Positions 1 through 64,000 of a stretch of DNA of 64,000 nucleotides are shown here, piece after piece; the first letter of the stretch is position 1; each line of letters begins with the position of its first letter. Position numbers and translations under genes: made by a program. The notes beneath the pieces were generated by a model. That model was not told the DNA's origin, made no database searches, and saw only the letters and a program-made list of their open reading frames with translations. Origin of the DNA: Mustelus asterias (Eukaryota); assembly GCF_964213995.1 (NCBI RefSeq), contig NW_027590805.1, positions 1 through 64,000 of the forward strand, read 5' to 3'.

Positions 1-217
1 TTTCCTCCGGGTGCTCCGGTTTCCTCCCACAATCCAAAGATGTGCGCGTTAGGCTGATTGGCCAGGTTAAAAATTGCCCCTTAGAGTCCTGAGATGCGTA
101 GGTTTGAGGGATTAGCGGGTAAATATGTGGGGGTAGGGCCTGGGTGGGATTGTGGTCGGTGCAGACTCGATGGGCCGAATGGCCTCCTTCTGCACTGTAG
201 GGTTTCTATGATTCTAT
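1..217 (+). mobile_element. HE1-type tRNA-derived SINE, 3' part (cut by window edge)
   Basis: Body 'gggtgctccggtttcctcccaca...gctaaattgcccct' and CR1-like tail 'gatgggccgaatggcctccttctgcactgtagg...tctatgattctat', matching other copies in the window. Confidence 0.85.
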
Positions 218-689
218 AGTATATGAGATCTGAAGAAACATTCAACTAAATGCTACCAGGCACCTGATATGCTTAACTGTGGAAACCCTTTTCCATTAAG
301 GTCTCAGATTACTACAACAGATATGCATTGTTCTGACTCGACCAGCCGGGCTGTGGAATTAATTGGATGGATCTTCCAGAGAGCCAGCAGAGTCATAATG
401 GGCCAAATGGTTTCTATTTATGCTGTATCATTCTCTAAAAGAGTGAATATTCAGTATCAGGGACAGAGAGAAGAACGAGTGACTGTGCGATTGAACCCAG
501 CCAGGATCAGCACCATAAAGGGAGGAGTGAGAGGGAAACGGTATAAAAGCTTTGAAACTATTGCATGGCCTTGCAGCAGAACGTTGAGAAATGGAGCACA
601 GCAGATCACCAATTCTCAATATTTCATTAACTTACCTCATGCTGACAATGTTATTTTGAACTAACTATATGAAGTTTCAATGGCGCTTA

Positions 690-1170
690 TTACCCAGCAT
701 TCGCTGCGGGTGTGAAAGTGCCCTATTCACTCCACAGGAGCCCAGTACGCAGACGCAGCGTTGTATCTGGGGCATGCGCAGTGTCACTTTGCTCGGAGCC
801 CTGCGAGTGTGGAGATGCTTATTTCAAGGGGTGAGAGTCGGTGGGGCGGAGGGAGGAATGGAGCCGGGAGTCGGGGTGGGGAGGGAGCAGAGGCTTCATA
901 AACATATGCTGTAGGCCGCAAGGCCTGAATAAGAGCCTTCCGGTCCCGGGTTTGCAGCTGCGGGGATTTTATCCGGGATCAGGCCCAGTGCCGCGGCCGC
1001 CATCTTTGTTTAGCGGGGAGCAGAGCGCATGCGCGGCCAGTGGGCGGAGCTTCAGGATTTGGGTGACCAGGAGAGACAATGTTTGAGTCATTGACTGACA
1101 GGCCGGGTTAATGGATGCTGCCTTTCACCTTCTCAATTTGGAGCGGCGGCTCGCCGTCTTTTATACACTT
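690..1170 (+). promoter_or_regulatory. CpG-rich promoter region, probably of the downstream zinc-finger gene
   Basis: Locally GC/CpG-rich. NRF1-type palindrome GCGCATGCGC at about 1025-1034, GCATGCGCA at about 772, and GC boxes (GGGCGG) at about 844 and 1042. Link to the ZNF gene is inferred from position. Confidence 0.55.
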
Positions 1171-1723
1171 TAATCATACAGACATTAGCGGTTACTTCGT
1201 CATTAGCTTTGGGTGGTGACATGTACTTAGCCAATTGGGCTCCCCTAGCAACAATTGACCTCCAATCACATTCCTTCAAAAACAAGTTTCAGTTCCGCTT
1301 TATCTGAAGCTAAGCTGACCATCTGGACCTCGCGGTCTGGTTTTTTTTGTCTGTTCCGTATTTTTTCTACAATAACAGGATGTAGCTCAAAGGTTAGTTT
1401 GTTATTGAGTCAGCAACAGAATCTTTGTTAACCACAGGATAAGTGCTGGTGCAGCCTGTAGTCACGTACGCATTAACTTTCAAAGGTCGCAGTCTTAATT
1501 TCACTCCAACAATCACATCTCATTTATCTAAAATCCAATGAGCACAGATGTACCCTGCCTAACCTTTCCTCATAAAACAGACCCCTTCATGCCCGAAATC
1601 AGCTCGTGAACCTTGTCTGAATTGCTTCCAATGTAAGTATATTCCATCTTAAGTAATCTTATGCTAGAAAACAGGAGGGGAGAATGTTATGGATTTATAT
1701 TCGGGTCTGACAAATGACTGTTG

Positions 1724-2060
1724 GGGGTGACACAGTGGTTTGCACTTCTGTCTCAAAGCGCCAGAGACCCGGTTCAATTCCAGCCTCGGCTGATTGTCTG
1801 TATGGAGTTTGCACATTCTCCCTCTGTCTGTGTGGGTTTCCTCTGGGTGCTCTGGTTTCCTCCCACACTCCAAAGAGTGGGTTGATCGACCATGCTAAAT
1901 TGTCCCTTTGTGTCTCAAGATGAGGGGGAAGGAAAGGATTAGTGATGTACGTACATCAGGTTACAGGGATAGGGCCTGAGTAAAGGTGCTCTGTTAGAAA
2001 CCTGGTGCAGACTCAAAGGGCTAAAAGGCCTCCTTCTGCACTGCAGAGATTCTGTGATTT
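1724..2060 (+). mobile_element. HE1-type SINE, diverged
   Basis: tRNA-like head (cacagtggtt...ggttcaattcc), 'ggagtttgcacattctccc' core and 'ggcctccttctgcactg' tail. Confidence 0.8.
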
Positions 2061-2195
2061 TGGAATCTCCTTTTACAGATGGTTAGAAAAAGAGGATTTT
2101 TACAGCAATCTCAAAGCCCCAAAAATGTGTATTTCTTAATTTCAAGCCACATTGACACCTGACTCTTGTAATCTCCTTTTGCAGGAGTTAGAATA

Positions 2196-4252
2196 TTTGC
2201 ACTTGACGGTCCATGAGGAGGGCGTGGCCGTTCACTTGCTGAATGTCTACGCCCCAACCGGCGGACCGCAGCAAATGACTTTCTATGAGAAAGTGTCCGC
2301 TCACATCGACACCATCGCGGGGGGCGAATGCATTATCCTCGGGGGAGATTTCAACTGTACCCTCGAGGCACGGGACCGCACCGGCCCCTGGCTGCGCACC
2401 CCGGTGATGGTGAAGTTGCGGGACCTGCTCGGGTCCCACGACTTGGTGGACATTTGGCGACATCTCCATCATGGCTCCAGAGCTTTCACTTATGTGAGGC
2501 CTGGAGTCGGAGCGTCCAGGCCCGACCGCCTTTACATTTCGAGGGCGAACGTGTCCGGCGTGTCTTCGGCTCCATGCGGCTGGTGTCGTGCACGGACCAC
2601 AGCCTGATGTGGGCGGACTTTTTGCCGTCTCGCGTCCGGCGGGGGCCCGCGTACTGGCACTTTAACAACATGCTGCTGGAGGACGAGCGCTTCCTGGACT
2701 CGTTCCGTCGATTCTGGGCCGGCTGGAGAAGGAAGCGGGGAGGCTTCCCCTCCTTGAGGCTCTGGTGGGATGTGGGCAAGACTCACGTCCGTACCTTCTG
2801 TCAGGAGTACGCAAGGGGGTCGACAAAGGGACGGAAATCCAGGCTCGAGGAGTTGGAGAAGGAGGTGCTCGACCTGGAGGCACGTCTCAGTCGGCCTGAC
2901 GCGGACCCGGCCCTGCGTTCGGAGTACAGGGAGAAGAAGGACGCGCTGCGGGACCTGCAGCTTGCCAGGTCTCGCGGCGCGTACGTGAGGTCACGGCTCC
3001 AGTTCCAGGTGGACCTGGACCGCGGCTCCCCCTTCTTCTACTCGCTGGAAAGAGGGCGGGCTAACCGTCAGCAGCTCCTTATGCTGCTGGCCGACGACGG
3101 TTCCCCCGTCTCGGATCCCGAGGGCATCCGGGCCATTGCCCGGGATGATTGCACCTCCCTCTTCTCTCCGGATCTGTCCAGCGAGGATTCCCACAGACTT
3201 CTGTGGGAGGACCTGCCGCAGGTCAGCCCGGAGGGCGTCGGCAAGCTTGAAGCCCCCACCACCATGGCCGAGCTGACCGGCGCCCTCAATGGCCTCAGTC
3301 GGGGCAAGGCCCCGGGGCTGGACGGGCTGACAGTAGAGTTCTTCAGGGCGTTCTGGGACGTCCTGGGGAGCGACTACGCGGGGGTCCTGGGGGAGAGCAT
3401 TGCTCCCGGGGAGATGCCCTTTCGTGGCACAGGGCTGTCATTGCCCTGCTGCCCAACAAGATCTATGCCTCCTAAAAAACTGGCGCTCGGTCTCCTTCCT
3501 CAGCACGGATTATACAATCTTTGCCAAGGCTATTGCTTCATGCCTTGGATCCGTGCTGGACCACATGATCCACCCTGACCAGTCCTACATGGTCCCGGGC
3601 CGTTGTATTCACGATAACCTCCACCTGGTCCGGGACCTAATCGGGGACGTGCTCGATGGCGGAGGGGCAGGCTGGATGAGTCCCCACGTGCTGGCTGAGC
3701 GCACGGGGATGACAATCCGGCACGCGGCCAAAGCCATCCGAGACCTTAGTACAGTCGTGCTCGGCCCCGAAAATACAAACTCGAGGCGGCGCAGGCGTGC
3801 GGTGGGATCCCGCCTGAGCGTTCCCCTGTTCGGGCGGAATTCCACATTGGCCCAAATCCTCAACCCCCCTCCCTGGGTGAGGTGCCCCACAGCCTGAGCC
3901 GCCTCGCGGAAATGTCCTCCGTGCCTTTTTCTACCGCGCGGAGGCGTTTCCTGTGCGGGCTGCTGCTGCACACCTTCCACTACCGCTTCCTCGCCTGTCG
4001 CCCGGATACACCTTGACGGGCCTTGTTGCCACCGTGTGGCGGAGGTCCCCCCTGGAGGTCCCTCTACGCAGGGATCTCCCCCAATTATGTCGGGGACCTG
4101 GGGTGGAGGGTGGTGCATGCAGCAGTTCCTCACAACCTTAGGATTCACTGGTTCACGGGCTCCGAAGACTGCCCTTTCTGTGGCCTTGCAGAGTCCGTCG
4201 AACATGTCTATGTTGTGTGTCTTAGGCTGCACTCCATTTTTGTTTCCCTAAA
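2196..4252 (+). mobile_element. Tx1-clade (L1 superfamily) non-LTR retrotransposon ORF2, 5'-truncated, frameshifted and internally deleted
   Basis: APE endonuclease motifs (NVYAP, GGDFNC, DIWR, TDHS), WHFNNMLL, WWDVGK, early RT motifs (KAPGLDGL, KNWRSVS, HPDQSY, HLVRDLI) and a C-terminal CPFC...H..VVC zinc knuckle. Strongly GC/CpG-rich compared with flanks. Confidence 0.85.
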
Positions 4253-4489
4253 GAACCCAGCAGGACCCAAGGACTCATCAGCCCACAGCTCCAACAGTTT
4301 GCTGAGGACCACTTCCCTGGTACTTGTGCTTTTTCAGAGTTCATCCCACACTTCTGTTTTCTGATTTCCAGCTGTTTCTGAGTTATAACTGTACCTCTAT
4401 TGTGAACACCGAGGCAAAATACTTGTTCAATTCATCTCCCAGCTCCTTATTTTTCATTATCAATTCCTGGACTCACTTTCTATTAGACA

Positions 4490-5070
4490 GTTAAGAAATG
4501 AGGTCGAGCAAGTGACTGAAGTGTCAGTCAGGGAGCACTATTGGGAGCACCAATAGTTTCAAAATATTTCTGGAAAAAGATGGGAGCAGGGCCACTTTTG
4601 TGGGCATTAGGCAGGATCTAGCAGATGTTGATTAGGTGAGTTTGTTTGAAGGGAAAGGAATGACTGGCAAATGGGAGGTTTTAAAAGTGTGATATCAAGA
4701 ATCCAGGGGCAGTATATTCCTGTGAAGATGCAGGGAAAGAATGGTAAATTTAGGGATCTCTGGCAGACAAGGGACATTGAGGCTCTGGTCAGGTAAAAGA
4801 AGGAAGCATACATTGGGTTTAAAGATTAAAGAAAATTCCAAGAGGTACTATAGCTATATTAAGAGTAAAAGGGTGGCTCGAGAGGGAATAGATCCCCTTA
4901 AAAATCAGTATGGCCATCTCTGTGTGGAGCCACAGGAGATGGATGAGATTTTTAATGAATACTTCTCCTCTGTGTTTACTGCGGAGAGCACCATGGATGC
5001 TAAAGAAATAAGGGAAACAAGTGGTGATGTCTTGGGCGCACGCATGTTACTTGGGAGGAGGTATCTGCAG
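4490..5070 (+). mobile_element. CR1 LINE fragment (ORF2 linker region), degraded
   Basis: IKENSKRYYSYIKSKRVAREGIDPLK...EPQEMDEIFNEYFSSVFT, homologous to the other CR1 copies in the window. Confidence 0.8.
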
Positions 5071-5075
5071 CCTTA

Positions 5076-5260
5076 TAAAAGCAAATTACTGCGGATGCTG
5101 GAATCTGAAACCAAGAGAGAAAATGCTGGAAAATCTCAGCAGGTCTGGCAGCCTCTGTAAGGAGAGAAAAGAGCTGATGTTTCTTGTCCAGATGACCCTT
5201 TGTCAAAGCTCTGAAACATCAGTTCTTTTCTATCCATACAGATGCTGCCAGATCTGCTGA
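5076..5260. mobile_element. Penelope-like short inverted-repeat element
   Basis: 'gcaaattactgcggatgctggaatctgaaac...gctggaaaatctcagcaggtctggcagc' followed by a partial inverted copy; same family at 14997 and 24938. Penelope assignment is from memory of shark repeats. Confidence 0.55.
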
Positions 5261-5747
5261 GAATGGGGAGAGAGTGTGTGGGATGGAGATTTACAGCTTT
5301 TGGGGAATGAGAGAGGAATGAATGTTCCGTAGAAATTGTCTGTTCTGAATTTCTATCCTGTACTGACACTGATGACATTTGGAAACTCATTTTACAGGAT
5401 ATTGAAAGAGGAATCACAGGCCGAAATCTCAAACTTCACGTCTCGATCTGACAGAGTCTTATTCCTTGGGACCTCAATATCATCGGACTTTGAATCCAGA
5501 AGGAGAAATGATTGTCCAGTCTGTCGATTTGAAAAGATTTGAAATGTCAGTGTGAGTGAAAAAGCATCAACACACTGCCACACTCGAGTGAGAGTGTTCC
5601 AATGCACTGACTAAAGAGCTTTAACCAGTTACACAGTCTGAATAAATATCACACCATTCACAGCGGGTAGAGACTGTAATCTTGTTCTGCATGTGGACGA
5701 AATTCAACTAATTGTCCACCCAAGAGAGAGGTAAGGACACCTGCATC

Positions 5748-6674
5748 ATGGAGAAACCATGGAAATGTGTGGACTGTGGGAAGGGATACAGAACCCCATC
5801 AGAGCTGGAAGCTCATCGGCGCAGTCACACTGGGGAGAGGCCGTTCATCTGCTCTCAGTGTGAGAAGGGATTCATTCAGTTCTCCAGCTTACAGATACAC
5901 CAGCGAGTTCACACTGGGGAAAGGCCATTCACCTGCTCTCAGTGTGGGAAGGGATTCACTTGTTCATCCAACCTGCGGACACACGAACGGGTTCACACAG
6001 GGGAGAGGCCGTTCACATGCTCTCAATGTGGGAAGGGATTCACTCGATTATCCGACCTGCAGATACACCAGCGAGTTCACACTGGGGAGAAACCATTCAC
6101 CTGCTCTCAATGTGGGAAGGGATTCATTCAGTTATCAGACTTGCAGAGACACCAGCGAGTTCACACTGGAGAGAGGCCGTTCACCTGTTCTCAGTGTACC
6201 AAGGGATTCGCTCGATTATCCGAACTGCGGACACACCAGCGAGTTCACACTGGGGAGAAACCATTCACCTGCTCTCAGTGTGGGAAGGGATTCACTGTGT
6301 CATCCAACCTGCAGACACACCAGCGAGTTCACACTGGGGAGAAACCATTCACCTGCTCTCAGTGTGGGAAGGGATTCAGTCGGTCAACCCACCTGCGGAC
6401 ACACCAGCGAGTTCACACAGGGGAGAGGCCATTCACCTGCTCTCAGTGTGGGAAGGGTTTCAGCGTTTCATCCCAGCTGCTGAGACACCAGCGAGCTCAC
6501 ACTGGGGAGAAACCATTCATCTGCTCTCAGTGTGGAAAGGGATTCACTCAGTTATCCAACCTGCGGACACACCAGAGAGTTCACACTGGGGAGAGGCCGT
6601 TCACCTGCTCTCAGTGTGGGAAGGGATTCACTCGGTTAACCCACCTGCGGATACACCAGCAAGTTCACGAGTGA
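5748..6674 (+). CDS. C2H2 zinc-finger protein with 11 tandem fingers and no recognisable KRAB domain
   Basis: ORF 5712-6674, first ATG at 5748 (MEKPWKC). Eleven C-x2-C-x12-H-x3-H fingers joined by TGE(K/R)PF linkers. Acceptor-like sites at about 2078, 2184 and 5398 suggest non-coding 5' exons; decayed finger-like remnants at about 5500-5710. Confidence 0.9.
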
Positions 6675-6929
6675 TGACAGTGGTTGGATTCTGCTGTTAT
6701 TGTTTCTGCTCTCAGTTGCATCCAGGACTGCATTTTGTTCATTCTCACAGTTGGTCAATGGGAAGGGCCAGAGGCTTTCTTTGTGCTGGACTGGCCGGTC
6801 TCAGCCTCCAGTGGGCTGATGCTCTTTGAGTCTTTTTGCGAATACATGGTTTCAAATGTCACAAGGATCACAGAGTGACAGGGTGTTAGGAAGTTTAGAG
6901 ATATTTAGTCAGAAGAAAACAGAGGTTGG

Positions 6930-7958
6930 CAGTGCAAAGGTACATTTCTGAATGGAGGGCTGTGACAAGTGACGTTCCTCAGGGATCAGTGCTGGGACTT
7001 TTGCTGTTTGTAATGGATATAAATGATTTGGAGGAAAATGTAACTGATTTGATTGGTAAGTTTGTGGACGACACAAAGGTTGGTGGAGTTGCGGATAGCG
7101 ATGGGGACCGGCAGAGGATACAGCAGGATATAGATCAGTTGGAGACTTGGGCGGAGAGATGGCAGATGAAGTTTAATCTGGACAAATGTGAGGTAATACA
7201 TTTTGGAAGGACTAATACAGATGGGAAATATACAGTAAATGGCAGAACCCTGAAGAGTATTCATAGGCAGAGGGATCTGGGTGTACAGGTACACAGGTCA
7301 TTGAAAGTGGTAATGCAGGTGGAGAAGATAATCAAGAAGGCATACGGCATGCTTGCCTTCATCGGCCGGGGCATTGAGTTTAAAAATTGGCAAGTCATGT
7401 TGCAGCTTTATTGAACCTTTGTTGGACCGCACTTGGAATCAATTCTGATCACCACACTACCAGAAGAATGTGGAGGCTTTGGAGAGGGTACGGAAAATAT
7501 TTATCAGGATGTTGCCTGGTGTGGAGGGCATTAGCTATGAGGAGAGGTTGGAGAAACTTGGTTTGTTCTCACTGGAACGACGGAGGTTGAGGGGGGGGCG
7601 ACCTGATAGAAGTCTACAAGATTATGAGGGGCATGGACAGAGTGGATAATCAGAAGCTTTTTCCCAGGGTGGAAGAGTCAATTACTCGGGACATAAGTTT
7701 AAGGTGCGAGGGGCAAGGTTTAAAGGAGATGTACGAGGCAGGTCTTTTTACACAGAGGGTGGTGGGTGCCAGGAACCCGTTGCTGGTGAAGGTAGTGGAA
7801 GCAGATAAGATAGTGACTTTTCAGATGTGTCTTGACAAATATATGAATAGCATAGGAATAGAGGGATATGGTCCCCGGAAAGGGTAGGGGGTTTTGCGAC
7901 AGGCTTGGAGAGCCAAAGGGCTTGTTTCTGTGCTGGAATTTTCTTTGTTCTTCGTTCT
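6930..7958 (+). mobile_element. CR1 LINE 3' fragment (RT C-terminal half and tail), disrupted
   Basis: VPQGSVLG, KFVDDTK, DLGVQV motifs; stop codons and frameshifts; tail 'tttctttgttcttcgttct'. Confidence 0.9.
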
Positions 7959-8604
7959 GTTTGGAACATCCCAAATGCCCATCCAATTTCCTTTTTAATT
8001 GTTTATTGTCTCCACTTCCTCCTCCCTCGTAGGCAGCGAGTTCCAGGTCATTACCATTCGCTGCATCAGAATATTCTTCCTAACATCTCAACCCCCCCAC
8101 TGCCCCCCTTGCACCTCTGACCCAAAACAAGAAATCTGTGTCTCCCCTTGCCCTTGTCCCTTCAGCTAATGGGAACAGCTTTTCTTTGTCCACCTTATCT
8201 AAACCTGTCAGAATCTTGTCCACCTCTATCAAATCTCCCCTCAACCTCTTTTGCTCCAAGGGGAACAAACCCAGCCTGACATCGACAATAAAAACAAACT
8301 AACAGAATATGTTACTGTCTGAAATCAAATGGGAATGTTTAATTTCTGTTTTAAAGATATTGTGAAGATATTGTCCTGGACAAAAAAGGAATTGGAATAA
8401 CTCACCTTGGGAGTGGTTGAATGGAATATATCAATCTGATATCCACGTACAGTCTCATGAAAGTCTGGAATATGCAGCTGGAAGTCCCTTCCTAACAGCA
8501 CTGTGGGTGGACGTATACCTCAGGCATTGCAGCAGTTCAAGAAGGGGTTGGGGTTGACCATGGCCAAGGCAGCTACATACAGCCACATATTCTGTTATAA
8601 TTGA

Positions 8605-8965
8605 GGGGGCGGCACGGTAGCACAGTGGTGGGGTGGCACGGTAGCTCAGTGGTTAGCACTGCTGCTTCACAGCTCCAGGGACCTGGGTTCGATTCCCGGC
8701 TTGGGTCACTGTCTGTGTGGAGTTTGCACATTTTCCTCGTGTCTCCTCGTGTCTGGGTGCTCCGGTTTCCTCCCACAGTCCAAAAATGTGTGGGTTAGGC
8801 TGATTGGCTATGCTAAAATTGCCCCTTAGTGTCCTGGGATGCATAGATTAGAGGGATTAGCAGGTAAAATATGTAGGGATATGGGGGTCGGGCCTGGGTG
8901 AGATTGTGGTCGGTGCAGACTCGATGGGCCGAATGGCCTTTTTCTGTACTGTAGGGTTTCTATGA
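8605..8965 (+). mobile_element. HE1-type SINE, full length, with duplicated head
   Basis: 'ggggcggcacggtagcacagtggt' then 'gggtggcacggtagctcagtggttagc', B box 'ggttcgattcc', CR1-like tail. Confidence 0.9.
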
Positions 8966-10374
8966 CTGCAGATTGAATGTGAGGCATTGTGGGACTGGAC
9001 TATCTTGACCATATTCCTGTGACTGCCCGGAAACTCATGTCTATTTTAGTTTATAATTGAGGTTTTCTGGGAATAAGTTAAATGCGGAAATATTAAGCAT
9101 AGCCTGGAGGGATTTGGAATAACTGAGAATTTTATCCCCAGATAAAGAACAAAGATTTTGCTGGTGTTTGGGTGTAACGTGTTTGGGATTTTAAATCAAC
9201 AAAGATGTTGCCTCTAAAATCAGTCCTTGTAAGTTGGCTTAAAAAAGGTTAAGTTATAATGAAGGAGCTTGTATCTTAGTTTAATCAAGGAGTTGTGAGC
9301 TTGTAGTGCTCTGTCGCTTGAAGAAGCTATAGCTGCAAGAGAGAATGCTGAGGATTCATTGTTTGAAATTTACGAGCTGTGAGAATCTATGTGTTTTGTT
9401 TGTTTTATGTGGATGTAAATGTGTTTTATCATTGTTTTGGGCTACATTTGTTGATCACAAGAACGCTTAAGGAATTAATTTTGGTTACTGTTGTTGTAAA
9501 GCACATACTAAGTTTCTCTATTTGTGTGTGGATGATATTCGTGGGATTTGTGCGAGGTTTTTTGTCTGTGATTTAAATCAAACAGATTTTTAAAAAAAGG
9601 AAGTGGAATTAATAAAACTTTTTTTGTTCAGAAGTTATGAACCTGGAACCATATTTACTGGCCAGAGACAGGATTCCAGGATATTTTACAAAACATGTGG
9701 GAATTTTAATCCAGATAAAACTCACTCATGAGAGAATGAGAGTTTTAATTTGTAATGGTTATTTAAAATTTGATACATATGAAACGATTCCGACCAATCC
9801 TGTGTTGGATTGATCTTGGGTTAAACTTCCTGTCAGGTCCAAAGATTTATTCCTGACGCAAGTAACACAATGACAAGGAAAATTTTGGAATTGGATACTG
9901 AAGAAAAGAGTTTAAAAGGAGAGAGTATTAAATAGAAATGATTCCCAGACCATGTGGTCGTCAGATTAAAACAAAGGAAGGGTGCTGACATCCATTTGAG
10001 AACTTTTAATCCACCCCATTTCAAACTAAGGGAGTCTATATACAAAACCCAAGGATGGTAGATAAGGGGGTCTGGAAAGCACCATGATGGGGGCACCTGT
10101 CTATGAGATGATCAAAAAGCCCCATAATGCCCAGATACTAATTTTATTGAACCTATAATGTCTGTAATCTATCACCATTCTGATTGGATTGTGTCCAGCC
10201 GGGATGGGCTGAGTAACTGGATAAGAATTGATGATTTTCTTTGTTGGGTGGAGTTGCACATGGTCAGCCCCTGTGGCTTCTCCCCACTGGCGTAACTCAA
10301 TAAACTGTTTGTTGTTTGAATCAGACTCGAGTGTTGAATGATTCTTCTGAGTTCATTCCCCCCAACACACTGGG

Positions 10375-11430
10375 TACATTACCACTTCATCCTTGGGGGT
10401 GGTCTGATAGGCTGTGGTCCAGACATGTGGACTTTGGGGGACCTTTGATGAATCACATGTTTGGTCGTTGTAGATGCGCATTCAAAATGGTTGGAAGCAC
10501 AGATTATGAGTAATATTCCAGCTCCTGTGACAATAGAGAAGCTCTGTCAAATTTTCACAAGCCCTGGGTTACCAGATTCGCTTGTTTCAGATAACGACAC
10601 TCTGTTTATAAGTGAGTTGTTTCAGGAATTCTTGTAAAGGAATGGTCTACGCCATGTGCGTACTGCACCGTTTCATCGGGCTACAAACGGTCGAGCAGAA
10701 AGAGCTGTTCAACCTCTGAAGGAGGGATTGAAGAGAATGGCAGGTGATACTTTAAGAACAAGCTCTCAAAATTTTTGTTCCAGTTTTGCATCACACCACA
10801 ATCTGCAACCAGATTCTCTCCTGCGGAATTTTTAGGTAGAAGGTTGAAGTCTCATCCGGATCTGCTTCATCCAGGTCTCAGAGCAAAAGTGAGCAGGAGA
10901 CAAGAGAAGCAGAAGGAAGGACACGACTACCGCGCCAAAGAGAGGCAGTTCAAACCGGGTGATCAGGTTTACATCAGAAACTTTGGGAGTAACTAAAGGT
11001 GGTTACCGGGAATAATTTTAAACCAAAGTGGTCCAGTATCTTGGGTGGTGAGACTGTAAAATGGAAGAGTTGTTCGCAGACACCAAGACCATATTCGCTT
11101 GCGGTGTGACCCCGAGTCAGGAACAGTTTCAGAGTCAGCAACCATTACTGAGAACATGGCAGAGGGTCATGCTGCTGTGGATGTTCACCAGGAAATGGTT
11201 CCAGCTTTGCCAGTTGACTCTGCTGTGGGAGTGGAAGAGGAATGTTTATGTACAGATTCTCAAACTACCTCTTCACCTCCCATTCCAGAAACACCATGAC
11301 AAGATTTACCAGTGGTATTGTACAGGTCGCAATGCAACCACAAAGCTGTGACAGACTTCCGTATTGTTAAAGACATTACTTTGTTGTATTTCTGTCCTGA
11401 TGGGGGATTGAAATTTAAGGGGAGGAGAAG
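10375..11430 (+). mobile_element. Gypsy/Ty3 LTR retrotransposon integrase remnant ending in a polypurine tract
   Basis: PLHPWGWSDRLWSRHVDFGGP, VSDN, GRAERAVQ, SPAEFLGRRLKS and FKPGDQVYIRNF in shifting frames; PPT 'aaggggaggagaag' at 11417-11430. Confidence 0.8.
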
Positions 11431-11597
11431 TGTTACAGAGTTCTTCTCAACCTCTCTCCCTTCTGAGCACGTGTGGGCTTTGGGCAGGGTTTCAGTCTGC
11501 AAGTCCAGGCTGGTTCCAATGCTCCTGTTTCATTTTGTGTGCCAATGATTTTTAAACGTTGTTATTCATTTATATAAAGAACATCCTGCTTTTAACA
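11431..11597 (+). mobile_element. Probable 3' LTR of the Gypsy element
   Basis: Starts TGTTA immediately after the PPT and ends TAACA (inverted termini, TG...CA), with an A-rich signal near the end. Confidence 0.55.
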
Positions 11598-11863
11598 ATG
11601 CATTTGACTACCTTATTTGTGGACTGAAGTTTCCACAATTTAAAGCAGGAGATTAGTTAAATGGACAGCCTGAATTGAGAGACAATTAAAGAATAAATGA
11701 TTCATTAATACAGATGTTAGGCTGGAAATGTAAATTTGAACACAAAAGTTTGTAACGTTTAGAATTATAAAGATCCAAGGAATGTTTAAAATGCTGTGGG
11801 GATTATAAAATGTTCCCTTCTGAGGCCGACAGAATAAAAAAAAACAGATAGCAAGACTTGTTA

Positions 11864-12165
11864 GTGTGGCGCGGTGCCAGAGTGGTTAGCACTGCTGCCT
11901 CACAATGTCAGGGACCTGGCTTCGATTCCCGGCTTGGGTGACTGTGCGGAGTCTGCACGTTCTCCCCGTGTCTGCATGGGTGTCCTCCGGGTGCTCCAGT
12001 TTCCTCCCACAGTCCGAAAGACGTGCTGGTTAGGTGCATTAGCCATGTTAAATTCTCAATCAGTGTATCCAATCAGACGCCAGAGTGTGGCAACTAAGGG
12101 ATTTTCACAGGAACTTCATTGCAGTGTTAACATAAGCCTACTGGTGACACTAATAAATAAACTAA
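11864..12165 (+). mobile_element. tRNA-derived SINE, second family (HE1-like head, different tail)
   Basis: tRNA head plus tail 'gccagagtgtggc...gaacttcattgcagtgttaa...gtgacactaataaataaac'; also at 12490 (-) and 24176 (+). Confidence 0.8.
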
Positions 12166-12487
12166 TACTTTGTTAACCTTGACTGGAGGGAATGAATCGG
12201 CTCCTGTTCAAGATGTCTCAACATTGAATGACTGATGTTAACCAATTATTGGTCAACACTCAGGCTACCCCAAGCTAAGAGATATCGTTTGAGAGAAAGA
12301 ATTGTCTTAAAATTCAGACAATGTGTGCAACTTGCTAAAAACCAAACCAGTTTCATTATTGACAAGTTAAAGACCAATTGGCTAATTCCCAACAATTGGC
12401 TGAGCTGGGCTTTCTACATTTTGAAAGTATAAAAAAGGGGATTCAAGAAACCAATTTGGTCGAAGTTTTTCGAAGTTCAAGGTTTTT

Positions 12488-12741
12488 TTAAGTTTATTTA
12501 TTAGAGTCACGCATTCACACTGCAATGAAGTTACTCTGAAAATCCCCCAGTCACCACACTCTGGCGCCTGTTCGGGTAAACTGAGGGAGAATTTAGCATG
12601 CTCAATGTACCTAACCAGCAAGTCCTTCGGTCTGTGGGAGAAAATCCACACAGACAGGGGGAGAATATGCAGACTCTGCACAGACAGTGACCCAAGCCGG
12701 GTCCCTGGCGCTGTGAGGCAGCCGTGCTAACCACTGTGCCC
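12488..12741 (-). mobile_element. tRNA-derived SINE, second family
   Basis: Reverse complement of the 11864 element (tttatttattag...cactgcaatgaagttact...gtgctaaccactgtgcc). Confidence 0.8.
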
Positions 12742-13069
12742 TACAAAGAGGTGTTGAAAGCTGTTGATTTTACAAGTTATCCATGTTTTCGGAGCGGTCA
12801 CTTTTTGTCCTGGCCTGAGAAGGATGGAGAGAAGTCTGTTCAATTGTTCAAGTTAAGCTTTCTCCTTTTACTGTTAATAGATTCTTTGCTTTTTTTATCC
12901 TTCTCTCGTTACATTTTTAATCGTTAATAAACTTTCCAAATTCACCATTTAAAGCATTCTTTCTTGCCATTTGGTTAAGTCACTGGAACCTGGTGTGATT
13001 TACGATTAGTGAGGTTATTGTAAACAAGTGAACCCTATAAATCTTCGTTTAAATAAATCAACAGTTATA

Positions 13070-14150
13070 CAACAAATGTTTTATTCCCACAAGAAAGACA
13101 CGTTTAAATGGTATTCCTTCTAAGCAAATATTTTAAATGAATGCACTGTTCATTATGTGATTAAACAGTATTGGAAACTAGTAAATTGACTTGATGCTAT
13201 TTCATTTGTATAGCTTCCAAAAAAATATTCTTCCAACGATTAAAGCCTCTTTGTGATACTGACATCCCCAATCCCTCAGCCCCATGAGATCAGTGTAATG
13301 GCACAAATATGAAAATAATTAAAAGCAAAAGAAAATCATATATCTGCCTTTAACAGCGGGGATTCCTGGAATATTCTCAGTGTTCTGCATCTCATTAAAG
13401 AGGCAACGTCTATTATACCTGATTAGCACCATGTTCTGTTGTACAGCATAATCTGATTTCGATTATTTAACAGTCCCTCTCATAACTGCTAATGAATGAA
13501 GAAATGACCAGTTCATAACCTGGTTCAGTGGAAGATAAAATATTTATTCTTGCGATGTTGTGTACTATGCCGCAAAGTCCTGATGTCCTGTGTTCTCAAT
13601 ACCAATGAATGTTAGACAGCCGGTGGCCAATAAAATGAGCTATCATGATTTGGATGCTGAAGGAGTACTTTCCTGGTCGTCGTGTCCGTTCTGATTTATT
13701 CGCTTCATTGTCAAAAGTCAATGTCAATTTTATGTGTTTCTGTTAACTAAATGCTTATTTGTAAGTCAAGAAGGTTTATTTCACCGTTAATTTTCACAGG
13801 ATTAAGGAGCTGTTGGGGAAATATAAGATGTAACATGGTATCATACGAGGAGTTTCTATTGTTAATTCATTAATGGGCGACACAGTGGCATAATGGTTAC
13901 CACGGCTGCCTCACAGCATCCTGAGAACATTAGTTGAGTTTGTCGATGAATTGTCCAGCGATAATAACACTAGGCCAGTGTTTCCCATCTTCTTATATCC
14001 AGTTCCAAGGTACAATGATAGCTATCCACACCTGAAATACAATCATCCCTGCATTAAGTTACATAAATCGATAATAATTCCTCTAATTAATTATACTTTG
14101 CTACAATGTCTTAGAGACACAGAATTATTGTAAATCAGACTGACGTCTTT
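13070..14150 (+). repeat. Diverged duplicate of the IgM upstream block at 28325-29330
   Basis: Collinear shared words: ccacaagaaagac, ctgttcattatgtgattaaa, cctggaatattc, ttagacaRccggtggcYaaYaaaatgagct, tttggatgctgaagga, aaatcgata. Confidence 0.85.
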
Positions 14151-14399
14151 ACCCTGATAATGTAATGTCATCTGTTTATGTCCATTCCCTTGTGAAGGGA
14201 TGCAGAAATAAAGACACTTTATTAACAATGAAATTGTTTCTTTTCTATTACAGATGCTCAAATGCAATTTCACCTCTTGGACTAGCAAAGACATGACAAT
14301 GGATCTCACTGTTACTGCTTCAGTGTTAGTCTGTCTCTGGAATGTTCCAGTGTCAGCAATCAATTCACCAGGAATAATCCTTGGCGTTTTTGATATATT

Positions 14400-14715
14400 T
14401 GATTTGATTTCATTTCATTTGATTTATTATTGATTTATCACACATATTAATACACAGTGAAAATTATTGTTTCTTGCGCACTATACCGTCAGAGCATAAC
14501 GTACATAGGGAAGGAAGGGGGAGAGTGAAGAATGTAATTTTGCAGTCATAGCTGGGGGGTAGAGAAAGATCAACTTCGTGCGAGGTCGGTCAATTCAAAT
14601 ATCTGATTTCAGCAGGAAAGAAGTTGTTTTTGAGTCGGTTTGTACGTGTCCTCAGACTTTTGTATCTTGTTCCCGATGAAAAAAAACGATGAGAGACTAT
14701 GTCCGGGGTGCGTGG
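14400..14715 (-). mobile_element. Rex1/Babar LINE 3' fragment inserted in the intron of the VH pseudogene
   Basis: (tttga)n tail and reverse-complement similarity to the 3' end of the element at 25655-26800. Confidence 0.75.
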
Positions 14716-14996
14716 CGTTTTGTTTTCATAGGATTTTAGATATTTTTACAAGTGTAGAATCGGAGGTTGTGTTGACTCAGCCAGAGGCAGAAACTGGGCA
14801 TCCCTGAGGCTGACTGAGACTGACATGTAAAGCCAACGCGTTCAATATTGGCAGCAACTGGATAATCTGGGTACGACAGGTCCCTGAACAGTGTTTATCA
14901 TGTCTTCTTCAGTACGATAGTCTTGGGACAACCTACAATTCCTCCGCCCCATGGATTCAGAATCCATTTACTCTGCCCAAAGACACTTCAAACAAC

Positions 14997-15214
14997 GTAA
15001 AGAGAAAATGCTGGAAAATCTCAGCAAGTCGGCAGCATCTGTAAGGAGAGAGAAGAGCTGACTTTTCTAGTCCAGATGACGCTTTGTCAAAAGATCATCT
15101 GGACTCGAAACCTCAGCTCTTTTCTCTCCTCACCGTTATTGCCAGGCCTTCTGAGATTTTCCAGCATTTTCTATTTTGGGTTCAATTCCAGAATCCACAG
15201 TAATTTGTTTTCAT
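14997..15214. mobile_element. Penelope-like hairpin element with a 12-bp target-site duplication
   Basis: Internal inverted repeat (agaaaatgctggaaaatctcag...ctgagattttccagcattttct); ACTTCAAACAAC duplicated at 14985-14996 and 15215-15226. Confidence 0.8.
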
Positions 15215-15954
15215 ACTTCAAACAACACCTTCTGTTCAGAAATAACTGAAACCGGAAGATTCCTAAGTTTACCCTGTCTGTCCTACATAGACTCCAGTTT
15301 CACTATGATGAAAATGACTCTTAGCCACTACTGAAATTGCCGAGCAGGCCAGTCAGTTGTATCAAAGCTGCTATGGAAAATCAAATAATAAACACATCCA
15401 GAGGGCAGGTTTCATCAAGGTGGTTCACAACCGCCTTCTCAGCAGGGACAATTAATGTTGGCTTTGTCAGTGATGCTCACATCCAGAGGATCAATAACAA
15501 CAGTGTAAAGTGCTGCAAATTCTGGAAATCTAAAATTAAAGCAACACAAATGCTACTCAGCAGGTCAGTGTGCATCAGCAGAGAGAGAACCAGATTCACA
15601 TTTAAAATCGATGCCAGGATGCAAAATCTGATTGATCTAATTCTGAAGAGCAAGGCTGTTCTCTCCAATATCGTACCCTAATACTCATTCTTCAACTAAA
15701 ATCACAAACTTACTGGCCATTAATCACACCTCGGTTTGTGGGAGCTTGCTGTACGCAAATTTCCTGCTGTATTTCCAACATTACAACAGCGACTAAATTC
15801 AGCAAAGGTAGATCAGTGAGCTTTAAGAACTTTGGGATGACATGACGTCGGGTAAAGCGATCTATGCCTGCAAGCTCTACAAAAATGAAAGTTTAATACC
15901 TTGGAAGCGTTGAGATTAATGTGAATATAGCCACTCATCTACCTGATCATAGCA

Positions 15955-16440
15955 CCATGGAATCATAGAATCCCTACAGTGCAGAAGGAAGCCATTCTGT
16001 CCATCATCTCTGCAACGGCCCTGCCTTCATCCTATCCCGACAACCGCAAATATTCACAGGCTAATCCTATCCCGACAACCGCAAATATTCACAGGCTAAT
16101 CCCCCTAGTTGGACAATATGGCGCAATTTAGCATAGCCAATCCACCTTGGCCTTGGGAATTATACTCTCCTGGCGAACTGCTGCAGACTTGATGCACCGA
16201 ATGGTCTCCTTCTGCATTGTAGGGATCCTATGATTCTACGTTGCACATCGTTGGACGCTAAGGGGCAATTTATCGTAGCCAATCCACCTACCTTGCACAT
16301 CCTTGGACTGTGGAAGGAATCCGGAACACCCGGAGGAAACTCACATGGACATGGATAGAATGTGAAAACCACACACAGACAGTCGCACAAGGTTGGAATC
16401 GAACCCTCTTCCCTGTCGTTGTAAGGGAGCAATGCTAATT
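15955..16440 (-). mobile_element. Compound HE1-type SINE fragments, including a 35-bp internal tandem duplication
   Basis: Tail 'catagaatccctacagtgcagaagg'; 'cctatcccgacaaccgcaaatattcacaggctaat' twice; a short opposite-strand tail piece at about 16195-16237. Confidence 0.7.
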
Positions 16441-17279
16441 GGATCTCTTAGTGATAACCACACTGGAATTTTTATTCTTCCCTCGTGTGAGTGGCATCAC
16501 AATTTGTGACAGGAATATTTCACTCATCAGATCTGTTTGTTTTAACTGGTCTCGTTGAAGCAAATTAAACGATCAATCAAATTAACATTCAGTGGAATAC
16601 CAGCCTGTTCACAGGTAATTTATTGATTGTGACATCAGAACTTTCGGAACAAATTCTTAAATAGAATGGATTATATTGTTTTAATTAAATAGCATCTGGT
16701 GTAATGTATGTTAAAACGTTTTCATTCCATTTTGAACCAACTGTTAATATTCTTAAAATAACCGCTATTTTGTGATGAAACTAATGAATAAATGACGGTT
16801 TATCTGATTTTGCTGCCATGAACATTTCATTGTAAACAGTGAGGTGTTTATGTAAATAAACACAGAAATAGAAATCCCAGATTAGATTGTTGACTGACAA
16901 AAACACAGCAAATATTTCCCCACCAACACAGCACAGAAATAGAGACAAACATGCAAATCGATCAACGGATTCCAGTAATGATTGTTTTTTGACATTATTT
17001 CTTCATCAATTATTTGAGGAAATGAGATAGGATGATATCTATGTTCAGAATTAAGAAAGAATCCCTCTGATTCCGAAATATAATGACACGGCAAATGTGT
17101 TTGTGGAGATTTTCTGTGTTTCATCTCTCTCTCGGTATTTCTCCTGTCTGGTTCTGTGTCTTGTCTCTCCACGATGGCTCATCGTCTTCCCTCCACAACA
17201 TGAGGTCAATGTCTGCCCAATGTATTCTCTCAGCCAGAATTATAGGCTTTTCAAAGAATGTAATTCAATGAATTGAAAT

Positions 17280-17890
17280 CGGTGAGGGAGCTTTACTCTA
17301 AAAGATCTCTTGAGCATTCTATGATCTGGAATGTTTGCTACATTTTCCGCTGTATGTAACCTCGGCTGTACCTAGTACAGACTTCGATGTGGCAGTACCA
17401 AAGAAACTTTCCCTGTATTTAACCCGTGTTTTCCCTGCTCTTGGAGTGTTGGATTGGATAGTCGAGAGGAATATTTACTCTGCATCTAAACTCACTGTAC
17501 TTGCTCTTTGAATATTTAAATTGACTTTGTAAAGGGAGATTTAATCCGTATCTAATCTCTGCTGTACCTGACCTGGGTGGGTTTTATCGGACTGTGGACA
17601 GGGCTCTTCCCCCTGTACCTAACACAAGTTCAATCTTGCCTCCCGAATCTCTGAATGAAGAGTGCAAAAGTGGTTTTACCTATATGCCTTCATTATGTTT
17701 GAGCAGACTTTGTAGAGGGAGTTTCACTCTGTTTCTACAGAGTCTACCTGTTCAAGGGATGTTTGATTTGGATATCTAACTCATGCGTTTCCTGTCTTGG
17801 GAGTGTTTAATTTGTCAATGTGGAGGGAACTTTACATTCTGCAGCTAACCCCATGTTTCTCCTGTCCTGTGAGTTTTTCATGGGACAGGA
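17280..17890. repeat. Degenerate tandem repeat (gagggagctttactctgtatctaac...gtacctg...gggagtgtttga type)
   Basis: The motif recurs about eight times with roughly 65-bp period. Confidence 0.65.
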
Positions 17891-18153
17891 GCCCGTCTCT
17901 CCAAATTTCATTCGGATTGAACCAGTCTCTTTATAATTAATCCTGTGTCAGTTTCTGTTATATAAGGCCATGTTTCTGTTTATGTGGCATTAGACCCTAT
18001 CTCTACGCATATTAAACTAGATCCTTTCTCTGATTATACCAAATTAGACGCCATCTCTATTTATATGATAGGTCACATGTTTCTGTTTATATCAAACTAG
18101 ACGCTGTCTCTGTTTATATTAATTTAGACCTGTCTCTGTTTGTACTAAACGAG

Positions 18154-18754
18154 TTAGAACATAGAACAGCACAGAACAGGCCCTTCGGCCCACGATGTTG
18201 TGCCGAGCTTTATCTGAAACCAACATCAAGCTATCCCACTCCCTATTATCCTGGTGTGCTCCATGTGCCTATCCAATAACCGCTTAAATGTTCCTAAAGT
18301 GTCTGACTCCACTATCACTGCAGGCAGTCCATTCCACACCCCAACCACTCTCTGCGTAAAGAACCTACCTCTGATATCCTTCCTGTATCTCCCACCACGA
18401 ACCCTATAGTTATGCCCCCTCGTAATAGCTCCATCCACCCGAGGAAATAGTCTTTGAACGTTCACTCTATCTATTCCCTTCATCATTTTATAAACCTCTA
18501 TTAAGTCTCTCCTCAGCCTCCTCCGCTCCAGAGAGAACAGCCCTAGCTCCCTCAACCTTTCCTCATAAGACCTACCCTCCAAACCAGGCAGCATCCTGGT
18601 AAATCTCCTCTGCACTCTTTCCAGCGCTTCCACATCCTTCTTATAGCGAGGTGACCAGAACTGCACACAATATTCCAAATGTGGTCTCACCAAGGTCCTG
18701 TACAATTGCAGCATAACCCCACGGCTCTTAAACTCCAGCCCCCTGTTAATAAAA
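18154..18754 (-). mobile_element. CR1 LINE 3' end, young
   Basis: Open 186-aa frame (LVRPHLEYCVQFWSP...FFTQRVVGVWNGLP) and (ctatgtt) tail; nearly identical to the copy at 31644. Confidence 0.92.
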
Positions 18755-20469
18755 GCAGTCTTATTTCTGCACTTGACCCTGTCCACGTTTATATTGCATT
18801 GGACATGGTGTCAGTTTTTATTGCACTGGTCAATGCCACAAATTAGGAAAGTGTTTGGGAGAAAATAGTTTTCTTTCTGCATCCTTCTAAACATGTAAAT
18901 TCTATGAAGTCTTGGGCAGCGGAAAATAAGAAGCGTTATCTGAAATCTACTTCTGCTGACTGCATTGAAAATGGATACCAAGCCCTATGTTGCATGCACT
19001 GTCAACAAAGAACAAAGAACAAGAAAATTACAGCCCAGGAACAGGTCCTTCGACCCTCCAAGCCTGCACCAACCAAACACTGTCGATTCAATACTGCCCG
19101 TTTCAGGATCCTGTCAGATAGCAATGTCTTTCCACGAACACATTGTCACTTCTTCTTGCAGAACCGTGGAGTCATACAGACATAATTCAAGCAGAGGTAT
19201 AGTTCAGTGCAGGAAAAACACTGACCCAGTCTAGTGAAACGTGTACAGGATCACGATCAAATATCATATAACCAGAGAGTATATCTAATGCTATATAAAC
19301 TGAGTTCTGGTCCAGCAGACTGTTAACAGAGACAGACTGTATGTGAATATAAACAGGAGCCTGATCCAACAAAATAGAAATGAGTTAGTGCCGAGTGCCA
19401 TGTGGGGATGGTCGAAGGTCAAATGCTGGTCTTTCCAGTGACACACACATCCCTTGAAAGAACCATTTAAAATAATGTCGATGACATTGTCTAGGAAAAT
19501 AAAACTGAGATAATGTCTAGTGCAGTTTTTCTGGATACAGAAGCTTGTCCGATATTAACTGAGGCAGAGCCTCGTACATTATTAGTAATTAATGATAGGG
19601 GACCTAGACTGATATAAGCTGAGACGTAGCCAAGTGTATTAGTAATAATTGCTGACACAGGACCGAGACAGATATAAACTGAGACAGAGTCCAGTGTATT
19701 AGTAATAATTACTGATACAGGACCCAGACTGGTACACACTGAGATTTAGACAATGCAGCAATTAGGACATATTGCAAAATGCAATAATAACAGAGACGTG
19801 ACATAGTCTTAAATGAACAAATACATGGACTGATGCAGCATTAACGTAAACAGGATTTAGTTTATTAAAATCTAATGAACTATTACATAATAACTGTGAC
19901 AGAACCATGTGTTATGCATGAAGGCAGTTCTTCCAGTTTAGTATACAGTGGTAAATGTTCTGAGGCAGTAAAAATTGAGACACGGCCTCTTTTCAGATTA
20001 GCAGAGACATGGCTCAGTGCAGCCAAAACTTAGAAATTATAATATAAATAGGGTCTAAGTCTCGTATATGAGCGCCCGATATTGCGCCGGGTGCAGGGAA
20101 AAACTTACATAGGAACTCCTGGAATGTGACCCAGTCACAGATTAGTGTAACACAGATCGTGACAGAGGCCAGTTGAATATAGGCAGAGATATGGCCTGTT
20201 TAAAATTATTTCATGTGATTTGCGCGTCAATGGTAAAGTCAGCATTTGTTGGCAAACCCTGATTTCCTTTGAGAATGTGGTGGCAAGCTTTGGAAAGCTG
20301 TTGGAAAGTAGCTTCCAGGCAGCTACTCTTTGCAGAATGGCATTGAGCTTTTTGAGTGGCACACGTCAGGCAAGTAGAAAACATTCAATCAACTGTGTCG
20401 GCACATACTTGGTGGGCAGAAGGGCCTGTTCCAGTGCTGTACTAACCTTTATTCTTTGTTCATAGTCAT

Positions 20470-21190
20470 GACTTTTGCCTGGTAGATGATGGATAGGGTT
20501 TGGGAATTCAGGAGGAGCGTTGTTCACCGCAGAGCTCCTAGCATCTGACCTGCTCTTGTAGCTACATGATTGAAATATCTGTTCCGGTTCAGATTTTCAC
20601 GTATTATAATTCCTAGGATGTTGATAGTGGGCGAATTCAGCGATGTGTAAGGCCGATTAATGTCAGAGTGATGGTTGGAATCTCCCTCATTGGAGACTGT
20701 CATTGCCTGCCACTTGTGTGGCATTAATGTTACTTGCCAGTCGTTAGCCCAAGACTGAATGTTTTCTAAGTCTTTCTGCATACGGACACAGACTGTGTCA
20801 GTATTTGAGGAGTCACAACTGGTGCTGAACTTTGCGCAGTCATCAGTGAACATCCCACTTCTAAACGTTGATGAAGGATGAAGCTTGAGGCTAGGTCACT
20901 AACCCGAAGACTTTCTGTAGCAATGCCCTGTGACTGAGATGACTGGTCATCAACAACCACAACCATTTTTCTTTGTGCTCAGTATGACTCCAGCCAGTGG
21001 ATTGTTTTCCCCCTGATTCCCATTGACTGTAGTTTCGCTCGGGCTCCTTAATGCTACAAACGGTCACTTGCTGCTACGATGTCAAGGGAAGGCATTCTCT
21101 CTTCACCTCTTTAATTTAATTTTTTTATCTATATTTGCACTCATTTTAAAGCATTTCTGGAATCGAGTGCTCCTGGCGGGACCCTAATTG
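20470..21190 (-). mobile_element. Old CR1/L2-type LINE RT fragment
   Basis: FTDDC...MQKDLENIQSWANDWQVTLMPHKWQAM, INILGIII in broken frames. Confidence 0.65.
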
Positions 21191-21218
21191 AGCATATATT
21201 TGTGTGTGTGTGTGTGTT

Positions 21219-21360
21219 ATGTGAAATATATCATGTTTTATGCAAGTTAATTTCACAATGACCACTTGCATCCTTCCATTTACAGTACATGTGAAATATA
21301 TCATGTTTTATACAAAATAATTTCACAATGACCACTTGCATCCTTCTATTTACAGTACAT
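21219..21360. repeat. 70-bp tandem duplication
   Basis: 'atgtgaaatatatcatgttttat...aatttcacaatgaccacttgcatccttcYatttacagtac' occurs twice. Confidence 0.85.
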
Positions 21361-21444
21361 GATGGACACATAATAAACACACCCATTTCGGATTGGCGTC
21401 CTTTACATATTTCACGTTTTTTGATGATTGAGGAGACCAATTTA

Positions 21445-22044
21445 GGAGTCGTAGCGTTATGTTGCAACTGTACACAACTCTGGTGCGGCCGCACTTGGAG
21501 TACTGTGTGCAGTTCTGGTCCCCACATTACAGGAAGGATGTGGAGGCTTTGGAGAGGGTGCAGAGGAGGTTTACCAGGATGTTGCCTGGTATGGAGGGGA
21601 GATCCTATGAGGAGAGGCTGAGGGATTTGGGATTGTTTTCGCTGGAAAGGCGGCGGCTAAGAGGGGATCTTATTGAAACATATAAGATGATTAGAGGTTT
21701 AGATAGGGTGGATAGTGATAGCCTTTTTCCTCTGATGGAGAAATCCAGCACGAGGGGGCATGGCTTTAAATTGAGGGGGGGTAGTTATAGAACCGATGTC
21801 AGGGGTAGGTTCTTTACCCAGAGGGTGGTGAGGGATTGGAATGCCCTGCCAGCATCAGTAGTAAATGCGCCTAGTTTGGGGGCGTTTAAGAGATCCGTAG
21901 ATAGGTTCATGGACGAAAAGAAATTGGTTTAGGTTGGAGGGTCACAGTTTTTTTTTTTTTTAACTGGTCGGTGCAACATCGTGGGCCGAAGGGCCTGTTC
22001 TGCGCTGTAATGTTCTATGTTCTATGTTCTATGTTCTATGTTCA
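21445..22044 (+). mobile_element. CR1 LINE 3' end, young
   Basis: Open 157-aa frame; tail (tgttcta)n at about 22010-22043. Confidence 0.92.
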
Positions 22045-22383
22045 ATGTTTGAAAGCTTAATTCTGTCACAAGTGCTGCCCATTAATCTGCCATTTGTCAT
22101 TGTGTGTCATCGCTTTTTGTATCATGAATGGTTGTTAAAAGCTTTGTGTGGAGACAATTATCCCCAAAAATCCTGCAGTCCCTACTCTGCTGATGTTGTT
22201 GAATGTCTTAGCAAGGTTGACCAAAGTAAGTTCAAGTTATGGACACATATGGCACATGGAGCAGTTGTTGGCTGGAGGAAATCTTCCAACACAATCACTA
22301 CACTGCACATCAGGTCCACCCGGTCTGATGTATTTCAAGTGTGAACCTGGCAAAGATCTTTCCCGTGATGCTATGATTGAGAT

Positions 22384-24114
22384 ATGTCTGTAGTTGTTGA
22401 AGACACAAATAGTTTGCCAAATATTAACGATAGAGGGTTGGCAGCAGGAGAAATACTTAATACAATTAATGTTACCAGAGAGGCAGTGCTGGGTAGACTA
22501 ATGGGACTGAAGGTGGACAAGTCCCCGGGTCCGGATGGAATGCATCCCAGGGTATTGAAAGAAATGTCAGAGGTAATAGTGGATGCGTTAGTGATTATTT
22601 ATCAAAACTCGTTGCATTCTGGGGTAGTGCCGGTTGATTGGAAAACGGCTAATGTTACGCCGCTGTTTAAAAAAGGAAGGAGACAAAAGGCAGGTAACTA
22701 TAAGCCGGTCAGCTTAACGTCTGTAGTAGGGAAAATGCTGGAATCCATTATTAAAGAGGAGATAGCAGGGCATCTGGATAGAAATGGTTCGATCAATCAG
22801 ACGCAGCATGGATTCATGAGGGGAAAGTCGTGCTTGATGAACATGTTGGATTTTTATGAAGATGTGACTAGGGCGGTTGATGGAGGAGAACCGGTGGATG
22901 CGGTGTTTTTGGATTTCCAAAAGGCGTTTGATAAGGTGCCCCATAAAAGGCTGCTGAAGAAGATTAGGGCACACGGAGTTGGGGGTAGTGTGTTAAAGTG
23001 GATTGGGGACTGGCTATCCGACAGGAAGCAAAGAGTCGGAATAAATGGGTGTTTTTCCGGTTGGAGGAAGGTAACTAGTGGCATGCCGCAGGGATCGGTA
23101 CTCGGGCCGCAACTGTTTACCATTTATATAGATGATCTGGAGGAAGGGACGGAGTGTAGGGTAACGAAGTTTGCAGACGACACAAAGATGAGTGGAAAAG
23201 TGAATCGTGTGGAGGACGGAGAAGATCTGCAGAGAGATTTGGACAGGCTGAGTGAGTGGGCGAGGATATGGCAAATGGAGTATAACGTTGAGAAATGCGA
23301 GGTTATACACTTTGGAGGAAATAATAACAAATGGGATTACTATCTCAATGGAAACAAATTAAAACATGCTACCGTGCAAAGGGACCTGGGGGTCCTTGTG
23401 CATGAGACGCAAAAGCCCAGTCTGCAGGTACAACAGGTGATCAAGAAGGCAAATGGGATGTTGGCCTATATTGCGAGGGGGATAGAATATAAAAGCAGGG
23501 ATGTCTTGATGCACCTGTACAGGTCATTGGTGAGGCCGCAGCTGGAATACTGTGTGCAGTATTGGTCCCCTTATATGAGGAAGGATATATTGGCATTGGA
23601 GGGAGTGCAGAGAAGGTTCACCAGGTTGATACCGGAGATGAGGGGTTTGGATTATGAGGAGAGGCTGAGGAGATTGGGTTTGTACTCGTTGGAGTTTAGA
23701 AGGATGAGGGGGGATCTTATGGAGACTTATAAGATAATGCGGGGGCTGGATAGGGTGGAGGCGGAGAGATTCTTTCCACTTAGTAAGGAAGTTAAAACTA
23801 GAGGACACAGCCTCAAAATAAAGGGGGGTCGGTTTAAGACAGAGTTGAGGAGGAACTTCTTCTCCCAGAGGGTGGTGAATCTCTGGAATTCTCTGCCCAC
23901 TGAGGTGGTGGAGGCTACCTCGCTGAATATGTTTAAAGCGCGGATGGATGGATTCCTGATCGGTAAGGGAATTAAGGGTTATGGGGATCAGGCGGGTAAG
24001 TGGTACTGATCCACGTCAGATCAGCCATGATCTTATTGAATGGCGGGGCAGGCTCGAGGGGCTAGATGGTCTACTCCTGCTCCTATTTCTTATGTTCTTA
24101 TGTTCTTATGTTCT
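22384..24114 (+). mobile_element. CR1 LINE, 5'-truncated, with an uninterrupted RT domain (541 aa, 22384-24009)
   Basis: KSPGPDGMHP, QHGFMRGKSC, DFQKAFDKVPH, PQGSVLGP, KFADDTK; tail (ttatgttc)n. Confidence 0.95.
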
Positions 24115-24175
24115 TCTATCGGTTTTGTTTTCAAATAGTATTATGAATTTGAATCATGCATCTCTTGTGGAATGG

Positions 24176-24480
24176 TGGGCGGCACGATGGCACAGTGGCG
24201 AGATCTGTTGCCTCACAACGCCATGGTGGTTTGGTTCCCGGCTTGTGTCACTGTCTGTGTGGAGTCTGCACATTCTCCCCGTGTCTCCGTGTACTTCCTC
24301 TCGGTGCTCCAGTTTCCTTCCACAGTACGAAAAGACATGCTGGTTAGGTGCACTTGCCAGGCTAAATTCTCCCTCAGTGTACCCGAACAGGCGCCAGAGT
24401 GTGGCGACTAGGGGTTTTCACAGTAATTCATTGCAGTGTTAATGTAAGCCTACTTGTGACATTAATAAATAAATTAAAAC
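24176..24480 (+). mobile_element. tRNA-derived SINE, second family
   Basis: Same head and tail as the 11864 element. Confidence 0.8.
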
Positions 24481-24937
24481 TTTAAATCTTCCAGCAGTTA
24501 AGGAGAATGTAATAATTGTGCAGAAAGATAGTAATTATTTTCACTAAGTACCATCCATTCGCAATTTAATAATTTCATTCACCAGTTCTCATACATTAGG
24601 ATTAGTATATTTAAAATGACTTTATGGAAGGTGGGCGAAACTGTCTAGGCCACCATTTATTCCCAATTGCTAATTGGCTAATTGCTTTCGGTAAGTTGTT
24701 GGTGAGCCGCCTTCTTGAACCGCTACACAACCTGCAGTGTAGGTACATCCACAGTGATGTTAGGGCGGGTGATCCTGGATTGCCGTTCAACTGACAGCAA
24801 AGGAATGGTAATATATGTCCAAGTCAGGTTTATGTGTGTCTTGTAGTGGAATTTCCAGGCGGGGTTGTTCCAATTCACCAATTACCATCAATTCAGAAAG
24901 ATAAACAATTATTTTACAAATTATGTTCAGCATTTTG

Positions 24938-25453
24938 ATAAAAGCTAAATGCTGCGGATTCTGGAAACTGAAACTGAAAGAAATTCTGGAAAATCTCAAC
25001 AGGTCTTATAGCATCTGTGGAGAGAGAATAGAGCCAACGTTTCGAGTCTGGATGATCCTTCTTAATTTGGAGGAAATTGAAGATGGTGATGAAATTGGTA
25101 AATGATAAGGGTAGATAGGGATTAGAAAGTTTTTTTAAGGATATAGTTGGTGATTGAGACGTTGATTATGTTAGTTAGCATGGAGAAGTTGATTATGACA
25201 TTTGGGATCGGTATGTGAATTGACACAACTTGTATGTGGATCGAAATAGTGTATATCATTAAAAACTAACCGTTTGATCTATTCCCATTTTAGAGGAAAG
25301 ATATGCAGATTCCCTGACATCTTGTTAGAAACAATGATGATCTCTCCAACTCATCAGGAATACTCTGCCGAAGCGTCATCCAGACTCGAAACGTTGGCTC
25401 TATTCTGTCTCCGCAGATGCTGAGATTTTCCAGCTTTTGCTGTTTGTTTTCAG
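24938..25453. mobile_element. Penelope-like element with inverted ends
   Basis: 24938-25060 (...ggagagagaatagagccaacgtttcgagtctggatga) is inverted at 25375-25453 (tcatccagactcgaaacgttggctctattct...). Confidence 0.6.
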
Positions 25454-25654
25454 TATTTCATTCTATACAACTTTGCTTCGTATCATTTATTGATATCAAC
25501 ATTTATTGACAGTATATTGGCCTTTCTGTCACCACGGAACAAAATCTGCTTCAGAATTCAGTGGGAAATGGAATTGATTCCGACCGATGATAGTGAGCAG
25601 CTACCCAGTCGCCTCGGATCTTTGTTGACAAGTAAACACCTCATCATCACACAA

Positions 25655-26801
25655 AACCTCCTGAAACTCCTAGATAACAAGGACACCTATGTCAGACTCC
25701 TATTTAATGACTACAGCTCAGCCTTCAACACTATTATTACCACAAAACTTATCTCCAAACTCCGTGGCCTGGGCCTGGGCCCCTCCCTCTGCGGCTGGAT
25801 CCTGAACTTCCTAACTCACAGACGACAATCAGTAAGGATAGGCAACAACACGTCCTCCACGATCATCTTCAACACCGTTGCCCCACTCGGCTGTGTTCTC
25901 AGCCCCTCGACTTATATACCTATGGCTGTGTGGTCAAATTCCCCTCCAATTCGATTTTCAAGTTTGCTGACGACACCACTGTAGTGGGTCGGATCTCCAG
26001 CAATGACGAGACAGTACAGGAATGAGATAGAGAGTCTGATGAACTAGTGGGGCAACAATAATCTCTCCGTTAATGCAAACAAAACGAAGGAGATTGTCAT
26101 CGACTTCAGGAAGTGTAAAGGACAACATGCCCCTGTCTACATCAATGGGGACGAAGTAGAAAGAGTCGAGAGCTTCAAGTTTTTAGGTGTCCAGATCACC
26201 AACAACATGTCCTCGTCCCCCCATGTCGACACTACAGCTAAGAAAGCTCATCAACGCCTCTATTTTCCCAGAAGACTAAGGAAATTTGGCATGTGAGCAA
26301 CGACTCTCACCAACGTTTACAGATGCACCATATAAAGCATTATTTCTGGTTGTATCACAACTCGTGCTCTGCTCAAGACCGCAAGGAACTACAAAAGGTC
26401 TTGAATGTAGCCCAATCCATCACGCAAACCTGCGTCCCATCCATTGACTCTGCCTACAATTCCCGCTGCCTCGGCAAAGCTGCCAGCATAATTAAGGACC
26501 CCACGCACCCCGGACATTCTCTCTTCCACCTTCTTCCTTCGGGAAAAAGATGCAAAAGTCTGAGGTCACGTACCAACCGACTCAGGAACAGCTTCTTCCC
26601 TGCTGCTGTCAGACTTTTGAATGGACTTACCTTGCATTAAGTTAATCTTTCTCTGCACCCTAGCTATGACTGTAACACTGCATTCTGCACTCTCTCGTTT
26701 CCTTCTTTATGAACGGTATGTTTTGTCTGGGAAGCGCACAAGGAACAATACTTTTCACTGTCTGTTAATACATGTGACAATAATAAATCAAATCAAATCA
26801 A
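25655..26801 (+). mobile_element. Rex1/Babar LINE 3' part, disrupted
   Basis: [65 protein letters not shown]; (aaatc)n tail. Confidence 0.88.
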
Positions 26802-27401
26802 ACATAACTGGAGTGTGTAATGATTTTCAAAGTCATGATATAAATGAAACTACCTGTAGCTCATGTGAAGTTACTGAATCTTTAAATCCCGATTCATTAT
26901 TACACTGTTTTGGGAAGTAATGTAACACTTGTAGTTGTCCAGTGAGTTTCACAATATTTCTGTTGCTACCTTATTTACTTTTCACCCTGTTACCTTCATT
27001 AATTTGGGTGAGGGCATGTTGAGTGATTTGTTGCACGTGAAAGAACCACATGTTTCAAGTATTATAATCGTCCCTCCTCAAACTAATCATGTTCACTCTT
27101 TTTATCTTGGATATGAAGATTCAGCATCAGCAGAGAAATGAACCATCTGAGCCGCAGGAACATCTCGTCTATTTCTTCGTGAGGATCAGCTTGCTAACTC
27201 CCGATAAACTCGGGATGGAGTTCACCCAGACACTCTGGAAGAATTGGAGATATTAGACTGACACAAATGGAATAAAGGAGCTGATTCAATTTATGAAATA
27301 GTCAAGCACAAATATGGGAACGTAGAACAGCATTTTTCAGTAACATCTATCAATGATCCATCAGTCCATTCACTGACTCCTCAATCAAAATATTCAGGCG
27401 T

Positions 27402-27462
27402 CCAACTGTCATTCATTCAACTGTCATTCATTCAACTGTCATTCATTCAACTGTCATTCATT
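27402..27462. repeat. 15-bp minisatellite (caactgtcattcatt) x4
   Basis: Perfect tandem copies. Confidence 0.9.
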
Positions 27463-29646
27463 CCTGCATCAACACAGTCATGCATTTATTGTTTGAATAG
27501 ATGGTGACGTAATATTAATTGAAGTGGCCCAGTGATCCAGAGGCCCAGGACAATGATGTGAGGACAGGGATTTAAATCGGACCATTACAGCTGGTGGAGT
27601 TTGAATTCAATTAAAAAATCTGGAATAGATACTAATGGCGACCAAAGGAACCTCTCTGATTCCCCAATGAAGGAAATCTGCCATCGCTCCCTGGTCTCAC
27701 ACGGATGTGACTCCACACGGACAGTAAAATGGCTGGATTTTTAATATCTTCAGAAGTGGCCTAGAAAACCAATTAGTTCAAGGGAATTTGGGACAGGCAA
27801 AAAGTGCTGGTCTTTCCTCCATCTGAAACATGCCATGGAAGGATAAAGGGAAAGAAAACACAAACATAAATGTTCATGTATTACAACATGTATCCTCTCT
27901 CTGACTCATCTCTCACAGTCTGCCTGTAATTCTTTCTATTCATCCATCACACTCTCCTGATGTACTGGAAAAATCATCATTGGTGCAAACAGGGTGCCAG
28001 AGAAGCTGCATAACTCCTTTCTTGAGAAATGGGAGCAATTCATTTGGATTTACAACTTTAAATAATTAAAGTGCCTCCTGTACTATTGCTGGGTATATTT
28101 CTTTATAAATAGGCCTCATTGACAATTGAAGAGTTTGAATTTGTCTTTCAGCCAAGCGGTCAGTACTGAGGAAACAGATATTTGACTTACTGCACAAACA
28201 CCCCCAGATGCTTCCTGTCAATAACTTTGAGCGTTTGGCAGCAGCTTGGATTGCTGCCAAATACTGTGTGGGACAGATCAGCGTGAACCTGAATGGACAA
28301 AATGGGATTCAGCCATTTAAACGATAAATATTTCATTTCCACAAGAAAGACGCATTTTAAATCGTAATCGTTCGTGTCAAATGTTTCCATTCATGCCCTG
28401 TTCATTATGTGATTAAATGGTATCGGAAAACAATAAATTGACAAGATGCTGTTTTATTTGTGTAACTTCCAAGCAAATGCCATTCCAATCATTAAAGTCT
28501 GTTTATTAACTGCTTCATGAAATGCGAGAGAGAGATGTTGATGGTCTCAATTCCCCCTTCAATTGAGATCAGTGCAAAGACAAAAAAAATGCAAATAAAT
28601 AATATTAAAATAACGTCATGAAACTGCATGGAACAGCGGAGATACCTGGAATATTCACAAAGTACTGCACCTCGTTTTATCAGCAGCGTCTCTTATTCCT
28701 GATTCGCACAGTGTTCTGTTGTACACTATAATCTGACTTCCATTATTCAATAGTTCATCTCATATCTGCCAACGAGTAGATAAATTATCAGTTTATAACC
28801 TGATTCAGTGGAAAGTAAAATATATATTCTTGTGATAATGTGTAATGTGCCGCAAATCCTGATATCCTGTGTTCCTGATACCAGCGAATATTAGACAACC
28901 GGTGGCTAACAAAATGAGCTGCGATAATTTGGATGCTGAAGGACAACTTTACTGATCGCCGTGTCTGTTCCGATTAATTAAATTCTCTGTCAAAAGGCAA
29001 ATTCAATTTTATGCTTCTCTGTTTCTCTGCCAACGCACTCTTTAATTTTCACGCAGGCGGGTTTGTTTTACCCCTAATTTAGACAGAGCTGTCTTCCATT
29101 CAGGGACATTTTGAAAAATGTCAGGAGACACTATATAATGCGAGGAAATTCCTGTTATCTCCAAACCCAAATTGTACCGTGATAGCCATCCAGACTGTAA
29201 ATAGAATCACTTGTTTTCGTCCCCGCATTTAATTAAAGAAATCGATAGCAATTCTTCTGATAAATTATGCTTTATTATTGTAATGTGATAGAGACCCGGA
29301 ATTGTTGCAAGCTAGACTCAATGTTACTTTATTTTCTGAAAATATAATTTTATTACTTTTAGTTTTGTCTTTTTGTTAGGGGCGTGTTAATAAAAGCACC
29401 ATGTTTACAGTTGAATTAGTTTTTTTTAATACAGAGATGATGAACTGCAATATCACCTTTAGAAATAATGGAGACATTGCAATGAATCGATTCAGGCAAA
29501 CGAAAATCCTGATAGTGATAAAATGCCCACTTTATTATTAACCTATTGTTAATCCCGGAGTCCATTCTTTTGGGGGTGTGGAAGGTGGGACCTGGATCCA
29601 GTCGCCGCCTCCACCCGGGAATCAAAAGGCGGCGCCTTCTGCCGGG

Positions 29647-29663
29647 TATTTAAATGACGCTCA
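29647..29663 (+). promoter_or_regulatory. VH promoter core: TATA-like TATTTAAA next to a CRE/AP-1-like TGACGCTCA; no proximal octamer
   Basis: About 90 bp upstream of the leader ATG in a locally GC-rich patch. Shark VH promoters are known to lack the mammalian octamer. Confidence 0.55.
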
Positions 29664-29745
29664 CTGGGACCGGAATCCAACAGTCCGGGAGTTGGTTTGT
29701 TCACTGAGTTCCTGACACAACCATTTCCCCCAAATGACCAGAAGA

Positions 29746-29791
29746 ATGAACTCGGCGATTTCTCTCAGTTTGTTGCTGACTTTCTTATCCG
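29746..29791 (+). CDS. IGHV: IgM VH leader exon (MNSAISLSLLLTFLS-G)
   Basis: Hydrophobic signal peptide, phase-1 donor GT at 29792; an alternative in-frame ATG lies at 29734. Confidence 0.9.
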
Positions 29792-29918
29792 GTGATTAGT
29801 TTTTCTTGTCCACGTCTCTCACTGTTACTGTATCAGAATTAGCCTACCTTTGGAATGACCCAGAGTCAGCAATCATTTCACCAAGATTAATCCTCGGTAA
29901 TTTGACATGTTTTTACAG

Positions 29919-30226
29919 GTGTCCAGTCGGAGATTGTGTTGACTCAGCTGGAGGCAGAAACAGGGCGTCCCGGCGGCTTCCTGAGACTGACCTGTAAAAC
30001 CAGTGGCTTCGATCTTGGCAGCAACTGGATGAACTGGATTAGACAGGTTCCCGGACAGGGGCTGGAGTGGTTGGTTGGATACAGAAGTTCATTTTACACC
30101 ACCTACTATGACCCACAGATTCAGGGCCGATTTACTCCGTCCAAAGACCTTTCGAACAATATCTTCGCTTTGGACATGATGAGCCTGAAGACTGAAGACA
30201 CCGCCATCTATTACTGTGCAAGAGAC
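29919..30226 (+). CDS. IGHV: IgM VH exon, intact and unrearranged
   Basis: Acceptor ttttacag; [52 protein letters not shown]...[11 protein letters not shown], with both Cys and the core Trp. Confidence 0.96.
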
Positions 30227-30265
30227 CACAGTAAGAGGAACCAGGGCTGGACCTCAACAAGAACA
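30227..30265 (+). other. VH 3' recombination signal (23-bp spacer)
   Basis: CACAGTA - 23 nt - ACAAGAACA. Confidence 0.92.
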
Positions 30266-30633
30266 GCTCGAGAGGGAGTGCAGCAACTTCCATCATAACC
30301 TGATTGTCAATAACTGTTTTAAGTGTAATGTTAATGACAGTGATCAGAACTAAAACACAAACCGCTTCTGACAAACCTAACTTAGAGAAAATTAAACATT
30401 AAACCGAGCAAACCCACAGACATAATGGTGCTTTTCACTCTATTTATATTTACCGTTAACAGTTTCTGCAATTGCAGACCTGGGATATAATGCTCGTTTT
30501 AATATTTCTGATACTTGGAGGAGATGTTTCTGGATTGTGTTTTATAAACTGCTGCATAAATTGTAAATTGCTCAGAAATATTGGTCTATTTGTAGTGAAT
30601 ATTGAGCGGCAGTACTGAACAGAGAGTGAGTGC

Positions 30634-30709
30634 AGTTTTTGTGCGGGCGTGTCTCACTGTGATACAGCAGTGGGTGGGTGGCACAACAGTTACTGTCAAT
30701 ACAAAAAAC
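30634..30709 (+). other. Single DH segment (30662-30681) flanked by two 12-bp-spacer RSSs
   Basis: AGTTTTTGT - 12 - CACTGTG | ATACAGCAGTGGGTGGGTGG | CACAACA - 12 - ACAAAAAAC. Confidence 0.9.
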
Positions 30710-31016
30710 CCCTCAGCACTAATTGACCGAGGCTGTGTCAGTGCTCTGGTTCACAATCCAACATTATTTACAGTGCTGTATTATTGATGTCTAACACTGC
30801 AATAATAGCGAGAATTAATATTCAATGATCAGTTGGTGTTTTCAATAATATGATCATGTGATACTCTGTGAAATATAAAGTATTCGGGTCATTTATGTAG
30901 AGCGAACAGTGTCCACAAATACAATAATAATTTGATGAAAATGCAGTGATTTACTTACCCTCTGGCTTGTGAATTTTTAAAATAATGGTGGATTTCTGTC
31001 TATTTTGCGCAGGGAT

Positions 31017-31055
31017 GGTTATTGTATGAGCCAGCCCAGGGAATGTGACACTGTG
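31017..31055 (+). other. JH 5' recombination signal (23-bp spacer)
   Basis: GGTTATTGT - 23 nt - CACTGTG. Confidence 0.92.
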
Positions 31056-31103
31056 ACGCCATGGATTACTGTGGACAAGGGACCATGGTGACGGTGACTG
31101 CAG
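31056..31103 (+). CDS. IGHJ: JH segment AMDYCGQGTMVTVTA
   Basis: xGQGTMVTV motif, phase-1 donor G|GTAAG at 31104; the usual Trp codon is TGT (Cys). Confidence 0.93.
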
Positions 31104-31384
31104 GTAAGGACTGTAAATTTATTTAGTAAGTGTTTTACTTGAGTTTTTGTTTTATATTTTTTCTCGATTTTATTAATTCACTTGTTCACTGAAATGTGGT
31201 TTGGTGGATTATGTGCTGAAAATCTTTACAATGTTTCATGTGATTCTGCTTAAAATGGGGGTTATAGAATTCTACTGATAATTGACAAAAGGTGAGTGAT
31301 TCAGTCTCTGTTGTGATTTGGTGTTTATCTGCTGAGGACATTGTGTGGTTGGGTTACTTTAAGTACCTACCTTCTGTTAAACAG

Positions 31385-34015
31385 TTCGGCGTTTCTGCAA
31401 TGTTTTATCTCGGTGACATATAGTGGCTGCGAGTTGTACCATCAACTGCACAAGTGTTTGACGTCTAACCCAATATTAACAAAACGTGTTAAAGTTTCTG
31501 CATTAATATTATGAACATGTTCCACTTAATCACAATGCTGCTTTTGTTATGTCGTTGTTGTGCTCATTTTAATTATTAGTTACTTTGGTGACGGGCGGAT
31601 TGGCTGGATTTTATATTGAGATTTTCTTGCAATGTTGCATTTGCAGAGGAGATTTGCCAGGATGCTGCCTGGTTTGGAGGGTCGGTCTTATGAGGAAAGG
31701 TTGAGGGAGCTGGGGCTGTTCTCTCTGGAGCGGAGGAGGCTGAGGGGGGGGGGGGGGGGATATAATAGAGGTTTATAAAATGATAAAGGGGATAGATAGA
31801 GTGAACGTTCAAAGACTATTTCCTCGGGTGGATGGAGCTTTTACAAGGGGGCATAACTATAGGGTTCATGGTGGGAGATATAGGAAGGATATCAGAGGTA
31901 GGTTCTTTACGCAGAGAGTGGTTGGGGTGTGGAATGGTCTGTCTGCAGTGATAGTGGAGTCAGACATTTTAGGAACATTTAAGCGGTTATTGGATAGGCA
32001 CATGGAGCCACCAGGATGATAGGGAGTGGGATAGCTTGATCTTGGTTTCAGATAAAGCTCGGCACAACATCGTGGGCCGAAGGGCCTCTCCTGTGCTGTA
32101 CTGTTCTATGTTCTATGATTCTGTTGAAAGTGTTTGTAGAATTGAGCTGCTTCTGCATGAAACGGAGTTCAGTCGCTCAGTGATGTGCATTTCTGGTGAG
32201 GAGATTTTGTATCTGGGTGACTTTGAATAAGTAAAACGTGTGAGATGGTTTTTCGATTCAGCATTGTTTCTGCATTGTTTAAAGTCGGTTACACTGATCT
32301 GTTATACGCTTTGTGCTTGAATACAAACAGTCTATAGGTGTTAAATTGCTTGACAGAAATCGGGCATGCTTTATTGCATTTGTATTTTTTTATCGTAAGT
32401 GATAATTGCAGATCACGCCGCTCGTTCAGAACATAGTTTGCCACTGCAATCACTGTTTGGGGTATCTGCAATGTTTAACCTCGGTGATATCTGATGGCTG
32501 AAGTTTTTCCCATATGTTTAAATATGTTTGAAATTTGACCCAATATAAATAAAATGTGTTAAAGTTTCAATACTAATTTGTCGGACATATTCCACCTCCG
32601 CGCAACGTTATTGCTATTATTCCATATTTCTGTTTAGGTTAATGATTCATGCATTTGGTGACGAGCTGTTTTGCTGAATTCAACATTGAGATGTTCTTGC
32701 AATGTTCCATTTGATTCTGTTGAATGAATAATTGAGCTGCTATTCCGTGAAACGGGGTTCCATCCCTCAGTGATCTGTTTTGGAGTGTTTCTTTTGAGGA
32801 GATTTTGTGGTTCGGCCACTGTGAATATTTAAAATGTGTGAAATGGTTTGGCATTTCAGCATTGTTCTGCATTGTTTAATCTCGGTGGTACTGAGCTGTT
32901 ACACGTTTTCTGGTTGAAAGCAAACAATCTATGAGTTTGAAAATCCATGTAGAGAGAAAACAGGCAGGTTTTGGGAAAAAGATAGAGACATTACAGCGTT
33001 TTTATAAATTTTAACTAACGCTTCCAAATTAAAATAAATCATGACTTACAAAGTTCATTCGGACAGTAAGTCGTTGCTGCAGTCACAAACTTCTCATTAA
33101 CAAGTTTGATAGTAAAATTAATATGAATCAAACAATTATTAATCGGTAATATTCACCATTCACCACATTCACCAAAGATTATTTTGTATTAATATCATTT
33201 AGCATTAATGACTTCTACTAGTTCTGCTGTGCTTTGCACACAATTAACATGACCAGAAAAAATTCTGTGCTGGAAATATTTTGTGATAATTCCAGAAACT
33301 ATTTCAATGATAACATGCTGCTTCCACAGCAGCGCTCAGTTTAACAAGATACTTTGCATTAATCGTTATCTCCTTGATTAAGTTCGCATTCACTTAAATA
33401 TGAGTTTCGGAAAATAAGACATTGCTATTTGGCAATTTATGTATCCGATTGTTACATTCTTTCTGTGCAGGCGCAACCACATTATTCCTTCCAAGTAATC
33501 TATAGTTGGATACACGATAATTAATCCCTAATCTAATCTTAAAATTTGTTGAACTGTTTGTGGTTGCTCAATTGTTTCTGTATTGTTTAGCTCAGTGATA
33601 ATGAGCAGTTACACGTTTTCTGGCTAAATGAAAATAAATCTGCGTTTGAAAATTCTTGTAGGGATAAAACAAACAGATTTCGGAAAAATAAAATAAATAC
33701 ATGTTATAGTATCTTATTAGTGTTAACTGATGCTTAAGAATTAAAATAAATCATGAATTACAATTCTCACTATGCCACTATATCTCTGTTAGGGACATTA
33801 CTCATTTTCAGAAAAAGTACATTTTTGCCCAGTTTTCGAGATTTGAGACAGACAGGGAGAGATATTTAAAGATTGAAGGGAGTTTTGAAATGAATATCAG
33901 TTTAATTTAAAATAGTTTATTGATTTTTTTGTTGTTGCAATTTTATCATTGATAAATTAGAATCAAACTGTTTGAATAAATTTGGCAGATTGAACAGAGA
34001 TTTCTGACGGGTGGA
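31385..34015 (+). repeat. Diverged tandem duplications in the 5' J-C intron
   Basis: 31385-32350 (minus the CR1) matches 32455-32945; 32850-33060 matches 33570-33770; 33775-34010 matches 35240-35500. Confidence 0.75.
31644..32117 (+). mobile_element. CR1 LINE 3' end in the J-C intron
   Basis: Near-identical to 18154-18754; poly-G expansion at about 31744; (tgttcta) tail. Confidence 0.9.
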
Positions 34016-35070
34016 ATTCGCTTACACTCAAGTAATTGTTCATTAGATTAGATTATGTTTGAATTGTAGTAAATTAAATTGTAGTAAAGTGTCAATAGAA
34101 ACTGGCTAAAGATGGAGAAGTTAATGCTTGAAATGCAAAAAGATTAATTTATATAAAATATTATAATAATATTATATATATTATAAAAGTAATCTTAGCT
34201 CTTCACTTAATAATAACATTCTGTCTCCCACTACTGCTGAACACAGGATAGAATTATGGGAAGAATAAATAACGGAACAGAAGAATTGATTCTATCTGAA
34301 CCTTATGTTCTTATTAAATATTATAATGAAAAAAAAGTCTGGACTTGTATTCTGCATCATGTTTTAGTGTTACAGAGGATTTGAATCAATTGTCCTCTTT
34401 GTGTTTGCACTGTTTAATTCAGATCTTCTTTAATTAAACGATATGTTCAGTAATTAAGTTATTTGGATGCTCTAAATTATTAAATCTAGGAAGCAGTATG
34501 ATTGATTTCAAACTGTCAGGCCGTTACCGCCTATAGAAATTCAGAACTATGCATTTTAACACGTTTGTAGGTTATAATAAGACATTTGTAGTAAAGGTTA
34601 AAAAGTTAAAATATTACAATGTGATTAGATTTAAGTAAATGAATGACAGATGTCTGAATGTTTCCATTCAGTAATTTGAAATTATTGTTCAACATTGTCT
34701 AAGATTTAATTGTAACCTAATTATTTAACAATGTTGGAGGCAGAAGCACGTTTTGAATGATTGATAACTCATTTTATTACAGAGTACAAATCAGCTAACA
34801 GGAGAACGAACTGACAAATAACAATAACTTACAATATAATATTAATTCAAAACAAAAGACCTTGAATATTGCACTGGCCTGCAAAATATCACCCGTTTTA
34901 GAGAATATTTAATTGTATCAGAAATGAATTCAGAAACAAAACATTTCTTTACTCAGCTGTGCTCAGCTCGATAAAGTGCTTTGCCTTGATTATTTTGTTG
35001 ATTACATTTAATTAAGAAATTAGATCGAATCAGGTAATGATTTTCAACGTACATGTTTCTTGGTTTGTTT

Positions 35071-35270
35071 AATTGTTACTGTGTCACTGCATCTCTGTTA
35101 GGGACACTGAATTGTTACTGTGTCACTGCATCTCTGTTAGGGACACTGAATTGTTACAGTGTCACTGCATCTCTGTTAGGGACCCTGAATTGTTACTGTG
35201 TCACTGTATCTCTGTTAGGGACATTGAATTGTTACAGTGTCACTGTATCTCTGTTAGGGACATGGAATTG
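35071..35270. repeat. 39-bp minisatellite x5
   Basis: Unit aattgttactgtgtcactgcatctctgttagggacactg; a single partial unit occurs at about 33777. Confidence 0.92.
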
Positions 35271-36584
35271 TCCTGAATCTGTTATTTTCGATTGCTCATT
35301 TTCAGCGAAATTACATTTTTACTTAGTTTTCGAGAAGTGAGACAGAGAAATAATTAAAAATTGACAGGAGTTTTGGAATGAATATCAGTTTTATTTAAAA
35401 GAGGTTATTGATTTTCTGTTGTTGTAAGTTGTTCATTAATCAATTAGAATCGAACAGTTTGAATGAAATTGACAGATTGAACAGACATATCTGCTGGGAA
35501 ATCGATTGTTGCACCGTAATGTGTCTGTTGTCCGCGTGGTCACCGTGTTGGTGCCAGGAATCTGCCTGACTGGTTGTAAATCTTCTGGTTCCTTCGCCTG
35601 TATTTCAGGGAGTGAAATTTGATTTATTTCTTCAATACACTTGTACCTGTGAGAAATGTGACAGTTTGACTTGATGTTTGATTTGGCGTCTCTGAAATTA
35701 GATCCCTAAAGCATAATGTTACCATGAGAGAGAGAGCAGAAACGTCAGACTGGAGCGGGAGAATTGGGTGATTTTTAAGCAGTGATGTACCTGCCTTGGG
35801 AATGCTCGATGAGCAAATGGAAAGTGAGATTTACTATATTGTACTCCATACTAGAGCAGTCCCTAACCTGTTTAGTAGGACAGTTGGAGGGTCAAATTCA
35901 TTTGCATCTTATTTTTAATCTTCTAAAGGTATTTTAGAGTCATTTGCTCGGCCAGAATTTTTAATCTTCCCGAATTGTTCCTTGAGAAAGTGTTGATATG
36001 AAGCATCTTTGAATAACTGCAGTCCATATGCTGCAGGCATCCGCCGTGCTGTTGGGCAGGCAGTTCCAGGATTTTCACCCAGCGACAGTGAAGGAACTGA
36101 GATATTGTTTCAAGTCAGGACGGAGGGGAGCTTGCAGGTGGTAGTGTTCATATGTGGCTGCCGCCCTTGCCCTGCTAGGATGTAAAGGCAGCGGGCTTGG
36201 ACAATGTTTTCTATGGAGCCTTGGTGAGTTGCTGCAGTGCATTTTGTATATAATACACACTGCTGATACTGCTTGTTAATGATGGAGAAAATGAATAGGA
36301 TGAATGAGAGGGCGGGTAACCTTATGGGCTACCTTACCTGAGCGTTACCTTATGGGCGACTTAGCCCTGGATTGTGTCAAATTTCTTGAGTTTTAACAAG
36401 TTTCGCTCATTGAGGAAAGAGGAAATTATTCATTGTGACTGACTTGTGAAAGATTTAACTGTTTTTCTAACCTTTGACCCGCAGTCCGTATTGTGCTCAC
36501 ATATCACTCCCACTGACTGTGTGAGTGGGTGAGTTTGTGTGGAGTGAGGGTGCTTTTCCAAACTGAATCAGCCAGCTAGAGACT

Positions 36585-37694
36585 TACACACATCACACAT
36601 TCTCACACACATAAATACACACATATACACTCTCATATTCTCTCACACATGCACACATACATACTCAGACTTACTTACCCTCTCATACGATCTCTCTCAC
36701 AAACCCATAGACATTCTCTCTGTCTCACGTTCTACATACACTCTCAAATACAAATGCATACATATTCTCGCTCTCTCAATCAATCTCTCACACTCCCATA
36801 CACAAAAGCACTCACACACACACACACCCATACACATTCTCTCTTACACGCAGACGCACACTCTCACATAAGCACAGTCTCACACTTTCGCACACGCACT
36901 CTCACATGCACTCTCTCTCCCACACTCTGTCACACACGCTCAAGCTATCTCACATTTATTCACACAGGCTCTCTCACAATTCCTCTTGGACACGCATCTC
37001 TCTCTCTCTCTCTCACGCACACACGCATATATTTCTATTTCTCTTGCACACACTATCTCACACCTGTACATTCTTGCTCTCACACACTGGCTCTCTCACA
37101 AACACTCTCTCACAAACATAGAACATGCACACACTGTAACACACATTCTTACACACAGACACAGTCTCTCACATAAGCACAGTCATACGTACACATTATC
37201 CCTCACATACACACACACACACACATGCACTATCCCTCTCACATTCCCTCTTCCGTACTCTCATTCCGTCTCACACTCATTCACACACACACACGCACAC
37301 ACATGCACTATCCCTCTCACATTCCCTCTTCTGTACTCTCATTCCGTCTCACACTCAGTCACATACTCTCTCTCATACGAACACTTGCACACGCATTCTC
37401 TTACATAGGCACATATTTCTCTCTCTTTCACACGCTCACTTCCTTACACATTGTCTCACAGATGCACAATCTTGCTCTCAAATACTGTCTCTCACAAACA
37501 CCCTCCCTTTCACACACACACAGTCTCGACATCTCTCACACACGGACACACATGTATATGCAACGTATCTCTCAAACACTCCACCTATCACAGGCACATG
37601 TTATCTCAACGGTTATTTCACTCACACACACTCACATATCCATTCTGTCTAAGTTTCACACTTTTTGTCGCTCACACACACTCTCCCCGCCCCT

Positions 37695-37763
<69 letters not shown>

Positions 37764-37998
37764 GTTTGAAGAACAGAGACATACTCTCACATAAATAAAG
37801 AATAACTCTTCAAACACACTCTCTCTCTCTCACACACAGACACACACATTTTCTATCTCACATATCCTTCCTCTCACGCACACTCTCTTTTCTTGCACGC
37901 ACAAAGCTCTCATGTGTCTGACCCACTCTCACACACATAAACACACACAACGTCTCTCTCTCTCACACAAAAACTCTCTCACGCTCTCTCTGTCTCTC

Positions 37999-38050
<52 letters not shown>

Positions 38051-50204: not shown

Positions 50205-50471
50205 ACATAGACAAACTATGCACAGACACAAAGACACCCACCCACAATGACACACATACACAAATAAAGATACGTATACACACACACACACAGACACACA
50301 CATTCATACAAACAGATACACAAATGCACACATAGGCACACACTTGCACAAACAGGCACAGAAACAAAGGCATACACACTAACACTCAAATACGTATGCA
50401 CACGCGCACAGAAACGCACACACATACATGAAAGCACACGCAAACATGCACATACACGAACAGGTACACAG

Positions 50472-50502
<31 letters not shown>

Positions 50503-51180
50503 TATATACATATACACAAATACAGACAGACACACATACATACAGATACGCACAAATACACAAACATATACTCATACAAATACAGGTAGATTAGCACACG
50601 TTCACGATGACAGAAATATAAACATAAAGACACACTGTCATAAACATTAATGCCCTTTCATGGACACACATGGTGGTAGATGAACCGAATATACACGGAC
50701 ACAGAAACATACAGATGAACAGGGAGCAAAACGTTCACATGAACACATGTAGACGCAAGCATTAACATACTCATACAGAAATAAATTCCATAACACACAT
50801 TAATAGGCATGGAACCATAAACCCACAACAACACATAGTTTTAAAGAACTATCATCTCTTAAGTTCGTACACTAACACACTGACTGACAGGGACAGAAAG
50901 GGAAGAAAACATGAAGAGACTGGTAGATATGTGTCATGCAAAAGAAGGATCAACAAATAAAGCATGCGTGAACGCATGCACACGCATGAACAGAGACATC
51001 AATAAACATAGACTTCACAAAACAATGCAGTCATAGATACACAATGACAGAAGAATAAAATATGCACACAGACACACAAGTACACAAATCAATACGCAGA
51101 GGCACATGAGCACGTACATTAACACTCATACACGCAGATTAATTCAAATAGATGCTCATGCACACAATACACAAACGCGA
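50205..51180. repeat. CA-rich low-complexity tract
   Basis: Degenerate (CA)n/(CATA)n. Confidence 0.8.
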
Positions 51181-51744
51181 AATCTTAAACACAAACGGCA
51201 GGCAATCGATAAAAGTAAAATTCAACCGTAACGTTTTTAGTAGATATATCCACCGATAGCTGCCCGTATTATACAATGATCCGACAAATATGTGGAACCA
51301 CTGTTCTTCCTGAGAAAGCGAATTAAGTTAATGATATACTAAGCATTTCCATCATAAATAAGCAAATAAGATGGAAACTCACATCCCAGCTTTACACAGC
51401 AACTATCATAGTTTAAAACAATTATCATCGATCGTGAATGTTCCTCGATATCAATCATAACATTCCTCAGTAAGAGATAGTGCCAAACTGTTCGAAACAA
51501 ACTGCTACTGAAGATATAATGCTGTGTGTTTCGACACAGCCTGTCTGTGGAATGTAAGGGAAGAACCGGTATGACGATAGTTATGGAGATCGGTTACTGA
51601 GTGTCCTGAACTTAATAGTGAATATATTTTGAAAACTAAATTAGAGGATAAGTTAATGACTTAATAAAGAGAAAAGGGAAAATAAGAAGAACAACAAGAT
51701 TCCCTGGATAAATTAAATAACCTGATTTTATATCCGTCCTCTAG

Positions 51745-51866
51745 ACTCCACAGACCGCATCTGGACTGAAGGCAATGAGGATGATACCATCTGTACAACC
51801 GCTTCCACATTCATCTTCCTGTTCTCCCTGAGCATTTTCTACAGCACTGCTGTCACTCTGGTGAAG
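51745..51866 (+). CDS. IGHM: IgM transmembrane exon TM1
   Basis: cctctag acceptor, phase 1; DSTDRIWTEGNEDDTICTTASTFIFLFSLSIFYSTAVTLVK (CART motif); donor AAG|GTGAGA. Too short for the ORF track. Confidence 0.93.
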
Positions 51867-51994
51867 GTGAGATGATTCAATTCACTCACACGTCAAACTG
51901 ACAGAAAAATCTCAAAATTTCATTGATTAAAAACTCCAACATAAATTTCCCAGAACATAAACATCTGTTTCATTATTTTATGTCTCTTTTCCAG

Positions 51995-52003
51995 ATCAAG
52001 TGA
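51995..52003 (+). CDS. IGHM: IgM TM2 exon (IK*; cytoplasmic tail KIK)
   Basis: tctcttttccag|ATC AAG TGA, 128 bp after TM1. Confidence 0.88.
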   Translation: MK

Positions 52004-52064
52004 TGGGTTGAATTTTGGATGCTATAGATTTCCTTCAGCTGATGACTAAAATCTCGGTATGACA

Positions 52065-53366
52065 CATTTAGAACTGAATAGTCTCATTAGCGATAGACAA
52101 CATGGTTTTGTACGAGGGAGATCATGCGTCACAAATTTGGTTGAGGTTTTTGAGGAGGTGACAAAAATGCTTGACGAGGGAAGGGCCGTGGATGTCGTCT
52201 ACATGGATATTAGTAAAGCATTTGACAAGGTCCCTTGTGGCAGGCTGGTGCAACAGGTTAAATCTCACGGGATCAAAGGTGAACTAGCTCGATGGGTACA
52301 CAACTGGCTTGGTCATAGAAGACAGAGGGTAGTAGTGTGGAGGGGTCTTTTTCTGATTGGAGGTCTGTGACTAGTGATGTTCCGCAGGGCTCTGTACTGG
52401 GACCTCAGCTGTTTGTGATATATATAAATGATTTGGAAGAAGATTTAGCGAGTCTGATTAATAAGTTTGCGGACGACAGAAAGATTGCTAGAGTTGCGGA
52501 TAGTGATGAACATTGTCAGAGAATACAGCAGAATATAGATAGGCCGGAAAATTGGGCGGAGAAATGGCAGATGGAATTTAATCCAGATAAATGCGAAGTG
52601 ATGCATTTTGGTAGATCTAATGCAGGGGGGAGCTATACAATAAATGGCAGAACCGTCAGGAGTATAGACACACAGAGGGATCTGGGTGTGCAAGTCCACA
52701 GATCCTTAAAGATGGCAACACAGGTGGAAAAGGTGGTGAAGAAGGCATATGGCATGCTTGCATTCATTGGACGGCGCACAGAGTATAACAGTTGGCATAT
52801 GATTTTGCAGTTATATAGAACGTTGTTTAGGCCACATTTGGAATACTGCATCCAGTTCTGGTCGCCACACTACCAGAAGGACGTGTAGGCTTTGGAGAGA
52901 GCGCAGAAAAGGTTTACCAGGATGTTGCCTGGTATGGAGGGTATTAGCTATGAGGTCAGATTGAGTAAACGAGGGTTGTTCTCCCTGAAAAGGCGGAGAT
53001 TGAGGGGCGACCTAATAGAAGTTTATAAAATTATGAACGGCATAGATAGGATGAACAGTTGGAAGCTTTTTCCCAGGTCGGAAATGACAAACACAAGGGG
53101 TCACAAGTTCAAGGTAAGGGGGGCAAGATTCAATTCAGATATGCGGGGGATGTATCTTACACAAAGTGTCGTGGGGGCCTGGAATGCACTACCAAGCAAT
53201 GTGGTTGAGGCGGACACGCTAGGATCATTTAAGATTTATCTAGATAGCCACATGAACAGACTGGAATAGAGGGATACAAACGGATGGTCGAGTTAGGAAC
53301 ACATGATCGGTGCAGGCTTGGAGGGTCAAAGGGCCTGTTCTTATGCTGTATTGTTCTTTGTTCTTT
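52065..53366 (+). mobile_element. CR1 LINE 3' part inserted just after the TM2 stop
   Basis: QHGFVRGRSC, VPQGSVLGP, KFADD, with a frameshift and a stop; tail (ttgttct)n. Confidence 0.92.
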
Positions 53367-54184
53367 GACACAAATACAATATCTGCTCTCGGTGATTCCA
53401 GTTATCACAGTTTATCATTCCGCACCTGCAATTTACACAACCGTGGTCGGTACTCCAGTTTTCAATATGAAATATGCGAGATAATTTTTGTTGTAATGTG
53501 AACTGTAGTTAATAGTTTCCCTGTAGTTGAAATTTAATGTATAAATAAATGAGTTTTCTCGTTATTTATCCACAGTTGTTCATTTCCCAATACGTTGAGC
53601 TCCTGTTTTCTGTTTCATGTGTCTCCTACAGTTGTACATATATTGGACAGCTCAGAGTTCATGTCTTCCGTTCTCAATGTGGAACGAAATCGTTATGTTC
53701 AATTTTGTGAACTTTAAAGTAAACTTTTCTGTAAAATGTTCCCTGATTTTTTTAAATAAATCTTGAATAAAAATTACCTCACTCTAGCTTTGCTTTACTC
53801 CTTTATCTAAAGTCCATCGGCACCGCTCCATTTTTCCGATTACACGGTTACCCCCTTTTCCCAGACAGGTGTTTTCCCCAGTCCTGTCTGGGATGTGTTT
53901 GAGCACAAGATCCTTCAGTGAAAGAATCACTGCGCCACCTAGCGACCCAGCTTTACCGCTGCCTTTCTTATGATAACCGTGATGCCGGCGGGCACAGTAA
54001 GAAGTCTCACAGTAAAAAAGACTACTTCATTTTATGATAAACGCCAGCGAGAGAATGATTGAACAGTGAGGGGAATCTTGGTGATTTCCATCATAAACTG
54101 GTCTGTCACTGACGAGTGGCAGGTATTTCAAAACCAAAAAAGGCTCTGCTTCATCAGAGGCCGATGTAGCACACTAAAAAGGAG

Positions 54185-54677
54185 AATCATAGAATTCCAC
54201 AATATAGAAGGAGGCCAGTTGGCCCATCGATTCTGCACCATACACAATTCCACCCAGGCCCTATCCCCATAACTCCATGCATTTCCTCTTGCGAGTCACC
54301 AGCAGCAGTGCTAATCACTGTGCCACCGTGCCTCCTGAAGAAGAAAACTTCCTTTACTCTGTCCTACTGGCTCTGCTGCCTTAGAGCACCATGGGTCCGG
54401 GTTCAATTTCGGCTTTGGGTCATTGTCTATGTGGAGTTTGCACATTCTCCCCATGTCTGCGTGGGTTTCCTCCGGGTGCTTCGGTTTCCTCACGCACTCG
54501 AAAGATATGTGGCTTAGCTTGTTTGGCCATGCTAAATTGCCCCGAGTGTCAGAGGGATTAGTAGGGTAAATACGTTGTTTTACGGGAAGCGGGCCGGGGT
54601 GTGATTGTGGTCGGTGCAGACCCGATGGGCCAAATGGTCTCCTTTTGTTTTGTAGGTATTCTAAGATTCTATGATTC
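54185..54677. mobile_element. Two HE1-type SINE pieces in opposite orientation
   Basis: Minus-strand tail and head pieces at 54185-54332; plus-strand body and tail at about 54360-54677. Confidence 0.7.
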
Positions 54678-55885
54678 GCTGACTAAAAAAGTCGTTGCAG
54701 CGTTGGTTATCAGATTAAATCTTTCTCCCTATTGCCGATTAAAAATTCCAAGTCAGACAAGCCACAGGCTAGATATAAAACACGGAGAGAACAGTGAGGT
54801 ATTAACTATGGGGTGAAACCTAGCGACTGGGACATTATTTGCACACACATATAATCGAGTCGACATTTTAAAATGATTACCAGAGTTTGGGGCATGTGAC
54901 ATATACAAGGGGAGAAAGCGCAGCAATTTCCCGATGTGGGAACAACAAATAAATAGAAAACATGGGAAATATTCCCGGAGAAAGGGATTTATTCTGATAC
55001 AGAGACTCCAGATTCGCATTTTCTCCGAAACACATGAAGATACATTTTGCTCCCCCTGTTCTACTCGACATGCACACGCTCAACTTTCTGGTGAACACAC
55101 AGTGACTGCCGACTTCAAGCTTTCCTTTTTGTACCAATTAACACTGTCTCTATGATTCCTTTTCCGATTATGCATTATTCCCAATAAGCATCATTGCCTC
55201 TGACGCCACCTGGAATCACTGAATATCACCCAAGGGATTCTCTCTCCCTGCTCCATTCACTCTGATAATATCTCCCTGTACACACTGAACATAACCCCAG
55301 GTATCTACCAGTGACCTTCAGACTTTCACGCCCTGAGCTTCCTGTCCACCTTCATGTAATTATGGTCTTCCACAGGCTGCCGATGATATGCGCATTTCCT
55401 GAGCATTCTGGACTGGCCCTCTTGGTTTTCCGACATTCTGTTTGGTGAGGATCAAAGCTTTTCATTCTAAAGTACTGAAGTTCAGCTCCAGGCTATCGGT
55501 TGGTTACAGATCGTATCAAGTTAAGAGGGAGAAGAATTAACGTCTTACATGCGGGCTCAGCAGAACTTCTCTGAATGGTTATAGCTGATATTTAAGCTTT
55601 CTTTTGCTCGAACCCCTTTTAATCATCACGTCCACCCACACAGCCATATGCCCACCAACCTCACTATGCTACTTTTACCTTAAGTTTACCTTATGTCTCG
55701 GTACTTTCCCCAGGCTCGGGAGCTCTCAAGATAGTTCAGAAGCCCTTTATGTTGCTAAGAGTTGACAACCATTCCCGTTGAATTGGAGGAACTGCAGCCG
55801 CAACCTCTGCCAGAACCATTGAAGATTCAGCTATTGATTGACTCACAAAAAAACTGACATTACCACCGCTGAATCTCCAACCATC

Positions 55886-57672
55886 AACATATAGAACATA
55901 GAACATAGAAAGCCACAGCACAAACAGGCCCTTCGGCCCACAAGTTGCGCCGATCACATCCCCACCTCTAGGCCTATCTATAGCCCTCAATCCCATTAAA
56001 TCCCATGTACTCATCCAGAAGTCTCTTAAAAGACCCCAACGAGTTTGCCTCCACCACCACCGACGTCAGCCGATTCCACTCACCCACCACCCTCTGAGTG
56101 AAAAACTTACCCCTGACATCTCCTCTGTACCTACCCCCCAGCACCTTAAACCTGTGTCCTCTCGTAGCAACCATTTCAGCCCTTGGAAATAGCCTCTGAG
56201 AGTCTACCCTATCCAGACCTCTCAACATCTTGTAAACCTCTATCAGGTCACCTCTCATCCTTCGTCTCTCCAGGGAGAAGAGACCAAGCTCCCTCAACCT
56301 ATCCTCATAAGGCATGCCCCCCAATCCAGGCAACATCCTTGTAAATCTCCTCTGCACCCTTTCAATGGCTTCAACATCTTTCCTGTAATGAGGTGACCAG
56401 AACTGCGCGCAGTACTCCAAGTGGGGTCTAACCAGGGTCCTATAAAGCTGCAGCATTATCTCCCGACTCCTAAACTCAATCCCTCGATTAATGAAGGCCA
56501 GTACGCCGTACGCCTTCTTGACCGCATCCTCCACCTGCGAGGCCGATTTAAGAGTCCTATGGACCCGGACCCCAAGGTCCATCTGCTCCTCTACACTGCT
56601 AAGAATGGTACCCTTCATATTATACTGCTGCTTCATCCCATTGGATCTGCCAAAATGGATCACCACACACTTATCCGGGTTGAAGTCCATCTGCCACTTC
56701 TCCGCCCAGTCTTGCATTCTATCTATGTCTCGCTGCAACTTCTGACATCCCTCCAAACTATCCACAACACCACCTACCTTGGTGTCGTCAGCAAACTTAC
56801 CAACCCATCCCTCCACTTCCTCATCCAGGTCATTTATGAAAATGACAAACAGCAAGGGTCCCAGAACAGATCCCTGGGGCACTCCACTGGTCACTGACCT
56901 CCATGCAGAGAAAGACCCCTCCACAGCCACTCTCTGCCTTCTGCAGGCAAGCCAGTTCTGGATCCACAAGGCAACAGCCCCTTGGATCCCATGCCCTCTC
57001 ACTTTCTCAAGAAGTCTTGCATGGGGGACCTTATCGAACGCCTTGCTGAAGTCCATATAGACCACATCCACCGCTCTTCCTTCGTCAATGTGTTTGGTCA
57101 CATTTTCAAAGAACTCAACCAGGCTCGTAAGGCACGACCTGCCCTTGACAAAGCCGTGCTGACTACTTTTGATCATACTAAACTTCTCTAGATGATCATA
57201 AATCCTGTCTCTCAGGATCCTCTCCATCAACTTACCAACCACTGAGGTTAGACTCACCGGTCGGTAATTTCCCGGGCTGTCCCTGTTCCCTTTCTTGAAT
57301 ATAGGGACCACATCTGCAATCCTCCAATCCTCCGGAACCTCTCCCGTCTCCATCGACGATGCAAAGATCATCGCCAAAGGCTCCGCAATCTCCTCCCTCG
57401 CCTCCCACAGTAACCTGGGGTACATCCCATCCGGTCCCGGCGACTTACCAACCTTGATGCCATTCAATAGTTCCAACACATCCTCTTTCTTTATGTCCAC
57501 ATGCTCGATCCTTTCTGTCCACCGCAAACCAGCAGTACAACCACCCAGATCCCTTTCCACCGTGAATACCGAGGTAAAGTATTCATTAAGCAGCTCCGCC
57601 ATTTCTAACGGTTCCGCACAAACTTTTCTCCCTTCACCTTTTAAGGGTCCTATGCCTTCACATCTCATCCTA
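55886..57672 (-). mobile_element. CR1 LINE, 5'-truncated, with an uninterrupted RT domain
   Basis: ORF 55974-57713 has all RT motifs intact; (atagaac)n tail; nested in an older LINE fragment. Confidence 0.95.
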
Positions 57673-60231
57673 TTGGGCTTACAATTGGCCAAAAACATAA
57701 ATTGGCCGGCCACGCGAATTCTGTGGCTCCAAGATCACGTCGGAGGTGTTCCTTCAACAGTGACCCTCTGCCGCATAGAAGGACAAGGGCATCAGATTCA
57801 TGGGATAAGCAGCATCAGGAGTTTCAAGTGAATGTCACTCACCATGCATAATTCGAAAGTTATCGCCGTCCCTTCATGTCGCTGGGTCAAAATCCTCGAA
57901 TTCCCTCCCTCACAGCGCTGTGGATGTACCTACAACACGTGGACTGAAGCGGTTCAAGAAGGCAGTTCATCACCACCTTCTCAAGGGCAATTGCGGATGG
58001 GCAATAAATGCTGACTTAACAATTATGCTCATCCCCAAAGAGTGATTTATTTAAACGGAACACCATAAATTGTAACTCCGATGCTGAATTATCACATGAG
58101 GGAAAACACACTCTCATAAAAGAATATGCTGTTATGTATGAAAGCCGCTCTCGAAGATCTGACTTTCTCAGCAACGCGTTCTCTTCCATTTGATAATTCA
58201 GCATCGGTGTTACAATGTATAGTTCTCCAGGTAAAAAATCACTCCTAGGATATCACCATCGTTTGCAAGTCAGCATTTATTGCCCATCCTCAAGTGCCCT
58301 TGATAAGTTGGTGGTGAACTCCGAAATAGTTTCACAAAAACGGAAATAAGTTTTAATTGTACTCACTGTAGCCATGTGGCAGACAGTTATGACACAGGAG
58401 GAGACAGGACAGTTTAATTCTCTGGAAGATAGTGTTGTCCCAGAAATAGATCTTATTAAGGATGCCAAATTAATGAACCTAAAGTTCCCCGGGTGTGACT
58501 GGCCCAATCGCCGTTTCATAAGGTAGGCTACATGAGCCTGCGTTCAGGTTACAGGAGCTATCAGAGAGTGTATTGAATTACTAAAGATGACTGGGCTCCC
58601 ACATCGCCTTTTGGACCTTGAGTGAATAAATGCTTCATCTATTCTCAATCATTGTACATATCGTAAACAATGTTTGGACGGGTAAAACCATCGCAATGCC
58701 ATGTTGACTGCAGCAAAAATCGAGAATGGACATTTATTGACCTTGAATAGAAATGTAGTCCTGTTTGCCGTTCACGTTCAGACCATATGAAACATATGAG
58801 AGTCATCACCAGGGTATGGAAATTGTAGTGTGGATTCAAATTCGATCTGCTGCACGGTGAGACTGGGGATTAAGGTCCGTAACAATATTTGGGAGTCAGG
58901 TGGCAAATAGATCAATAGACACCCACACCTGAATCATTGCAGTGTTTGACAGAGGAGAAACACCTGTAATAATTTTCTGGGGTTTTGGTGTGAGAAATAT
59001 GGAGATTTCACTGATACCAGGCTTATGTATAGGTTTTCGTGTGCGGGCCCACCAACTTAACAGTTGCAGAGAGGACACTTGCACATTCCTGTTCAGGCAT
59101 TGGTCCAGGGCTCTGGGATAACGTCAATAACCATCCCTCCATCACAAGCAGTTCCCCATGAGGGAGTGTAGAAGTCTATCCCGATCGAATGAGTCTGTGC
59201 TTACCTCTACAATTTCACTGCCTGATCCAAAGCCGAAATGTGTCCACTCGGACAGAGAATTGCATACTGTGGTGGTATGAACTTGACGCTACTTGCAAAG
59301 GATGAGTGTGGAAAACAAAACCATTCTAATCAATAATGGATTTTCTACAGGTCCACATTAAGAATACAATCACAGAAGAATAGTGGGGGGAGCCGGACAT
59401 CCGACTGATGTGGACCAGCACATTAATTACACCAATTGGAATTCGGGAACAATAAAAAGCCGCCAATCATCACAGCTGTTTGTATTTGTTGGGAGTTGAA
59501 TGCTGGGCTGCCTGAAGCTTCTCACTTCTCGCTTGCTCCTGTACTCAATCCGACCCTCAGTAATAAAAATACATTCCTTTCTGAGTTCAAACCGACATTC
59601 ATTGATTCTGCATCAGTTTACAGGTAAGGACACAATTACTTCACCCTAAAACTTAGAAATTGGGAAAGAGTAAAAGGTGAGTGACAATTCCAGCAGTTGA
59701 ATGGACAGAGGCCAGGTTCGCTATAGGTAAATGCAATAGTCAAGAATAGGAGCGGGAAATGGATCAGTAGATGTCTGGAATAATGAAATAAAGAATGGGG
59801 ATTGAAGAGTAAGGACTGGAAATGAGAAAATAAGCAGTCGAGATGAAGGAATTAGAGTGGAAATAAGCGACCAGAGAGTAAGGATGTGGGATTTGAAAGT
59901 CGGGTCGTGAGAGTAGCGAATGCAGATTGGGGAATGAAATGTGCTGACGGGGACTAGGAGAGCGAGGGATAATTGTGTTGAGATTGGGCTGTGTAAGTAG
60001 CTTACTAGTGGAGGCAGACTGATATATGCGAGCCAAAGTAAGGATATATGAGCCAAAATAGAGCGATAAATGGGATTGTTCACCTCTCTCTCTTAGAACA
60101 GTTGACTGAGAGAAACCAAGGTGTACAGCAATATCTCAACGGGAGAGAGAGAGAGAGAGAGAACACCGCAGAGATACCAGGCAGGGTGCAGATATGAACT
60201 CGAAGGAGAGGGGACTGAAAGTTACAAATCG

Positions 60232-61034
60232 GAACAAATGTGAGGTAATGAATTTTGGAAGGTCTAATAGAGATAGGAAATATACAGTAAATGGCAGAAC
60301 CCTTAAGAATATTGATAGGCAGAGGTATCTGGGTGTACCGGTACACAGGTCACTGAAAGTGGCAATGCAGGTGGAGAAGGTAGTCAAGAAGACATACGGC
60401 ATGCTTGCCTTCATCGCCGGGGCATTGAGTTTAAAAAAATGCCAAGTAATGTTGCAGCTTTATAGAACGTTGGTTAGGCCGCACTTGGAATACAGTGTTC
60501 AATTCTGGTCGCCACACCACCATAAGGATGTAGAGGCTTTGGAGAGGGTACAGAAAATGTTTACCAGAATGTTGCCTTGTTTGGAGGGCATTAGGTATGA
60601 GCAGAGATTGGAAAAACTTTGTTTGTTCTCACTGGAACGACGGAGGTTGAGGGGTGACCTGATAGAAGTCTACAAGAGTATGAGGGGCATGGACAGATTG
60701 GATAGTCAGAAGCTTTTTCCCAAGGTGGAAGAGTCAATTACTGGGGTGCATAGTTTTAAGGTGCGAGGGGCAAGGTTTAAAGGGGATGGACAAGACATAT
60801 TATTTACACAGGGAATGCTGGGTGTCTGGAACTCGCTGCCGGAGGAGGTAGTGGAAGCAGATACGATCGTGACATTTAAGGGGCGTCTTGACAAATACAT
60901 GAATAGGATGGGAATAGAGGGGTACGGTCCCCGGAAGGATAGCGTGTTTTGGCTCAGTCGGGCAGCATGGCCGGTGCAGGCTTGGAGGGCCGGAGGGCCT
61001 GTTCCTGTGCTGTAATTTTCTTTGTCCTTTGTTC
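60232..61034 (+). mobile_element. CR1 LINE 3' fragment
   Basis: KCEVMNFGRSN...RPHLEYSVQFWSP...WNSLPEEVVEA and tail. Confidence 0.9.
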
Positions 61035-61558
61035 ACACAGTCAGCGTACAGATATCACCGTGACAGAAAGGAAGCTGCAACATGTTGATGCGTTTAAAAT
61101 ATATTAATATATTCTGGAGAATGTGGGATTGAGATAATAGACTGTTTCCATATAACTGGCTTTATTTCTTACAATGTAGTATTAGTTTCAATGAATTACT
61201 GCACTTAATCAAATCTGTCTTGTTGCAGGATTCAATTCCAATTTGATCAATGCAGTTTTGCAGAGTAGCATCATATAAATCTTTCACATCTATTGACTTC
61301 CCACCAGTTTCGCAGACGAACTTCATTCAGTCTGAACGACTAAGATAAAATTAAGGTGTTCAACTGCGCCCTTCAAAGATCAATAATTTTGGAGTGATTT
61401 TTTAACAATCTATCGACAATCTATCTTCTCATTTCCCCAATTTTTATTCGTCAAGCTATCTATCTGCACATTTCCCCACGGTTTTGAACAACTGTTCTTT
61501 ATTATTTGACAAAACACCAAATGGCGACGTTTGTGAGCTGGAATGCAACCATTGGACG

Positions 61559-62484
61559 ATGATCAACTCTGCCAATCATACTGGCAATGCCAGTTTTGAG
61601 AGACCCGGAGCAACTGAATAAATTGAAACGCTCGTCCTCCCTTGCCTCCTCAGCTTCACTATCGTGCTGAGCATTGCTGGGCATTCAATTTCACTGTGGC
61701 ATGTCACAAGACTGAGGAAAGTTTCTTCAGCGACTGATGTTCCCCTGCTTGACCTAACAATCACCAACATCTTGGTTATCCTGGCTTCTATTTTTTATCT
61801 TATTCACTTGATCCCTGGATGTCAGTTCACGAAGCTATTTCTTGAAACCCATCTGCTCATCGGTTTAGTAAACATTAAAAGCAATCCATCATTCATGGCC
61901 TGCATTGCTATTGACCGGTACCTCGCTTTTCCCATCCCATCAGGTCCCATGCCTGGAGGAGGCCCCAATACTACGTCGCCCTATCCATTGTAACATGGCT
62001 GGCAGTGTTAGCCATGACTCTGGCGGCCTTTCACTTTACAAGAAATACCGCATATGAAAGTATCACGTGCAAGGATAATATTTTAACGAGGCGATCTCGG
62101 TAAATGTTCATGCTATTTTGTGAGGCTATGACATTTGTTGTGCCAGTTCTGGTCCTATTGATCTGCTATGCTCTGACAGTGAAGAAGCTGACGGAAGCAG
62201 GATCTGGGAAGAAATATATGGAGCTGGTGAAGACAAAAGTGCTGAAAACCATTTCAGGAATCATGATTCTTCTCCTTTTCTGCTTTGCCCCTTTTCACAT
62301 CCCAGAACTGTATTTTTTGAGTGAGGGCCTGATGGATCCATTGAATCGAGCAGCATTCTTTTACTTATGCCATGTTAAGATCTATACCTGGGCCCTCACT
62401 TGCTTCTCTGCTTTCCTTAATCCCGTGCCGTACATTTTCATGTCCCAGAACTTCCAATGGAGAACTCATTGCTGTGCCTCGTGA
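61559..62484 (+). pseudogene. Intronless class A GPCR pseudogene (P2Y/LPAR-like group)
   Basis: Reconstruction: MINSANHTGNASF...*IETLVLPCLLSFTIVLSIAG...FMACIAIDRYLAF/HPIRSHAWRRPQY...VTWLAV...C...*...FVVPVLVLLICY...CFAPFHI...FLNPVPYIF. Stops at 61619 and 62101; 1-nt frameshift at about 61931. Confidence 0.85.
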
Positions 62485-63214
62485 CATGCTGAAAAAATGT
62501 GAACATGATTCGGATACCGACAGAGTCTAAGTAAATATCACTTTCACATTATCCTCATTTTACTCAGAGAGAATGTGCTGATGTAAATTATAAACAGGCC
62601 TACCCTGTTTGGGCCAACGATGCGATAATAAAGCAATGAAGGCGAACTTAACTTTCGTGCATTCTCTTCAAACTTAGCCGTGCGTCTAGCTAGATATATT
62701 TTCTGCGTATTGTAAATGTGACATCATAACATTTACAGTACGCATCTGACTCGGTCAGACAACAAGTTCTAAAATCTTTCGCGATTCAAAACAAATACAA
62801 AATCGCATTCTGTCCTCTACACTGACGCCACTGTTAGCCACTCACGTGGAAATAAATGTTTTCTCTCACTTGCCTGTAACTTTTTCACTATAAATGTAAC
62901 CGTTAGGAAACCTATGGTCATGGGACAAGGTGTTACATCTCAGCGCCTGATCATGCTAAGCAATAGCCCACTGTTACTGATTAGCTAATTCAGCTACCTG
63001 GAGGCAATGGTTCCAGACCCAGTATGTGCAGCTCGATGATCACATAGGGAAATCAGCTGCCACCTTCGTCCAACTCCTGGAATGTGCATGGGATAACACC
63101 AACCTGATCCTTGAGACTAAACTGATTGTTTTAAGGCCTGTGTTCTTCACACCTTCACTTATGGATGGGAGATATCGCATACCTACAGCGACCCGGAAAT
63201 GTAATACCACAGGA

Positions 63215-64000
63215 TCATGAGACGTGGCAACATAAGTAGGCCATTCGGTCCATTGACTCTGCTCCGTCATTCAGTGAGATCATGAGTGATCTGATAATCA
63301 TCAACTGCACTTTCCCACCTTATTCCTAGATGCCTTTACTTATTAAAAATATGTCTATCTCAGCCTTGAACATAATTAAAGACCTCGGTCATACCATTCT
63401 CTACGGCAAGGAATTCCGCAGATTCAATACCCTCTGAGAGATTTATTTTCTTCATCCCTGTCTTAATGGGCGACTCCTCACTTTCAGATTATGCCATCTG
63501 GTCCCAGACTCTCTCACAAGGAGAAACAAACTCTCAGCACTTACCCAATAAAAAAAACTCTGAGAATCCTCTATGGCTCAGTAATGTCACCTCTAATTCT
63601 TCTAAACGCCAATAAGTTCAAAGCCAGCCTCTTCTCGTAAGAACATCCCTCCATATTCCGAGCGACTTCAATTAACATTCTCTGGACTGCATCCAATGCT
63701 ACGTCCAATCTTTCCTTACATAAGGGAACCAAAATTGTTCACAGTATTCTAAGTATGTTCTGCTGGTGCCTTGCATAATTTTAGTAAGACTTCCTTATAA
63801 TTATACTCCATCCCTGTTGAAGTAAGGACCAACATTCATTTTGCCTTCCCTATTACTTGCCAAATTTTTGTGCTAGCCTTTTGCGATATATAACCAAGAC
63901 CTCTAGATCATTCTTTGCTTCAGCATTCTGTAGTATTTGTGCCATTTAAATAATCTGTCTCTCGTTCATTTTTCCTGCTAAAGATCATAAGTTCACTCTT
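63215..64000 (-). mobile_element. Old CR1 LINE 3' fragment
   Basis: Degenerate reverse complement of the CR1 3' end seen at 23400-24090 (aggccattcggtcc...gagatcatg...tctcagccttgaa...cctctgagag). Confidence 0.65.

What the first reader, a model, noticed from the sequence alone, without database searches (positions are those of the whole stretch)
30634..30709. Only one D, flanked 12/12: candidate germline D1-D2 join giving a tetrapod-like V-D-J layout
Seen: V(23)...(12)D(12)...(23)J, with no further RSS pair between 30265 and 31017. V-D and D-J gaps are about 370 and 310 bp and the D is 20 nt. Known: the standard shark IgM cluster is V(23)-(12)D1(22/23)-(12)D2(12)-(23)J, and germline-joined shark clusters (VD-J, VDJ) are attributed to germline RAG activity. 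Inference: the 5' RSS plus ATACAGCAGTGGGT look D1-derived and the GGGTGG plus 3' RSS look D2-derived (from memory of shark D segments). This would be a heritable D-D coding joint that still needs somatic V-D and D-J joining, a less commonly described state.
Basis: partly seen in the sequence, partly recalled or inferred. Interest (0 to 1): 0.7.

Follow-up and report, generated by a model that had tools for sequence, protein, structure and literature searches.

The report
Repeated inherited D-fusion in shark IgM
This shark antibody (IgM) gene carries one diversity piece made from the ends of the usual two, likely joined in inherited DNA by the immune cut-and-paste enzyme RAG; near-identical sister copies carry a different join and a further second-step join, which extends a known shark habit in a gene that is likely decaying.

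Summary
The window is a complete shark IgM cluster laid out V(23)-(12)D(12)-(23)J. Its 20-nt D is all 14 nt of D1 plus the last 6-7 nt of D2, with no added bases; the left flank is D1's and the right flank D2's. The assembly has four copies of this subfamily, 99.65-99.97% alike over 33 kb: two with this join, one with V joined onto the same join (VDD-J), and one with an independent 17-nt D1-D2 join. One short-read run holds the 20-nt join at about single-copy depth, plus a third, 14-nt form. So the join is most likely heritable and RAG-made, and this lineage was joined repeatedly. It was not seen in the two other samples, one of which hints at an unjoined D2. Single-D is not the norm, but joining is common: 38 of 84 IgM loci examined are partly joined. 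The gene looks relaxed (J Trp-to-Cys, non-consensus leader donor). Germline D-D fusion is published for IgNAR; somatic V-DD-J for IgM. The tetrapod-like layout is derived, not ancestral. This scan already noted similar fusions on other DNA of this genome.

The parts
29746..29791 (+). VH leader exon; its splice donor reads GTGATT where 69 of the 79 loci read have GTGAG
   Evidence: GTGATT in 4 of 79 loci, which I take to be the four copies of this subfamily (the call printed counts, not names)
29919..30226 (+). VH exon, open frame, both cysteines present
   Evidence: (best PDB matches are antibody heavy-chain V and VHH domains)
30227..30265 (+). V 3' RSS, 23-bp spacer
   Evidence: V was joined to the fused D in sister copy L006
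30634..30661 (-). D1-derived 5' RSS, 12-bp spacer
30662..30681 (+). Fused D: D1 (30662-30675, complete) plus D2 3' end (30676-30681); one base of possible overlap; all three forward frames open
30682..30709 (+). D2-derived 3' RSS, 12-bp spacer, heptamer CACAACA
31017..31055 (-). J 5' RSS, 23-bp spacer
31056..31103 (+). JH; the Trp codon of WGxG reads Cys (31070-31072)
   Evidence: Cys in the 4 copies of this subfamily and in none of the other 77 loci with a J
43259..43558 (+). C-mu 1 exon, open
44537..44842 (+). C-mu 2 exon, open
45765..46073 (+). C-mu 3 exon, open
46561..46952 (+). C-mu 4 exon with secretory tail (penultimate Cys)
   Evidence: (best full-length single-stretch PDB matches are Ig heavy constant mu)
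51745..51866 (+). TM1 exon, open; 6-nt deletion and W>C, V>I, F>S against one unjoined paralogue
51995..52003 (+). TM2 exon

Best explanation
The single D is a D1-D2 coding joint in a shark IgM cluster (V-DD-J), likely made by RAG in a germ cell and inherited, and likely kept by drift in a cluster under relaxed selection. Shown: the D1 and D2 origin of the two halves and of the flanks; loss of the whole inner 22-RSS/12-RSS pair; no added bases; the same join in two contigs and nested inside a V-to-DD join in a third; a different D1-D2 join in a fourth copy 99.7% alike. Inferred: RAG cut at D1's 3' 22-RSS and D2's 5' 12-RSS, about 364-380 bp were excised, D2 was trimmed by 5-7 nt and the ends were ligated without TdT. 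The cluster was then duplicated, and one copy underwent a second join of V to the fused D. Predicted: a B cell would need only V-DD and DD-J joins (23/12 and 12/23), giving a CDR3 with two variable junctions instead of three. The product would carry Cys in place of the J Trp and is likely poorly used.
For: Flank and junction tests. A random deletion in the V-J interval puts both ends inside D1 and D2 with probability 0.0003, or 0.0015 among 300-450-bp deletions. Four subfamily copies and no unjoined member in G000. C104 has the same join and differs from the window at 49 of 33,608 sites; C110b (VDD-J on the same joint) differs from C104 at 9 of 33,164. The 17-nt join in C110a keeps D2 bases that the 20-nt join lacks and lacks D1 bases that it keeps, so neither derives from the other. 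Run X1 has a contig across the 20-nt join at depth 15.5 against 62.8 for the D-J interval; the VDD-J joint stands in X1 (7.8) and X2 (17.6 of 78.5). A second nested series exists: L015 unjoined, L004 V-DD-J, L079 VDD-J on the same joint, with upstream flanks of L004 and L015 99.9% alike. Other joined junctions of G000 (L080/L081, L066/L078, L105) recur in sample S2, which carries other alleles. Somatic nurse shark joints are each unique, with N/P additions (PMC2435157 section 10). Germline RAG-like joining is published (PMC2193156). Signs of relaxed selection.
Against: The 20-nt join was laid in 1 of 4 runs (X1), and its nested form in X1 and X2, which are one sample and may be the source of the assembly. 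It was not seen in X3 or X4, where the D1 flank has a coverage hole. X3 has a contig with an intact 13-nt D2 running into this subfamily's D-J interval: either an unjoined allele, or a graph chimera through 32 nt shared with other paralogues. The 17-nt join was not seen in any run. Tissue is unknown for all runs. The joint alone is not diagnostic of RAG: no P nucleotide, and it can be read as a TGGGT microhomology deletion followed by a 4-nt slippage. The assembly also holds joined TCR-delta segments (L122, L123), so some joins in it may be somatic. All exons are open, so 'decaying' is not proven. Defects were found in 8 of 35 joined against 1 of 46 unjoined loci, but 4 of the 8 are these copies.
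Confidence: 0.78

Rival explanations
1. An inherited deletion made without RAG: microhomology end joining or unequal exchange between the similar D1 and D2 units, then a 4-nt slippage.
For: D1 and the 12-nt D2 share TGGGT, and the two 5' heptamers plus ATA are identical; the joint has a possible 1-nt overlap and a GGGT tandem. The old joins L082/L112 end in or next to the shared heptamer.
Against: Exchange at the shared heptamer would leave an intact D2, and exchange at TGGGT would leave 16 nt, not 20. The sister 17-nt join and the second-step V join use other coding-end positions, and both remove exactly one 12/23 signal pair. The joined states in the census all pair a 12-bp with a 22/23-bp signal.
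Confidence: 0.1
2. A somatic lymphocyte rearrangement captured in the assembly; V-DD-J is a known intermediate in shark thymocytes and B cells.
For: PMC2435157 passages list somatic V-DD-J. The tissue is unknown. The join was not seen in X3 or X4. The assembly holds joined TCR-delta segments.
Against: The same N-less joint is in three contigs whose flanks differ at 9-50 sites per 33 kb, one of them with a further join. Short-read depth is about a quarter of the subfamily's D-J depth, which a single cell cannot give.
Confidence: 0.07
3. The join is germline but adaptive: a two-step cluster with a fixed D core that rearranges faster and serves early life, like IgNAR type III.
For: [quoted passage not shown]
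Against: The copies carry different joints rather than one conserved core. The J Trp-to-Cys change is shared by all four copies and by the X3 contig, so it likely predates the joins. One copy has its leader exon broken by an LTR element.
Confidence: 0.1
4. A primitive single-D cluster, a relic of a tetrapod-like V-D-J ancestor.
For: The spacer order 23-12/12-23 equals that of tetrapod IgH (recalled).
Against: The D is D1 plus the D2 end with hybrid flanks. Two different junctions exist in copies 99.7% alike.
Confidence: 0.02

Closest known systems
Nurse shark IgNAR type III cluster with germline D1-D2 fusion (PMC4622739, passages); bamboo shark IgNAR2, 5 and 6 with pre-joined D segments (PMC8692893, passages)
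   Same: D-D fusion in genomic DNA while V and J stay unjoined; one somatic join fewer.
   Different: Here it is an IgM cluster going from two D to one. Several junctions coexist in near-identical copies, one with a second-step join, and the gene shows signs of decay rather than a described neonatal role.
Partly germline-joined IgM clusters of horn shark and skates: VD-J, VD-DJ, VDJ (PMC5192425, PMC4279169, PMC6795676, passages); VD and VDD (PMC2193156 discussion)
   Same: Inherited partial joining in IgM miniclusters, attributed to RAG in germ cells. This assembly holds these states too.
   Different: The passages I read name no germline V-DD-J state for IgM. The original reports (Kokubu 1988, Harding 1990) and the Hsu 2016 review were not held, so it may be in print there.
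Germline-joined NS4 (kappa) light-chain genes of nurse shark (PMC2193156; abstract, introduction, results part 2 of 2, discussion part 1 of 2, figure legends part 1 of 2)
   Same: Joined and split genes closely related; several independent joins; RSS fully excised; ends trimmed.
   Different: There the joins were widespread in the animals tested and judged infrequent, and H-chain junctions were too diverged to dissect. Here H-chain copies are 99.7-99.97% alike and show an order of steps.
Somatic V-DD-J intermediate of nurse shark IgM in thymocytes and B cells (PMC2435157; passages and section 10)
   Same: Identical layout; no strict order of joining.
   Different: Somatic joints are unique and carry N/P additions. 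This one has none and recurs in three contigs.

Membership tests
Elasmobranch IgM minicluster | One VH, D segment(s) and one JH with RSS, in one orientation | tested here: met
Elasmobranch IgM minicluster | Four C-mu exons, secretory tail and TM exons downstream | tested here: met
   C4 with tail matches Ig heavy constant mu
Elasmobranch IgM minicluster | Two separate D segments (12/22 and 12/12) | tested here: not met
   one fused D; 46 of 84 loci examined have two
Functional IgM gene | J with WGxG Trp and consensus splice sites | tested here: not met
   Trp reads Cys; leader donor GTGATT
Functional IgM gene | Productive transcripts | not testable with these tools
   no RNA holder listed
RAG coding joint | Inner 12 and 22/23 signals fully excised, outer signals intact | tested here: met
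RAG coding joint | Breakpoints at or a few bases inside the coding ends | tested here: met
   D1 14/14 kept, D2 at most 7/12 kept; chance 0.0003-0.0015
RAG coding joint | P or N nucleotides | tested here: inconclusive
   none in this joint; their absence is compatible with RAG but not diagnostic
Germline-joined Ig cluster | Present in bulk DNA at constitutive dose | tested here: met
   X1 depth 15.5 of 62.8; nested form in X1 and X2; tissue unknown, contig depths are rough
Germline-joined Ig cluster | Copied with the locus into diverged copies | tested here: met
   same joint in C773, C104 and C110b
Germline-joined Ig cluster | Shared between animals, or present in sperm or erythrocytes | tested here: inconclusive
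   not seen in X3 or X4, which have coverage holes; X3 hints at an unjoined D2
Tetrapod IgH translocon | Arrays of many V, D and J sharing the C genes | tested here: not met
   one V, one D, one J per cluster; 82 J matches spread over many clusters

The most novel reading that the evidence does not exclude
RAG is still editing this shark's germline step by step and the products segregate in the population. One IgM cluster lineage exists as an unjoined form, as three different D1-D2 joins (20, 17 and 14 nt) and as a second-step VDD-J. That would mean roughly one heritable join per million cluster-generations, about a thousand times the per-base mutation rate, without TdT, and measurable as new N-less joints in sperm.
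Probability: 0.4. Interest if true: 0.65.

Novelty: new variant of a known kind. Interest (0 to 1): 0.4.

Why it matters
Whether RAG is active in shark germ cells today, how often, and whether joined clusters are selected or are by-products has been open since PMC2193156. That paper could not dissect heavy-chain joints because they were too diverged. This subfamily gives near-identical heavy-chain copies with two, possibly three, independent D1-D2 joins and a nested second step, so order, trimming and rate can be studied with a few PCR assays. The single join taken alone is an ordinary example of a known habit, and the gene is probably of little immune use.

Tried and rejected
Expression: no RNA holder was listed, so nothing can be said.
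Second-animal test: X3 and X4 have no cover over the subfamily's D1 flank, and X2 lacks contigs over the V-DD-J junction itself. Holes prove nothing.
Allele or paralogue: C773 and C104 are colinear for about 105 kb with falling identity; C110a and C110b follow for 80-90 kb. Spot checks further out found no match, so this stayed open.
The V-region tree is unreliable for L003, L020 and L112 (insertions or mis-cut rows) and was used only for tight clades.
I first suspected that the TM1 splice acceptor was lost; one search shows the AG intact.
The Fisher test on defects (p = 0.004) is not independent and was not relied on.
Junction parsing fails for old, mutated joints (L083, L068, L076, L077, L101), so no genome-wide N-nucleotide count is claimed.
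Papers not held: Hsu 2016, Kokubu 1988, Harding 1990. PMC2191167 and PMC2192082 are held as short records (about 10,000 characters) and the terms sought gave nothing useful. No supplements were read; Table 1 and Figure S1 of PMC2435157 may bear on junction comparisons.
Searches for a printed germline IgM V-DD-J. Only the somatic form and the IgNAR fusions came up.

Full report
What is there. The window holds one complete elasmobranch IgM cluster on the + strand: leader 29746-29791, VH 29919-30226, one D, JH 31056-31103, four constant exons with a secretory tail (43259-46952) and two TM exons (51745-52003). The V matches antibody heavy-chain V domains and the fourth constant exon with its tail matches Ig heavy constant mu. 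The D 3' heptamer has three mismatches to the recalled consensus, but unjoined paralogues carry the same heptamer behind D2.

The D is a D1-D2 join. A search of the window's own genome split most paralogues into two matches at the D. A J pattern gave 82 matches. I examined all 82 plus three loci without a J match, left out one contig-end fragment without V (L118), and classified 84 loci. Of these, 46 are unjoined V-D-D-J and 38 are partly or fully joined: 11 VDD-J, 9 V-DD-J plus 2 decayed ones, 9 VD-D-J, 3 V-D-DJ, 2 V-DDJ, 1 VDDJ and 1 IgH-D1/TCR-delta join. Haplotype duplicates are included, so these are loci in an assembly, not genes. In the 32 of 46 two-D loci that the script parsed, the commonest D1 (24 of 32) equals the first 14 nt of the window's D, and the two commonest D2 forms (29 of 32) end in its last 6 nt. 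The 150 nt left of the D match D1's 5' flank (median 0.89) and not D2's (0.46). The 150 nt on the right match D2's 3' flank (0.83) and not D1's (0.44). The missing piece, 364-380 nt in paralogues, is the 22-RSS, the spacer DNA and the 12-RSS. The joint has no unmatched base and at most one base of overlap. A random deletion would land both ends in the two D segments with probability 0.0003-0.0015.

The subfamily. Subfamily-specific patterns in V and at the J signal, and an intron probe, find four copies and no unjoined member. C773 (the window) and C104 carry the 20-nt join. C110b (L006) has V joined onto the same joint: V keeps up to 5 of its last 9 bases, the fused D keeps up to 13 of 20, and no base is added. 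C110a (L003) has a 17-nt join, D1 kept up to 8/14 and D2 up to 10/12. Each of the two joints holds parental bases that the other lacks, so they are independent events (inference). Over about 33 kb the copies differ at 49 (window-C104), 50 (window-C110b), 9 (C104-C110b) and 95-117 sites (C110a against the others). The nearest unjoined paralogues are only 88.6% and 84.5% alike in the V-D and D-J intervals, so an unjoined form of this old subfamily likely lasted until after C110a split from the rest. With the epaulette shark rate of 7e-10 per base per generation (PMC10587355, abstract; another data set, so an assumption), the upper bounds are about 2-2.5 million generations for the two joins and about 0.2 million for the second step. 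Gene conversion between copies could distort both. Whether the copies are alleles or paralogues was not settled.

Reads. Four runs of contigs from at most three samples of one study were laid twice. The VDD-J joint, which contains the same D1-D2 junction, stands in X1 (7.8) and X2 (17.6 of 78.5). X1 also has a contig at depth 34 with this subfamily's left flank and a D 6 nt shorter (14 nt), a form not in the assembly. It may be a third join or a small deletion from one of the others. X1 and X2 are one sample and may be the assembly's source, so they are not independent support; they show dose in bulk DNA, not inheritance. Against my reading: the 17-nt joint was seen in 0 of 4 runs and the 20-nt V-DD-J joint in 1 of 4. 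X3 has a contig in which an intact 13-nt D2 runs into this subfamily's D-J interval with two other alleles, which is either the unjoined allele or a graph chimera through 32 shared bases. For the class as a whole, three other joined junctions of the assembly (L080/L081, L066/L078, L105) appear in X3, which supports inheritance of such joins.

How it works. Shown: a D1-D2 junction at coding ends with the inner 12/22 pair gone, copied into diverged copies and extended by a second 12/23-obeying join. Inferred: RAG cleavage and end joining without TdT in a germ cell or early germline cell, as proposed for shark light chains (PMC2193156, sections named under Closest known systems). A second series points the same way: L015 (unjoined), L004 (V-DD-J) and L079 (VDD-J on L004's joint) form one tight clade (100/100), with L004 and L015 99.9% alike over 10 kb upstream. 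Predicted: in a lymphocyte the cluster would finish with two joins; V cannot join J directly (23/23); CDR3 would have a fixed core, open in three frames. The gene looks relaxed. The J Trp reads Cys in all four copies and in none of the other 77 loci with a J; the X3 contig shows no difference at that codon, so the change likely predates the joins. The leader donor departs from the common form in 4 of 79 loci. TM1 has several substitutions against the one paralogue compared. C110a has an 11.1-kb LTR element in its leader exon. All frames in the window are open, so this is an ORF-grade gene, not a proven pseudogene. I favour drift over selection.

Comparison. Germline D1-D2 fusion is in print for nurse shark IgNAR type III (PMC4622739, passages), and pre-joined D segments for bamboo shark IgNAR (PMC8692893, passages). 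Reviews list VD-J, VD-DJ and VDJ for germline IgM (passages). V-DD-J is in print as a somatic intermediate (PMC2435157). Seven literature searches found no germline V-DD-J IgM cluster, but the three papers most likely to hold one were not available. The likeness to tetrapod IgH is the spacer order only (recalled). Earlier notes of this scan report D1-D2 fusions on other pieces of this genome; they are unchecked AI notes and are not counted as support.

Verdict. A real feature and a new variant of a known kind. The join alone is ordinary for this genome. What lifts it is the series in one near-identical subfamily: two, perhaps three, independent D1-D2 joins and a nested second step. Three or four events over a few million generations of branch length would give roughly 1e-6 joins per cluster per generation. 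This is a back-of-envelope inference that assumes neutrality and the borrowed mutation rate, but it can be tested in sperm. Interest 0.4.

Noticed in passing
L029 (G000:C138, about 217,660-218,170); L119-L124: An IgM V-D1 is joined to a TCR-delta-like D followed by a TCR-delta-like J, with D1 intact and no added bases. The D's 3' signal occurs at 15 places in the assembly, several on contigs that carry IgM clusters. The TCR-delta label is recalled from the J sequence. Earlier notes of this scan describe the same layout.
   Followed up: partly
L122 (C401), L123 (C850): TCR-type V segments already joined to that D, with extra bases at the joint; germline or somatic not tested.
   Followed up: no
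L041-L042 (G000:C110), in the leader exon of the 17-nt sister copy: An 11,107-bp LTR retrovirus-like insertion with two identical 766-bp LTRs and a short target duplication; a 1457-aa frame has protease, RT, RNase H and integrase matches. It is absent from the other three copies, so it is recent.
   Followed up: partly
L015 (C127), L004 (C306), L079 (C667): A second stepwise series: unjoined, V-DD-J with an 11-nt D, and VDD-J on the same joint. The unjoined member has a mutated D1 3' heptamer (CATAGTG) and all three have a mutated J heptamer.
   Followed up: partly
L009 (C166): A two-D cluster whose D2 slot, between normal D2 signals, holds the same 11-nt D1-like sequence as the fused D of L004; possibly gene conversion from a joined cluster.
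   Followed up: no
L083, L086, L089, L104: An older V-DD-J family with a 23-nt D and a mutated V heptamer, in four copies.
   Followed up: partly
84 IgM loci of G000: All six partial joining states and one full VDDJ join occur in one assembly. Several young-looking joints have no added bases, while a few (L066/L078, L068, L073) appear to have many.
   Followed up: partly
window 31070-31072: The J reads CGQG instead of WGQG. Type I IgNAR J segments also have Cys at this place (recalled), but this V has no extra cysteine and keeps the GLEW light-chain contact motif, so a point mutation is the simpler reading.
   Followed up: no
window about 36,500-41,400 and 47,900-49,800: Long CA-rich simple repeats in the J-C intron, and broken frames between C4 and TM1 that look like LINE reverse transcriptase fragments (recalled likeness).
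   Followed up: no
L020 (C420): An unjoined cluster whose V exon loses similarity upstream of CDR2, likely through an insertion or rearrangement.
   Followed up: no
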